Source: an uncultured delta proteobacterium (GTDB taxonomy: Bacteria; Myxococcota_A; Polyangia; Polyangiales; Polyangiaceae). Taken from it: DNA of 64,000 bases. Where the stretch lies: NCBI GenBank assembly GCA_963716725.1, contig CAVQUB010000009.1:224001-288000 (forward strand). The letters are read 5' to 3'. The notes beneath the pieces were generated by a model. The model did not search any database. It saw only the letters and a program-made list of their open reading frames with translations, and was not told the origin of the DNA. Below, one piece after another: positions 1-64,000 of the stretch (within the stretch, counting starts at the first letter, position 1; the number at the start of each line of letters is the position of its first letter). Position numbers and translations under genes: made by a program.

Positions 1-402
1 TTGGCGAGAGTGAGCACCACGTTCGACTTGAGCTTCCTGCGACGCCAGAACACCTTCTCTGCCTCCACCCGCACCGTGTCGCCGGGTCTCACGATGCGCT
101 CGAAGTCCACCTGACAATCGGTGAAGAGTGTCACCGTCTTGGCCACCTCGTCCTTGGGCAGCTCGAGGCCGAGCAGGTAGATGCCCAGGGCCACCAGGCC
201 AGTCTGGCACATGGTCTCGATCAGGATCACGCCCGGTGTGACCGGATCGCCCGGGAAAGTGCCCGGTGTAGAAGCTCTCGTCGGCGCGGAAGGTGTACTC
301 GCCCACCGCGCCGGAGTCGCCAAGCGACACCAAGCGATCGATGAAGCGGAACGGCCGCTGCTGGGGGATCAACGCCAGCACTTCATCTGCGCTGAGCGTC
401 AC
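1..402 (-). CDS. fabZ: 3-hydroxyacyl-ACP dehydratase, FabZ family (runs off the window edge; apparent 1-nt frameshift near 250)
   Basis: Manual translation from GTG at 402 (GTGA overlap with fabA stop) gives MTLSADEVLALIPQQRPFRFIDRL...FYTGHFPG. After skipping one base it continues DPVTPGVILIETMCQ...VRPGDTVRVEAEK, the FabZ His/Glu motifs. Confidence 0.85.
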   Translation of the reverse strand, partial: MTLSADEVLALIPQQRPFRFIDRLVSLGDSGAVGEYTFRADESFYTGHFPGRSGHTGRDPDRDHVPDWPGGPGHLPARPRAAQGRGGQDGDTLHRLSGGLRAHRETRRHGAGGGREGVLASQEAQVERGAHSRQ

Positions 403-998
403 GCTTGGCTCCGGTCCATGATGCCGCCCACGCTGTTGACCGAGCGCTCGGGGTAGTCCGGGTACGCGATGCCGAGGAACATGCCGACCTTGGCATCCTT
501 CACCGTGTAGATCAGCTCGCCGTCCACCAGGACCTTCGCAGAGCCGATGGCCACCGCCGAGCCCGACTCCTTGAGCTGCGAGAAGCGCCGGATGTCGATC
601 TCGTAACGCACGACCTTGTTGTAGGGCCGGATCTGTCCCGAGAACTCCACCTCTTTGCAGCCCAGCGCGCGACCCGAGCCGGGCGCACCCGCGGCCGAGA
701 TGTACAGGCCCACGAGCTGCCAGACCGCGTCCACTCCGAGACAGCCGGGCTGCACCGGATCGCCGCGAAAGTGACAGTGGAAGAACCAGTCGTCGAAGTG
801 GATGTCCTGCTCGCCGACGATGCGACCGCGGGGTCCGTTGCGCGTGATCTCGACCACGCGATCGACCATCAGCATGGGAGGCGCCGGAAGTCGGATGAAC
901 TCTGCGGGCGGATCCTGCACCAGGTTGCCCTGGGAGATCCCGAGCAGATCTGCCTTGCTGAAGCTCTTACGTTCCAGGAATTCGGCGTACGAGATCAT
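399..998 (-). CDS. fabA: 3-hydroxyacyl-ACP dehydratase/isomerase FabA
   Basis: LPAPPMLMVDR, WFFHCHFRGDPVQPGCLGVDAVWQL (His/Asp dyad), GRALG..EVEFSGQI. Start ATG 998 or GTG 1001 at the fabH stop. Confidence 0.9.
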   Translation of the reverse strand: MISYAEFLERKSFSKADLLGISQGNLVQDPPAEFIRLPAPPMLMVDRVVEITRNGPRGRIVGEQDIHFDDWFFHCHFRGDPVQPGCLGVDAVWQLVGLYISAAGAPGSGRALGCKEVEFSGQIRPYNKVVRYEIDIRRFSQLKESGSAVAIGSAKVLVDGELIYTVKDAKVGMFLGIAYPDYPERSVNSVGGIMDRSQA

Positions 999-1999
999 CA
1001 CTGCTCCTCGATGTCGATGCGAAGACTCGCCCAGGTGAGCCCCGAGCCCACCACGGCCAGCACCACGGTGTGGCCCGCTTTGAGCTGGTCCCAGTGTTGA
1101 GACAGCACGATGGGGGCTCCCGCGGCGCCCGTGTTGCCGTACTGGATCACGTTGTGCCACTGCTCGTCCCAGCCGATCCCGGCGCGGCGCGCCACCGACT
1201 CGAGCACCAGCAGGTTGGCCTGGTGGCCGATGAAGTGCACGCGGCCACCGGTCTCCTTCACTCGAGCGCGAGCACCGGGCAGCAGATTCTCGAGGCAGGC
1301 CTGGGTGGTCTTGATGGCGAAGCGCTGCACGGCGCCGCCGTCCTGGGTGAAGTGACCGAAGCGAGGGATCACCACCGAGCCCGCGCCGGCGGGCGACGAG
1401 GCCAGCGTGCTCTCGACCACGCGAGCAGGCGCCGGCACCTCCGACGAGACGATGGCAGCGCTGGTGCCGTCACCCCAGAGCACGGCCGTGGCCCGATCCG
1501 CGTAGCTCACGGCGCGGGTGGTGTTCTCCGGGTTGACCACCAGCACGTAGCGCGGCAGGCCAGTCATCGACGCGAGCAGGTGCAACTGCGCGCCGAAGCT
1601 CGAACACGCCGAGTTGAGATCGAAGCCGGGCACCTCGATGCCGAGCGCCTGCGCGATGCGGCACGCCTCCGCTGGGATTTGCGCCTCGGGACAGCAACCG
1701 CCGGCCACGACCATGCCGATGTCGCTCGGCTGGAGCCCCGCGCGTTCGAGCGCGACCAGCGCCGCGCGCTTTCCGGTCTCGACGTTGGAGTAGAGCGCTG
1801 CCTCTTGGCCAGCCCGGAGATCCGCGTTCTTGGTCGCGCGGATGTAGTCGAGGGGCAGCACCGTTCGGCGCTCGCGGATCCCGACGCGCTCGAGGATCCA
1901 CTCGTCCGTCGTGCCGATCTCCAGCTCCTCGAGGAAGCGGTTGTCGACCACATTTTCCGGATGAAAATGCCCGAGCGCGTGGATGAAGAGCTTCGCCAA
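998..1999 (-). CDS. fabH: 3-oxoacyl-ACP synthase III
   Basis: TTDEWILERVGIRERR, SACSSF (Cys), HQAN (His), YGNTGAA (Asn), VGSGLTW. Confidence 0.9.
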   Translation of the reverse strand: MAKLFIHALGHFHPENVVDNRFLEELEIGTTDEWILERVGIRERRTVLPLDYIRATKNADLRAGQEAALYSNVETGKRAALVALERAGLQPSDIGMVVAGGCCPEAQIPAEACRIAQALGIEVPGFDLNSACSSFGAQLHLLASMTGLPRYVLVVNPENTTRAVSYADRATAVLWGDGTSAAIVSSEVPAPARVVESTLASSPAGAGSVVIPRFGHFTQDGGAVQRFAIKTTQACLENLLPGARARVKETGGRVHFIGHQANLLVLESVARRAGIGWDEQWHNVIQYGNTGAAGAPIVLSQHWDQLKAGHTVVLAVVGSGLTWASLRIDIEEQ

Positions 2000-2002
2000 G
2001 TC

Positions 2003-2944
2003 TCACCCCGCGATGTGCTCGCCACCGTCGACTCGGATCAACGCGCCGTTCACCCAGCGGGCCTCGTCGGTGCAGAGCAGCGCGATGAAGTCCGCAACGT
2101 CCGCAGGCGTGGTGAGTCGACCGAGGGGGTTCTTGAGGCGGGCAGCGGCCTTCATCTGCCCGCTGCCGGGGATGAGCCGGAGCGCCGGCGTGTCCGTGAC
2201 GCCCGCCTGCACCACGTTGGAGCGAACGCCAAAGGGACCGAGCTCGAGCGCCAGAGATCGAGACACCGACTCGAGCGCCACCTTGGCCGCGCTGACCGCG
2301 GCGTAGCCCCGCCAGGCCACCTCGTTGCCCTCGCTGGTCATGCCGATCACGCGCGCGTCGGCGGCGAAGAGCTCGCGGGCGAAGACGTCTTCTGCCCACG
2401 TCGCCAGGCTCGTGCCCATGCTGTACACGGTCCGCTCGAAGTCCTCGTCTTCGAGTCGAGCATCGGGATCGTAGGCCGGTGGACTCGCGAGGTGCGCGAG
2501 GGCGTCGCCCGCCTCGCCGCTCTCGGAGATCGCATTGACCGCCTCGGTGAGCTTCGCCTCGTCCACGCCAAGCCGCGCCGCGAGCTCCGCGCGCGCGCGC
2601 GCAGCGGCCGTGCCGTGGCTCTCGGGCAGCGGCCCCACGAGCTTGAGGTTGCCGAAGGCGATGGAGTGCATCAGCAGTCGCACGCGGACGTTCTTGGCGA
2701 CGAGCTCGTCCAAGACCTTCGCGCGCCCGTCCGTGGAGAGCGCGTCGAGGTTGAAGGACACGAAGCCAACGCCCGTCGCGCGGATCGCTTCGAAACCGGT
2801 CTCGATGGCCGCCATGGCCCCGCGGCGATCGCGATGCACGACGCACACGTTCATGCCGTGGCGCGCGAGCTTCTGGGCCGTTGCCAGGCCAAACCCGCTG
2901 GATCCGCCCAGGATCAACGCCCAGTGCGCCGCTTCGAACTTCAC
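2003..2944 (-). CDS. SDR-family enoyl-ACP reductase (FabL/FabI-like)
   Basis: LGGSSGFG Rossmann motif, YAAVSAAK (Y-x6-K), GVTDTPAL; located inside the fab operon. Confidence 0.8.
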   Translation of the reverse strand: MKFEAAHWALILGGSSGFGLATAQKLARHGMNVCVVHRDRRGAMAAIETGFEAIRATGVGFVSFNLDALSTDGRAKVLDELVAKNVRVRLLMHSIAFGNLKLVGPLPESHGTAAARARAELAARLGVDEAKLTEAVNAISESGEAGDALAHLASPPAYDPDARLEDEDFERTVYSMGTSLATWAEDVFARELFAADARVIGMTSEGNEVAWRGYAAVSAAKVALESVSRSLALELGPFGVRSNVVQAGVTDTPALRLIPGSGQMKAAARLKNPLGRLTTPADVADFIALLCTDEARWVNGALIRVDGGEHIAG

Positions 2945-3867
2945 GAGACGAGCCCCTTCTGCGCGGTCTTCACGTTCATGATCGAGGTGATCTCGACACC
3001 GATGGTGGAGAAGAAGCGCTTCAGCGGGCGGTTCGGTCCGACCTCGACGACGCGAGGAGCCGAGGCCGTCAGCGCCCGCATGTTCGCAACCCAGTTCACG
3101 GTCCCGGAGATCTGACCGGTGAGCGCAGTCAACAGATCGTCGAGCACGCCGCTGTGATATCCGCCGCGCAGGTTGGAGGTGACCCGCGTGGAGCGAGCAG
3201 CGTCGAAGCCTGACGACACCGCCTCGAGCTCGCGACGGAACTCGGCTTCGATGCCGCGCATCAGTCGCGAGTGGAAGGGCGCGCTCACGTTCAAGCGAAT
3301 GACCTCGGCCTGCGCCAACTTCTCGGCGATCCGCGCGTCAGCTGCGTCAACACCGGCGACGGGGCCGGAGATCACGACCTGGTCGAGAGAGTTGAGGTTC
3401 GCGACATCGACGCCAAGGTCCGAGATCAAGTCGCTTAGACCCGCCTCTGAAACGCCCGGAGCAACGATGGCGCTCATGGCTCCCTCGCCCACGGGGACCG
3501 CCTGCTGCATCAGCGCGCCGCGCTTTCTCACGAGTCGAAGTGCGTCAGCGAAAGGAATGGCCCCCGCCGCGCACAGCGCCGTGTACTCGCCCAAGCTGTG
3601 ACCACCGAAGTGGGTCGGCGAGAGCCCGAACTCCGCGCCGAGCGCGCGCAGCATGGCGACCTCGGCGGTGACGATGGCGGGCTGGGTGAACTCCGTCAGG
3701 TCGAGGCGCGGGTCCTCCTCGAAGCACAATGCGGCAACGTCCAAGGACAGCGCCTCGCTGGCTTCGGCGAACGCCTCCCGCGCCGCCGGGAACTGCTCGT
3801 GGAAGTCCCGCGCCATGCCCACCCGCTGGGAGCCCTGACCGGGAAAGACGACTGCAATTTCGCCCAT
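2941..3867 (-). CDS. fabD: malonyl-CoA:ACP transacylase
   Basis: FPGQGSQ, TQPAI, GHSLGEY nucleophile motif, SAPFHS. Confidence 0.95.
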   Translation of the reverse strand: MGEIAVVFPGQGSQRVGMARDFHEQFPAAREAFAEASEALSLDVAALCFEEDPRLDLTEFTQPAIVTAEVAMLRALGAEFGLSPTHFGGHSLGEYTALCAAGAIPFADALRLVRKRGALMQQAVPVGEGAMSAIVAPGVSEAGLSDLISDLGVDVANLNSLDQVVISGPVAGVDAADARIAEKLAQAEVIRLNVSAPFHSRLMRGIEAEFRRELEAVSSGFDAARSTRVTSNLRGGYHSGVLDDLLTALTGQISGTVNWVANMRALTASAPRVVEVGPNRPLKRFFSTIGVEITSIMNVKTAQKGLVS

Positions 3868-3956
3868 CTGCCCCGCGGCCTAGCACGGACCTGGCGAGTC
3901 CTTGCGTCATACTTTCGCAAGGATCGGCCGACGCGCTGCGTTGGCCGCGCCGGGGC

Positions 3957-4964
3957 TCAGGTCTCGACTCGATTACGCCCGTTGCGCTTGGCCCGATACA
4001 GGGCCTCGTCGGCCGCTGCCAGCATCTCGGCGGCGCTCCGACCGTCAGCGGCGTCGGCGACCCCGATGGAGATCGTCACGTTCGGCAGCAGCGTGCCGTC
4101 CTGCATTTCGAAGGGCGTGGACGCGATGGCGCAGCGCAGGCGCTCGGCCGCGACCCGGGCGCCCGGCCCGTCGGTCTTGGGCAGCACGGCCGTGAGCTCC
4201 TCACCGCCGTAGCGCGCCAGCAGATCCGTCGGGCGCAAGCGCTCGCGCATCAGCTGCGACACCCCAAAGAGCACGAAGTCTCCGGTAGCGTGGCCCCACT
4301 GGTCGTTGAAGCGCTTGAAGTGATCGATGTCGACCATGAGCACGCTCAGTGGCTCGCCCTGCATTTCGGCGCGACGCACCTGGCGCGGCAGCACGTCGTC
4401 GAGCCAGCGCCGGTTGTGCAGACCCGTCAAGGCGTCGATGGAGGCGTGACGTTTGTAGAGCTGCGTGAGCCTCCGACCTTGTGCGATGGTCCCGTTGCTG
4501 CCTCGTAGGCGCGTCGCGAGGATCTCGAGCAGATTGACTGCGACCTCGTGGGAGGAGCAGACCAGGGACCAGAACACCGAGGCGGGCAACTCGAGCACTC
4601 GACTGGGAGCCGAAGCTCCGACTCGCGCGCTGCGCGATCCGCCGCTGAGCAGCGAGAGCTCTCCCGCGACGGCGCCAGCTTCGAGCTCACACACGGGCTC
4701 CTCGTCATCGGACTCGAGATCCACCCGCAGGCGCCCGCTCAGCAGCAGGTAGACGCAGGTGGATTCGTCGCCGGGCTCGGTCAGCGCCTCGCCCTCCACC
4801 AGAGCCAGCACACGACACTCAGCGAAGAGGTCCAGCGCCCGGTCGAGGCTGAAGTCCCGAAGCAGCGCCGAGCGTTGCAGCTCTTCGCGCGTCGCTGGCG
4901 CACCAAGCCGCCGCCCGGAGGCCGCCGGTGAAGAAAAGGGCGCGAGCGACGACGACACCTGCAT
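3957..4964 (-). CDS. cyclic-nucleotide-binding domain + GGDEF diguanylate cyclase
   Basis: N-terminal cNMP/Crp fold (YLLLSGRLRV, GELSLL..RSA), DALTGLHNRR, DIDHFKRFND, RPTD I-site, RYGGEEL. Start uncertain. Confidence 0.88.
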   Translation of the reverse strand: MQVSSSLAPFSSPAASGRRLGAPATREELQRSALLRDFSLDRALDLFAECRVLALVEGEALTEPGDESTCVYLLLSGRLRVDLESDDEEPVCELEAGAVAGELSLLSGGSRSARVGASAPSRVLELPASVFWSLVCSSHEVAVNLLEILATRLRGSNGTIAQGRRLTQLYKRHASIDALTGLHNRRWLDDVLPRQVRRAEMQGEPLSVLMVDIDHFKRFNDQWGHATGDFVLFGVSQLMRERLRPTDLLARYGGEELTAVLPKTDGPGARVAAERLRCAIASTPFEMQDGTLLPNVTISIGVADAADGRSAAEMLAAADEALYRAKRNGRNRVET

Positions 4965-5131
4965 GCGAAGGAATACGGCCGCGAGCCGGGGAGCTTGAGC
5001 TGTGTGCCAATGTGTGCCTGGCACAGGGCGGACGGTTCTTCATGGCGCAGGGACATTCACCGATGGTTGGGCGGGTGGAGCCCGGCGCGGGTTGGCGCGG
5101 CTCGCGGCGGCCGGAGTAGCATCGGCCCGGT

Positions 5132-6094
5132 TTGACCCCTCCCGATCCCGTCGCCCTCTCCTTCGTGATCCCGTTCATGGACGAGGAGAAGACCCTGCGC
5201 GTGCTCTACGAGCGCATCTCCGAAGCGGTCGGGCCCATCCTCGCCGACGGCGACGAGTTCGAGGTGGTGTTCATCGACGACGGGAGCGTCGACGGATCGG
5301 TGACGGAGGTGGAGAGGCTCGTCAGCGAGCACTCGAACGTGCGTCTCGTCGAGCTCCAGGGCAATTTCGGCAAGAGCGCCGCGCTGGCTGCGGGCTTCGG
5401 CCTCGCGCGCGGGCGGGTGGTTTTCACCCTCGACGCCGATCTCCAAGACGATCCCAAGGAGATCCCGCGCTTCCTCGAGAAGTTGGACGAGGGCTTCGAT
5501 CTGGTGAGTGGCTTCAAACAAAAACGCAACGACCCCTTCACCAAGGTCGTCCCGTCGCGCGTGTTCAACTGGATGGTCCGTCGTGCGACCGGGATCCGCT
5601 TGCGCGACGTGAACTGTGGCTTCAAGGCCTACCGCCGCGTGGTGCTTCAGAACGTCCGCCTCTACGGCGACCTGCACCGCTTCGTGCCGGTGCTGGCCCA
5701 TTGGAAGCGGTTTCGAGTGGGAGAGATCGTGGTCGAGCATCACGCGCGCGTGCACGGCGTGAGCAAGTTCGGAGGTGGCCGCTTCTTCCGGGGGCTGATG
5801 GATCTCCTGACGGTGGTGTTCTTGATGAAGTACGAGCGCCGCCCCGCGCACTTCTTCGGCGGCATCGGGACGCTCGCCTTGCTCAGCGGACTCGGGATCT
5901 GCGTGTACTTGGCCGTGCTCAAAGCGATGGGCGAGTCCATCGGGCACCGCCCACTGCTGAACCTCGGCGTCCTGTTGGTCGTCGTCGGCGTGCAAATCCT
6001 CGCGACCGGGCTGATCGCCGAGTTGATGGTGCACACCCGGCCCGACAAACCCTTCGTGATCCGCAAGCGGTCGGGCTTCTCGGACGAGGGCTGA
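5132..6094 (+). CDS. GT2 polyprenol-phosphate glycosyltransferase (ArnC/GtrB/DPM1-like)
   Basis: FIDDGSVD, NFGKSAAL, LDADLQDDP, DVNCGFKAYR, LHRFVP; two C-terminal TM helices. Confidence 0.9.
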   Translation: MTPPDPVALSFVIPFMDEEKTLRVLYERISEAVGPILADGDEFEVVFIDDGSVDGSVTEVERLVSEHSNVRLVELQGNFGKSAALAAGFGLARGRVVFTLDADLQDDPKEIPRFLEKLDEGFDLVSGFKQKRNDPFTKVVPSRVFNWMVRRATGIRLRDVNCGFKAYRRVVLQNVRLYGDLHRFVPVLAHWKRFRVGEIVVEHHARVHGVSKFGGGRFFRGLMDLLTVVFLMKYERRPAHFFGGIGTLALLSGLGICVYLAVLKAMGESIGHRPLLNLGVLLVVVGVQILATGLIAELMVHTRPDKPFVIRKRSGFSDEG

Positions 6095-6101
6095 CCAAGG
6101 T

Positions 6102-7508
6102 TCACCAGGGAAACCACTCGCCCGGAACCGTCTGCCAAGCCGTCGGGCGCTTCGCGTCGTCTTCGGGCATCACCAGCGAGCCCACGAAGTCGGCGTGCTC
6201 GTAGACGCTGCCGATGTTCTTGCTGATGGCGTCGAGATCGGCGTCGCTCACCACGCCGTTGCTGGTGGCTTTGTAGAATTGCACGGTGACACGCACGGGA
6301 AAGCGCGCGTCGCGCTCCAGCTTCAACCCCGCGCCCTCGGTGAAGGGACCGCGTTTGATGCCGTGACCGATCACGGCGCGCTCGACGTCACTGGCGCGAC
6401 CGGCGCCCAAGCCCGGAGTTCCAACGCGGCCGCCGCCCTGACCAATGCCGGAAAGCCCGAGGCCGCCGGAGCCGTAGGCCTCGCCGATCCCGCTGCCCCA
6501 CGAGTACCCGTACGCTCCGCCCAACGCCCCCCGATGACGGTGCACCAACGGCACTTGGATCAAGAACATCACGTCCCCTCCCCGAGCGAGCGCGCTCTTC
6601 TCGTCGTCGTTCTTCGGACCGCCCTGGGCCTTGATGCGCGCCTCGACCTCGCTGCGGCGCTCCGCGCGAAACGCTGCGCGCTGCCCCCCTGCGTTGAAGT
6701 AGAGTTCCTGGCCGTAGCCGGCGACGCTGACCTCTTCCGCTTTGTTCTCGATGACCGAGACGCTGGTCCCCTGCCGACTGACGAGCAGCGTCAGTACCGC
6801 AGGCGACCCGGGCGCCGATTGATAGTTGAACACGACAGGATTGAACTCCGCGCTGCCTTGGGACGGGATCGGCAAGAAGACCGCCTGGGCCGCCACCAGA
6901 AAATGGGTGTCGCGCGCCGCCAAAAAGCTCCCGCTGCCCAGCACGCTGCCTGGCTTCGAGAGATAGCGACGTAAGTTGCGCAGCACGTCGGAGAGCGCCG
7001 CCGACTCCACCTTCCCGCTCGCTTTCTGGTTCCCCGTACGGACGAAGAGCCGGCTCTTCCGGATGTCCGCGGTGCGATCGCTGAAGTTCGGAAAGCGCAC
7101 CACGGGCATGACCGCGGTGCGTTCCGCGCGCCCGTCCCCGTCGCGATAGCGGACCTGCAACGTCACGTCGGAGATGTTGGGACCAAGGGCCGAACCCCAC
7201 GCGCGACCCGTGTCCTCCCAGGCCACGTTCACCAGGTCGAGCCCCCGCCGCTGAGCCCGAGCTCGAATGTTCGGGTCGTGCACCATGGTGACGACCTTCT
7301 TCACCACTTGCGCGTGCGAGGGCTCGGGAGGTGGCGCGGGCGGTGGCGCCGCCACGGTGGAGGTTGGCTGCGGCGTCGAGGGGAGAGCCGGCTGCGGTTG
7401 CGCTCGGACCTGCGCCGACGCAGGCGACGGCGACGGGCGGGGCGGAGCCTCGGCGCGGAGCGCGCACGCGGACACGCCCAAGGCCACCAGGGCCGAAATC
7501 CGTGACAT
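6102..7508 (-). CDS. putative lipoprotein of unknown function
   Basis: Lipobox-like GVSAC, Pro-rich linker, globular body and Gly-rich insert; strong GC3 bias. Confidence 0.75.
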   Translation of the reverse strand: MSRISALVALGVSACALRAEAPPRPSPSPASAQVRAQPQPALPSTPQPTSTVAAPPPAPPPEPSHAQVVKKVVTMVHDPNIRARAQRRGLDLVNVAWEDTGRAWGSALGPNISDVTLQVRYRDGDGRAERTAVMPVVRFPNFSDRTADIRKSRLFVRTGNQKASGKVESAALSDVLRNLRRYLSKPGSVLGSGSFLAARDTHFLVAAQAVFLPIPSQGSAEFNPVVFNYQSAPGSPAVLTLLVSRQGTSVSVIENKAEEVSVAGYGQELYFNAGGQRAAFRAERRSEVEARIKAQGGPKNDDEKSALARGGDVMFLIQVPLVHRHRGALGGAYGYSWGSGIGEAYGSGGLGLSGIGQGGGRVGTPGLGAGRASDVERAVIGHGIKRGPFTEGAGLKLERDARFPVRVTVQFYKATSNGVVSDADLDAISKNIGSVYEHADFVGSLVMPEDDAKRPTAWQTVPGEWFPW

Positions 7509-7566
7509 GCCCGACTCAGACAACGGCAGGCCGAAAGAGTTTCCCGCGGCACGCGAGCGCCAGGGA

Positions 7567-8436
7567 TCACGCGGCGCGCCGCGGCTTCATGGCCGACGGG
7601 TCTGATCGCGGCGCAGACCAGCGCCACTGGGGCATGAGGGGACGAACCCGCGCCGACGCGAGGCTCAGGCGGACGTCGCCCAGGCAGACGCGGACCGGGA
7701 GGGATGGCTCGCGTCGATCGACCGCCAGACGTTGCGCCGAGCGCAGCGAGAGACCGGATACGCGGGCTATCAGGCGAGAGTCCGACCAGCCCTGGTGTGC
7801 CGCCAAGCGGACAACTTCGCTACGACGCGCCGACGGCGTGGACCATGGCGTAGCGGCGAGCACGGCAGCCCGGATTGCTTCGAGGGTCGTGCTCGGCAGC
7901 TCGGCGGACGACGCCGGGGTCGGAGTTGCGGTGCCACCGATCTCGACGCTGGGGTCGCTCGACACGTAGCGGTGCAGCCACTCCGACAGGCCGCGCACGG
8001 GTCGTCCGAGTGCGCTCGCGAGTGAAGCTGGGGTCACCCAGGGATCGACCTCGGCACCCACCAGGCCGCGGTGGGTCGACCACGGCCAAGCGAGCGGATC
8101 GGCCACCAGCCCGGCGCGGCACGGATTCAGGTGGAGGTAGCGCACGCTGCGTTCGAGGTGTTTGCCGGGCGGCAGCGCCTGCGGCTCGGCGACGCGTTCG
8201 AAGAGGTGCCGCACCCCCGCCCGCACGGCCGCGACGGCCAGGATCTTCGAGAGTCGGCGGCGCGCCGACGCGGGATCCGGTACCTCCACAATCAGGTGGA
8301 GGTGGTCCGGCATCACGCACGCGGCGAGCGCACCGGTATACGCGACTCGAAGTCGCCCCATGAGCCACCATGCGGCCCGCGCGTCGGCAAAGGGTTTCTG
8401 GCCGGGCAGGCTTCGCGCGACGAGGTGAATGATCAT
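7567..8436 (-). mobile_element. REP-associated tyrosine transposase (RAYT, Y1/IS200-like HUH) with C-terminal HTH-like extension
   Basis: HLVAR, CVMPDHLHLIV (HUH), RYLHLNPCRAGLVADPLAWPWST (catalytic Tyr + NP..AGLV...WPWS). ATG at 8436. Confidence 0.85.
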
Positions 8437-8543
8437 CAGAACCCCATCGGCTCGGACTTGGGCCGGTTGCGTGCGACCTAGCAAATGATGGCTGGCGGCA
8501 GGCGCGCCGAGCCGACGTGCCGCTTCCGCGTACGCGCCTGCGT

Positions 8544-8724
8544 CACCGACCACGTCGCAACCCGCTCCGGCGTGGCGTTTGGCGTCCACAGCGACACCGA
8601 CCACGTCGCAGCGCGCTCCGGCGTGGCGTTTGGCGTCCACAGCGACACCGACCACGTCGCAACCCGTTGCCCCGTGGCGCTTGGCGTCCACAGCGTCATC
8701 GGCCACGTCGCAGCGCGCTCCGGC
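8544..8724. repeat. 51-bp tandem repeat, about 3.5 copies, containing imperfect palindromes (REP-like)
   Basis: Units start at 8544, 8595, 8646 and 8697. Consensus CACCGACCACGTCGCA(A/G)C(C/G)CGCTCCGGCGTGGCGTTTGGCGTCCACAGCGA. Confidence 0.92.
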
Positions 8725-8749
8725 AGGTGCGCGCGCCGACCCCGACCGC

Positions 8750-9487
8750 TCAGTACGCGACGCCCGAGTACGGGCACTTCTTCTGGAGCGCCGTGCAATC
8801 TGCTGGCGGCATGCAGTCGATGGTCTGTGGACAGCTCGGATCTTGCTCGCACCCACAGCCGCACTGGTTCGAGAACGCTTGGGTAGGCTCCGCGCACGCG
8901 TAGTCGATGACCTCACAGGTGCTGGGGTTGGTCGTAACGTACTTCCTCCACCACTCCGTCGAGGGATCGCAGGCGCAGACCTTGGTCGTGCACGACACGA
9001 CCTTCGGCTGCGCGCAGGAGCAGGCGTTGCAACCATCCATCGCGGGGAACTTGTCCCCGACGGCGTAGGGCTTGCCGCCGTACACGCAAGCCGGGGGAGG
9101 ACCGCAGTCCATCTCGGTGCACGACACGTCACCGCCGTCCGCGCACGTGCAGGTGTTGCACCCGTCGGCCGCCGGGAAGGTCTGCTCGGGTTCGTAGTGC
9201 TTTCCGCCGTAGTCGCAGCCCGACACGCAGAACGCGAGGGTGCAGGCCACGCTGCCGTCGGACGTGCACGAGCAGTCGTTACAGCCGTCACCGGCGGGAA
9301 AGGACTCGCCGGGCTGGTAGGTCTTGCCACCGTGCTCGCAGGTGATCCCGGAACCTCCGCCGGTACCCGCGCCGCCGCCGGCGCCGCCCGTTGCCGACCC
9401 GTCGTTGCTCGTGGACCCTCCACACGCCGCGGCAATGAACGCCACGGAAGCGGCCAGGGCCACGCGGTGTGACAGTGCTGTCGTCAT
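8750..9487 (-). CDS. Cys-rich lipoprotein with three VWC/pacifastin-like repeats
   Basis: Lipobox AAAC, Gly linker, 3x C..GGK.Y..G..FPA.DGCN.C.C....V.CT...C. Confidence 0.82.
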   Translation of the reverse strand: MTTALSHRVALAASVAFIAAACGGSTSNDGSATGGAGGGAGTGGGSGITCEHGGKTYQPGESFPAGDGCNDCSCTSDGSVACTLAFCVSGCDYGGKHYEPEQTFPAADGCNTCTCADGGDVSCTEMDCGPPPACVYGGKPYAVGDKFPAMDGCNACSCAQPKVVSCTTKVCACDPSTEWWRKYVTTNPSTCEVIDYACAEPTQAFSNQCGCGCEQDPSCPQTIDCMPPADCTALQKKCPYSGVAY

Positions 9488-9553
9488 TGGCTCACCTTTG
9501 TGCCGCCGCAGCGGCGAATTCTCGGTTCGCGCTCTAGCAATGAAAGATCCGTG

Positions 9554-9601
9554 CCGCGCTCATTGGCTCGCCGTCGACCGCGCTCATTGGCTCGCCGTCG
9601 A
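9554..9601. repeat. perfect 24-bp tandem duplication overlapping a stop codon
   Basis: CCGCGCTCATTGGCTCGCCGTCGA at 9554-9577 and 9578-9601. Confidence 0.9.
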
Positions 9602-10537
9602 CCGCGCCCGCATGGGTCGCAAGACCAGCCAGACCACCACGTCCGCGACGAGCGTCATCCCGCGCGAGAGGAGCAGCGCGGAGAGCGCGGGGGCCGGGCC
9701 GACCACGGGGACCAGACCGATGGAGAGCGCGGCCTCGCGCACTCCCGCGCCAGCGGGGGCTGCGAGCGCGAGGAATCCGACGATGGGTGCCAGGACGAAC
9801 ACGCCTGCCGCGGCCCTCGCTCCCGACGCATCGGCTCCGACCGCGGACGTCACCAGAACTCCGTGCGCGGCCCAGGTGAGCCAGTACACGACGTGCATGA
9901 ACGGAAGGCTGCGGGGGGCCAGCGGGCCCTCACCTTCGAAGCCGAGAACCCGTCGAATTCGTGGCGGGCATCGCGCACGATCGACCAAGACGAGCAACGC
10001 GATGATGACCGCGAGCGCGGGCACCGCCAGTGGCGCGTAGCGCCCCAACAACTCGCTCACGTCGCCGTTCCGGAACGCGGTGACCAGCCCCAAGCCGATC
10101 ACGCCGCCCACCGCTACGTACGACGTCAACTCGATGAGCACCGAACTGCCGGCGACCTTCGCGGGCACGCCGATGCCCCCGGCGCCAGCCATGCGCACAA
10201 CCGGGATGCCCACCTTGCCGGGCAGGTAGCGAGCGAGCTGACTCTCGGCGTGCAGCGCCACGCTCGGGCCAAACGCGACGCTGCGACAGGCCAGGCGCTC
10301 AATCAGATAGCGCCACGCCGCCGCGAGGACCACGCCGCCGATCACCAGCGGCACGAGCGACGCCGCGACGAGCCCCCAGTGGACGTGCACGGCGTTGCTG
10401 TCCCAGCGCTTCGCCAGGTCGCGGAACGCCCAGAGCACGAAGGCGAGGGCCAAGACCGACATCAGCGGGCGCAGCACTCGCTTCAGCCGATCGGCGGCGG
10501 TTCGTACTTCCGCGCTCTGCTCCGCAGGATCGGTCAC
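9584..10537 (-). CDS. lysylphosphatidylglycerol-synthase TM / flippase-like (UPF0104) membrane protein
   Basis: Multiple TM helices, SQLARYLPGKV, PAGAGVREA motifs. Start (GTG 10537) approximate. Confidence 0.78.
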   Translation of the reverse strand: MTDPAEQSAEVRTAADRLKRVLRPLMSVLALAFVLWAFRDLAKRWDSNAVHVHWGLVAASLVPLVIGGVVLAAAWRYLIERLACRSVAFGPSVALHAESQLARYLPGKVGIPVVRMAGAGGIGVPAKVAGSSVLIELTSYVAVGGVIGLGLVTAFRNGDVSELLGRYAPLAVPALAVIIALLVLVDRARCPPRIRRVLGFEGEGPLAPRSLPFMHVVYWLTWAAHGVLVTSAVGADASGARAAAGVFVLAPIVGFLALAAPAGAGVREAALSIGLVPVVGPAPALSALLLSRGMTLVADVVVWLVLRPMRARSTASQ

Positions 10538-10719
10538 CGCCCAGTGCTCCCCTCGGGCGGCGAAACCTCTGGGGAATCCAGCGCGGGCGCCGCCTCTTCC
10601 TTCATCGAGCCCGCGTTTAGCACGCCGCCCCCTTCGGGTTGTGGTAAACCAAACCGCTTTTCGGGTAGCGGACGCGCTGCTGGCGTTCGCCGTCACTCCG
10701 AAGCTCAAGGGAGCAGACC

Positions 10720-11595
10720 ATGCGCTCTAGGTCGCGATCTCATGCAGGCCTCTTCGCTTCTCTCACGTTGGTATTCATCGCGTGCGGAGGGCGCAGCACC
10801 ATCGACTACGGGCTCGACGACGGTTCGTCGACCACCGGTGGCGTTGGCGCCACGGGTGGATCGGGCGGCGGAGGTGGCAGTGGAGGTACCGGCGCCATCT
10901 CCGGCGGCGGCGGAACGCCGAGCGGAGGCGGTGTCAGCGGCGGGGGAACGGGCGGCGGAGGCTTGTGCGAGGATCCCGGCGGATCGCCCTGCGAGCTGTG
11001 CACGTGCAGCAACTGCTACGACGAGCTCGAGAAGTGCGACGACGACGGCGGCTGTATGGAGATCTTGGCCTGCGCGGACAAGACCGGATGCAGCGGGGTG
11101 CAGTGCTACCTCGGGGAGTGCAAAGACGTCATCGATCAGAACGGCGGCCCCTTCGGCGGGCCCACGGCCATCGCGCAGGGAGTCGTCGAGTGTCGCGGAG
11201 CGAAGAAGTGCCCCTGCGGTGGCGGCACCGGCGGGGCCGGCGGCGGCGGCGGCTCGGGAGGCAGCGGAGCCAGTGGTGGCAGCGGCGGCGGCTCAGGTGG
11301 CACGGGCCCCGTCGCATGCGTCACCTGCATCGCCCAGAAGTGCCCGGCCGTGCAGCAGTGTCTGTTCGACACCAAGTGTCGCGACGGGGTGATCTGCGCG
11401 ACGCAAAAGTGCACGTCGGGCGGCGGCGGTCAGCCGAACCTGCAGTGCATGCTCGGCTGCTTCAACGGCGACTTTCAGGCCGCGCTCGCCGCGTTTCAAT
11501 CGTTGCAGTGCTTCTTCACCAGCTGCGGGCAGACCTGCGGTGGCTTGATCCCCGGGTTGCCCAGCGGCGGTACGCCGCCTGGCGGCGGAAACTGA
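10720..11595 (+). CDS. Cys/Gly-rich lipoprotein of unknown function
   Basis: Lipobox FIAC; two Gly linkers, each followed by a Cys-rich helical module (C..C...C......C..D..C). Confidence 0.8.
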   Translation: MRSRSRSHAGLFASLTLVFIACGGRSTIDYGLDDGSSTTGGVGATGGSGGGGGSGGTGAISGGGGTPSGGGVSGGGTGGGGLCEDPGGSPCELCTCSNCYDELEKCDDDGGCMEILACADKTGCSGVQCYLGECKDVIDQNGGPFGGPTAIAQGVVECRGAKKCPCGGGTGGAGGGGGSGGSGASGGSGGGSGGTGPVACVTCIAQKCPAVQQCLFDTKCRDGVICATQKCTSGGGGQPNLQCMLGCFNGDFQAALAAFQSLQCFFTSCGQTCGGLIPGLPSGGTPPGGGN

Positions 11596-11649
11596 CGCCG
11601 CCTCGGCGCGACTCCCCGCCCGAGCACGAGATCACGTAGCATCGAGCGC

Positions 11650-13095
11650 ATGACGCGCTCTATCACTGCGACCCTGATACGTACCCGGCGGGGCATGGGT
11701 CTGTGGACCGTGCTCACTGTTCTCGCCACGACGGGCGCTCTAAACGCGAAGACGCTGAAGCTGCGCGCGCCTTCGAAGACGCTCAGCCTCGACTGCAGCG
11801 GCACCGCAGCAAGCTGGAGCTTTCACGACGGCGTCTGGTACCAACGCGGCCGCGAGCTGGTGAAGGACACCACCAAGTTTGGGGCGAGTGGCACCGTCAA
11901 CGTCGACTTCGTCTTCAATCCGCCCTTCGACAGCTTCGATCCGGCGGAGCTCGACGGCGCGGACATCCTGCTCTTGAACCCGGTCAAGATCCTGGTCGAC
12001 CGCGAAAAGTTCATGCCCTTCCGCACCTACGCAATGGGCGGCGTGGGCTTCATCTCGTTTCAGAACGAGGGCGTCACGTTCATGGCCGACAAGAGCGACT
12101 GCGCCGGCGAGAACATCGCGAACGTGACCAGCGCGGGCAGCGCTACACCAGTGATGAACGGTCCCTTCGGCCAGGTGGGCGCGAGCTTCGGGACGGGGTG
12201 GAACTGCTCGTTCAAGAATTTCGAGACCGGTGTCGTTCAGCTCGCCACCAACTCGAAGGGCCCCAACTCACTGTTGCTCGATCTCGGGACGAGTTCCCCG
12301 GGCTCGGCGCGGGCCGTCTCGTTCGGCGACGAAGAACACTTCGGCGGTCCTTACACCGAGAGCGGCTGCGGCTCGTCGTTCCTGGCTCAAGCCGCCAACG
12401 AGAAGCTGTTCTTGAACACGCTCGCGTGGGTCGCCGAGACCGCGCACGATCCCATCTCCGACTCGGTCGAGGGCACCGGAGACAAAGACCAAGACGGGAT
12501 CCCGGACTACTTGGACGGCGACAACGACAACGACAACATCCTCGACCTGTTCGAGGCCGGGGACAAAGACCCGACGACGCCTCCCGTGGACACGGACAAG
12601 GACGGGACGCCGGACTACAACGACGACGACTCGGACGGTGACTCGATCAAGGATTCGATCGAGAGCCCGGGCGACAAGCTGAAGCCCCCGCTCGACACCG
12701 ACGGCGACGGCAAGCCCGATTTTCAAGACACGGACAGCGACGACGACACCGTGCTCGACGGCACCGACAACTGCCGCACGGTGAAGAACACGGATCAGAC
12801 CGACACCGACAAAGACGGCGCCGGAGACGCCTGCGACGGGACACCCGGCAACCCGGATTCGGGCGTCGGGGGCAGCGCGGGCAGCGGCGGCGGCTTCCCA
12901 GATGCGAGCCCCATCGATGGCAGCAGCGCTGGCGGCAGCGGCGGCGCCTCGGGCGGGAGCTCGGGTCAGGGCTCGACTACGCCAGCGGAAGACGACGGCG
13001 GATGCGGCTGTCGCGCGGCAGGGAGCGAGTCGCGGGGCGTCGTCTGGCTCGTGCTCGCGGCCATCATCGGATTCGCGCGCCGACGACGACAGTGA
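11650..13095 (+). CDS. secreted thrombospondin type-3 repeat protein with MYXO-CTERM sorting signal
   Basis: Signal peptide; DxDxDGxxD repeats, DNCRTVKNTDQTDTDKDGAGDACD; C-terminal GGCGCRAAG + TM + RRRR. Confidence 0.88.
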   Translation: MTRSITATLIRTRRGMGLWTVLTVLATTGALNAKTLKLRAPSKTLSLDCSGTAASWSFHDGVWYQRGRELVKDTTKFGASGTVNVDFVFNPPFDSFDPAELDGADILLLNPVKILVDREKFMPFRTYAMGGVGFISFQNEGVTFMADKSDCAGENIANVTSAGSATPVMNGPFGQVGASFGTGWNCSFKNFETGVVQLATNSKGPNSLLLDLGTSSPGSARAVSFGDEEHFGGPYTESGCGSSFLAQAANEKLFLNTLAWVAETAHDPISDSVEGTGDKDQDGIPDYLDGDNDNDNILDLFEAGDKDPTTPPVDTDKDGTPDYNDDDSDGDSIKDSIESPGDKLKPPLDTDGDGKPDFQDTDSDDDTVLDGTDNCRTVKNTDQTDTDKDGAGDACDGTPGNPDSGVGGSAGSGGGFPDASPIDGSSAGGSGGASGGSSGQGSTTPAEDDGGCGCRAAGSESRGVVWLVLAAIIGFARRRRQ

Positions 13096-13101
13096 GGGAA
13101 C

Positions 13102-14241
13102 TCAGCCCGGGAGCTGGCAGTAGTTTGGCGGCGCGCAGATCCCGGATTCGCAGTTGCCGCTGTAGCACGCCGCGTCTTCGGTGCAGCCAGTGCCGAGCGG
13201 CACGAGCGTCACGCAGGCGTCGCTCGAAGACCCATCATCCGAGACGGTGATGCAGCGGAACTTGGTCCGGCATTGGGTCGTCGCGATGGCATCCTTCGCG
13301 CAATCGCCCTTGTCCGGCAGCGCTGTGCAGACACCGTCCACCGTGTATTGGTCCGGGGTCTTGCAGTAGTGGTTGACCGTGCACGGGTCGGGAACTCCGA
13401 TCCGGCACGGCTGCCCCAGGGGGATTTCCGGAACGCACTGGCCACCAAAGGTCTTGTCGGTGGCTTCTTTGAGCGAGAGCAGCTGGCAGGCGAGCCCAGC
13501 TCCGCACAGCGGGCCGTTGGTCAGGTTGCAGCTGAACCCGTCCTCGCCCACGAACACGTTGCCGATGGGCCTGCAGACACCCGTCTTGTCTGTGGTGCCT
13601 CCGAGGCAGTGAAGGTCGAGGGCGCAATTGGGATGGGTCGGCCCCCCGCACTCGCCGTCGAAAGGCACCGGGACGACGCAGCCGAGCGTATCATCGCAGT
13701 TCAAGCCCTCCAGACAGGCACCATTGACGCAGGGTTGCCCGGCCGGTGGTCGAGGTTGGCAGGAGCCCGGACAGGGACCGTTGATCTGGCAGAAGAGTCC
13801 GCGCGTGCACTCGGCCGGGTGAGTGCACATCCCTCCGACGCCGACCTTGCCGACGATGGCGAGCTCACACGCCTCGGGGAAGGTGAAGAACGTGTCGCAC
13901 TCCGCGGCGCGCAGGGCGTCGAAGCAGGGCTGCACGCGGTCGGGGTGGTAAGCGAAGTCGGTCGCCGGAAGATCCTCGAGCTTGGCGAACACACTGTCAC
14001 TCAGCTGAAGCCTCAGGAGCTCGACGCAGTCCTCGTCGCCCAGGGCGCTCGGCAGTACCGGTCCGAGGCAGCGCTCGGCACGCTCGCAGAGCGCCTTGGC
14101 AAAGCCCGACGGCAACTCCTTCAGGGCAATGTTCGTCGGCTTCTCGTCGCCCTTCTGAAGCTCCTCGAAGTCGAGCAGGAATGCACACGACGCCGTCGCC
14201 GTTCCGACGATGAGTCCGAGGAGGGCGGTGTGCCAGCGCAT
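13102..14241 (-). CDS. Cys-rich lipoprotein (EB/Dickkopf-like cysteine repeats)
   Basis: MRWHTALLGLIVGTATASC lipobox; repeated G..C.....C..GL.C modules. Confidence 0.8.
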   Translation of the reverse strand: MRWHTALLGLIVGTATASCAFLLDFEELQKGDEKPTNIALKELPSGFAKALCERAERCLGPVLPSALGDEDCVELLRLQLSDSVFAKLEDLPATDFAYHPDRVQPCFDALRAAECDTFFTFPEACELAIVGKVGVGGMCTHPAECTRGLFCQINGPCPGSCQPRPPAGQPCVNGACLEGLNCDDTLGCVVPVPFDGECGGPTHPNCALDLHCLGGTTDKTGVCRPIGNVFVGEDGFSCNLTNGPLCGAGLACQLLSLKEATDKTFGGQCVPEIPLGQPCRIGVPDPCTVNHYCKTPDQYTVDGVCTALPDKGDCAKDAIATTQCRTKFRCITVSDDGSSSDACVTLVPLGTGCTEDAACYSGNCESGICAPPNYCQLPG

Positions 14242-14359
14242 CGTGGGGGTCCCCTCGAACGATTTACACGCGCGCCGCTCCGGCGACAAACCCACGCTAA
14301 CGGCCGCTCGTGCGTCCAACCCCTGGCCCTCCCCGGTTCGGCCACGTAGGATTTCGACC

Positions 14360-17300
14360 GTGAAGCTCCGGTTTGCCCTCCGCCCGCTCTGGGCGCTCGT
14401 CGTGCTCGCGATGATGCTGCCGTCAACGGCCGACGCGCAGTTCAGCCCCGGTGGTCGCAAGAAAGGAAAGAAGCCGGGGACCTTCCAGCCCGGCGGTCGA
14501 CCCGGCGGCAAGCCCGGCGGCAAGCCCGGCGGCAAGCCCGGTGGCAAGCCCGGCGGCAAGCCCGGCGGTGAGCCGGGAGCCGAGCCCGGGGGCGAACCCG
14601 ACACCGAGCCCGGCGGCAAGCCCGGAGCCAAGGGGCCGGGCAAGGAGGCGTTGATCAAGCGCTACACGGGCATCGTGCTCGCGCAGCCCGGATCGACGTT
14701 CCCGCTCCAGCGCCTCGCAGAGCTCTATCGAGAGCGCGACGGAAACGTCGAGAAGCTCATCTCGGATTTCGAGAAGCGCGCGGAGGCGCCCGACGGGTGG
14801 AACGCGCTGGTAGCGCTCGCCGGCATCTACAAGCAGGACGGACAGCACCCGCGAGCCATCAGCACCTACGAGAAGGCCATCAGCCAGAAGCCCAATGAGC
14901 CGGCGGCCATCATGGCGCTCGCGAACCTGCTCTCCGATCGTGGCGAGAAAGCCAGCGCGCTGACGCGCTACGAGTCTGCGCTGCCCTTGCTCAAGAACGA
15001 CGCGGACAAGGAGCAGGTGCTGCGCACCCTGATGCAGCTGGCGCTGGACTTGAAGCGCTTCGACGACGCGAAGAAGCAACACAAGGCGCTGATCGCCCGC
15101 GCGAAGGGCTCGTTCTACGTGCGCGGCGAGCTCGGCCGCGAGCTGATGCTGCGCGGCGACTACGCGCGCGCCACCGCCGAGTACGAAGACGTGGTGAAGG
15201 CGGCCACCGGAGACAACCGCGTGCTCGGCCCGGCCCAGCGCGATCTCGGCCGGGCGCTGGCCAAGCAGGGCAAGCGCAAAGAGGCGATGGAGATGCTGCG
15301 GAAGGCCCTGCGGACCGCCGGGTCTCAGGCCGGCATTCGCCGCGAGATCTACGAGATCACGGTCGAGATCTACCGCGCCGAAGATCGCCTGCGCGATCTC
15401 ATCACCGAGCTCGAGGGACAGAACGCGACCGATCCCGAGCAGCTCCGCATGCTGGGCGGCCTCTACGAAGAGACCGGTCAGGTCGACAAGGCGCTCAAGA
15501 CCTACAAGCTTGCGCTCGGCAAGAAGACCGACGACGTCGGCACGCGCCTCAAGGTCGTCCAGCTCTTGCAGATCCAGGGCGAGCTCGACGAAGCCATCAA
15601 GCAGTTCGAGGAGCTGATCCGCGCGGCGCCACGCAACCCCGATTACGTCTTTCAGCTGGCCGAGGCCTTGATCCAGCGCGGGGATCGCCAGAAGGCCCTC
15701 GACCAGTTGAAGAAGCTCGAGGCCCGCTCGGGCAACGACGAAGAGACCCTGGCCGCTCTCGTCGACTTCTACGAGCGAGTCGAGGAGAAGAAGCGCGCGA
15801 TGGACGTGCTGCAACGCCTTGCGAAAACCGGACGCGGCGACCCTCGCCATCTGGTCGAGCTCGGCGATCGCCTGTGGCAAGAGGGCGACAAGGTCAAAGC
15901 GCAGCAGACCTGGGCGCGGATCAAGATCATCGTGCCGGACAAGGCGCGGGCCAACGAGGTACTCGGAGAGGTCTACCTGGAGCACGACATGCCGCAGCAG
16001 GCCCTCGACGCACTCCGGGAGTCCATCAAGCTGCAACCCAAGTCCGTCAAGTACAAGAAGGCCTACGCCTTGGCGCTGGAGCGCACCGGTGCCAGCGCCG
16101 GCAGCGTCGAGCAGCGCAACCGGCAGTACGACGAGGCGCGGAAGATCTGGGAGGCCATCGCCAAAGACGCGGGGGACTCCAACGCTCACGTGGCTCGGGA
16201 AGCGCGGCAGCACATCGTCACGCTCTGGGGGTTGGCAGGACAGCTCGAGAAGCGCGCGGTCCCCTTGGATCGCAGGCTCAAGCAGAAGCCACCGGATCTC
16301 GAGGCGGGCCGCCTCTTGGCAGAGGTGCAGATCCGCTTGCGTCGCTACCTGGACGCCGAGCGCACCCTCGACGTGGTGGTCAAGGCCGCCCCCGGGGACG
16401 TCGGCAGCCTCACGCAACTCGAGCGGGTGTTGGTGCTGCGGCGCAAGCTGAAGGAGGCCATCGCCATCCTGCAAAAGCTCACCGAGGCCGATCCAAAGCG
16501 CGCGCGGGAGTACTTCCAGCGCATGGCGAGCTACTCGGCGGAGCTCTACAAGGACGACGACGCCATCCGGTACGCCGCCAAGGCCGTCGAGCTGTCGCCG
16601 GACGACGCCGAGGGCCACCGGAAGCTCGGCGAGATGTACCGGCGCCGCCAGGACACGTCGCGCGCCATCAACGCCTTCCGTCAGGCCATCGCCAAGAACG
16701 ATCGCCTGTTCGCGGTGTATTTTCAGCTCGCCGAGCTGTTGATGGGACAGGGTGAGCTCGACGAAGCCGATCGGCTGTTGCGTCGAGTGGTGCGCGCGGC
16801 TCCCGACGAAGAGCTGGTGGCTCAGGCTGCGCGCCTGAGCGTGCAGGTGAACCTCGGCAAGGGCACCCTCGAGTCACTGGAGCGCGAGCTCTTGCCGGTC
16901 GCCCTGGGCAACCCGCAGAAGCCGCTTTACCGACGCTTGTTGGTGGAGATCTACGGCGCGATGGCTTTCCCCCTGGCGCACCAGGCCAAGAGCCCCGATC
17001 GAGCGAAGGCCGACAAAGCCCAAGCCGAGCTGAAGCGGATCGGTGAGCGGGCCGTGAAGCCGCTGCTCGACGCGCTGTCGGATGAGAAAGATCAGCAACA
17101 ACGCACCGCCATCGAGCTCCTGAGTTACATCGAGAACAAGAGCGCGGGGTCGGCGCTGTTCGCCTTTGCGACGGGCACCGCCGACGCCGAGCTGCGTTCC
17201 CGCGCCATGCTCGCGGTGAGCGCGCTGCGAGATCCAGCGCTCCTGCCCAAGCTCGGCGAGGTGCTGGCTCCGGGCGGCCAAGTTCGGTCGGACGAGTCCG

Positions 17301-18520
17301 ATCCCATCGTCGTCGCGGCGGCGTGGTCCGTGGCCCGCATGCAGTCGCCGCAAGCGCGAGCGCTCTTGGGCAAAATGCTGGGCAGCGACTCCCCGAGTTT
17401 GCGCGCGCTCGGCGCCATCGGCGTCGGACTGCTGCACGACAAACGCGCTGGCGGTCAGCTGGGCGAGATCGCGCGATCGGTCGACGCCGGTCCGCTGCCC
17501 CGCGCCGCGGCGGCCTTCGCGCTGGGCGAGATCGGCGACAAGTCGCAGTCCGACGCGCTGGCGCAGCTGGCCGAGTCGAGCGACGTCGGCGCCCGAGCCG
17601 CGGCCGTCTTGGCACTGGCTCGCATCGGCGCGTCGAGTGCGCCCCGGGTCATCGCCGACGCCCTGGTCAGCGGAGACGCCTCGCTGGCCGCTGCTGCCAC
17701 CTCCGCTGCACTGGCGTTGACGACGGGAACGTACCGCTCGACTCGCGAGGCCCTGGTGGTCCCGGAGGGCCGGCTCGACGTCAGGACCCTGCTCGAGCGA
17801 CTCGTGCCCAAGGGCTACAGCGCGGAGGAACACGCCAAAGCGTTGGTGAAGCTCGCGCCAGCGCTCGGCCAGGCCAGCCTCTCGGCCGCGCAGAGTTCAC
17901 CCGAGCGAGCACGCGCAGTGGGTGACGCTTTGCTCGCGCGCAGCGGCAAGCCCGCCTTCGGTGCCTTCACGCGCGACCTCGACCAAGTGAGCGCGCCGGT
18001 CCGCGCCGAAGCCGAGAAGGCAGCCGAGTCCATCGCCGTCAGTGCCCTACCGGCATTCCTCGCGCTGGCGGGCCACCCTTCTTCGGACGTGCGCGCCCGC
18101 GCCATCCAGTTTCTGGCCACACAATCCGACCTGAAGGCGCAGGCCGCGATCGTCGAACGCCTGGACGACCCCGACGCCACCGTGCAGCGCGCAGCTCTGG
18201 CAGCCGTGGAGCGGACGCGCCCCCAAGGCGCGATCGGGGCGGTCACCACCTTGGTGACGCGAGCCAAGGCCTGGCCGGCTCGGGTGCGTGCGGCAGCGAC
18301 GCTGGCCGTGCTCGCGGCAGGGACCCACGACAAGAAGGCCGTGGAGGCGCTCAGTCGAGCTGCGCTCTCGGACAAGGTCGCGCTGGTGCGCGAGGCCGCC
18401 ATCATCGCCCTGATCAAGGTCGACGCCGAGGCGGCCCGCGGCATCGCCGCCAAGATCGCCAGCTCGGATGTCGAGCCGCGCGTTCGCGACGCGGCGCGGG
18501 GCGCGGGGGGCGTGAAGTGA
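14360..18520 (+). CDS. large exported TPR + HEAT-repeat protein
   Basis: Signal peptide (..ADA/Q), PGGK repeats, about 750 aa of TPR-like repeats, C-terminal HEAT repeats (VRARAIQFL, VREAAIIAL). Start GTG 14360 inferred. Confidence 0.88.
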   Translation: MKLRFALRPLWALVVLAMMLPSTADAQFSPGGRKKGKKPGTFQPGGRPGGKPGGKPGGKPGGKPGGKPGGEPGAEPGGEPDTEPGGKPGAKGPGKEALIKRYTGIVLAQPGSTFPLQRLAELYRERDGNVEKLISDFEKRAEAPDGWNALVALAGIYKQDGQHPRAISTYEKAISQKPNEPAAIMALANLLSDRGEKASALTRYESALPLLKNDADKEQVLRTLMQLALDLKRFDDAKKQHKALIARAKGSFYVRGELGRELMLRGDYARATAEYEDVVKAATGDNRVLGPAQRDLGRALAKQGKRKEAMEMLRKALRTAGSQAGIRREIYEITVEIYRAEDRLRDLITELEGQNATDPEQLRMLGGLYEETGQVDKALKTYKLALGKKTDDVGTRLKVVQLLQIQGELDEAIKQFEELIRAAPRNPDYVFQLAEALIQRGDRQKALDQLKKLEARSGNDEETLAALVDFYERVEEKKRAMDVLQRLAKTGRGDPRHLVELGDRLWQEGDKVKAQQTWARIKIIVPDKARANEVLGEVYLEHDMPQQALDALRESIKLQPKSVKYKKAYALALERTGASAGSVEQRNRQYDEARKIWEAIAKDAGDSNAHVAREARQHIVTLWGLAGQLEKRAVPLDRRLKQKPPDLEAGRLLAEVQIRLRRYLDAERTLDVVVKAAPGDVGSLTQLERVLVLRRKLKEAIAILQKLTEADPKRAREYFQRMASYSAELYKDDDAIRYAAKAVELSPDDAEGHRKLGEMYRRRQDTSRAINAFRQAIAKNDRLFAVYFQLAELLMGQGELDEADRLLRRVVRAAPDEELVAQAARLSVQVNLGKGTLESLERELLPVALGNPQKPLYRRLLVEIYGAMAFPLAHQAKSPDRAKADKAQAELKRIGERAVKPLLDALSDEKDQQQRTAIELLSYIENKSAGSALFAFATGTADAELRSRAMLAVSALRDPALLPKLGEVLAPGGQVRSDESDPIVVAAAWSVARMQSPQARALLGKMLGSDSPSLRALGAIGVGLLHDKRAGGQLGEIARSVDAGPLPRAAAAFALGEIGDKSQSDALAQLAESSDVGARAAAVLALARIGASSAPRVIADALVSGDASLAAAATSAALALTTGTYRSTREALVVPEGRLDVRTLLERLVPKGYSAEEHAKALVKLAPALGQASLSAAQSSPERARAVGDALLARSGKPAFGAFTRDLDQVSAPVRAEAEKAAESIAVSALPAFLALAGHPSSDVRARAIQFLATQSDLKAQAAIVERLDDPDATVQRAALAAVERTRPQGAIGAVTTLVTRAKAWPARVRAAATLAVLAAGTHDKKAVEALSRAALSDKVALVREAAIIALIKVDAEAARGIAAKIASSDVEPRVRDAARGAGGVK
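14489..14632 (+). repeat. 12-bp coding tandem repeat (PGGK/PGxE), 12 units
   Basis: CCCGGCGGCAAG units, degenerating toward the 3' end. Confidence 0.9.
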
Positions 18521-19041
18521 GCCACCGCTTCGGGACGATGTTCGCAGCCTCCCTCATCTCTCTCGGCTGCACGACGTTGGATCGCTTCGACACCAAGGAC
18601 GGGGAGGCGTACTGCGGCGACATCGTCAGCGCGGCCTTCGTGCGTGAGGGGTTCCCTCCGGATCTGCGCGTGCGCATGACGCTCGACACGGACGCCCTCT
18701 CCACCGTTCCGGGCACCCTGACCACCGACGACGCAGCCACCGGTCCTTGCGCGCCCAAGCCGCGCCTCGACGCCGCTCCGCTGCGCGTCACCGAGGCCAT
18801 GCTGCACGACCCGCTCTCGACCTTCGACTTCGGCACCGGGCGCGACCACAACTTCATGGCCTGGGTGGACTCGACCTGCGAAGGCCCGCTGATGACAGTC
18901 GTCTCGCTGCAGCGCAACGACGACGTGGAGGTCCGATTGATGAAACCGCCCGGACCGCCGGTCACCCCGGGCGAGGAGCCGCCCCAGGCCGGCTTCGCCT
19001 TGTTCCAGCTCACGCGCCGTCAGGGCGACTGCGGATTCTGA
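18517..19041 (+). CDS. hypothetical lipoprotein
   Basis: Lipobox SLGC; GTGA overlap with the upstream gene; GC3 bias. Confidence 0.78.
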   Translation: MSHRFGTMFAASLISLGCTTLDRFDTKDGEAYCGDIVSAAFVREGFPPDLRVRMTLDTDALSTVPGTLTTDDAATGPCAPKPRLDAAPLRVTEAMLHDPLSTFDFGTGRDHNFMAWVDSTCEGPLMTVVSLQRNDDVEVRLMKPPGPPVTPGEEPPQAGFALFQLTRRQGDCGF

Positions 19042-19051
19042 GAGCGCACGA

Positions 19052-20110
19052 ATGCTGGTCCTCGGCCTCGAGACCTCCTGTGACGACACTGGCGCGGCCA
19101 TCGTCGACGACGCAGGACGCGTGCTCGCCGACGTGGTGCAGAGCCAGGTCGTGCACGCCGAGTTCGGCGGCATCGTGCCGGAGCTCGCATCGCGCGATCA
19201 CTTGAAGAACGGCGGACCGGTGTTGCGTGCTGCCCTCGCGAAAGCGGGCGTGACCCTGGCGGACATCGACGGCATCGCGGTGACCTGCCGACCGGGCCTC
19301 TCAGGCGCGCTCCTGGTCGGAGTGCAGCTCGCCCGCGGCCTGGCGTGGGCGACGCGCAAGCCCGTGGTCGGCGTCGATCACCTGGTCGGACACCTGCTCG
19401 CGGTCTTCCTGTCGTATCCGGATCTCACTCCCGTCGAGCCGCCGGAGTTCCCCTTCGTGGCGCTCTTGGCTTCGGGCGGGCACACGGCGCTGTACCGCGT
19501 GGACGGTCTCGAGATGCAGTCGGTGCGCGAGCTCGGCGCCACGCGCGACGACGCGGCCGGAGAGGCCTTCGACAAGGTGGCGAAGGTGCTCGGGCTCGGC
19601 TACCCGGGCGGCCCCGTGATCGATCGCCTGGCGAAGGAAGGCAACCCGGACGGCGTGCCCCTCGCGCGACCCATGGCCGGCAAGCACAGCCTCGAGTTCA
19701 GCTTCAGCGGCCTCAAGACCAGCGTCGCCCGCTGGGTCGAGGCCAACGGCCGACCGGGTGACGATCAAACCCTGCGCGACCTGTGCGCGACCTTCCAGCG
19801 CCGCGTGGTGGACACGCTGGTCAAGAAGGCCGTGCGCGCAGCCGAGCAAGAAGGCGTGAACAGCTTGGTGCTCGCCGGCGGCGTCGCGGCCAACCGCGAG
19901 CTGCGCGAGCGCGCAACGGCGGCGGGCGAGAAGGTGGGCCTGCGCGTGGTTGTGCCGCCCTTCCGCGCGTGCACCGACAACGCCGCGATGATCGCCTACG
20001 CCGGCCTGGCGCGTCTCACGCGCGGCGAGGACGACTCCGAGACGCTGACCGTGAGCCCGCGCACGGCGCTGGCGACGGTGACGAAGAAGGGCAGCGGGCG
20101 GAGGGGATGA
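19052..20110 (+). CDS. tsaD: tRNA N6-adenosine threonylcarbamoyltransferase
   Basis: LGLETSCDDT, GGIVPELASRDH, HLVGH, SGGHT, DDAAGEAFDK, FSFSGLKT, CTDNAAMIA. Confidence 0.97.
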   Translation: MLVLGLETSCDDTGAAIVDDAGRVLADVVQSQVVHAEFGGIVPELASRDHLKNGGPVLRAALAKAGVTLADIDGIAVTCRPGLSGALLVGVQLARGLAWATRKPVVGVDHLVGHLLAVFLSYPDLTPVEPPEFPFVALLASGGHTALYRVDGLEMQSVRELGATRDDAAGEAFDKVAKVLGLGYPGGPVIDRLAKEGNPDGVPLARPMAGKHSLEFSFSGLKTSVARWVEANGRPGDDQTLRDLCATFQRRVVDTLVKKAVRAAEQEGVNSLVLAGGVAANRELRERATAAGEKVGLRVVVPPFRACTDNAAMIAYAGLARLTRGEDDSETLTVSPRTALATVTKKGSGRRG

Positions 20111-20143
20111 GCGCGCCCTGGCGGCGGAGAGCACGCCCGCCGA

Positions 20144-20581
20144 TCAGAACTGGACCGTGGCCCTCTTGCTAGTCCCGCTGCAACCGTGATCGAGGGTCTC
20201 GTACGTCACGGCCTGCTGATCCTCGAACACGACCGCCTTCGCCTGGTCCGTGACGCGAAGCAGCCAGACATCGCCGTCTTTTGGAGAATTGGCTTTCATC
20301 GACGCGGAGAGCACCCACTCCGTCTGCTCCTGCGTGTAGCTGGTCGACACACCGAAGGTGATGGTGCTCGTGCTGGTCATCTCGGCAGAGCCGCAGTCGG
20401 CGTTCTGGCACACGGTCACCGTCCAGGCCGCGCCGCCGATGGGTGGCATCGGCGCGCTGAGCGTCACGCGGTCCTCGTACAGCATGCCGGAGCACTGCTC
20501 ACCGCTGCACCCCAAGAGCGCCAGCGACGCGGCGAGCGAAGCGCCAGCGAACGCCCCTGAGAGCCGAACCCACACCGTCAT
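20144..20581 (-). CDS. small hypothetical lipoprotein
   Basis: Lipobox LLGC; ATGA overlap with the upstream gene. Confidence 0.72.
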   Translation of the reverse strand: MTVWVRLSGAFAGASLAASLALLGCSGEQCSGMLYEDRVTLSAPMPPIGGAAWTVTVCQNADCGSAEMTSTSTITFGVSTSYTQEQTEWVLSASMKANSPKDGDVWLLRVTDQAKAVVFEDQQAVTYETLDHGCSGTSKRATVQF

Positions 20582-21984
20582 TTCGTCGCCTTTCCCCAGG
20601 AGTCTAGCTCAGTGAGCCGGATGCGGCGAATGCGCTGGAGGTACTGATCGTGGTTCACGCCCGGCAGCCTCTCGCCGAAGTAGAGCCAGGTGTCGTCGAG
20701 CGTCCAGGTCGTGTACTGAATTGCGTACCCGAGCGCGGTTGCGACACGCCAGGCCTTTCCCGTGGTGAGGTTCACTACGAGCAGCCAGGTGGACTCGTAG
20801 TCGATCCCGGCGCCGGGAGCACGGTCGAGGACGGTAACGACCGCGAAGTCGCCCCGCGTCCGGAGCGTGGCGCCGACTACCATCACCTGGCTGGCGATGA
20901 CCGGAGACACGACCGGCTGAGCGCCCGCCGCGTAAGTGCGCGGCATGTGCCAGAAGCGAACCGAGGTGCTGAGCGGAACCTTGGGGTCGGGATCGACGGC
21001 GACGCCCACGATGCGCGTTGCGGAAGGCTGTACCAATTCGGTTTTGCTCGGAGCCTTCTCCAGCAAGGTACGCACGCCCTTGCTGTCGGGCGCCCAACCT
21101 CGAATGCGATCGGAGTTCGTCTCGGTCCAGACCGCGAGATCGCCGTCACCCCCGCCCAGCCACGCGGTCGACGGTGCTTCGATGGTGGTCCACTCGCTCT
21201 TCGTCATGTCGAGGAGCGCGTAGACCCCGCCGGCGCCAAAGCGGAAGTAGGTCCCATCCGTCATGAAATCGCCCTTGCCCGGGGGGACGGACGCCGCGGC
21301 CTGCGATGGCAGGGCCCACGTCCAGGCCGCGCTGGAGCTCAGCGACGCGACGCCGACGAGCTCGCGCTCTGGGGGTATCGTCCTCGATGGCAGGACGCGC
21401 CGCGCGGAGTTCTGGCTCAGACCCATCAGGCAGCGCGCTTCGGAGCCGTGCCCGCGATCGTCTTGGAGGAGCGCCGCCACCGTAACTCCGTCCGACAGCC
21501 TCACCACCCGCGAGAGCAGCTTGGCCGAGACGTCGTCTTTCATGAAGAAGCTGAAGCGAGCGTAGGCCACCCCCTGGGTGGTGCTGGCGGCGACGGCGCT
21601 GGCCTCCGCCACCGGGTAATCCTGAACCACGTCAGCGAGCTCGCAGCCCGGGCCGCTGGGCTCCCAGCTCAGCGGCGCGAACGACAGCGTGCCCGCCGCG
21701 GCCTGGAAGTACCAGCACTCCGGCCCCGTGAACTCCGAGCCTGGCACTAGCTGCCAGGTCGCGCCCAGCACCTCCGGTGGGGTCACGTCGGCCGCGACAT
21801 CTTTGAAGACATCGCTCGCAGCGGCCTCGGCAGCGGGCGAGTCGCCCAACCCGAGGTCGTCGCCCGAGCCGTCGTGAGGATGCAGCGTGCCCGATCGGTC
21901 GTCCGGGGCGGAGCCTCGGGAGCATGCGTGGACGGCGACCAGCGGGGCAACGGCACAGGCCAGGGCCGCAGCGATGCGCTTCAC
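20578..21984 (-). CDS. hypothetical lipoprotein (beta-rich, possibly propeller)
   Basis: MKRIAAALACAVAPLVAVHAC; GTG at 21984 overlaps the protease stop (GTGA). Confidence 0.72.
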   Translation of the reverse strand: MKRIAAALACAVAPLVAVHACSRGSAPDDRSGTLHPHDGSGDDLGLGDSPAAEAAASDVFKDVAADVTPPEVLGATWQLVPGSEFTGPECWYFQAAAGTLSFAPLSWEPSGPGCELADVVQDYPVAEASAVAASTTQGVAYARFSFFMKDDVSAKLLSRVVRLSDGVTVAALLQDDRGHGSEARCLMGLSQNSARRVLPSRTIPPERELVGVASLSSSAAWTWALPSQAAASVPPGKGDFMTDGTYFRFGAGGVYALLDMTKSEWTTIEAPSTAWLGGGDGDLAVWTETNSDRIRGWAPDSKGVRTLLEKAPSKTELVQPSATRIVGVAVDPDPKVPLSTSVRFWHMPRTYAAGAQPVVSPVIASQVMVVGATLRTRGDFAVVTVLDRAPGAGIDYESTWLLVVNLTTGKAWRVATALGYAIQYTTWTLDDTWLYFGERLPGVNHDQYLQRIRRIRLTELDSWGKATK

Positions 21985-24900
21985 AGCGCGCCGCACGGCG
22001 GTCCTCCATGAAACCGCTCGACACCGAGATCGATCACCTCGAGCTGCCCGGGACTGCCCTCGACCGCTAGGAAGAGTCGGTCTTCGCCCATGACGGGCCC
22101 GGTCCGGACTCGACCCTTCGCGGTGAACACGCCCTTGAACTGCGCTTTCTGGCCGCGCCCGTCGATGCGCCACACCGCGTGTGTCTGCTGCGCGCTCGTG
22201 ACCAGCGCGAGCATCCCGTCGGGCATCACGGCGATCGCAGCGAACAGCTTGTTCACGTACGGCACGCGCATCAGCACCGTGGAGGTCTCGCTCGCGAGGT
22301 CCATGCGATAGAGCCGCGCAAACTTCAGCTGCGGACCGATGGAATCGTTGTCATCGACATCGAGCACGTAGAGGTGTTGTCCGTCCGGGGCGTAGCCGAC
22401 GGAGAGCACGTTCGTGGACGGTGCCGGAGGCGCCACGTTCACGAGCTGCCAGCGGCGCTGATCGAGATCCCACTCCCAGACCGTACCCGCAGCCCTCCCG
22501 CTGGAGAGACGCCCGCCGACCATGTAGACGCTGCCTTCAACGGCGGAAAAGACCCCGCTGGTGCCCTGCAACGCCGGCGGCCCGTCCGAGGTCGCCGCTG
22601 CCGCCAGGATCCCGTCGTCCGTGCGACGCGCCACGCTGACGCCGGCGCTGGTCATCGCGATTCCGACCGGAGCGGCTCCACCGAAGTCCTTCGGCAGCGC
22701 GATGGCGTGGATGCCGCCTCGCACCGCGGTGGAGATGCTCTGGCGTGCAACGACCAAGGGCTCGACCGCGCTCAGCCAGCGGGCTCCGCTCTTGAGGAGA
22801 GTGAACGCCGCGGAGTCAAAGTACGAGGTGACATCGATACCGCTGCCGAGCGCCGTGGCCGCGAAGACGGAGCCGGCCGAATCGATGAGCAGGGGAGCGG
22901 GCTTGGCAAACAGCCCGGGGAACCCGAACGGATCCGGATCGTGCAGGTACTCCGGGAGCCACTGCCCCGGCAGGCACGGCACCTTGCAGGTCAGCACCGG
23001 CTTGGGGATCACCGGCGTCAGCCCGGGCGTGTCGAGCATCGCGAAGACGTCGCCCAGCACGTGGTTCTGCTCGCGCGTGCTGGCGTAGGGCGCCGCCTTC
23101 TGCGTGCCCGTGAAGAGAACGCCGTGAGTCTTGCAGTCCCGGATGCTGGTGCCCGGGCAGGTACCGAGGCCGGTCACCTTCCCAGCGACGACGTCGGCGC
23201 GCCATGGCCACTTCACTGTCTTCGGGATGCCGGGGCTGAGCTGGCTGGTCTGGAACGGCTTGGCACTCGTGAGTCCCACAGCGTCGACGTAGGCAGCGCC
23301 GACAGAGTCGGTGACCGTGATGGTGGTCCAGACTGGCGAACCGAGCGGATTGGCGATCGGACACGGCCCACCAGGTTTCGTGCACTTCCCAAAATCCACC
23401 TCCGTGCCATCGACCACACACGTGCAATGTCGGTACGCGACCTGCCGCTGGACGTTCTTGGGCAGCGGGTTCGCGAGGTCTGCCCCCAACCAGCCGTTCT
23501 GGAAGATGTCCGCGACGTCGTCCGGTCCCGTTCCGTCGCCAGGCGTGTAACCGCCGTTCGTCCCGATGGGGATCTGGATGCCCGCCTTCTGCGCTGCGAT
23601 GCGCACGATGGGCACCGGATCGCAGGCGTCCGCCAGGTTCTCGACCGTGGAGTTCAGCTGCTTCTCTCGCTCCTCGGCCAGGAGGTTCGAGTTGGTCTGA
23701 TCGGGAGTCTGGTATCCCGCGCACTGGTCGCACGCGTCGGCGACGCCGTCCGAATCCGAGTCGGTGGGCGAGGCGCAGTAGCCGAGCGGCGCTCCGGGCT
23801 CGATCAAGCACACGCTCTTGAAGCAGAACCCGCTGTTGGCGCAGGTCGCGTACGGGTTCGGCTTCTCACAGAAGTCGCAGGCGTCCCCAACACCGTCGTG
23901 GTCCGCGTCCACCTCCACGGTGGTGAGAAACGCCGGCGCTCCTGCCTTGCTGTTCGGGCACAGGTCGCAGGCATCGCCTCGGGAGTCCCCATCGAGGTCG
24001 CCCTGGCCCGGGTTGAAACACGTCACGTGGGGAGGGATCCCGCCCGCCGCAACCATCGAGTCGCATACGATCTTTGGGCAGCTGTCACAGGCTTCGCCCA
24101 CACCGTCTCCGTCGGAGTCGAGCTGGTCGGGATTGACGCAGTCTTCTGGGTCGAGCGTGGTGCTCTTGGCGCATCGGCTGGCGGGGCAGTTGTCGATGGC
24201 GTCCGGGACACCGTCGCCGTCTGCATCGCTCCCGAGGCAATTGTTGACGATCCAGGCGCCGTTGTTGGTGCCACTGGGATTGCCAGTGGGGGCCCAGACA
24301 GTGTGGCTCGAGCCGTCGTGGGGAAAGCCGTCCCACCAATATCCCGAATACACGCCAACCACCTCCGGCCCCGCTACGCCTGTCATGACCAAGGGACCGC
24401 CGGAGTCGCCTTTTTCCGGCTGAGGATTTGCATTCCGCTCCACATCCCAAACCCAATCGTCGAAGCAGTGTCCCTCACCGGGGTCCCCGCACCCGTCGAA
24501 GCGGAGCACCAGATCTGATGGCGCCGAGCCCCACCGTCTGTTTCCGTCTGCAAGTGTCGACGCCTGTTTGAAGGACGTGACGTAGCTGCCAAACCCGGCG
24601 ATGAAACCCGGAAACTTGATCTTCCCGGTATCGACGCCTTTCTTCATCCCGCCGGTGAACACCCGCGGATACGCCGCCACGAGCGCCTTCGACACCGGCG
24701 TGCTCAAGAATGCGCACGCCACGTCGTGCGCGTCCGGTCTGGCGCCGGTGATGCGCTTCCAGGACTGGACTGCGAACAGCGGTCCGCTGGGGCCGGAGTT
24801 GACGGGCGGACCCGTGGGGATGACGAAGCTCCCAGCCCCGAGGGAGGGAACGCCGTCGAAGCAGTGGCCCGCGCTCAGGACGACGCTCGGCGCGATGAGC

Positions 24901-25209
24901 GTCCCGGTGCAGCTCCCTGCCGTGAGTTGGAGCTGCCCGACCGCGGGCATCCACGCGTTCGAGAACCCGGCGGACGCTAGCATCTGGATCGACGCCAGCG
25001 CCCGGCTCGTCACCCCCATCGGGTTCCCGGCGCAGCGCGACCGCCGGACGCGACGCGGGAGCGGGCGGCGCGAGGCTCGCGCCCGAAGCGCTAACGCCAC
25101 CAGGCTTGGCGCCCGGCTGCGGGGCAGGCGTCGCAGACGTACAGGCGATGCAAATGTTCGCGAGCACGATCACGACTTGGCGAAGCGCGTAAGAAACTCG
25201 ACCCGCCAA
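21981..25209 (-). CDS. trypsin-like S1 serine protease with TSP3 repeats and C-terminal propeller-like region (apparent frameshift near 25030-25100)
   Basis: CTGTLIAPSVVLSAGHC, HDVA, GDSGGP catalytic triad; DADGDGVPDAIDNCP repeats. The signal/lipobox (VIVLANICIAC) lies in an adjacent frame starting at 25209. Confidence 0.82.
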
Positions 25210-25239
25210 TTCCCACCGGCTCCCAGGCTACGCGGCCGG

Positions 25240-25752
25240 TCAACGAAGCGCCAGGCCGACGAGCTCGGTCCGGCTGCGAAGGCCCAGCTTACGAAGCCCA
25301 CGCCGCAGGCGCTCGCTCACCGACGAGATGCTGATCTCGAGTTCGAACGCGATTTGTTTGTAGCCGTGAGCCTGGGCGGCGAGCGCGAGCACCTGCAGCT
25401 CGTCATTGGCCAGCGCGGACGCTCTCGAGGTCGTGCGACGCGCGACCAGAAATCGCTTCCCGTCGCGATCGGCGTGGTCCACGACCGACCACTCCCCGGA
25501 CACGATCGCACGCCAGCCTTCGCCATCCTGCTCTGACGATCGGCCACCCACCCGTGCCGCGGCGCGCGCGAGGTCGACCAGGGTGCCGGGCTCGGACCGA
25601 AGCTCCCCGTGGACAGGGCGTGGGCCGCTCTCGCCGACGATCGCCAGACCCCGCTCGGTGTCGTTCGCCGCGCGGTTCAGCAGCTCCGGGATGTGGCGGT
25701 CCGGCAGCGGCAGCTCGCCCTGCCTCTCGACCGATTCGCCTCGCGTCGCCAT
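25240..25752 (-). CDS. LuxR-type HTH transcriptional regulator
   Basis: ELQVLALAAQAHGYKQIAFELEISISSVSERLRRGLRKLGLRSRTEL. Confidence 0.8.
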   Translation of the reverse strand: MATRGESVERQGELPLPDRHIPELLNRAANDTERGLAIVGESGPRPVHGELRSEPGTLVDLARAAARVGGRSSEQDGEGWRAIVSGEWSVVDHADRDGKRFLVARRTTSRASALANDELQVLALAAQAHGYKQIAFELEISISSVSERLRRGLRKLGLRSRTELVGLALR

Positions 25753-26109
25753 CCATCCTCCGAGACGACAGAAGCCGCCGGATCCGGATGTGAAGGACGA
25801 TTGTTCATGAGCCTTGCCCAGAAGCCACAGCGGGCTGGGCGCGCGCCTGCGCCGTCCGAGCCTTTGGGCGCCAGGGCGGGGTGCGCACCTCTCCCACCCT
25901 TCTTCGTCAGGCGTCGCGCTTCGCCGCGGGGTGAGACGCGGCCTTGGTGATATACGTCCATGGGAGGGGCAAGTGGGAGTTCCGCGGGAAGCTGCTCGGG
26001 TGCGGAGGTCAATCGCCGAAGGGCGTGTCGGTTGCAGTCGTCGGGCGATGCGCTGGCGCAGCCACGACGCTAGTCACGCGCATGGGGCTTGGACGGGAGG
26101 GTGGTCACC

Positions 26110-27282
26110 ATGAAACGAGCTGCTGCGTTCGTGTTGGGATTGATGCTCGTCGGCAGCGCCTGCGGCTCGGACGACGGCGATGGGGCGAGCCCCAAGTGCT
26201 CGCAGGGCGCGACACGCGCGTGCGTGGGGCCGGGCGCATGCACCGGAGCGCAGAACTGCGGCGCCGATGGCAAATGGGGCGCGTGCGATTGCGGCGGTGG
26301 CCTTGGAGGTAGCTCGGGCACAACCGGTGGTGATGGCGGCGGCGGCGCTGGCGCAAACGGCGGAGGGACCGGCGCTGTCACGGGAGGGACCGGCGGTAGC
26401 GCAGGAGACGCGACCCCGGGCGGAAGCGCGGGCACGAGCGGCAGCGACGCGTCCCTGGGAGGTGCCGGCGGGTCGGGGGGCATTGGCGGCTTGGTCGCGG
26501 ACGCTGCTTCGGACGTTCCCAGCGAGGGTTCCGAAGGCGCGGCGGGCTGCGCGGTGGGCGGACAGTCCTGTCAGGCGTACGCGGATTGCTGCAGCGAATC
26601 CTGCTCCAACGGCACCTGCAGTTCGTGCATTGCGGAGAACGGCGCATGCAGTGGCACGTCCGATTGCTGCAAGCAGCCGAAGCTCGCCTGCTACAAGGCG
26701 AAGTGTCGGACTTGTAAGCCCGACGGCCAGGGGTGTCAGCTCACGCAGGACTGCTGCTCCGGGCGGTGCGCGAGCGGCACGTGCATCGCGTGTGCGGACC
26801 CCGGCTGGTCCTGCGGCAACTCGTCCGAGTGTTGCGAGGGCGTGCCCTGCACTTCGGGCAAGTGCTGCTCGCCGCTCGGCGGGTCGTGTGCCCTGGGGGG
26901 CTGTTGTCTCGGGCTCTCCTGCGCTGCCGGCAAATGCTGCAAATCGGCCGGTGACACGTGCTCATCGTCGTCGGATTGCTGCTCGGGAGGGTGCGTCAAC
27001 GGCGTTTGCTGCGCCGGAACGAAGGACTCCTGTCAGAAAGCACCCTGCTGCGACACGTCGTTGACTTGCACGCCGTCCTATCAATGCTGCAAGCCGCTCG
27101 GATCGTCGTGTGGCTCGGCCAGCGAGTGCTGCGCAACGAGCGCGCCGGCTGCGACGGCTTGCGCCGCCGGGAAGTGCTGCATGCCGAAAGGCAACTACTG
27201 CATGGGGCAGAACTCACAGTGCTGTTCGGGTGTCTGCGAGGTTCCCGATGGAGGTTTCATCATCTTCTCCACCTGCAAGTGA
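26110..27282 (+). CDS. very Cys-rich lipoprotein with tandem C-x5-CC repeats
   Basis: MKRAAAFVLGLMLVGSAC; Gly linker; about 9 modules of G..C.....CC...C..G.C. Confidence 0.82.
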   Translation: MKRAAAFVLGLMLVGSACGSDDGDGASPKCSQGATRACVGPGACTGAQNCGADGKWGACDCGGGLGGSSGTTGGDGGGGAGANGGGTGAVTGGTGGSAGDATPGGSAGTSGSDASLGGAGGSGGIGGLVADAASDVPSEGSEGAAGCAVGGQSCQAYADCCSESCSNGTCSSCIAENGACSGTSDCCKQPKLACYKAKCRTCKPDGQGCQLTQDCCSGRCASGTCIACADPGWSCGNSSECCEGVPCTSGKCCSPLGGSCALGGCCLGLSCAAGKCCKSAGDTCSSSSDCCSGGCVNGVCCAGTKDSCQKAPCCDTSLTCTPSYQCCKPLGSSCGSASECCATSAPAATACAAGKCCMPKGNYCMGQNSQCCSGVCEVPDGGFIIFSTCK

Positions 27283-27308
27283 CCAGCTCAGGTCGGCTCA
27301 GGCGCGGT

Positions 27309-27767
27309 TCAGGGTCGTGACGACACGGGCTCGTTCGCGCGCCCGGAACGCATGAACGCCTGCAGCTCGGCGTCGGCGGTGTGCTCGTGATCCCGGAACC
27401 AATTCACGAGCTGCTGCGCGACCGCGGGCACGAGGGGCCCACCGCCCGAGACGTTCTCCTCGCGAAGGGTCTCCAGATGACGCAGCAGCTTGCCGTGTCG
27501 CAAGCGGTGATCGTCCAGTTGTGGGTACCCCGCTCGACCCATCGCGTACTCTTCGGCCGCGAAGTGCTGGCTCACGTCGCTGATGATCACCTCCAGTAGC
27601 GATTGCACCTGCGGCAGTCCGTGCTGCGTTGAAGTCAATCGCTCGAGCCGCGAGAGCAGGCCGGCCAGGTGACCGTGTTGCACCGAGGGGTCATCCGGGA
27701 ACGTGGGGCGGTCCTCGGATTCGCCATCGGCATCGTCATCGTCGAGCAGCATAAGGAGCGTAGACAT
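27309..27767 (-). CDS. hemerythrin-family protein
   Basis: QH, HFAAEE, GYP...HRLRH, HEHTAD iron-ligand pattern. Confidence 0.82.
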   Translation of the reverse strand: MSTLLMLLDDDDADGESEDRPTFPDDPSVQHGHLAGLLSRLERLTSTQHGLPQVQSLLEVIISDVSQHFAAEEYAMGRAGYPQLDDHRLRHGKLLRHLETLREENVSGGGPLVPAVAQQLVNWFRDHEHTADAELQAFMRSGRANEPVSSRP

Positions 27768-27806
27768 GCATCGCACAGGGTCAGCTGGCAAGGGGCAGCG
27801 GGCGCC

Positions 27807-28862
27807 TCACCCTGGCCCGATGAAGTACGCGCGGTTCAGCTTGGCGTCGAACCAGGCCGCTCGCATCTTCGTGGAAGTCGGCGCGGTGGCCTTGCCCGCG
27901 AAGAACGGCGCGGACGCCGCCGGCCACGACTTCCAGACGGCCGCTGCATCGAGCTGGTAGACCATGCCGTTCGAGTAACCGTAGTAGCCGAGGAAGTAGT
28001 TGGCGGTGCCGTGCAACGCGGGATCTCGAACCTCGAAATCCCAGAGGATCGTGCCCGTGCCGTGCGGAGCGGCTGGCGCCGGGTCGTCCTTCATCGTGAC
28101 CTTGGTCACGTAGACGACGGAATCGTCCGAGTTGTAGTCGTAGAGCACCGCCGTCGGGTTCGCGACGAAGGTGAGCCCCTCGACCAGTGCTGGTGAGCTT
28201 GGCGGCGACGCGAGGTGGTACACCGATCCGAGCGCGAGCCCGCTAAGCGCCGGGAACTTGCTCGTGGTGTTGACCGGCGCTTGCCAAGTGCCGCCCTTTC
28301 GCACGTGGAGCTTGCCGGCGTCCGTGAACACGAGCAATCGATCGAAGTGCTCGAGCTGCGTCACCGCGCTAATCCCCGTGGCCGGTGGCGCGTTCGCCCC
28401 GCTCCAAGCGAGGTCGAGCGACGTCGGAGCAGACCAGGTGCCATTGCTCCAGTTGAATGCGTGAAGCGTCCAGCCCGGCGTGCCGCCGCTCGACGTTCCG
28501 CCGCCGCCGCTCGGTGCTCCGCCACCGCTCGGTGCTCCGCCGCCGCTTGGTGCTCCGCCGCCGCTTGGTGCTCCGCCGCCGCTTGGTGCTCCGCCGCCGC
28601 TCGGTGCTCCGCCACCGCTCGGTGCTCCGCCACCGCTCGGTGCTCCGCCACCGCTCGGTGCTCCGCCACCGCTCGGTGCTCCGCCGCTGCTCGCGCCGCC
28701 GGCGCCGTCGGGCCAGGCGCCGTCGCCGATCGAGGCGCCGCTCCCCCCGTTGCTGGCGCCGCCTGTCGCGGGACCGCTTTCGGAGCTCCCGAGCTCCAGG
28801 CAGCCCGAGAACAGGATCACCCCCACCGCAGCCGCAAACCCGAGCCGAGCCGTCAAGCGCAT
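27807..28862 (-). CDS. lipoprotein with (GAPSGG)10 linker and unknown C-terminal domain
   Basis: Lipobox FSGC; repeat linker; Trp-rich globular C-terminus. Confidence 0.8.
   Translation of the reverse strand: MRLTARLGFAAAVGVILFSGCLELGSSESGPATGGASNGGSGASIGDGAWPDGAGGASSGGAPSGGGAPSGGGAPSGGGAPSGGGAPSGGGAPSGGGAPSGGGAPSGGGAPSGGGAPSGGGGTSSGGTPGWTLHAFNWSNGTWSAPTSLDLAWSGANAPPATGISAVTQLEHFDRLLVFTDAGKLHVRKGGTWQAPVNTTSKFPALSGLALGSVYHLASPPSSPALVEGLTFVANPTAVLYDYNSDDSVVYVTKVTMKDDPAPAAPHGTGTILWDFEVRDPALHGTANYFLGYYGYSNGMVYQLDAAAVWKSWPAASAPFFAGKATAPTSTKMRAAWFDAKLNRAYFIGPG
28501..28680 (-). repeat. 18-bp coding tandem repeat x10
   Basis: CCGCC(G/A)CCGCT(C/T)GGTGCT x10 on the + strand. Confidence 0.95.
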
Positions 28863-29054
28863 CTCCCTACGATACGCCGGTCGAACTCAAAGGTCACTCC
28901 GGCGGCCGCCGCGCCGCAGAGACTGCGGTCAGAGCGTCGTACCCCGCAGTCGATGCGTGTGGGGCCCGCGCAATGGCCACGGGCTGCGCGGATTCTTCGG
29001 CGGCTGCTGACCCGGCGCTTGTCGGGCACGAATCGTGCTGTACAAAGGAGCGCG

Positions 29055-30368
29055 ATGCGAGAGCTCAAACGAGTCGTGGTCTTGGGAGCCAACGGGACGA
29101 TGGGAGCGGGCGCGAGCGGGCTGTTCGCGGCGAACGGGTTCGACGTGACGATGCTCGCGCGAACCTTGGACAAGGCTCGCCAGGGGCTCGGCAAGGCGAA
29201 GGAGGCGCTGCGGACGGACGTGCTCGAAGCGCGGGTGCGCTGCGGCACCTACGACGCCGATTTGGAGCGCGTCGTCTCGGAGGCTGATTTGATCTTCGAA
29301 GCGGTCTCCGAAGACCTCGCCATCAAGTTGCCCTTCCTCGATCGCATCGACAAAGCGCGCAGCCCCGGATCGCTCGTCGCCACCGTCTCGAGCGGGCTCA
29401 GCATCGCCAAGATGTGTGAAGGGCGAAGCGACGACTTCCGCCGTCACTTCATGGGCATGCACCTCTTCAATCCGCCCCACGTCATCGTCGGCACCGAGAT
29501 GATCCCCGGCCCGGACACCGATCCCGAGGTCTTCCGCGACATGTGCACCTTCGCCGAGCGGCGGCTCGGCCGCGCGGTGGTCGAGTGCCGCGACATGCCG
29601 GCCTTCGCCGGCAACCGCGTGGGATTCAAGCTGCTCAACGAGTGCACGCTGCTCGCCGAAGAGCACGGCGTCTCGAACATCGACTACTGGATCGGGCGTC
29701 ACACCGGTCGCGCCTTGGCGCCGCTCGCCACCATCGATCTCGTCGGCTGGGACGTGCACGACGCTATCGTGCAGAACCTCTACGCCAACACCTCCGACGA
29801 GGCGCACGCGCTGTTCCGCATGCCGGAGTACATGTTGCGGCTGATGGACCAGGGGCACCTGGGCAACAAGACCCCGGCCGAAGGCGGCTTCTATCGTCGG
29901 ATCACCGACGCCAACAAGAACCGCATGATCTCGGTGCTCGACCCCAAGACCGGGAGCTACTCCGAGGGCGCCGCGCCACCGCCCGAGAAGGTGGCCTTCA
30001 TCGAAGAGATGAAGGGCCTGCACGCCGTCGGCCGCTACCAGGACGCCATGCGCCTGTTGCTCGGCGCACCGGGCACCGAAGGCGAAATCGCGCGGCGGGT
30101 GATCGTCGGTTACGTGAGCTACGCGCTCAATCGCGTGGGCGCAGCCCAGGTCGTGCAGACACCGGCGGCCGTGGACTCGATCATGGGCAACGGCTTCAAC
30201 TGGGCACCACCGAGCGTGCTCGTCGACCTGTGGGGCAGAGACGCGACCATCGGCGCCATGCAGCAGCTCGGTCTGAAGGTGCCCGCGGTGGTCGAGGGGC
30301 TCGGCGCGGGGCAGCGGCTGTTCGCGGGATCGGCCGCGGGCGTCGGGCGATACTTCATCGGGAAGTGA
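29055..30368 (+). CDS. 3-hydroxyacyl-CoA dehydrogenase family protein
   Basis: AAGGAG RBS; VLGANGTMG, IFEAVSEDL..K, MHLFNPP, DLVGWD. Confidence 0.88.
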   Translation: MRELKRVVVLGANGTMGAGASGLFAANGFDVTMLARTLDKARQGLGKAKEALRTDVLEARVRCGTYDADLERVVSEADLIFEAVSEDLAIKLPFLDRIDKARSPGSLVATVSSGLSIAKMCEGRSDDFRRHFMGMHLFNPPHVIVGTEMIPGPDTDPEVFRDMCTFAERRLGRAVVECRDMPAFAGNRVGFKLLNECTLLAEEHGVSNIDYWIGRHTGRALAPLATIDLVGWDVHDAIVQNLYANTSDEAHALFRMPEYMLRLMDQGHLGNKTPAEGGFYRRITDANKNRMISVLDPKTGSYSEGAAPPPEKVAFIEEMKGLHAVGRYQDAMRLLLGAPGTEGEIARRVIVGYVSYALNRVGAAQVVQTPAAVDSIMGNGFNWAPPSVLVDLWGRDATIGAMQQLGLKVPAVVEGLGAGQRLFAGSAAGVGRYFIGK

Positions 30369-30380
30369 GAGGAACGCGAC

Positions 30381-31631
30381 ATGTCGGTGAAGAAGAGCTC
30401 TCGTTCGGTGTTCGTGCTGGGTGGTTTCCAGACGGACTTCTCCCGCAACTGGACCAAAGAGGCGAAGCACATCGTCGCGATGATGCGCGAAGCCGTGCAA
30501 GGCGCGCTCGAAACGACCCGCATCGAGCCGAAGGAGCTCGAGGTCGCCCACGTCGGCAACTTCGCGGCGGAGCTGTACTGCATGCAGGGCCACCTGGGCG
30601 CCTTCGTGCTCGAGGTGGATCCGGCGCTGCGCGGGCTGCCGACCTCGCGCCACGAAGCGGCCTGCGCCTCGGGTTCCATCGCAGCCCTGGCGGCTGCCGC
30701 CGACATCGAAGCCGGGCGCTACGACGTGGCGCTGGTGCTCGGCGTCGAGCAGATGAAGACCGTCGACAGCAAGCGGGGCGGGGAGTTCCTGGGCACGGCC
30801 GCTTGGTACGATCGCGAGGCCAAAGGCATCGACTTTCCGTTTCCGAAGCTGTTCGGCAAGCTCGGAGACGAATACGAACGGCGCTACGGGCTGAAAGACG
30901 AGCACCTCGCGCGGATCGCGACGGTGAACTACGCCAACGCCAAGCTCAACCCCAACGCGCAGACCCGCAACTGGTTCATGAGCTACGAGCACGCCTGCGG
31001 AGCGGGCCCCTTCAACGCGCACGTGGGCGGGCGCATCAAGATCTCCGACTGCTCACAGGTCACCGACGGCGCGGCCGCCATCGTGCTCGCCTCGGAGGAA
31101 TTCGCGAAGAAGTGGGCTCAGCGCGCGGGGCTCGAGCTCTCGGCGGTGCCGAGGGTGCTCGGCTGGGGGCACCGAACCGCGCCCATTGAATTTTCCACGA
31201 AGGTCGAGGAGAGCCGAAACGATCCCTTCGTCTTGCCGCACACGCGCCGCGCCATCGTCGACGCCTTCGAGCGCGCCAGCCTCTCGGGAGTCGAGCAGAT
31301 CCACGCCATCGAGACCCACGACTGCTTCACCACCAGCGAGTACATGGCCATCGATCACTTCGGCCTGACCCCGCCGGGAAAGAGCTGGCAGGCGATCGAA
31401 GCGGGTGTGATCGAGATCGGCGGCAAGTGCCCGATCAACCCCAGCGGCGGCCTGATCGGCGCCGGTCATCCGGTGGGCGCCACCGGCACCCGCCAGCTGC
31501 TCGACGCCTGGCTCCAAGTCACGGGCAAGGCGGGCGACTACCAAGTGAACGGTGCGCGACGCGTGGCGACGCTCAACATCGGCGGATCGGGCACCACCAG
31601 CGTGGTGCACGTCGTCGGCTTCGGCAGCTGA
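30381..31631 (+). CDS. acetyl-CoA acyltransferase (thiolase, SCP2-type HDCF class)
   Basis: EAACASG, DCSQVTDGAAA, ETHDCF, GHPVGATG, LNIGG. Confidence 0.9.
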   Translation: MSVKKSSRSVFVLGGFQTDFSRNWTKEAKHIVAMMREAVQGALETTRIEPKELEVAHVGNFAAELYCMQGHLGAFVLEVDPALRGLPTSRHEAACASGSIAALAAAADIEAGRYDVALVLGVEQMKTVDSKRGGEFLGTAAWYDREAKGIDFPFPKLFGKLGDEYERRYGLKDEHLARIATVNYANAKLNPNAQTRNWFMSYEHACGAGPFNAHVGGRIKISDCSQVTDGAAAIVLASEEFAKKWAQRAGLELSAVPRVLGWGHRTAPIEFSTKVEESRNDPFVLPHTRRAIVDAFERASLSGVEQIHAIETHDCFTTSEYMAIDHFGLTPPGKSWQAIEAGVIEIGGKCPINPSGGLIGAGHPVGATGTRQLLDAWLQVTGKAGDYQVNGARRVATLNIGGSGTTSVVHVVGFGS

Positions 31632-31664
31632 GCTCGAGCGGCGCTCCCGACGGGCGTCCCTCGC

Positions 31665-32195
31665 CTACTTCTTGGGCTGCGTGAGGCAGATCCCTCCGCT
31701 GCTCGTCCAGTTGAGGCAGTCCACTTCGGCGCCGGACGGATCGTTGACCGTGGTGCCGCCGGGCTGTTCGATCTGCGGAGGCCCCGCCGCGCACTGGCAA
31801 TCCGGCAGCGTCGCGCGCCAGGCCGTCTCGCAGGCTTGAAGCTCAGCGAGGCGCGCCGCATCGACGCCCATCAGCAGCGTATTGCCGCAGCAGTCGGTCT
31901 GGTGAACCATGATGGCGCAAGATTGGCTCCCGCCGCACATCTTGAGCTGGTAGGCCGTGAACTCGCCGTTTGCGTCGAAGCACTTCAGGTATTCGCCGCC
32001 ATCGGTCGTCGTACCGCCAGAGCCACCAGCGCCGCCGGTTCCACCCGCGCCTCCGGCGCCGCCGACTCCTCCGGTCGATGCCCCGCCGGTCGACGCGCCT
32101 CCGGTGCCATCGGACTCCGACGATCCGCCGCAGGCCGCGGCGAGCGACAGCGCCAGGAGGGGAGACAGCAGCCAGGTCGCGAGTTGCTTGCTCAT
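31665..32195 (-). CDS. small Cys-rich lipoprotein
   Basis: LAAAC lipobox, Gly linker, DCCGN Cys module. Confidence 0.75.
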   Translation of the reverse strand: MSKQLATWLLSPLLALSLAAACGGSSESDGTGGASTGGASTGGVGGAGGAGGTGGAGGSGGTTTDGGEYLKCFDANGEFTAYQLKMCGGSQSCAIMVHQTDCCGNTLLMGVDAARLAELQACETAWRATLPDCQCAAGPPQIEQPGGTTVNDPSGAEVDCLNWTSSGGICLTQPKK

Positions 32196-32251
32196 GGGGA
32201 GCATCTTCGCTCGCGAGGGTGGCGAAGGTCCATGCCCAATCGCTGCCGCGC

Positions 32252-32995
32252 TCACGCCAGCCGCTCGATCGCCGGCCGGAACGCGGCCTTGGCCTTGCCA
32301 ATCACCGGATCGCCGTGCGCGGGCAAGACATGATCGAACTCGAGCTCGAGGACGCGGCGAACCTCGGCGTGGTCGGGCTTCGCGCTGCGCAGCCAGCCGG
32401 GACCGACGGCGTGCGGCTTGATGAAGCCCATGACGCGCATCATCAGCCCGCCGATGAACGAGAACTGCTCGTCGGCCCGCTGCCAGTTTTGGAGCGAGTC
32501 GCCGGTGATCAGAATGCCGCCCTCGCGCTCGAGCACCAGGATGCCCTCGGGCACCTTGGCTGACGGAAACGTGAACAGCTTCGCGCCGTCGATGGGCAGC
32601 GCGGTGCTCTCGTCGATCTCGATTTCGGCGTGAAAATAGGCCTTGTCGGGCGAGGGCGCGTCGAACCCGGACGCGTAGTGCTGCCCTTTCAGGCACCAGA
32701 CCTTCGCGCCGTACCGCTCCTTGTAGAAGGGGTCGTCCATGCCGTGAAAACCCGCGATGCGGATCACGTGCTCGACCTTGCCCAGCCGATCGAGGGCCGC
32801 GAGACCGGCATCGTCCAATCGCAGCGAATGGACGATCACGAGCGATCCGCCCTGGCGCACGACGACCATGTTGCGGCTGAAGCGCATCGGGATGCCGAAG
32901 CGCACCGCGACCGAGCCAGTGACGATGAAGACGTCATCGAAGAGCTGGCGAAGCGCGCCGTGGGGGGTGGGCTTGGGGTGCTCGCGGCTCGGCAT
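32252..32995 (-). CDS. metallo-beta-lactamase-fold protein (DUF4336-like)
   Basis: RNMVVVR, GFHGMDD, ILITGD, VLPAHG. Confidence 0.7.
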   Translation of the reverse strand: MPSREHPKPTPHGALRQLFDDVFIVTGSVAVRFGIPMRFSRNMVVVRQGGSLVIVHSLRLDDAGLAALDRLGKVEHVIRIAGFHGMDDPFYKERYGAKVWCLKGQHYASGFDAPSPDKAYFHAEIEIDESTALPIDGAKLFTFPSAKVPEGILVLEREGGILITGDSLQNWQRADEQFSFIGGLMMRVMGFIKPHAVGPGWLRSAKPDHAEVRRVLELEFDHVLPAHGDPVIGKAKAAFRPAIERLA

Positions 32996-33060
32996 CTGGC
33001 GCCAACGCTAACATGCGGGCAGTGCTGGAGTCGGGTGCGTGGTCGGCTTAAGCTCGCTCG

Positions 33061-33579
33061 GTGAGGTTGGTGCCACACTCGCTCGTGCTCGGCTTGTTCG
33101 CACTCGCGTGCGCGCCCAGACCTGCTCCGAGCAAGCCCGCAGCGCCCAGGGTTCACGCGGAGCCAACGCCCCTGCCGAGCGCGCCTGCCGCGGCGCCCGC
33201 CGAATCCCCCACCCCTCCGCCAACTCCGGAACCCGAAGTCGAGCACACCGACGGCGGCGTCGGCGCTCCGGACGCAGCCACGGGCCCCAAGCGCCTCACG
33301 CGCTTCCACTGCTTCGGCTGGGTGCACGGTCCGGACCACGCCACCGACTGTTTTCGGAGCGCTGCCAAGTGCGAGAAGGCGCGGCTCGACATGAAGAAGG
33401 GCGCGCGCGACGTCTTCCCTCGCTGCGACGTCGACGAGGGCGCGTGGTGCACGCGAGTCGGGCGCGGCAGCGGGCCCAAAGCCGACGAGCGCTGCTTCGG
33501 ATCTGCCAACGACTGCGCTCGATACGAAGGTTACGTGCAGGGCAACGGGCTCACCACCAGGGGCTGCGTCGAGCATTGA
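33061..33579 (+). CDS. Pro/Cys-rich lipoprotein
   Basis: ALAC lipobox; two CF.SA..C repeats. Confidence 0.72.
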   Translation: MRLVPHSLVLGLFALACAPRPAPSKPAAPRVHAEPTPLPSAPAAAPAESPTPPPTPEPEVEHTDGGVGAPDAATGPKRLTRFHCFGWVHGPDHATDCFRSAAKCEKARLDMKKGARDVFPRCDVDEGAWCTRVGRGSGPKADERCFGSANDCARYEGYVQGNGLTTRGCVEH

Positions 33580-34505
33580 CCGCGCCGGCTCTCCGCCACC
33601 TCCGCGCCCACGTCGAGCACACGGAGCGCGGCGTCGCGTTTCGCGTGCCGGCTTGGCATTGGGCGTGGCGGGGGGCGGTGCTCGCGCTCGCGCTTCCTCC
33701 CCTGTTCACCGTCCTCGCGGTGCTGCTGAGCGTCGGCGAAGACGGCGTGTCCGCGCCGAGCGTCGTCATCGCTGGGCTCGGGGGGTGCTCCTTCGTCGCC
33801 GGTCTGATGGTCGCGCTGCTCTCTCCGCTGCTCTCGTCGCGCACGCGCACCGCGTTCGACTTTGCCGACGCTACATTCACGAGCGCGCGCTTGCCGCATC
33901 CGGTTCCCGTCGCGCAGATCAGCAGCATCGCGCTGGCGCAGACGAGCACGCTGAGCTCCTTCATCGAAATCCGCGCGCTCCGCTCCGGGCAGCGTCCGGT
34001 CCGGATCCTCGGGCCCTTGGTGCCGAAGCACGCGGGGGAGGCCGCTGAGCTCGCGGACTTTCTCGCGCGGAGGTTGAACGTGCCCGTCGATCTCGGGCGC
34101 CAAGCCGCGCCGGCCGGAGACACCGGCGGAAGTGATCGCCTCGCGGGCGCGCTCTGCTACTTGCCCATTCAGGGAGTGTTCATCCTCGCGTCGCTCTATT
34201 ACTTGTTCGCGGCGAAGCAGCGCCCGTTCGTGCGTTTCTGTGCGATCCAGAGCTCGAGCCAGTTCGTGTTCTCGATCTTGGTGCTCGGAGTCGTCTTGAC
34301 CGCGCTCGGCGTGCCGGTCGCCATGACTGATCCGTCGCCCATTCAGACCGCGCTGATCGTGCTGTTGGCGCTGGCTCTCACCGGGTTCTGGCTCTGGAAT
34401 CTGGCGACCCACGTGTTTGCGTGTTGGTCCGCCTACAAGGGACGCCTCTGGGTCATGCCGTGGCTCGGGTTCTGGGTGCGGAGGTTCTTGCCCGACGACT
34501 CGTGA
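33576..34505 (+). CDS. membrane protein with C-terminal DUF4870-like domain
   Basis: TTGA overlap; LAGALCYLP...FVRFCAIQS...AYKGRLWVMPWLG. Confidence 0.7.
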   Translation: MTAPALRHLRAHVEHTERGVAFRVPAWHWAWRGAVLALALPPLFTVLAVLLSVGEDGVSAPSVVIAGLGGCSFVAGLMVALLSPLLSSRTRTAFDFADATFTSARLPHPVPVAQISSIALAQTSTLSSFIEIRALRSGQRPVRILGPLVPKHAGEAAELADFLARRLNVPVDLGRQAAPAGDTGGSDRLAGALCYLPIQGVFILASLYYLFAAKQRPFVRFCAIQSSSQFVFSILVLGVVLTALGVPVAMTDPSPIQTALIVLLALALTGFWLWNLATHVFACWSAYKGRLWVMPWLGFWVRRFLPDDS

Positions 34506-34514
34506 GCAGTGCGC

Positions 34515-34586
34515 GACGGCAAGACCTACGGCAACTCCTGCGAGGCCCGCATGGCTGCGGTCAACGTGGCGGGCAAGGGCGCGTGC
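34515..34586 (+). pseudogene. Kazal-type domain fragment (gene relic)
   Basis: DGKTYGNSCEARMAAVNVAGKGAC is the C-terminal half of a Kazal domain; the N-terminal half and signal peptide are absent. Confidence 0.65.
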
Positions 34587-34681
34587 AAGCAGCCGCAAGC
34601 GCGGCGGGGGGCTCCGGCGGACCTGCGGGGCGCTGGTAATCCGTCATCGTGCACCTTTCCGCCCCGCGACACTCGTGGCAC

Positions 34682-36649
34682 ATGCGCGGGATGCAGGCGG
34701 GCGACGACCTCGACGCCGGAGCACCGCAAGGGAGCCTCTGGCAGCGGCTGGCGCCCGCGCGCGATCGCCCCTGGCCCGAGCGCGCCGCCGCCACGCTGCT
34801 GTTCACGGTCGCCTACCTGGCCGCCGTGGCCGCGGTGGTCTGGATCCAGGGCTACACCTTCGTCTACGGCAACGTGGCCGTCAGTGTGCCCCAGGTGCTC
34901 GCGCTGACCGACCCCACGCTCTTCCGCAACGACCTCTGCCACCAGTCAGTGCTGGCCGCGTCGCCGCGCATCTACATCAACGGGTTGGTGGCCCTCACGG
35001 CCAAGCTCGGCGTCACCGACGTACCCGGCGCCTACTTCCTGTGGTTCGTGGTGTCCGTCGCTTCCTACGTGGCGGGCTGCTTGGCCATTGGCACGCGGGT
35101 GTCGTCGCGAGCGGCAGGCGCCCTGTTGGCGTTCTTGGGGGTGGCCGCCACCAAGGCCACCATCGGCTCCGTAGACATCTTGCACCAGCATCGCCACTTC
35201 GAGCCCGCCATGTTGGCCATGGGCTTCAGCGTGTGGGGCATCTACTTCGTCTTGGGCAAGCGCTTCACGACGGGCTTTGCAATGTTCGGTGTCGCCGCGC
35301 TGTTTCAGTTCTTGGTCGGGTTCATTCCGGGCGCGCTGATAGCGCCGGCGCTGGGGGTGTTGGCGCTGAAAGAGCGCAACGCCTGGACCTTGCTGCGCCC
35401 AATGCTGCCCTTTGCCGCGGGTCTGGGCGCCGTCTATTTGCCCATGGCGCTGGCCGGCGCCACGTCTACCAAGGTGCCGGACGACGTCTTCGTCTTCCTC
35501 TACGCCCACGTCAGAAACCCGCATCACGTCTCGCCCGCGGCCTGGCCCCCCGTCGCCTGGCAGGAGCTTGTCCTCTTCTCGTTGGGTGGCGTCGCGTGCG
35601 TGCTGGGAGCGCGCACGCTGTCGCGCCTGCAGCGCGGAGTTTTGATCAGCATCATTGGCTGTACGTGGCTCGGACTGCTGGCCAATTGGTACTTCGTAGA
35701 CATCGCGCCAAATGCGTTCGTGGCCAAGCTGCAGCTGGCGCGCTGCACGCCCTTCGCCAAGCTGGCGGTGCTGGTCGCGCTCTCTGCATTGGCCGCCGAC
35801 TGCTTCGAGCGCGGGCTCGGTGGCCTTGGCCTGCTGCTGGTGCTCACGGCCTTGAACCCATTTAGGAGCTGGCACTTGCTGGCCGCGTCCCTGATCGCGT
35901 CCCTGGCCGCGCGCTTTGGCCCCGCGCGGCTTCCGGCGGCGGTGCGCGCCGTCTCCTGGGCCGCCGGTGCAGCGGCCTTGATCTTCTACTTGGGCGGCGA
36001 CGCCGGCGGCTTCGCAAAAACGTGGGCACTCTTCCAGCGCGTGTCGGGCCCGCGCTTTGCAGAGGGGCCGTTGCTGTTCGCGATGCTAGCCGCGCCCGTG
36101 GCCGTCACCGCAGCCTTTGCCCTACGCCGGCGCTGGTTGCGCGTTGGACTGGCCAGCCTGGTGGCCCTCGCGGTGTGCGTCAGCGCGTACCAGGTGGCAC
36201 GACCGAGACCAAAGCTCGCGCGCGCCTTGACGCACCCGGTGCACACCCAGTGGCAGCCCCGCAGCGCCGTGGAGCGCGTCGCCTTCTCGCTGCGCCAGAC
36301 CACTCCACCGGACGCCGTGGTGCTGGTCCCTCCCGCCTTCGAGTCGTTTCAGATCCACTCGCATCGCGCCGCGGTCGTGACCTTCAAGTGCATTCCGCTG
36401 GGCGAAGCCGAGCTCGTGGAGTGGGGCAAGCGCATGGCGCGGGTGCTGGGCGTGCCCACCGGAGTTCAAACGTCGTGGCGCGGGGATCTGGACGGACCCT
36501 ACTACCGCCGCAGCGCCGACGACCTGCGCGCCGTGGCTCGGGAGTACGGCGCGCGCTACTTGCTGACCAAGACGGGGGCGCACCCCGGGCTCGTCGCGCC
36601 GGTCGTGGCCGCCGAGGGCGGCTTCGTGGTCTACGATCTGGGATCATGA
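34682..36649 (+). CDS. polytopic membrane protein, DUF6798-like (possible GT-C glycosyltransferase)
   Basis: Many TM helices; DPTLFRND, RNPHH; C-terminal TPPDAVVLVPP...RAAVVTFKCIP...EW..R. Confidence 0.7.
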   Translation: MRGMQAGDDLDAGAPQGSLWQRLAPARDRPWPERAAATLLFTVAYLAAVAAVVWIQGYTFVYGNVAVSVPQVLALTDPTLFRNDLCHQSVLAASPRIYINGLVALTAKLGVTDVPGAYFLWFVVSVASYVAGCLAIGTRVSSRAAGALLAFLGVAATKATIGSVDILHQHRHFEPAMLAMGFSVWGIYFVLGKRFTTGFAMFGVAALFQFLVGFIPGALIAPALGVLALKERNAWTLLRPMLPFAAGLGAVYLPMALAGATSTKVPDDVFVFLYAHVRNPHHVSPAAWPPVAWQELVLFSLGGVACVLGARTLSRLQRGVLISIIGCTWLGLLANWYFVDIAPNAFVAKLQLARCTPFAKLAVLVALSALAADCFERGLGGLGLLLVLTALNPFRSWHLLAASLIASLAARFGPARLPAAVRAVSWAAGAAALIFYLGGDAGGFAKTWALFQRVSGPRFAEGPLLFAMLAAPVAVTAAFALRRRWLRVGLASLVALAVCVSAYQVARPRPKLARALTHPVHTQWQPRSAVERVAFSLRQTTPPDAVVLVPPAFESFQIHSHRAAVVTFKCIPLGEAELVEWGKRMARVLGVPTGVQTSWRGDLDGPYYRRSADDLRAVAREYGARYLLTKTGAHPGLVAPVVAAEGGFVVYDLGS

Positions 36650-36669
36650 CCCGGCGGCGCTTGCCGGGC

Positions 36670-38343
36670 TCAGCCCTTGATCACCTTCAGCATCTGAAGC
36701 ACGGGCTTCATCACGCCACCGAGACCTTCACCCACGATGGCGCCCACGGCGAGCGTCGTCAGCGTGAGGTCTTTGACCTTGAAGCCCTTGCCGAGCAGGC
36801 CCCAGAACACGAGCCCGCCCAAGAAGAAGGCGAAGTCGTAGGCCACCGGCAGCACGAGCGCGATTCCGATGCCGACGGACGACGGCAAGTACTTGTGCAG
36901 CTTCTGGTTCTCTTCGAGGACCACGTAGACGACTCCGACGGCCGCTGCGATCGCCATGGCCTTCATCGCCCCGGGCGGCATCGGGGTCGAGCCGTCGAAG
37001 ATCAGCGCCGTGGCCGCCCACATCTTGGCCACCGGCGCCGGCAGGTCACCGCCGTCGAGCGCGATCGTCTTGGTCTTGCTGATCCACTCGAACACGTAAG
37101 CGCTCACCACCGCGCAAGGCACGATGGTCAGGGTCTGGGCCCAGAACTGCCAGCGGCTGGGCACCTTCAACCAGCGCCCGTAGGCCATGTCACCGGTGAG
37201 ATTTCCGGCCTGGGCGCCGCTGCCGGCGACGAAGCCCGCACCCGCCAGGTTGGTCGCGGCGCTCGAGCCGCCGGCCATGGCGGTGACCCCTTGCAAGAGC
37301 ACGCCCATCACGCGTGCCGGGTTGAACGCGGTCTGAGCTGCGGCGCGAGTCGCGATCACGTTCTGCAAGAAGCCGCCGACGACCACCAAGACCAGGACCA
37401 GGAGCAGGTTGAGACCGAGGGCCAGTGACGAAAACAACGAAGTCGCGACCAGTGCCACGGCGATGAAGATGAGGTAGGTGCGTGGACGCAACACGGGGTC
37501 GTCGTCGTCGGGATTCGAGCCGCGGATCGATACCAGGCTCTTCACGCTAGAGACGACGACGCGCCAGTTCACCAACATCAGGGTGATGCCCGTCGAGACC
37601 AGGAAGCCGATGCCGGGCCAGACGTAGCGATGGGGCGCTGCGGGGGTCGGAAGGTGCGGCGCCATGATCAGCAGAATGCATCCGCCGACCAAGAAACCGA
37701 TGCAAGTGCGCATGCCCATGAGAAACGCCCCGCCGATGGCGAAGGGCGACCAGGCGACCGCCGCGCCGTAGGCGGCCAGGCCCAGTAGCGGGATTTCCGT
37801 GCTCTCGGGCACGATGCCGAAACCGCCGTCCTTATTGAGGACCACGTAGGCGATGCAGGCGAGCACGCTGGCGACGAGATAGTAGGGCTGCTTGGGATCG
37901 CCCTTCTCGACCAGCGCCTCGATCACGCTGGCGGTGGCCTTGGAGCCCGGCCACGGCAGGTTCTCGCGCAAGATGAGCAGGTCACGGAGCGGGATCACGA
38001 AGACCAAACCGATCAGGCTGGTCACGACGGCAAAGCCCGCCATCTCGAAGACCGTGTAGGGAGTCCCGGTCATGGCCTTGGCCGCGTAGAAGTTGCTGAT
38101 GAAGCCCAGGCTTCCGCCAGCGCTTCCCATGGTCGCCACGATCACCATCTCGGGCGAGGTGATGGCGGTCTTCGACAAGAAGAAGAACGCGAAGAAAAAC
38201 AACGCCGCGATGGTCGGGCCTTCTTCGATCACGCCGAACGAGAGCGTCAGATAGGAGTTGATGCCACAGAGCAGAACGGCCAAGACGAACCCGGCGATGA
38301 GGGCTCTGAGTGACGGTCGCTGCGGTAGTGCAGTGGTGTTCAC
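36670..38343 (-). CDS. OPT/YSL family oligopeptide transporter
   Basis: NSYLTLSFG, LPWPGSKATA, LPAPVAKMW, GAIVGEGL; multiple TM helices. Confidence 0.88.
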   Translation of the reverse strand: MNTTALPQRPSLRALIAGFVLAVLLCGINSYLTLSFGVIEEGPTIAALFFFAFFFLSKTAITSPEMVIVATMGSAGGSLGFISNFYAAKAMTGTPYTVFEMAGFAVVTSLIGLVFVIPLRDLLILRENLPWPGSKATASVIEALVEKGDPKQPYYLVASVLACIAYVVLNKDGGFGIVPESTEIPLLGLAAYGAAVAWSPFAIGGAFLMGMRTCIGFLVGGCILLIMAPHLPTPAAPHRYVWPGIGFLVSTGITLMLVNWRVVVSSVKSLVSIRGSNPDDDDPVLRPRTYLIFIAVALVATSLFSSLALGLNLLLVLVLVVVGGFLQNVIATRAAAQTAFNPARVMGVLLQGVTAMAGGSSAATNLAGAGFVAGSGAQAGNLTGDMAYGRWLKVPSRWQFWAQTLTIVPCAVVSAYVFEWISKTKTIALDGGDLPAPVAKMWAATALIFDGSTPMPPGAMKAMAIAAAVGVVYVVLEENQKLHKYLPSSVGIGIALVLPVAYDFAFFLGGLVFWGLLGKGFKVKDLTLTTLAVGAIVGEGLGGVMKPVLQMLKVIKG

Positions 38344-38405
38344 GGGGCGCGAAGCTATCACGGGGCCCCTTGCCGAAGGCACCCAATGCGTCGCATGGTC
38401 GCGCC

Positions 38406-38738
38406 ATGGAAGCCGCCGCTGTCGTCATCTTGTGCACCGCTCCGGCAGCCGGCGACGTGGCGGTCACGCTCGCGCGCGGATTGGTGGAAGGCAGGCTCGC
38501 CGCCTGCGTCAACCTGATCCCCGGAGTGCGCTCGCTGTACACCTGGAAGGACGAGCTCGCGGACGACGAGGAGGTGCAGCTGGTGATCAAGACCCAGGGT
38601 TCGCTCTACCCTGCCGTCGAGGCCTGGCTCCGCGAGCACCACCCCTACGAAGAGCCCGAGATCCTGGCGCTGCCGGTGACCCTGGGGTCACCCGGCTACC
38701 TCGCGTGGCTCGCTCGGCAAACGACGAGGCCCCAATGA
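38406..38738 (+). CDS. cutA: divalent-cation tolerance protein CutA
   Basis: LVEGRLAACVN, SLYTWK, IKT, HPYEEPEI. Confidence 0.93.
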   Translation: MEAAAVVILCTAPAAGDVAVTLARGLVEGRLAACVNLIPGVRSLYTWKDELADDEEVQLVIKTQGSLYPAVEAWLREHHPYEEPEILALPVTLGSPGYLAWLARQTTRPQ

Positions 38739-38806
38739 GCGTGAGCCCCGCGACCGAGTGCTCGGCGGCGGGGCTCGCGTTCCGGAACGGCCGGGCGGCT
38801 GTGCGC

Positions 38807-40855
38807 TCAGTCCGCCTTCTTCTTCTTGCGCTTCTTCTTGGTGGTCGCCTTGCCGCCCTTGGTCTGTTTCGTGGCGGATTGCTTCTTGGCGATGGCGCCC
38901 TTCTTCTTGGTCTTCTTCGCGCCGCCGCCGCTCGACACGCCGCTCTCGCCGGTCTTGCTCGGTGAGCTGAGCAAGAACTCGACGGTGTCCTTCTTCAGTC
39001 GAACCTTGTACCCGGGGATCCCGTCCTTGAACTGGAAGCTGATCTCTGCGCCGCTGCTGCCGTTCTTGGTCCGGACCCGGGCGATGCGGGAGTCGCGCTT
39101 CATGATCCCATCCGGTGACTCCATGACCTTGGCTCCCGGAATCACCACCGTGAACCCCGTGGCGTTGACCGCTCCCTGAAGCGCCGAGCCCGCCTTGTCG
39201 AGGCGCAGCCGGTGCACGACCGGATCGCTGAGCTTGCCGCGACCCCAAGGCGCCGTGCTGCCCGCCGGTGTCTGCTTCTCGTCGGCGTCGCCGAAGACTT
39301 CGTCTTCGACCGCAGCGCTGGCCGCAGCCTTCTCCTTGGCCTCGGCGTTCTTCGGATCGTCGGCGTCTTCTCCGTCTTCGTCTCCGCCCGGCGCGGCTCC
39401 GAGCGGTGCCGGCTCCATCGTGGCCATCGGGGTGGGGCCAAACAGCGGGACGTCCGCGGTGGTGCCGCTCTCGCCGGGCGCTGCCATCTTGTCGGCGCCC
39501 TTCGGATCCGCGGCCTTGGGATCGGCAACCGGGTTGCCTTGCTCATCGACCACGGTGACGTCGCCCGGCTTCGCAGCAACCGCGATCGACGCTGCCGGGT
39601 CCTTGTCGGCTCCGGGCGGCGCTGCCGGTTTTTTCATCGCGATCACGCCGACGGTGAGCAAGAGCACACCGAGGGCGCTCGCGGCCGCGATCTTCTTGAC
39701 TCGACGCTTCTTCGCCGCGGGATCCATGGGCGCCTCGGTCGGCTCTGGGTCAGGGGCCGCCCCGGACTGTGGGCGCAGCTTGCGCCCCATCTGCGACATC
39801 GGACCGGGTGGCGGCGCAGCGGTGGTCCGGCGAGGGGCGCCTCCCTGTTGTTTCTGCTTGAGCTCCATCACCTTTGCGCCGGCACCCTTGAAGAATTTGC
39901 CCACGCCAACTGCTGCCGCACCGCTCAGCTTGGCGAACATCACTCCGCCCTTCTTCGCCGCGTGGCCGGCTTCGACCGCCATGTTGGCGACCTTGCCGCG
40001 CATCGCAGCGGCCTCTTCGTTCATCTCGGCAGCATCCACGAAATCGTCGTCGGCGATTCGGCCATCGCCGCCGTCGTTCTGCGAGTCCCAACGCTCGTCG
40101 TCATCGGTGTGCGCTGCAGCGGCGGTGAAGCCACCGAGCTCGCCGACGCTACCCCTGACCGCGGGCTCATCTTCCGAGTCGATCACACTCGGCTCGGGAG
40201 TGTCGTCGGCGCCTCCGTCGTAGCGCAGCGCCACGACCAACTGCGGCACCTTGGTCTGCGGGTCGATCAGCACGTCGACGCCGTCGATCTGCGCGCCTCG
40301 TCGCTGTCCCGCACCGACGTCTTCGATCTCCAGGTGGCGGCCGACCTTGAGGAACTCGAGGTTCGACGCCACCTGCACCTGCCGCTGACTCCCGCCGCGC
40401 ACGCAGGCCTTCATCGGTGAGCCGAGCCCGTCGATGTGCAATCGGACCCGCATGCCGGTTCCGGCCGGAGGCGGGGTGCCGCCCTCGGCGGCGGCTGCCG
40501 GGCCGTCGGGGGCCGCCTGCTCGGTCATGCCGCAGAGCTGCTTCAGCACCTCGACGCTGCCACTGTCGAGGGCAGTGAACTTGATGCCGAACTCGCCTCC
40601 ACGATCTTGCTCTCGCCGCCAAGCCACCACGCCCTCGACGACGATCTCCTGTCCGCCGTTGTCGAACCGGCAGACCAGCGGCGAGCCGATCTCCGGCAGG
40701 TAGGCCGTGCGGAGGTGCATGCCACGACCGCTGACGTCGACGCTCTCGGCCTCGAAGGCGGGGGCTCCGCCCACGTCGCGACCGCAAATCTCCACCAGTG
40801 CCTGTACCGACACTCGCTCCATCCCACCGACGCGCCGTTCCTGTTCGTAGCTCAT
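38807..40855 (-). CDS. PilZ-domain membrane protein with C-terminal extracytoplasmic (AMIN-like) domain
   Basis: ERR....ER, DVSGRGM, GVVAW, FGIKF; single TM helix; Lys-rich tail. Confidence 0.8.
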   Translation of the reverse strand: MSYEQERRVGGMERVSVQALVEICGRDVGGAPAFEAESVDVSGRGMHLRTAYLPEIGSPLVCRFDNGGQEIVVEGVVAWRREQDRGGEFGIKFTALDSGSVEVLKQLCGMTEQAAPDGPAAAAEGGTPPPAGTGMRVRLHIDGLGSPMKACVRGGSQRQVQVASNLEFLKVGRHLEIEDVGAGQRRGAQIDGVDVLIDPQTKVPQLVVALRYDGGADDTPEPSVIDSEDEPAVRGSVGELGGFTAAAAHTDDDERWDSQNDGGDGRIADDDFVDAAEMNEEAAAMRGKVANMAVEAGHAAKKGGVMFAKLSGAAAVGVGKFFKGAGAKVMELKQKQQGGAPRRTTAAPPPGPMSQMGRKLRPQSGAAPDPEPTEAPMDPAAKKRRVKKIAAASALGVLLLTVGVIAMKKPAAPPGADKDPAASIAVAAKPGDVTVVDEQGNPVADPKAADPKGADKMAAPGESGTTADVPLFGPTPMATMEPAPLGAAPGGDEDGEDADDPKNAEAKEKAAASAAVEDEVFGDADEKQTPAGSTAPWGRGKLSDPVVHRLRLDKAGSALQGAVNATGFTVVIPGAKVMESPDGIMKRDSRIARVRTKNGSSGAEISFQFKDGIPGYKVRLKKDTVEFLLSSPSKTGESGVSSGGGAKKTKKKGAIAKKQSATKQTKGGKATTKKKRKKKKAD

Positions 40856-41102
40856 GTGCGCCTCCCGTGAGCCCGCGTCCTGAGATGGAACGGGGGCCAC
40901 GCTCGGGAGGTAGGGCGCCGGGGCGATCTTGGCCAAGTTTCGGGGAGCGCTCCCGGCACCAAGTGCGGCGTGTCGGGCGGCGCCAAGCTGCCCGCCGAGA
41001 ACGTCCACGAAGCCCGCGCTCAGCGCGACGCGGCCCTCGGCCTGGGAATTCCGCTGCCGATCACTTGGACATTGCTCCGACCAGTGGTCAGTATCCGCCA
41101 AA

Positions 41103-42113
41103 ATGGCGCTGACGGTCCTCGTGCGCTCGGGCGACGTGAAGTCTGCGCCCCAAGTGACGTTTGACGCTCCGCGCATCGTCGTGGGACGCGGCGAAGGCTG
41201 CGACGTGCGCCTGCCCGACCCCAGCGTCAGTCATCGGCACGCATCCATCCGTCAGCGCGGCACGGAGTACATCGTCGTCGACGAAGGCAGCACCAACGGA
41301 ACCTTCGTCGGTCCCGTCCGACTCTCGCCGCACTCGCCGCGCGTCGTCCGCTCGGGCGACATGCTTCGAATCGGGCGGATCTGGCTGGAGCTCCGCGTCG
41401 AACACGTCGTGCCGACCGCAGCGGCCAATGTCGCGACCAAGGAGATCGCGCTGGGCCTGGTCGCAGAGGCGCTGGCAGCCCAAGGGGATCCCGCGGCCGT
41501 GCGTGTCTTCGTCAGCCAGGGACCCGACGCCGGACGCGAGCTGGCGCTGACCGAGGGCGGGCGCACCTACGTGCTCGGGCGAGGACAGGGAGCCGATCTG
41601 GTGCTCGACGACGCCGATGCCTCGCGCAAGCACGTGGAGCTGATGCGGAAGGGCTCCCAGGTGTTGGTGCGAGATCTGGGCAGCAAGAACGGCGCGACGC
41701 TCGCTGACCAGAGGCTCGAGGCCGGCAAGGACGTGCCCTGGCCTCGCTCCATTCTGCTGCGCGTCGGCGCCAACTTCTTGTCCTACGAAGACCCGGTGAG
41801 CGAGGCCCTGGCCGAGCTCGAACGCTCGGCCGACGAGCGCATGCGCGACGACGACCTGATCGACGCGCCGAATGCCTCGCCGGATCCGGCGCAGGTGGAG
41901 ACCGACGCCGAATCGGACGAGGCCAGTGCCCTCGCTACCGAGCTGGGTCCGCGCGCCGCCTCTCCCATCGCCAAGTTCCCCGAGCGGACGACCTCGAGGC
42001 GCGCGCCCGACCGACGCGGTTGGAACCTGACCGACGTGGTGGTGGCGTTGATCGCCATCAGTGTGTTGGCCCTGAGCATCTTGGGATTGCTCTGGCTGTT
42101 CAAGGCGCAGTAG
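41103..42113 (+). CDS. tandem FHA-domain protein with C-terminal TM anchor
   Basis: VGRG...SVSHRHA...STNGT and LGRG...ASRKH...SKNGA. Confidence 0.9.
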   Translation: MALTVLVRSGDVKSAPQVTFDAPRIVVGRGEGCDVRLPDPSVSHRHASIRQRGTEYIVVDEGSTNGTFVGPVRLSPHSPRVVRSGDMLRIGRIWLELRVEHVVPTAAANVATKEIALGLVAEALAAQGDPAAVRVFVSQGPDAGRELALTEGGRTYVLGRGQGADLVLDDADASRKHVELMRKGSQVLVRDLGSKNGATLADQRLEAGKDVPWPRSILLRVGANFLSYEDPVSEALAELERSADERMRDDDLIDAPNASPDPAQVETDAESDEASALATELGPRAASPIAKFPERTTSRRAPDRRGWNLTDVVVALIAISVLALSILGLLWLFKAQ

Positions 42114-42115
42114 GG

Positions 42116-42133
42116 CGGAGCCCCAGGGCTCCG
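42116..42133 (+). terminator. GC-rich stem-loop after the FHA gene (possible terminator)
   Basis: CGGAGCCC-CA-GGGCTCCG immediately after the TAG; only a weak T-tract. Confidence 0.4.
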
Positions 42134-42181
42134 AAGCGTTTTCGCCTCGGCGCATCGCTGCTACTATTCGATCACGAGCCT

Positions 42182-43015
42182 ATGACGACCCGCTCATTCG
42201 CCGTCGATCCGCGAGATCTCCGCGCACCCTCCGCCGAAGAGTGGGCGCGCATGTCGGATGCCGACCGCGCGCGCGCGGTCGATCAGCTCCCCTCGGAGTT
42301 GCCGCGCGAGGATCTACCCGAGGGGGATCCACACCGCGATCCGAAGGACAAAGCCCTCGAGGCGCTTCGCGAGTACTTCAGGCGTCAGGGGCGGCGCGTC
42401 TATCTGTCGGGCGAGCTGCCGATCTACTATCCGGGCGAAGGCGTGTTCGCGCCGGACCTGATCGCCGTGCTCGATGTCGAGCCGCATCCACGTCAGCGCT
42501 GGGTGGTGTCGGCTGAAGGCAAGGGTCTCGACTTTGCCCTCGAGATCACGCTCAGCGGCCATCGCAGGAAGGACCTCGAGACGAACGTCGACCGCTACGC
42601 GCGCCTGGGCATCCCCGAGTACTTCATCCTCGACTTGAAGCTGCGCCGCATCCTCGGCTATCGGCTCGACAAGCCGGGCCCGTACGAGTCCATTTTGCCT
42701 CAGCGCGGGCGCTGGTCCTCCCGCGTGCTGGGACTCGACCTCGCGCTCGAGTTGGGGCGTGTTCGTTTCTTCGCGGGGTCGGCGCCCTTGCCCCACTCCG
42801 AGGAGCTGATCGTCCGACTCGAGAGCATGCTCGGAGAGCTCGTTTCCAAGGAGCGTGCCCTGGCCGACGAGCTCGAGGTGGCGCTCGACCGCGCGGAAGC
42901 GGAGAAGGCCCGCGCGGAAGCGGAGAAAGCCCGCGCGGAGGAGGAGAGAGCCCGCGCGGATCGGCTGGCGGCACGCCTTCGAGACCTGGGCCTCGACGAC
43001 GAGTCGAAGAGCTAA
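42182..43015 (+). CDS. Uma2-family PD-(D/E)xK endonuclease with C-terminal coiled coil
   Basis: PEGDPH, FAPDLIAV, LEI, YARLGIPEYF; RAEAEKA heptads. Confidence 0.88.
   Translation: MTTRSFAVDPRDLRAPSAEEWARMSDADRARAVDQLPSELPREDLPEGDPHRDPKDKALEALREYFRRQGRRVYLSGELPIYYPGEGVFAPDLIAVLDVEPHPRQRWVVSAEGKGLDFALEITLSGHRRKDLETNVDRYARLGIPEYFILDLKLRRILGYRLDKPGPYESILPQRGRWSSRVLGLDLALELGRVRFFAGSAPLPHSEELIVRLESMLGELVSKERALADELEVALDRAEAEKARAEAEKARAEEERARADRLAARLRDLGLDDESKS
42890..42960 (+). repeat. 21-bp coding heptad repeat, about 3.4 copies
   Basis: CGCGCGGAAGCGGAGAAGGCC-like units. Confidence 0.85.
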
Positions 43016-43107
43016 TCAGGCGGGGCAATGCGCGATGAACGAGGCCCGCTGGCGTGGACTGGTGACGAGCTTCGATTGGCGCTGAGGGGAGGCGGCGCGC
43101 TCTCGCT

Positions 43108-45099
43108 TCAGTCCTTCTTCGGCCCTTCGTCGTAGCCTCGAGGCCGATATTTCTTCTCGACGCCACCGTGCTCTTCGCCGCGCTGCACGATCTCGGTGGC
43201 AAAGTAGGCGAGCCAGGTCCCGGGGTGACGCTCGGCCATCTCCGTCAGCTGATCGTGACGAGCAGTGATGGCCTTCTTGTCCCACAAACACTGGAGGCCC
43301 AGGGCCAAGAGATTCGGATCGTTCGGGCCGAGCTCGAAGCCGGTTTGGTAGTGCGGCCAGGCTTCGTCGGGCTGGTTCATCCGGCACAATGTGTCGCCGT
43401 AGTACACATGAGCCATGGGCCACTGGGGAGCCAGGCGTTTGGCCTCGGCGTTGACCTCGAGCCGCTTGGGCAGGTTGCCCTCGTGGGCGCCGATCATCAC
43501 CGAGTAGTTCAGGTGGGCCTTGGCGCTGTTGGGCGACGCGCGCTGCGTGGCGCGCCAAAAGGTGAGGTCGCTGGTGTAGTCGAGGGCGTGCCAGCGCGCC
43601 TTCAGCCCCTGAAAGCCAAAGAAGCAAGCGATCATCACCACGGCAACTCGACGGAATCGCGTGCGCGTGCGCGCGATCGCGAAGGCGAACGCCGCGCCGA
43701 TCACCAGCGAGGTGCCCACCACGGGCAGGTACCAGAACCGCTCCGCCCGCACGGTGGGCAACAGCACGGGGATGTTCGAATGCGGGAAGTAGGCGATGGG
43801 GATCCACATCAACCCCACCGCCACGAGCAGGCTCGGCCAGAGTGTCGAGGCCGGATCCACCTCGCCCTGGCGTCGCGAACGTCGCTCCGCGCGCCAGGCT
43901 CGGAGCCAGATGATCAGCGAAGCCAAGGGCGGCGCGGCCATGGCGAGCCCCCCGAGCACGCTCTCGGGGAACAGCACCCTCGGCGGCGCGGGCTCTTGAG
44001 GGAAGGAGTAGTCGCCGGACAGCGACCAAGGGAAGACGACCTGGCCCAGCCCGCGGAAGTACACGCGCAGAGCGCCGGCAACGCGGTGGGGGAAGTCGGC
44101 GGTCACCAGCGGGTTGTTGATGGGGTCTTTGGGCAGCCGCGGCTGCTGGAACCAACGCATGAAGGAGTGCAGCGCGCGCTTGCCCATTGGCTCCGTCGCC
44201 GCGAGCGGCTGAGCAAGATCCGCGGGCAGCGCCACCGGGAAGAACTTCCGCCGGAAATAAGTGTAGGCCACCAGGGCGGCCACCGCCGCGCCCAGGGCCA
44301 GGGCCGCGCGCACGAATCGCAGGGGGCGTCCCGGGTGAAACGCCGGTGCCCAGATCAGCGCCGCGAATCCGACCAGGGGCACAGCGACGATCACGCTCTC
44401 CTTGCTGAAGAGCCCGAAGCTCAAGGCGACGAAGACCCCGAGCGGCATGCCCCAGAGTGGAAGCCTGAGGGCCGCGAGCGCGAGCAGTACACCTAGGCCT
44501 CCGAGCACATCGGCGATACCCACGACGCCCGTCACCGCCTCGGTGGTCACCGCGCTGATCACGAATGCGCCGCCCACCAGCCACGAGACGTCGCGGCGGC
44601 GCGTGAGCGAAAGCGCCAGGCTCGCGATCAGCGCGCCGTTCACCGCGTGCAGCACCACGTTCACCCAGTGGTGGAGCCAGGGCAGTTTGCTCAGATTCCA
44701 CAAGAGCCGCCAGATGATGTTCGGGATCGGGCGATAGGAGCCGATGGTGCGCTCGGGCAAGAGCCCCCAGAAATCGCGTTTGAACACCTCCCAGAAGGGG
44801 ATGTTCTTGGCGTTGACGTAGGGGTTGGCGAGCAACGCCTCTTGCTCGTCGAAGATGTAGTTCGAGGCCGGGCTTCGCACGAACAAGAGCGCGGCGAGGG
44901 CGAGGGCGGGCGTGAACGCGATCCAGAAGGTCGGATCTTGGTCGCGGAAGTAGCGAGCGATCCACTGGCCTGTGCGCCGCCACCACGCGAGGCGTGGCTC
45001 CATCGCCGGCGCCGGCATCGTGGCCGGTGCTCCGGGGTCGGGCGGCGCCGCGGGCGGCACCACCTCGATCAGGCTTTGTTCGGGTCCTCGATCGGCCAC
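43108..45099 (-). CDS. TMTC-like GT-C membrane protein with C-terminal TPRs
   Basis: YIFDEQEALLANP, DFWG...SYRP, SKES, SLSGDYS, AERFWYLP, PNSAKAHLNY. Start uncertain. Confidence 0.8.
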   Translation of the reverse strand: MADRGPEQSLIEVVPPAAPPDPGAPATMPAPAMEPRLAWWRRTGQWIARYFRDQDPTFWIAFTPALALAALLFVRSPASNYIFDEQEALLANPYVNAKNIPFWEVFKRDFWGLLPERTIGSYRPIPNIIWRLLWNLSKLPWLHHWVNVVLHAVNGALIASLALSLTRRRDVSWLVGGAFVISAVTTEAVTGVVGIADVLGGLGVLLALAALRLPLWGMPLGVFVALSFGLFSKESVIVAVPLVGFAALIWAPAFHPGRPLRFVRAALALGAAVAALVAYTYFRRKFFPVALPADLAQPLAATEPMGKRALHSFMRWFQQPRLPKDPINNPLVTADFPHRVAGALRVYFRGLGQVVFPWSLSGDYSFPQEPAPPRVLFPESVLGGLAMAAPPLASLIIWLRAWRAERRSRRQGEVDPASTLWPSLLVAVGLMWIPIAYFPHSNIPVLLPTVRAERFWYLPVVGTSLVIGAAFAFAIARTRTRFRRVAVVMIACFFGFQGLKARWHALDYTSDLTFWRATQRASPNSAKAHLNYSVMIGAHEGNLPKRLEVNAEAKRLAPQWPMAHVYYGDTLCRMNQPDEAWPHYQTGFELGPNDPNLLALGLQCLWDKKAITARHDQLTEMAERHPGTWLAYFATEIVQRGEEHGGVEKKYRPRGYDEGPKKD

Positions 45100-45878
45100 A
45101 CGTCGCCCCAGAGCGAGCTCCCGCCGTCGATGTAGTACGTGGAGCCGGTCACGAAGTCATTCTGATCGCTGGCGAGGAACACCACGACGCGGCTGACCTC
45201 CTCGACGGTGCCCAGTCGCATCAGCGGCGTCGCGCGGCGCGCGAGCTCGAGCGTCGCCTCGCCGTATTGCAGCGTCCCGCTCGAGCGGATGGTGCCCGGA
45301 GCGCAGGCGTTCACGCGGATGCCGAACTGCGCCCACTCGACAGCCAGAGTCTTGGTCATGTTCTCGACGCCGGCGCGCGCCGCGCCAGTGTGCACCATGC
45401 CCGGAAATCCCCGGGCAATGTCCGCGATCACGTTCACGATGCGCCCGCGTTTCTGGGGGATCATCGCCAGGTTCGCGGTGGCCAAGGTCATGAAGAAGAG
45501 GCCATTCAGGTTGTTGCGGATCACTGCCTCGAAGCCCCGGGGGCTGAGGTTCTGCGCGGGGCTCGGGAACTGGCCTCCGGCGTTGTTGACCAGAATGTCG
45601 ACCTTTCCAAGGGATTCGAGCACCTGCCGCACGAACGCTTCGCAGCTCTCGGCCTCCCGCACGTCGAGGGCAAAGCCGACGGCCTCGACCCCTTCGGAGC
45701 GGAGCGCCGCGAGACCCGCGTCGAGGTTCTCTTGCTTGCGACTGCCGATGGCGATCTTCGCCCCGAGAGAGCCAAGCTCACGGGCCACCTCCAGGCCGAT
45801 CCCGGTGCCACCACCGGTGACGATGGCCACCTGGTCAGCGAACAGGCCGGGCGCAAAGATGCTGCGGCTCGCAGACAC
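45069..45878 (-). CDS. SDR oxidoreductase (trans-2-enoyl/2,4-dienoyl-CoA reductase-like)
   Basis: TGGGTGIG, NNAGGQF, GMVHTGAARAG, LAVEWA, DGG. Confidence 0.88.
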   Translation of the reverse strand: MSASRSIFAPGLFADQVAIVTGGGTGIGLEVARELGSLGAKIAIGSRKQENLDAGLAALRSEGVEAVGFALDVREAESCEAFVRQVLESLGKVDILVNNAGGQFPSPAQNLSPRGFEAVIRNNLNGLFFMTLATANLAMIPQKRGRIVNVIADIARGFPGMVHTGAARAGVENMTKTLAVEWAQFGIRVNACAPGTIRSSGTLQYGEATLELARRATPLMRLGTVEEVSRVVVFLASDQNDFVTGSTYYIDGGSSLWGDVWPIEDPNKA

Positions 45879-45991
45879 GGGCGCATCGACTACACCGATC
45901 TGCCGGCGGACGCCACCGCGGGACCGGAAAACCTGCACGAGCAGCCGAGCCGTGCGATGGTGAATGGCTGCCCCTCGGGGAGGGGGGGGCC

Positions 45992-48007
45992 ATGATCGAA
46001 CCGCCATCAACCGAACAGCGTGACTCGGACGCGGCGCGGAAGGCCGCGTTTGCAGCCCTGCTCCATGCGCTGCCCTTCGAGGCGTCGCTCGTCAACGACC
46101 GTCACGAGGTGGTCGCGGGCGCGCCAATCGCCAATCAGGCCGGAACGGTCTGCGGATGCCCGCTGGCCGCTGTGGCGGCCAGCGGAAAGCCTGCGACGCG
46201 GGTGGTCCACGCAGAAAGCTCCGGCCGCTGGCTCGAGTGCTCGGTGTACCCGACCGACCTCGCACACGGGGGTCAGACTCGCCTCTATCTGCACGTCGTG
46301 TCCGACGTGACGGAAAGCCGTGCCACCCATCGCCTGCTCGAACGCAGTCGAGAGCATCAGGGAGCCTTGCTCGGGCTGCTGGAGCGCACGCACTCCTGTG
46401 AGAGCGCCGAGCAAGTGGTGCGCGAAATCGTCGATCAGATGTCGGGGATCTCGTGGATGGGCCTCTCTTCGGGAGCCGCCGCCTTCTTGGCGCATGGCGA
46501 TGTGCTGCGCCTGGTCTACCACCGACGACTCGACCCTGCGGTGGTCGAGCGCTGCGCGCGAGTGCCCTTCGGCGAGTGCTTCTGCGGTCGAGCCGCCAAT
46601 CCCCGAACGGCCACCCTTCACGGAAAGCTGAGGGACGAACACAGCGCTCGCTTCGACCACGTGGATGACCGCGGGCACGTCCTCTTGCCCTTGACCGAAC
46701 AGGGAGAAACCCTCGGAGTCCTCGCCTTCTTCTTTCCTTCTGGCCAGGCCCTCGACCCGGAGCGCTCTCAGTTCCTCGACGCGGTCGCGCGGCTCGGCAG
46801 CGAGGCGCTCAATCGAATCCAGCTGCGCTCCAAGCTACTACAGGCCGATCGCATGGCGACGGCCGGCATCCTCGCCGCCAGCGTCGCTCACGAGGTCAGA
46901 AACCCGCTCACCTACGTCCTGTTCAACGTCGAGACCCTCGAAGCCGAGCTCGCCAAGCTCGCTGGCGCCGGGGCGGCGTCGCACCCGGAGCTGATCACCG
47001 CCGATTTTCTGGCCCAGGCGCACGACCTGCGGGAGATGGCGCGAGACGCCCTCGAGGGCGCGAGACGCATCCGGGCGATCGTCGATGACCTGAAGATCTT
47101 CGCGCGCCAAGACGAGAGCGAGCGGGTAGCGGTGGACGTGAACGAGGCAGCGGCCAGCGCGCTCCGCTTGACCGCGAACGAGGCCAGGTTCCGGGCTCGA
47201 ATCGAGCAAGACTTCCAGGAACTGGCGCCGGTCCTCGGCAGCGCCGGTCGCGTGGGCCAGGTCCTGCTAAACTTGGTGATCAATGCGGCTCAGGCCATCG
47301 CGCCCGGGTCACCGAGCGAAAACCTCGTGCGGGTGAGGACCCGCCAGGACGGCGACTGGGTGAACATCGAGGTCACCGACAGCGGGTCGGGCATTGCACC
47401 GGAGAATCTGCCGCGGATCTTCGCGCCCTTCTTCACTACCAAGCAGGCTGGCGTCGGGACGGGACTGGGTCTGGCGATCTGTAGAGACCTCGTGGTGGAG
47501 ATGGGCGGGACGATCGACGTCGAGAGCACCGTCGGGGCGGGAACCACCTTCCGTGTGCGGCTGCCGAGCATGGCGCAAACACCGACGACGCGCCCTCCAG
47601 CCGCCAACGTCGTTTCGGAGCCCACCACCGGGCCCCGGCCTCGGGTGCTGCTGGTCGATGACGACACCCACGTGTCCGCGTCCATCGCGCGCATGTTGCG
47701 GGGCCGCTTCGACGTCGTCCTGGCGGAATCGGCGCGCGCCGCCCTGGACCTGCTCGACGGCGGCCAAGGCTTCGACGCCGTGGTCTCCGATCTGATGATG
47801 CCGAACATGAGCGGCATGGAGTTCTTCGCCGAACTCCGGCGAACTCGGCCCGAGCTCGCGGCACAAACGCTGTTCGTCACGGGCGGCTCGAGATCAGCGG
47901 AGGTCCGCGACTTTCTGGAGCGTTGCGGCCGTCCTTGGCTCGATAAGCCCCTGGACTCCAAGGCGTTGCTCAGCGCGCTAGCGCAACTGACGGCGAACGC
48001 GGGCTGA
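45992..48007 (+). CDS. hybrid sensor histidine kinase (PAS-like, GAF, HisKA, HATPase, REC)
   Basis: AHEVRNPL, NLVINA, DSGSG, FFTTK..GTGLGL, LVDDD...SDLMMP. Confidence 0.92.
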   Translation: MIEPPSTEQRDSDAARKAAFAALLHALPFEASLVNDRHEVVAGAPIANQAGTVCGCPLAAVAASGKPATRVVHAESSGRWLECSVYPTDLAHGGQTRLYLHVVSDVTESRATHRLLERSREHQGALLGLLERTHSCESAEQVVREIVDQMSGISWMGLSSGAAAFLAHGDVLRLVYHRRLDPAVVERCARVPFGECFCGRAANPRTATLHGKLRDEHSARFDHVDDRGHVLLPLTEQGETLGVLAFFFPSGQALDPERSQFLDAVARLGSEALNRIQLRSKLLQADRMATAGILAASVAHEVRNPLTYVLFNVETLEAELAKLAGAGAASHPELITADFLAQAHDLREMARDALEGARRIRAIVDDLKIFARQDESERVAVDVNEAAASALRLTANEARFRARIEQDFQELAPVLGSAGRVGQVLLNLVINAAQAIAPGSPSENLVRVRTRQDGDWVNIEVTDSGSGIAPENLPRIFAPFFTTKQAGVGTGLGLAICRDLVVEMGGTIDVESTVGAGTTFRVRLPSMAQTPTTRPPAANVVSEPTTGPRPRVLLVDDDTHVSASIARMLRGRFDVVLAESARAALDLLDGGQGFDAVVSDLMMPNMSGMEFFAELRRTRPELAAQTLFVTGGSRSAEVRDFLERCGRPWLDKPLDSKALLSALAQLTANAG

Positions 48008-48031
48008 GCACGCCAAGCTCGCGCCGACCGC

Positions 48032-49951
48032 TCAAGACCTGCCCAGCACGCTTTCGATGGTCTCGATCAGCCGGTGCGCGGGCACGGGTTTTTCGAGCAC
48101 CGCGTCGGCACCCTCCATGGCCGAGGGGAAGCCGCTGAAACAGATGATCTTCAGCCGAGGCTCGAGCCCCCGGATGGCGCGCAAGGCCGCGCGCCCCGCC
48201 AGCCGGGGCATGGACTGATCGAGCAGCACCACGCTGTAGCGACCGGCGGCAGCGCGGACCCGCTCGATGGCGTCGATGCCATCCACCGCGGTGTCTACGG
48301 CATAGCCCGCGCTCGCCAGCATCTCGGTCATGAGATCGCGGATCATCGGCTCGTCGTCGACGACCAGCACTCGCTCGCCCCGACCGCTGACCGGCAGAGC
48401 CGCTCGCTCGCTGTCCGCCGCTGTCATTGGCGCGGGCTCCGCGGGCAGCAAGAGGTGAACCCGCGTGCCCAGACCCAGGGTGGACCGACACTCTGCGCGC
48501 CCGCCGTGCTCACGCACGATGGCGTAGGTCGTCGCGAGCCCGAGGCCCGTGCCGCGACCCGGCTCTTTGGTGGTGAAGAAGGGCTCGAATGCGCGCTGTC
48601 GCACCTCCTCGCTCATGCCCTGGCCGTTGTCCGAAACGGAGATGCGGATCTCGTCGCCGCGCGTCTCGTCGCCGCGCAAGCGTTCGACGCTGATCTGGAT
48701 CTCGGGGGCCGATCCGTCGCGTTCGTCGAGCGCGTCCCGCGCATTGATCAGGACGTTGAGCAACGCTTGCTCGATCTGACCGGCGTCGCAGCGCACGGCA
48801 GGCAGATCCGGCGCCAAGCTAAGCCCAAGCGCGAGCTCGTTGCCGAAAGTCCTGCGGCTCATGTCGACGGTGCGCCGCACCAGGGCCCCAATGTCCTCGG
48901 CCTTGTGGCCCGCGTTCTTGCTCTTGCCCGAGAACACCAGCAGCTGTCGCACCATCTGCGCCGCCTTCAGCGCGGCTTCTTGCCCGCCTCGGAGCAGATC
49001 GGCGAGATCGCCTTCGCTGCGGCGCCCCGCCAGCTCCATGCTGGACAGCATGACCGTCAGCATGTTGTTGAAATTGTGGGCTATGCCCGCCGCCAGCTGG
49101 CCCACCGCATCCATCTTCTGGGCCTGCAGCAGCTGCTCTTGGAGCTGATGCCGATCGGTGACGTCGAGCACGCCGCCGAGCAAGCGCTGCGCCTGTCCGT
49201 CGAGATCGAGCTCGACGCGTCCTTTGCAGATGACCCACCGCAGCTCGCCGCTGGGTCGAACGATCCGGTGCTCGATGCCGTCGAAGTGGCCCGTGCGGAG
49301 CGCCGCGCCGACGTTGTCCCCGACGCGTTCGCGATCGAGGGGAGATACGAGCCCGAGGTAGGCGTCGATGGAGTCCGGCGTGCTGGGCACGCCGAAAATC
49401 TCACAGGTCGCCGCGTCCCAGGTCAGCGCGTCGCTCTCGCGCTGCCAGCTCCAGAGCCCGACGCCCGACGCGGACAAGGCCACGTCGAGCTTCTCGGCGC
49501 TCTCGAACATGGTGGTGACGTCCGTCGCGATCATCACCAGCGACTCGATCTCGTCGCCACGCTTGAGCGGTGAGATACGCGTCAGGTATCGGGCGAGCTT
49601 TCCATAGGCACCGAGCCCGACCGACGCGTAGGAGTCGGGCTGCCCTGTCTGCATCACGCGCTCGATGCTCCGGCGCGAGATCTCCTCGGATTCCGCTGGG
49701 ACGAAGCTGTAGATGCTCGCACCGACCACCTCGGACATCGTCAGGCCCGGCGCGACGCGGTTGACGAAATGGATGATCCCGTCCGGGCTCAGCTTGATCA
49801 CGAAGTCGGGGACGGTGTCCAAGATCGAGCGCAACAAGACCTCGGCAAAGCGCGAATCCGAGACTCGCGTCTCGGCCTGCGCCAGCTGCGCCTGCAGGCG
49901 TCGAACCTGCTCCTCCAGCTCGACCACGCGCGTGTCTTCGGAGAGCCCCAC
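48032..49951 (-). CDS. hybrid sensor histidine kinase (PAS-PAS, HisKA, HATPase, REC)
   Basis: [36 protein letters not shown]...LDQSMP. Start uncertain. Confidence 0.92.
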
Positions 49952-50028
49952 CGAGGCAGAGTACCCAATTATTCGCGCCATTGGCAGGGCTCGCGGCAAG
50001 CCCGGTCGGGTGCTACGGATCTCTGCCC

Positions 50029-50736
50029 ATGATCGACCCCCCAGCGCTGCCGATGGACCTCGTCGGCGCCAGCCCGGGCGCCATCGTCAAGCGGGCATTG
50101 GCGGAGCACGGCTCTGACGTCGCCATCAGCTTCAGCGGCGCCGAAGACGTGCTCTTGATCGAGCTCGCCCAGCAGTCGGGGCTCCCGTATCGGGTGTTCA
50201 GCCTCGACACCGGGCGCCTGCATCCGGAGACCCACCGCTTCTTCGACGCGGTGGAGAAACACTACGGAATCCGCATCGAATATTGCCTGCCGGACGGAGC
50301 GCTCGTTCAGGACTTGGTGCGCAAGAAGGGCTTGTTCTCGTTCTTCCGAGACGGCCACGCCGAGTGCTGCGATCTGCGAAAGGTCGGGCCGCTGAGGCGC
50401 CAGCTCGCCACGCTGAGTGCGTGGATTACCGGACAGCGCCGCGACCAGAGCCCGACCCGCTCGCACCTGCCGATTGTGCAGCACGACCCAGCCTTCTTGG
50501 GCAAGGGAGGGACCCCGCTCGTCAAATACAACCCCCTGGCCGAGGTCGGCCGCGACGAGGTATGGGCCAGCCTCGAGGGCTTTGGCGTTCCGCACAACGA
50601 GCTGCACGAACGCGGCATGATCAGCATTGGCTGCGAGCCCTGCACGCGGGCTGTCTTGCCGGGACAACACGAACGAGACGGTCGTTGGTGGTGGGAGCGG
50701 GGCAGCGACAAAGAGTGCGGGCTGCACAAGCGCTAG
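50029..50736 (+). CDS. cysH: APS/PAPS reductase (Fe-S APS-reductase type)
   Basis: [39 protein letters not shown]. Confidence 0.93.
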
Positions 50737-50742
50737 TCGCCA

Positions 50743-53625
<2,883 letters not shown>

Positions 53626-53645
53626 CCGTCCTGGTCTTCCCCGCG

Positions 53646-53813
53646 CTAGTGCGCGTCGCCGTAGGCGACGAAGATCGCGACGCAGAACAGCACCAGCGCG
53701 ATCACCATCCCGCCGAGCACGAGCCATTTCTTGGTCCGGCGCTCGTGGTTCATCACTCGGATCGATTCGCGCACCTCACGGTCAACCTCTTCGGACGCGT
53801 TGGAATCTTCCAT
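53646..53813 (-). CDS. small single-pass membrane protein
   Basis: GGGAGG RBS before ATG; MEDSNA...KKWLVLGGMVIALVLFCVAIFVAYGDAH. Confidence 0.65.
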   Translation of the reverse strand: MEDSNASEEVDREVRESIRVMNHERRTKKWLVLGGMVIALVLFCVAIFVAYGDAH

Positions 53814-54153
53814 TGTCCCTCCCTGCGCACACCCCAGCACGGTCGGGTCCGGGTGGATAGCCACGCTGCGGCCAAGGCCGGAGCGGCCCTTCGCAGCTGG
53901 GATCGACCGCTTCAGCGGCCCATCGGCGGCGCAGTGACGCCGCGGGCGCGCAGCAGGTGCCGGTGAACACCGCGGGAGAGGCCAACGCGTGCAACCAGGC
54001 CGCGCAAGCTCAGTGCGACGCAAACATGCAGGTGGCCGCCGTGGCGGGCGGAGCTCTCTGCGCACCCAGGTGCCGCTGCTGTTCGGGCTGCGCTCCGGCG
54101 GCGGCGCCGACGACGTCGTCGTCTGCCTGGTGCCGCTCATGGGGATCGATGCC

Positions 54154-54939
54154 TCAGTCCATGGCCAACCGGATGCCGAATGCGCCACCCTCATCTCCAG
54201 GACCGGCCAGACGCCCGTGTGCGTCACGGAGCCCGGCGAAGAGCGCAGCGAGCCGCTGGTACGACAGCGAATTTTCCGTGTGCACAATCACGCCGATCGT
54301 CGGATCGGCGCGCAGGTCACGCCGCAGAAACCGACTCACGATCGCGCGGTGAACCGCGGTGCGAAGCCCCGCCGCGTCGCCAGCCTCGAGACGATCCTCG
54401 GTGAACACGACTCCGCCGCGCTCTTCGACCACCTGGAGCGCGTCGTCTTGCAAGCGCAAATGCAAAGCGACCCGAGGTGTACCTGACGTCTCGTGCGGCA
54501 GGCCGGGAACGATAGCGCCGACGGGCAGGAGATTCGAACCGCCGCCGACTCCGCCCCCGATCTCGACCAAGGCGGGGTATCCCGCGAACGCCACGGTCTG
54601 AAACACCGACTTGAAGGCCACCGCCGGCGTCGCCGAGTCGACGACGATGGTCGCCCGACCCGAGAATGGCTTCGCCGGGTTTGCCACTTTGAACAGCTCG
54701 CGCGCCATCTTCAGTTCATCGAACAGCTCGTTGATCTTTTGTACGCGACCGATCTCTTCGCTCGTGCGAGTCGACCCCGCGGCTTTGCCGTCGACCAACA
54801 CTTGCGATCCTTGCAGGCGCACGACCGGGCCGTTCGCCGATCGCTCCGATGGGTCCGCGCTGCCGCCACTCCTGGACTTCGAGCAGGCCGGAGCAGCAAG
54901 AAAGACACCTAACAACAGGACGTGGAGGATGCGCTTCAC
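54154..54939 (-). CDS. lipoprotein with ExbD/TolR-like periplasmic domains
   Basis: APAC lipobox; ATIVVDSATPAVAFKSVFQTVAFAGY and VIVHTENSLSYQRLAALF motifs. Confidence 0.6.
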   Translation of the reverse strand: MKRILHVLLLGVFLAAPACSKSRSGGSADPSERSANGPVVRLQGSQVLVDGKAAGSTRTSEEIGRVQKINELFDELKMARELFKVANPAKPFSGRATIVVDSATPAVAFKSVFQTVAFAGYPALVEIGGGVGGGSNLLPVGAIVPGLPHETSGTPRVALHLRLQDDALQVVEERGGVVFTEDRLEAGDAAGLRTAVHRAIVSRFLRRDLRADPTIGVIVHTENSLSYQRLAALFAGLRDAHGRLAGPGDEGGAFGIRLAMD

Positions 54940-54949
54940 GGGTTCTTCC

Positions 54950-56527
54950 TCAGCCTGCGCCACACAGCGCGATGCACGTGCCATCCGACCCACACGCTCC
55001 CCGGCACTCGCCCGAGTCGGCGCAGGGCGCTCCGGTGGCCTTGAGCGCTTTGCACAGGCCGCGCGCCCCGGACACGTCGGCGGACGCGCCGCAGTAGAGA
55101 TCCGCGGCGCATTCGAGATCCGAAGCGCACACCTGCCCTGGATTTCCCGGGGCTTCGCAGGTCCCCGCGCGGCAGACCGAGCCGGCTGCGCACTGATGCG
55201 AAGCGGCGCACGCTTTGCCGCGCGTCAGGAGAGCGAGGCACACCAGCGGAGAGTCCGCGTCTTTTTGCACGACCTCCCGCGCTGGCGCGGAAGCCGACGG
55301 CACCGCGGGCTCGCTCGGATCGGAGTCGGCGCCCGCGTCTGCCGTCGTCGCGGCGGGCACGGCTCCCGCCAGGAAGACGAGCGGGTAGACGACCGTCACG
55401 ATGCCAGCTTCTGGCGCTGGAAATGACAAGCCGGCGAACGCTTGTATGAGGCAGGCCACGACGCTCTTGTCTTCGAGGTCACCGCTGCCCCTTGGGTTCG
55501 AGACCGAGCCGTCGCGTCCGATCACGAAGCGAACGGAGACCTGGCCCTCGAGCTTCGGCTCCTTGCGCAGCCCGTCTTCATAGCAGAGACGGAAGCGAGC
55601 GAATCTTCGGCGCACGACGCGATGGATGACCTCTGGCGGCAACCGACCGTTGACCGTCGCAGCGCCAGCTCTCACTCGCGGCGCGGCAGACGATTGCGCG
55701 CGGCCGAGCCGACCTTGACCCGAGGAGGCAAAGCCGCCAATCGAGCCGAGACCGCCGCCTTCGCCGCGACCGCCTCCGGCGTCGGGGCCCGAGCCCTTCA
55801 CCCCTAGGGTGCCGAACCCCAGCGGGTCCGGTCCGCCGCGAGGCCCGGTCTTTTCGGCGCTCGAGCGTCGCTTGGCGAGCTCGTGCTCGAGCTCCAGGGA
55901 CAAGACGGGCGGATAGCCGAGCGCGTACGCGGGTCGAAATGGACCGAAGTCACAAGCGTACCCACTCGAGCACGACGCGCGCATCTCGTCGAAGAGAAAC
56001 AACAGCGGCGCGTCGCACGACTCGGCGGCAGAGCCTTGCCGACGACACGCGCCATCGCTCTCGAACTTGGCGTCAGCGCACCACAGGCCCGCCCGGCAAT
56101 CGAGGCTGGTGCGGCACGCCCCGCCCTCGGCCTGCACGCCGGTCGAGAGCCCTTCGCACTCGGGATACGCGCCGAGATCTCGTGTGCGCAGCGTCGACTT
56201 CCACGTAGCGCTCTCGATGGCACGCGCACATGCCTCTGCCGCAGGCTTGTGGAGTTTCACTCGGCCCGCGCGAACGCTGGGCTCGAGCGCGGCGACGCAT
56301 GCTTCCACCGGGCGAGAAGCCAGCGCGACCAAGCGATCGTACTGCGGACGCCCCTTGTCTTCGGGAGTGCAGCGCGCCTCGAGCTGCCGCTTCGGTGCTT
56401 CGAACAGCAAGCGGCAGAACGTGTCGGCCTTGTCGACGAGGTTGGGATCCGCGGGCGTGGGAGAAGTCTTGAACCAGCTGCAGGCCGCGACGAGACCAAG
56501 GAGCGCCGCGCTCGTGTGGAGCCGCAT
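54950..56527 (-). CDS. Cys-rich lipoprotein with AgmX/PglI (TonB-C-like) domain
   Basis: VAAC lipobox; GRLPPEVIHRVVRRRFARFRLCYEDGL..P.LEGQVSVRFVIGRDG...V..C......FP.P. Confidence 0.82.
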   Translation of the reverse strand: MRLHTSAALLGLVAACSWFKTSPTPADPNLVDKADTFCRLLFEAPKRQLEARCTPEDKGRPQYDRLVALASRPVEACVAALEPSVRAGRVKLHKPAAEACARAIESATWKSTLRTRDLGAYPECEGLSTGVQAEGGACRTSLDCRAGLWCADAKFESDGACRRQGSAAESCDAPLLFLFDEMRASCSSGYACDFGPFRPAYALGYPPVLSLELEHELAKRRSSAEKTGPRGGPDPLGFGTLGVKGSGPDAGGGRGEGGGLGSIGGFASSGQGRLGRAQSSAAPRVRAGAATVNGRLPPEVIHRVVRRRFARFRLCYEDGLRKEPKLEGQVSVRFVIGRDGSVSNPRGSGDLEDKSVVACLIQAFAGLSFPAPEAGIVTVVYPLVFLAGAVPAATTADAGADSDPSEPAVPSASAPAREVVQKDADSPLVCLALLTRGKACAASHQCAAGSVCRAGTCEAPGNPGQVCASDLECAADLYCGASADVSGARGLCKALKATGAPCADSGECRGACGSDGTCIALCGAG

Positions 56528-56580
56528 CTGCAGCACGCTACCACGCGCGAGCGCGCGGCCCGCACGGCGGCTGAACGAAC

Positions 56581-57033
56581 TCACTGGGCGCGTTGCAGGC
56601 GGAGCTTCAAGCTCGCCTTGTCGCTCGCGCTCCACGCGCTCGTGCCGGCTCCTGCGAGGGCGGCGCCCTCACACGCAACCGTGCCGCTCAGTTCGTATTT
56701 TGCTTCGTGGCCGCTGCGCAAGACCACGCTCTTGGCGCTGAACTCGCCCGTGGGCTTCACGGTGCCCGACAGCGTCCCGAGATCGGGGTTGTCGGACTCG
56801 GCAGTGCTGCCCGTCATCCGGCCGCTGGCCGCGATCACCAGGTCGATGGTGCCGGAACGAACCAAATCGGGCTGGGAAAGCGCGAAGGTCTGCCACTCGC
56901 CGATCCAATGCCCGACCGGGAGCGTGCCGGACTGGCAACCGCCGACGGGTGACTCGCCCGGCGTCGCGGCGCCGCCCGCGCAACCGCTGAGCACCAGGAG
57001 CGACGGGACCAACATCCGAGTCAGGACAGTCAC
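56581..57033 (-). CDS. small hypothetical lipoprotein
   Basis: LSGC lipobox; beta-rich body. Confidence 0.68.
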   Translation of the reverse strand: MTVLTRMLVPSLLVLSGCAGGAATPGESPVGGCQSGTLPVGHWIGEWQTFALSQPDLVRSGTIDLVIAASGRMTGSTAESDNPDLGTLSGTVKPTGEFSAKSVVLRSGHEAKYELSGTVACEGAALAGAGTSAWSASDKASLKLRLQRAQ

Positions 57034-57105
57034 GCGCGACTCTTAGCAGAACCGGCCGGCGCCCGATAGCGCGGCCCGCGGAGCCCTGAGGTACAGTCGC
57101 CGGCG

Positions 57106-58482
57106 ATGGGCGAACTTCCGGTCTTCGGCGAATGCCAGGTGATCGAGAAGCTGCGTTCGGAGCCGGTCGCGGATTTATTTCACGCCGTGCAGCAGCCGCT
57201 GGGCCGCCCTGTCCTGCTCAAGGCGTTGTCCTCGAGCATCTTGCCCTCTTCGCCCTTCGCCGCGTCCCTGGAACGCGAGGCGCGCGTGCTCGCTGAGCTT
57301 CACCACCCGAACATCCTGCACGTCCTCGACTTCGTCCGACGAGAAGACCGCATGTGGCTCGTCCTCGAGTACGTCGACGGCTGGCCGCTAGAAGAGCTGG
57401 CGAAGATCGTGAAGAAGCTGCCACCGCTGACGGCGGCCGCCATCGCCCTCGAGGTGGCGCGCGCGCTCGAACACGCCCACCGTCACGGGGTCGTGCACCG
57501 AGACGTACAGCCGAAGAACATCATGATCTCACGCCGCGGCCACGTGAAGCTCATGAACTTCTCGGTGGCTGTCGACGGGCGCTTGCCCACGGCGCCCGAG
57601 TTGCTCGACGGCGCGAGCAGCTTCGGCGGCCCCCTCTACCTTTCGCCCGAGCAAATCTTGGGTGAGGCAGCGGACCCGCGCAGCGACATGTTCTCGCTGG
57701 GCGTGGTGCTCTACGAGCTCTTGGCAGGAGTTCGCCCCTTCGACGCTCCCGACGAGCGCACTGCCGCGCAGCGCATCCGACACGACGCCGCTCCGCCCCT
57801 GGCGCGGGCGGTATCGGGAGTGCCGCCTTCGCTCGAGAGGCTCGTCCAGCGCTGCCTCGAGAAGATGCCCAGCGATCGCTTCGCGAGCACCGAAGACGTC
57901 GTGTTGGCCCTCGAGCGGTTCTCGAACGAGAGCGGCGTCACCTCGTCGCATCGCCAGATCTTGCGCACGCTCGTCCAGTCGGGTCTCACCGAGGACGCTC
58001 CCCGGTCCATCGTCGATACCTCGAGGGTGCGGGCCGAGCCCGCGGAAGCTCCGGCGGTGAGCTGGGCGGTCCTTGGCTTCGTCGCTTGCCTCGGCTTGGT
58101 GGTGGTAGTCGGCGCTGCGATCCACTGGGTAGCCTCCCGAGAAGAGGGGGCCGCGCCGGGGCGTCGGGGTCCCACCGAGCTCGCGCTGGTGCCCAAGCGC
58201 CCCGCGTATCTGCGCGTCGTCGCCGATCCGTGGGCTCACGTCGTGGTCGACGGGCAGCGGGTCGACACCACGCCTTTCGCGCGGGCGATTCCCCTGACGG
58301 CGGGCACCCACTACGTCCGGCTCGAGCACCCCAACGCGGCTACCGAGCGTCGCACGCTCACGCTGGCTGCGGGCGAGACCGTGGTGCTCGACGTCAAGAT
58401 GCGGGTCGAGGGTCGAGCGGCAGTCGACGCTGGCGATCCACTTTTGCCACCGGCCAGCGACGCGGGCCAAGAGACGCCCTGA
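57106..58482 (+). CDS. Ser/Thr protein kinase-like (probable pseudokinase) with TM and PEGA-like domain
   Basis: LHHPNI, HRDVQPKN, YLSPEQ, SDMFSLG; Gly-loop absent and DFG replaced by NFS; PWAHVVVDG...TP. Confidence 0.88.
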   Translation: MGELPVFGECQVIEKLRSEPVADLFHAVQQPLGRPVLLKALSSSILPSSPFAASLEREARVLAELHHPNILHVLDFVRREDRMWLVLEYVDGWPLEELAKIVKKLPPLTAAAIALEVARALEHAHRHGVVHRDVQPKNIMISRRGHVKLMNFSVAVDGRLPTAPELLDGASSFGGPLYLSPEQILGEAADPRSDMFSLGVVLYELLAGVRPFDAPDERTAAQRIRHDAAPPLARAVSGVPPSLERLVQRCLEKMPSDRFASTEDVVLALERFSNESGVTSSHRQILRTLVQSGLTEDAPRSIVDTSRVRAEPAEAPAVSWAVLGFVACLGLVVVVGAAIHWVASREEGAAPGRRGPTELALVPKRPAYLRVVADPWAHVVVDGQRVDTTPFARAIPLTAGTHYVRLEHPNAATERRTLTLAAGETVVLDVKMRVEGRAAVDAGDPLLPPASDAGQETP

Positions 58483-58483
58483 G

Positions 58484-59230
58484 TCAGCCTCGGGAGTTCT
58501 TCCACTTCGAGCGCTCTTCTTCGAAGATGCGCGAGAGGCGCCGCTGCTCCTGGACAAACGCCGCGTAGGTCCTGGGCACGCGGGGATCGGCAGTGAAGAT
58601 GCTCAGGATTCGCACCGCGGCTTCGGCGTCATCGCTCGCTCGATGCGCTTGGTTGATCTCCACGCCCAATCGAGCCGCAACCTCGCCGAGAGACTTGCCC
58701 TTCTCGAACTTCTGCAGCTCGCGGGCCCAGGTCAGAGGATCGATCCAGTCCACGCCACGCCGACACGCGGGGGATTTCTTGTCCGAGATGCCCGCTCGCT
58801 CGAGCTCGGCGAAGAGAAACGCGCGGTCGAACTCGGCGTTGTAGGCCACGGGCACTGCCCCTTCGAGCGCAGCGACCACCTCGGCCGCGATCTCGGCGAA
58901 CCTGGGCTTGTCGCCCACGTCGTCGTCACTGATGCCGTGAACGTCGAAGGCCTCTTTGGGGATCGGTATGCCCGGGTTCACCAGCCAGCGCTTGCGCGAA
59001 GTCACTACGCCGCCCCGGAAGTGCACGCAGGCGATCTCGACGATGCGATCGACGGCCGCATCCCTCCCGGTCGTCTCGGTGTCGACGGCGACCAGGGGTA
59101 GGTCGGATAGCTCGCGCTCGGCGCCGAACTCCTCGGCAACGCCGACGGCGACCGCGCGCAGCAGGTGTGCGATGCCCGGGTAGTGACGCCCAGTCGGGAA
59201 GCAGCCGCCCCCGTCGGCGCCGCCCCTCAT
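58484..59230 (-). CDS. DEDDh 3'-5' exonuclease (DnaQ-like)
   Basis: VDTETTG, VHGI, AYNAEFD, AHRASDDA. Confidence 0.92.
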   Translation of the reverse strand: MRGGADGGGCFPTGRHYPGIAHLLRAVAVGVAEEFGAERELSDLPLVAVDTETTGRDAAVDRIVEIACVHFRGGVVTSRKRWLVNPGIPIPKEAFDVHGISDDDVGDKPRFAEIAAEVVAALEGAVPVAYNAEFDRAFLFAELERAGISDKKSPACRRGVDWIDPLTWARELQKFEKGKSLGEVAARLGVEINQAHRASDDAEAAVRILSIFTADPRVPRTYAAFVQEQRRLSRIFEEERSKWKNSRG

Positions 59231-60213
59231 TTTCCGGGCGCCCTGCCGCTCGCTGCGGGCGCGGCCGATCCGGAAGGGGCCGCCGAGGTCGGCGCTGCCG
59301 GCTCGGGCTTCTTGCCCGGAGTGAGCTCCAGCTCCAGCGCTATCCAGTCGGCAAAGTCCTCGGAGAAATCGAAATAGTCGAGGTCGTAGTGGCGACCGTT
59401 GATGAAGATCAGCGGCGTGGACGCGAGGTCGAGCGCATCGCCGTGCTTTCGATCTCGCGCCACCTCGTCCGCGATGACTTCACTGGTGAGATCCTCGTCG
59501 AACTTTTTCATGTCGAGGCCGAGCCCCTTGGCCAGCTTCTCGAGGGCGAGGTCGTCTGGCGGGGTCGGCTGCATCTCGAACAACTTGCCGTGCATCTCCC
59601 AGAACTTTCCCTGGCGCCCCGCGGCCAACGCCGCGCGCGCTGCCTTCTCCGCGTGCTTGTGGATGCTGAGGGGATAGTTCTTGAAGACGAGCCGGACCTG
59701 CGACGGGTACTTGGCGAGCAGCTTCTCGAGAACGGGCTGCGCCTTGCCACACCCCGGACACTCGAAGTCGGCAAACTCGACGATGGTGACCACCGCGTCG
59801 TCGGGCCCCTTGGACGGAGAGCCCGCGAAGGGCACCGGCTTGACTTGATCGGGCGCGAAGCGCTTCTTGAAGGCGGCGTCGAGCTGCGCGCGCGTCTTGC
59901 CCTTGCGCACGTGCTTGGCCAGGAGCTTCGCCGCTGGCTCGCACGCCGCGCAGGCGCGCTTTTCTTTCACGCACTGCGCGAGGCTCACGGCCTGGTCGGG
60001 GCAGGGAGCGAGTAACTCCGTCACGGCGCCTGACCAGTCGTGCTTCTCGCGAGAGGTCAACTGGGAGGTGTCCACGCCCGGAAGCTCGACGATCGTGCCG
60101 GAATCGTTGCCCGCCGGCCCCTTGCCGCCCTCACCCGGAGAGCGGCACGTGCTCAGCTTGAAATGAAGCAGCGAGAACGCGAGTACGGCTCCCACCAAGC
60201 GCAGGCTCAGCAT
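59227..60213 (-). CDS. DsbA/Thioredoxin_4 family protein
   Basis: VEFADFECPGC, NYPL..H, STPLIFINGR (cis-Pro loop). Confidence 0.9.
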   Translation of the reverse strand: MLSLRLVGAVLAFSLLHFKLSTCRSPGEGGKGPAGNDSGTIVELPGVDTSQLTSREKHDWSGAVTELLAPCPDQAVSLAQCVKEKRACAACEPAAKLLAKHVRKGKTRAQLDAAFKKRFAPDQVKPVPFAGSPSKGPDDAVVTIVEFADFECPGCGKAQPVLEKLLAKYPSQVRLVFKNYPLSIHKHAEKAARAALAAGRQGKFWEMHGKLFEMQPTPPDDLALEKLAKGLGLDMKKFDEDLTSEVIADEVARDRKHGDALDLASTPLIFINGRHYDLDYFDFSEDFADWIALELELTPGKKPEPAAPTSAAPSGSAAPAASGRAPGK

Positions 60214-60299
60214 GGCGGTGGCTATATCATCGGTCGCCGGCTGGCTCTAGGTCGCTCAGGAAGACGCCGCCCGGGCCCCAATTGAGGTAGATCCCGGGA

Positions 60300-61889
60300 A
60301 TGGCGGATTCCATCCCGCCCGAAAGCATCCCCCAGAGCCTGCCCCCGCCCCGCAACGTCCGGCACGTGATCGCGGTCGGTGGGGGCCGTGGCGGCGTCGG
60401 CAAGAGCGTGCTCGCGGTGAACCTCGCGGTGTACCTGGCCCAGCTCGGCCGATCGGTGATGCTCGTCGATGCCGATCCAGCCGGCGCCGAGCTGCACACG
60501 ATGCTGGACGTGGACGTGCCGCTCGGCATGCCCGGCGGGCGCAAGGACTCCGCGGACGACGACCTCACGCCGGTCTCGACACCCATCCCGGGACTCTCGC
60601 TCTTGCCCCAGCTCTACACCGCTGGGTCTACCGTTCCCATTCGTCCCGGCCGCAAACCGCGGTGGGCGCGCGGACTCCGCCAGCTCGACGTCGACTACGT
60701 GCTGCTCGATCTCGGTGCCGGTACGGGACCTGCGACGCTCGATCTATTTCTGAGCGCCGACACGGGGCTGTGCGTGACGGCGCCCGAGCCGCCCAGCGTC
60801 GAAGCGACCTATCGCTTCGCACGAGCGCTCTTCCAGCGTCAGATCCGCCGCACTCTGATCAAAGACCGATTCAAGATGCGGCTGGTGGAGCGCGCCCAGT
60901 CCGAGCTGCCGCCGCTTCCCGCGCCCCAAGACCTGGTGCGCGCCATCGCTCGCTACGACGTCGCGGTGGGTGAGCTCGCAGCGAACGAGCTCGCGAAGCT
61001 GACCCTGCGAGTCGCCGTCAACGGGGTGCGCCTGCGAACCGACTCGGATCTAGGTCCCACGTTCTGCGACATGGCCCAGCGCTACCTGGGCATCCACTTC
61101 GACTACGTCGGTCACATCGAGCAAGACGACGGAGTCTGGCTGTCGGTGGTCCGGCGCCGCCCCCTGCTGATCGACAGCCCTACCAGCAAGAGCGCGCGCA
61201 ACATCGAGCGCATTGCCCGGCGGGTGCTCGCGGTCTCGACCACCCGCGACCAATCCCGCGACCTGGCGCCTATCCCGCTGGTACCGAAGGAGCTGAGCCT
61301 CTACGACGTGCTCTGGACCCACCGCGGGGCCACCGATGAAGAAGTGCGACGAGCGTTCAAGCGCCAACGCGATCTGTACCAACCCGGGAGCCTGCCGCTG
61401 ACGTCGCTCTTGAACGAGGCCGCGCTGCGGAAAGAACAGGCTCGCGTCGAAGAGGCGCACGACACGCTGCTCGATCCCATCCGGCGGCGTGCCTACGACA
61501 TTTCATTCTTCCCCGAGGCGAGCGAAGAGCGTGCCGTCCGCCCTGCCCCCCTCGACAGCGCGCTCGAGGCCGAGCGCGCCATGCTGCGGCAAGAACTCTC
61601 ACGCGAGATCAACGCCGAGACGGAGTTCACAGGACGGCTGATCGCCAAAGTTCGCGAATCCCAGGGCATCGAGATCGAGGAAATCGCCGACCACACCAAG
61701 ATCGCTGCGTCGCACTTGCGCGCCATCGAAGCCGAGACCTTCGGCGACCTGCCGGCGCTGGTGTACACCCGCGGGTTCGTGCAGCAAGTAGCCAAGTACC
61801 TCAAGCTCGATCCGGCCCAAGTGTGTCGCACCTATCTCCGGCGCATGCGTCACTGGCGCGGGACGAGCGGCGGGGAATCCAACGCCTGA
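60300..61889 (+). CDS. MinD/FlhG-like P-loop ATPase fused to J-like domain and RodZ-type HTH
   Basis: GGRGGVGKS, LVDAD, LDLGAG; LYDVL...EVRRAF...AHDTLLDP.RRRAYD; GRLIAKVRESQGI..EEIA..TKI...L.AIE.....LPA.VY.RGFV. Confidence 0.88.
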   Translation: MADSIPPESIPQSLPPPRNVRHVIAVGGGRGGVGKSVLAVNLAVYLAQLGRSVMLVDADPAGAELHTMLDVDVPLGMPGGRKDSADDDLTPVSTPIPGLSLLPQLYTAGSTVPIRPGRKPRWARGLRQLDVDYVLLDLGAGTGPATLDLFLSADTGLCVTAPEPPSVEATYRFARALFQRQIRRTLIKDRFKMRLVERAQSELPPLPAPQDLVRAIARYDVAVGELAANELAKLTLRVAVNGVRLRTDSDLGPTFCDMAQRYLGIHFDYVGHIEQDDGVWLSVVRRRPLLIDSPTSKSARNIERIARRVLAVSTTRDQSRDLAPIPLVPKELSLYDVLWTHRGATDEEVRRAFKRQRDLYQPGSLPLTSLLNEAALRKEQARVEEAHDTLLDPIRRRAYDISFFPEASEERAVRPAPLDSALEAERAMLRQELSREINAETEFTGRLIAKVRESQGIEIEEIADHTKIAASHLRAIEAETFGDLPALVYTRGFVQQVAKYLKLDPAQVCRTYLRRMRHWRGTSGGESNA

Positions 61890-61904
61890 CGCCCCGTTTT
61901 ACTG

Positions 61905-63305
61905 ATGCGATCTGCTCGAGTCGACCGCGGCGATCTCGCCTTCACGCTGGCCGTGACGGTGATCGCGCTCCTGCCACGGCTGTTCGTGGCCGTCGCGTGG
62001 GCGCGAGAGCCGGTCTGGGACGGCCACTACTATCACTTTGGTGCGACACGCATCGCCGCGGGCCTCGGCTACTCCGAAGACGTGATGGTCGCCGGGCATC
62101 CGGTGTGGAAAGCGTGGTGCCACTACCCGGTCGGGCTCTCGGGGCTGCTCGGCCTCGTCTACAAAGTCTTCGGCAGCTCCATCGCGGTCGCACCCATCGT
62201 CAACGCCCTGCTCGGCGCCTTGCTCGTGGGCGTGGTGCACCGGCTGGCACGGCTGGTTCTGAGCGAGAACCGCTCGCGCATCGCCGCGACAATCGCGGCG
62301 CTGCACCCGGGCCTCATCGCCTACTCGGCGGTGGTGATGACCGAACCACTGGCCGCGCTCCTGATCGCGGTCGCGGCCCTCGTCGCGGGGCTCACCCGTC
62401 CGCGCTGGGGCGGTGCTCTCGCCGCCGGTGCGGTGCTGGGCCTGGCCACCTTGGTGCGTCCGTCGACCCTGCTCGCGCTGCCCCTGCTCGCCGTCATGGG
62501 CGGGCGACCTTGGTGGAGAGCCATGGCGCTCGCCGCCGTGGCCTCCGTGGCTGCGCTCGTGGTCGTGTCGCCGTGGACCTTGCGCAACTGCCGCGTGATG
62601 GATGGTTGCGCGCTGGTCTCGACCAACGGCGGCTGGAACCTCGCCATTGGTGCCGTCAGCGACACCGGACGCTTCGACACTCTGCGCGGCGCCGACGGCT
62701 GCCCCAACGTCAGCGGGCAGGTGCAGCAAGATCGCTGCTGGGCGGCCGTGGGCCGGGCGCGCATCGCGGCCGATCCCTGGCGTTGGCTCGCGCTGGTGCC
62801 GAAGAAGCTCGGACACACCTTCGACCACGAGTCATTCGCCGTGGAGTACCTACGGGAGGCCGACCCACATTCGTGGCCCGAGTCACGCCGGGTAGCGGGG
62901 CGGGGTTTGCTCACCTTGTTCCATCGGCTGCTCTTGATCGGCGCCGCGCTCTCCGTCGTGAGCTACGTCCCCTTCGGCAGTCGCGAGAGCAAGAAGCAGT
63001 ATTCTCAGTCGGCACTCCTCTTGGCGATCATCGCCGCGGCGACCTACGCCTTTGCCGACATCAGACACCCCTTCTTCTGGTTGCCCACGCTCTTGCCGCT
63101 GGTAGCGCTCTTGCCGATCCCCGGTCGACCCGCCCAGGGCCCGGTGGGGCGCTACCTGCTTTGCCTGATCGCTGCCACCGCCCTGACGCACGCGGTGTTC
63201 TTCGGGGACGACCGCTATCACTTGGTGGTGACGCCGGTCTTCTGCATCTTCGCCGCGGCAGCCCTGCGCAAAGAAACCGACCGCGCGGCGGCGACCGCCG
63301 TCTGA
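61905..63305 (+). CDS. GT-C (family 39/ArnT-like) membrane glycosyltransferase
   Basis: WDGHYY, YPVG, MTEPL, LVRP, PWTLRN, STNGGWNL, RYH; many TM helices. Confidence 0.82.
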   Translation: MRSARVDRGDLAFTLAVTVIALLPRLFVAVAWAREPVWDGHYYHFGATRIAAGLGYSEDVMVAGHPVWKAWCHYPVGLSGLLGLVYKVFGSSIAVAPIVNALLGALLVGVVHRLARLVLSENRSRIAATIAALHPGLIAYSAVVMTEPLAALLIAVAALVAGLTRPRWGGALAAGAVLGLATLVRPSTLLALPLLAVMGGRPWWRAMALAAVASVAALVVVSPWTLRNCRVMDGCALVSTNGGWNLAIGAVSDTGRFDTLRGADGCPNVSGQVQQDRCWAAVGRARIAADPWRWLALVPKKLGHTFDHESFAVEYLREADPHSWPESRRVAGRGLLTLFHRLLLIGAALSVVSYVPFGSRESKKQYSQSALLLAIIAAATYAFADIRHPFFWLPTLLPLVALLPIPGRPAQGPVGRYLLCLIAATALTHAVFFGDDRYHLVVTPVFCIFAAAALRKETDRAAATAV

Positions 63306-63306
63306 T

Positions 63307-64000
63307 TCACAGGCATTCTTCTTTGTAGACGCGCACGCCGCTGCCGTCGGTGCGGTAGGGCGGCAGGCAGTCGGGGGAATGGCCGCTGGCCGACGAGACC
63401 GGCGCCGGGGGCCTGCCTCGCGTCGGCGAGGCCACGGGGAGGGTTCGCAGTGCGCGTCTCCCGACGGCCGCTGGCGCTTCGGTGTTGAGCACTGCGCGCG
63501 CCGAGCTGGACTCGGCCGGGAGCGAATCGCTAGGCAAGCGCGGGGCCACCGGCAACGGATCCGTCCGTTCCGCCGCGGGCACCCGCTCAGGCGTGGCGTG
63601 CGGCCGAGTGAACTCGCGCAGCCCGAAGATGGCGCTCACGGCCAGCAAGGCCCCGAGCACCAGCGCGGTGTTCCACGAGCTCCTCGCGCCGGGCGCGGCG
63701 GACGCGCTGACCCCTGGCTGCGAGTCGGTGACGGCCGCAGCGCGCTCGGTCACCGGCTCGACGCCTTGCACGACGCGAGGGGGTGCACGCAGACTCGAGC
63801 GCACACCGCGCTCGAGGCGGCTCACCAGTTTCGCCCGCTCATCCAAGATGGGCTGGCCGAGTCGGGAAACCCAGTCGCGAACCTCCCAACGCGGAGCTGG
63901 GGGGCAAGCCGCCGCCAACGCGCGGGCGAAATCGAGGGCCGAGGCGTGACGCCCCTTCGCGGCGTAGCAGAGCGCGCGGGTGATCTCAGTCTCCACTGCC
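63307..64000 (-). CDS. C-terminal part of a membrane Ser/Thr kinase-like protein (5' end outside the window)
   Basis: RAL....GRHASALDFARAL (kinase C-lobe end), TM helix, Pro/Ala linker, CLPPYRTDGSGVRVYKEECL tail. Confidence 0.7.
   Translation of the reverse strand, partial: AVETEITRALCYAAKGRHASALDFARALAAACPPAPRWEVRDWVSRLGQPILDERAKLVSRLERGVRSSLRAPPRVVQGVEPVTERAAAVTDSQPGVSASAAPGARSSWNTALVLGALLAVSAIFGLREFTRPHATPERVPAAERTDPLPVAPRLPSDSLPAESSSARAVLNTEAPAAVGRRALRTLPVASPTRGRPPAPVSSASGHSPDCLPPYRTDGSGVRVYKEECL

Follow-up and report, generated by a model that had tools for sequence, protein, structure and literature searches.

We propose that a locus at 7567..8724 of the window, by which we mean the whole 64,000-nucleotide stretch of DNA analysed, holds a REP/RAYT-type partnership of unusual form in which a Y1 nuclease has a 51-bp DNA module as its partner, a reading to which we assign a probability of about 0.7. 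REP-associated tyrosine transposases are the textbook example of a domesticated transposase that maintains a population of repeats within a genome. In the window, the gene for a RAYT-like Y1 HUH nuclease lies beside a short head-to-tail array of 51-bp units. Arrays of the same period and of different sequence adjoin homologous genes elsewhere, and for every repeat family that we tested, dispersal is confined to genomes with a gene of this kind. The initial annotation of this DNA had proposed a distinct pairing of a RAYT with its substrate, and the comparative observations bear this out.

The nuclease gene occupies 7567..8436 on the minus strand and is intact, as it had appeared at first: it is a stop-free frame of 289 codons plus stop (P0001) in which both expected motifs are present. 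The HUH histidines H45 and H47 lie within VMPDHLHLIV (motif codons H45-L46-H47 at 8296..8304, read from the sequence), and the presumed catalytic tyrosine Y100 (codon 8137..8139) lies within RYLHLNPCRAGLVADPLAWPWST, a stretch also given as RYLHLNPCRAGLV, where it aligns with the tyrosine of DYIYINP in 4er8, the structure of E. coli TnpA-REP. Residues H45, H47, Y100, N104 and R107 are invariant in an alignment of 32 homologues, in which the C-terminal part of the protein is likewise conserved, and the invariance of the two histidines and the tyrosine in 32/32 sequences argues for retained catalysis. The ATG at 8436 was taken as the start because 23 of the 32 aligned homologues begin no more than two residues ahead of a conserved histidine, H4. 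The gene call of the source collection (P0002, 362 aa) starts within the array, an example of how these arrays mislead gene callers; they also break assemblies. A single tblastn match in the assembly of the window's genome (G000; 7.9 Mb in 35 contigs) indicates that the gene is present in one copy, which is provisional because the assembly is only 84% complete. A second Y1 gene, unrelated to this one, is found on contig C5 of the same assembly.

Judged by sequence profiles, the protein is a relative of the REP-associated transposases and not a member by threshold: the NCBIfam model REP_Tyr_transpos (NF047646) matches with an E-value of 3.9e-12 and 46.3 bits, short of the curated cut-off of 80 bits, and does so over profile positions 50–146 only. 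Its closest solved relative by sequence is 4er8 (E 6.6e-4). We modelled the protein with AlphaFold from the 32 homologues (pLDDT 92.3, pTM 0.86) and compared the model with solved structures. Foldseek returned 4er8_A as the sole match at E <= 0.001 (E 4.9e-5), and in VIA-align the same chain superposed on model residues 1–163, the N-terminal Y1 HUH domain encoded at 7948..8436, with a Z-score of 12.4 and an rmsd of 2.6 Å over 135 residues. Residues 181–256 (7669..7896) are predicted to form a helix-turn-helix domain similar to domain IV of DnaA, with VIA-align Z-scores of 7.7 (3pvp_A), 7.2 (1j1v_A), 6.3 (8btg_A) and 5.9 (1l8q_A). These four values are middling, but they are mutually consistent and agree with the weak helix-turn-helix profile matches, which comprise Pfam HTH_23 in the nuclease itself (E 0.039) and, at modest scores, HTH_29 in 11 and HTH_23 in 9 of the 32 relatives. 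On the evidence of the model, then, the protein is a Y1 HUH nuclease of the TnpA-REP fold joined to a DnaA-domain-IV-like DNA-binding domain, and is not a plain RAYT; the earlier assignment to the RAYT type holds for the fold of the catalytic domain and leaves out the C-terminal extension. The family is sparsely represented in a large protein collection, which contained 52 members at E <= 1e-5. None of these comes with a precomputed Pfam domain, and they go mostly by the name hypothetical, with one called RayT and two putative transposase.

The array lies upstream of the nuclease gene. Tandem Repeats Finder (TRF) delimits it at 8540..8724, with a period of 51, 3.6 copies, 85% matches and a score of 279, in agreement with the 3.5 head-to-tail units counted at first; the distance to the ATG, previously put at about 110 bp, measures 103 bp. 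From the sequence and the register of the units, this 103-bp leader (8437..8539, minus strand) likely holds a degenerate partial unit at the end of the array together with an assumed promoter. A scan of 7400–8900 found no sigma-70-like sites and one terminator-like site (plus strand, 8762–8775), which is no more than in shuffled sequence. At its other end the array has a neighbouring gene, 8750..9487, and starts 25 bp past the stop codon of that gene, whose product is cysteine-rich and pacifastin-inhibitor-like. The units are in direct orientation and on one side of the gene only, and their 51-nt consensus contains no GTAG, all of which had been noted from the outset. A search of 7000–9500 against Rfam at a permissive threshold gave no match, which sets the array apart from known RNA families. 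Contigs from four public sequencing runs were compared with 7400–9400: the flanks are identical in other studies, and the contigs break at the array, where the summed word depth is far higher, a value that is not a copy number. None of these contigs joins across the array, and because they break there they cannot show rare events. Two contigs from RNA runs map to the neighbouring gene only.

Elsewhere in the genome the same repeat recurs at low copy number. A BLAST search with the array against the whole G000 assembly located 12 loci on nine contigs, amounting to roughly 40 units, and a profile built from 27 full units recovered the same 12 loci with four additional weak single matches (E 0.0099–0.87). 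Genome-wide, TRF reported 668 arrays; 13 have a period of 51, nine of these belonging to the window family, and none has a period of 50, 52 or 53. At eight of the 12 loci a stop codon lies 7–70 bp away from the array, which is often placed between convergent genes. By a crude GC3 test none of the 12 arrays is contained in a long frame of coding character. Stop-free frames of 123–193 codons run across three of them and consist largely of repeat sequence, as is expected because the period is divisible by three. The window repeat is a dispersed intergenic family, situated mostly just after stop codons.

Homologues of the nuclease gene were found in four of six other genomes of the genus (three in G001, one in G002, one in G004 and five in G005); none was found in G003, which is 96% complete, or in G006, which is 73% complete. 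An array adjoins the gene at eight of these ten loci, at a distance of 36–116 bp, and the sequence of the unit differs from locus to locus. Six of the arrays have a period of 51 or 52 and lie 70–113 bp from the gene (L004, L005, L006, L012, L013 and L015); the other two are downstream of it, with a period of 40 at 36 bp (L017) and of 102 at 116 bp (L007). No array is adjacent at L018 or at L016, where only 231 bp of upstream sequence is available. The closest homologue is in G005, and its array resembles that of the window. Period-51 arrays also adjoin the matches at L014 and L011, which come from another family of the same order and have 28–30% identity. Among 79 loci from species-representative genomes the sole adjacent 51-bp array is at L019, a duplicate of L015, and with TRF no array of period 50–53 was found adjacent to the 14 closer relatives in that set (L020–L033, 34–50% identity). 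Among the metagenome loci, which numbered 80, an array of period 51–52 lies within 300 bp of the gene in 15 cases and is missing in 65, many of them on short contigs; the arrays occur at nine of 19 loci with at least 45% identity and at six of 61 below that value. When metagenome and genus loci are pooled, 24 arrays fall into 19 families (defined by less than 70% ungapped identity between them), every one with a period of 51 or 52. The predicted co-location of repeat and homologue is thus borne out within the genus and in part of the metagenome set and fails at the 14 more distant genome loci: the pairing is patchy and not universal in the protein family. All of the genomes are drafts or metagenome bins in which repeats are under-assembled, and related genomes are not independent samples.

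These counts bear directly on whether the array is an ordinary minisatellite, produced by replication slippage, that happens to lie beside a transposase-like gene. Taken in isolation, the single array that flanks the gene in the window and the weak hairpins of its family (described below) would fit such an origin. Arrays of period 51 are rare, with 13 in 7.9 Mb, and yet arrays of period 51–52 lie within 300 bp of the gene at six of ten genus loci and 15 of 80 metagenome loci, in 19 different sequences. The array beside the gene is far beyond chance; fortuitous adjacency, to which we give almost no weight, is refuted by this recurrence at homologous genes as far as comparative data allow.

Across the genus, the repeat families turned up solely in genomes that have such a gene. 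The window family is present in G000 and, with 49 matches, in G005, has one weak match each in G001 and G002, and is not found in G003, G004 or G006. Three further families are confined among the genus genomes to G001 and G005, namely those of L006 (19 and nine matches, respectively), L013 (11 and three) and L015 (14 and 26), and the L007 family is confined to G004 (nine matches). The L005 family, which was searched in G002 only, occurs at about 11 places there. G003 and G006, the two genomes in which no homologue was found, gave zero matches to all five families searched genus-wide.

Several features recall an autonomous insertion sequence of the IS200/IS605 kind, in which the gene and its flanking arrays, serving as ends, would move as a whole. 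Arrays of one family lie on both sides of the gene, in the same orientation, at L013, L012 and L100; G005 and G001 contain five and three homologues; and the window protein shares the Y1 HUH fold with the IS200/IS605 transposases (2ec2, 2vhg, 2xma), the IS200-type ones being its next structural matches (2ec2, Z 7.5; 2vhg, Z 6.7). We nevertheless consider such an element very unlikely. The window gene is not multi-copy, being single in G000, and gene and array occupy the same syntenic place in G000, G002 and G005. Paralogues within one genome share just 35–65% identity with the query and differ from one another in their repeats, which argues that they are not recent copies. About 11 arrays in G000 stand without a gene, the gene has no defined left and right ends, and there is no tnpB-like frame among its neighbours. 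The structural match to such transposases is also weaker (Z 6.7–7.5, against 12.4 for 4er8_A), and Pfam Y1_Tnp reaches an E-value of only 0.16.

Comparison of related sites reveals that arrays change in length and occupancy. Locus L006 and the metagenome locus L099 have flanks that are 96% identical and differ in length by 157 bp, or about three units (5.1 and 8.0 copies by TRF). At a site between convergent genes on contig C15, G000 carries an array of the window family, G001 carries one of the L006 family, which there ends two contigs, and G005 carries none, its two genes lying about 36 bp apart by BLAST coordinates. At a second site, on C10, the array is present in G000, and G001 and G004 are shorter by roughly the length of the array. 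No such arrays were seen in the 2.1–2.4-kb gaps at the two orthologous sites in G002, nor in a 0.9-kb gap at the orthologous site in G003. The interval syntenic with the nuclease locus itself contains no gene, and no remnant of gene or array, in G001, G003 and G004. Near-identical loci therefore differ by whole units, and orthologous sites are either filled or empty. This natural variation, in unit number, in filled and empty sites and in the use of one site by different families in two species, makes the role of the enzyme a testable question.

Hairpins are a hallmark of Y1 substrates, those of the IS200/IS605 enzymes being hairpins in single-stranded DNA. The palindrome that the initial annotation had pointed out in unit 2 is present, with overlapping 17-nt arms at 8601–8617 and 8610–8626 that are 88% complementary. 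The hairpin potential of the window family is not above that of shuffled sequence. Relative to 200 dinucleotide shuffles, 128 nt of the array gave a z-score of −0.11 on the plus strand, with 87 of the 200 folding equally well, and of +1.28 on the minus strand (180/200); the hairpin of the consensus unit gave +0.53. In a test of all 19 families against 40 shuffles each, which preserved base composition only, the unit hairpin had z <= −1.9 in 13 families and lay above that value in the other six, the window family included. Four candidate stems were compared across 24 distinct pairs of window-family units. No compensatory change was found in any of them, and their Watson–Crick fractions are all between 0.76 and 0.85, so that a stem cannot be selected by covariation. 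The sister families L004 and L098 fold as a long imperfect palindrome, and the window unit aligns to both. On the strength of this homology the likelier stem runs from CGTGG (unit positions 33–37) to the CCACG of the next unit; the roughly 16 nt left over form a linker, in which the family has its best-conserved block. The stem proposed at first, CCACG...CGTGG, pairs the same feet the opposite way inside one unit; it is not above chance and is probably not the homologous one, and neither arrangement is backed by folding energy or covariation. The positions at which arrays end are regular only in part and give weak support to a division into module and linker: on the right, five of 12 ends coincide with unit position 33/34 and seven lie within the linker; on the left, six of 12 are in the linker and five at positions 1–3, inside the proposed stem-loop. 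Array ends in G002 are similarly variable, and single units also occur there. A search for a tag common to the 19 families (k = 5–7, either strand) gave nothing beyond shuffles.

The weak hairpin of the window family would be readily understood if the DnaA-like helix-turn-helix domain used the arrays as duplex binding sites in the manner of iterons or operators. The protein would then be mainly a DNA-binding regulator, an architectural factor or an initiator-like protein. It would have its own operator in the array next to its gene, and the spread and length changes of arrays would result from ordinary recombination and slippage. DnaA domain IV is itself a binder of duplex repeats (PMC6006769), the array in the window occupies an operator-like position 103 bp before the ATG, and a period that stays at 51–52 bp in 19 unrelated sequences, close to five turns of the helix, would suit a protein bound to duplex DNA. 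Against this, the HUH histidines and tyrosine have been kept in every homologue aligned, hairpins are strong in 13 of the 19 families, the array is downstream of the gene at L007, L017, L103 and L105, and the dispersed arrays lie mostly after stop codons and not in promoters. The DnaA-like match itself reaches a Z-score of only 5.9–7.7. We judge this account to be unlikely.

Our preferred reading remains a Y1 nuclease that acts on its own module. The partner DNA would be a 51-bp module made of an imperfect palindrome of about 35 nt and a linker of about 16 nt. Such modules are strung together head to tail, in one short array that adjoins the gene and in about eleven more that lie between genes elsewhere. 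By analogy with the Y1 HUH enzymes IS608 and TnpA-REP, we infer that the enzyme recognises this module in single-stranded DNA, that Y100 cuts it with formation of a covalent 5' link, and that the cut end is then rejoined, either to a different module or to a fresh site. Joining to a neighbouring module would gain or lose whole units in register; joining at another place would start new arrays near the ends of genes. The helix-turn-helix domain may hold the enzyme to duplex modules or direct it to a target. The fixed period of 51–52 bp is a regularity with two candidate explanations: it could be inherited through in-register amplification, or the geometry of the complex could dictate it, as 51–52 bp corresponds to about five helical turns. 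A more far-reaching version of the latter, which we hold only tentatively and think rather doubtful, is that the strict 51–52-bp unit, found in no fewer than 19 unrelated sequences, owes its length to a nucleoprotein design, and not to common descent. Duplex modules would be bound by the DnaA-like domain at intervals of five helical turns, while the HUH domain processed a hairpin extruded by each module. The enzyme would in this way assemble phased arrays at gene ends, alter their length and change their spelling, and the host may use these arrays, for instance as barriers at convergent genes. If true, this would represent a second, mechanistically distinct coupling of a domesticated Y1 nuclease to genome-wide repeats.

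Among known systems the nearest are the TnpA-REP or RAYT REPtrons, for which Ton-Hoang 2012 (PMC3333891) is one reference. REPs typically number in the hundreds. The present loci number in the tens and form head-to-tail arrays of fixed 51–52-bp units on one side of the gene, whereas classical REPs are inverted pairs on both sides; no GTAG or other foot tetranucleotide is shared, and the window protein has an extra C-terminal part of 150 residues. In other respects the likeness to REPtrons, in which a TnpA-REP or RAYT is associated with REP, BIME or REPIN repeats (Nunvar 2010, PMC2817692; Bertels and Rainey 2011, PMC3116915), is close. The catalytic fold and motifs are those of 4er8, the gene is single copy and vertically placed, its partner repeat is dispersed in intergenic DNA near gene ends, and each paralogue has its own repeat family, which is described as the rule for tnpA-REP paralogues in PMC6006769. 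The system works like a REPtron but departs from one in its lack of inverted flanking REPs, of the GTAG tag and of a sequence score above the curated threshold. The initial annotation had suggested an undescribed system. A literature search, subscription journals lying mostly outside its scope, yielded no description of phased 51–52-bp direct arrays with this type of protein. Published accounts do describe REPs or REPINs in tandem, as a minor arrangement (PMC3733652, PMC2817692, PMC3116915), so the system is not new in kind.

In its predicted architecture the protein resembles TnpA-REP subclass 2.1 (Quentin, Siguier, Chandler and Fichant, 2018; PMC6006769), a likeness that follows the published description of its members. 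These are described as long proteins with a C-terminal extension like Bac_DnaA_C, HTH_23 or HTH_28, and the extension seen here is a helix-turn-helix domain by its modelled fold and weak profile matches. Passages of the same paper equate the subclass with the TIRYTs and TIRtrons of Di Nocera et al. (2013; PMC3733652), whose genes are reported there to be flanked by terminal inverted repeats, many with GGGGWSAS. The window locus differs in this respect: the inverted pairs that flank its gene are weak and unconvincing, the best having 21 nt and 76% complementarity in DNA of 68% G+C, and a scan of 25 loci of this clade gave no consistent GGGGWSAS pattern. It differs also in having cognate direct arrays, where, according to the passages on subclass 2.1 in PMC6006769, automatic and manual searches found no REP-like sequences near the genes. 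If the tentative nucleoprotein design were correct, the arrays would be the first substrate for this large subclass; with or without it, the clade supplies a clear candidate substrate for the long form of RAYT, in short, phased, head-to-tail arrays that differ between paralogues.

The 362-aa call for the nuclease locus in the source collection (P0002) reaches 73 codons upstream of the ATG that we took as the start, at window position 8436, and into the repeat array (window 8437-8655, minus strand). This extension is probably a start-site error that arose from the period of the array, a multiple of three. The genome carrying the window (G000) also contains a second Y1 HUH gene, unrelated to the window nuclease, on contig C5 (G000:C5:499379-499738; about 1219-2649, minus strand, of the extracted locus L002). 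It is matched by the NCBIfam model REP_Tyr_transpos (E 7.5e-8), and the N-terminus of its product is a long low-complexity stretch with short peptide repeats. No 51-bp array was found near this gene in L002.

Other repeats occur elsewhere in the genome. On contig C6 a G-rich hexamer run of about 16 copies (G000:C6:9496-9594) directly adjoins a dispersed 51-bp array (9212-9474), with a 25-bp repeat on its other side. Contig C4 carries three identical short arrays of period 40, with 1.9 copies each (G000:C4:169694-169769, 171387-171462 and 173083-173158); their spacing of ~1.7 kb suggests a 1.7-kb segment triplicated in tandem. An element of about 80 bp on contig C10 (L187 4540-4621; G000:C10, about 129120-129201) has matches at many places in two congeneric genomes, G003 and G004, at 89-94% identity; a tRNA gene is one possible identity for it, a different small dispersed repeat another.

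Immediately upstream of the window array is a gene for a 245-aa cysteine-rich protein (window 8750-9487, minus strand); in the divergent region beyond it lies a perfect tandem repeat (9554-9607; 24-bp unit, 2.2 copies, 100% identity). The syntenic gene in G002, also of this genus, contains an internal repeat of 123 bp. The 245-aa product looks secreted and contains pacifastin-inhibitor repeats (PF05375, E 9e-13), an animal-type serine-protease-inhibitor fold that is, to our knowledge, unusual for a myxobacterium.
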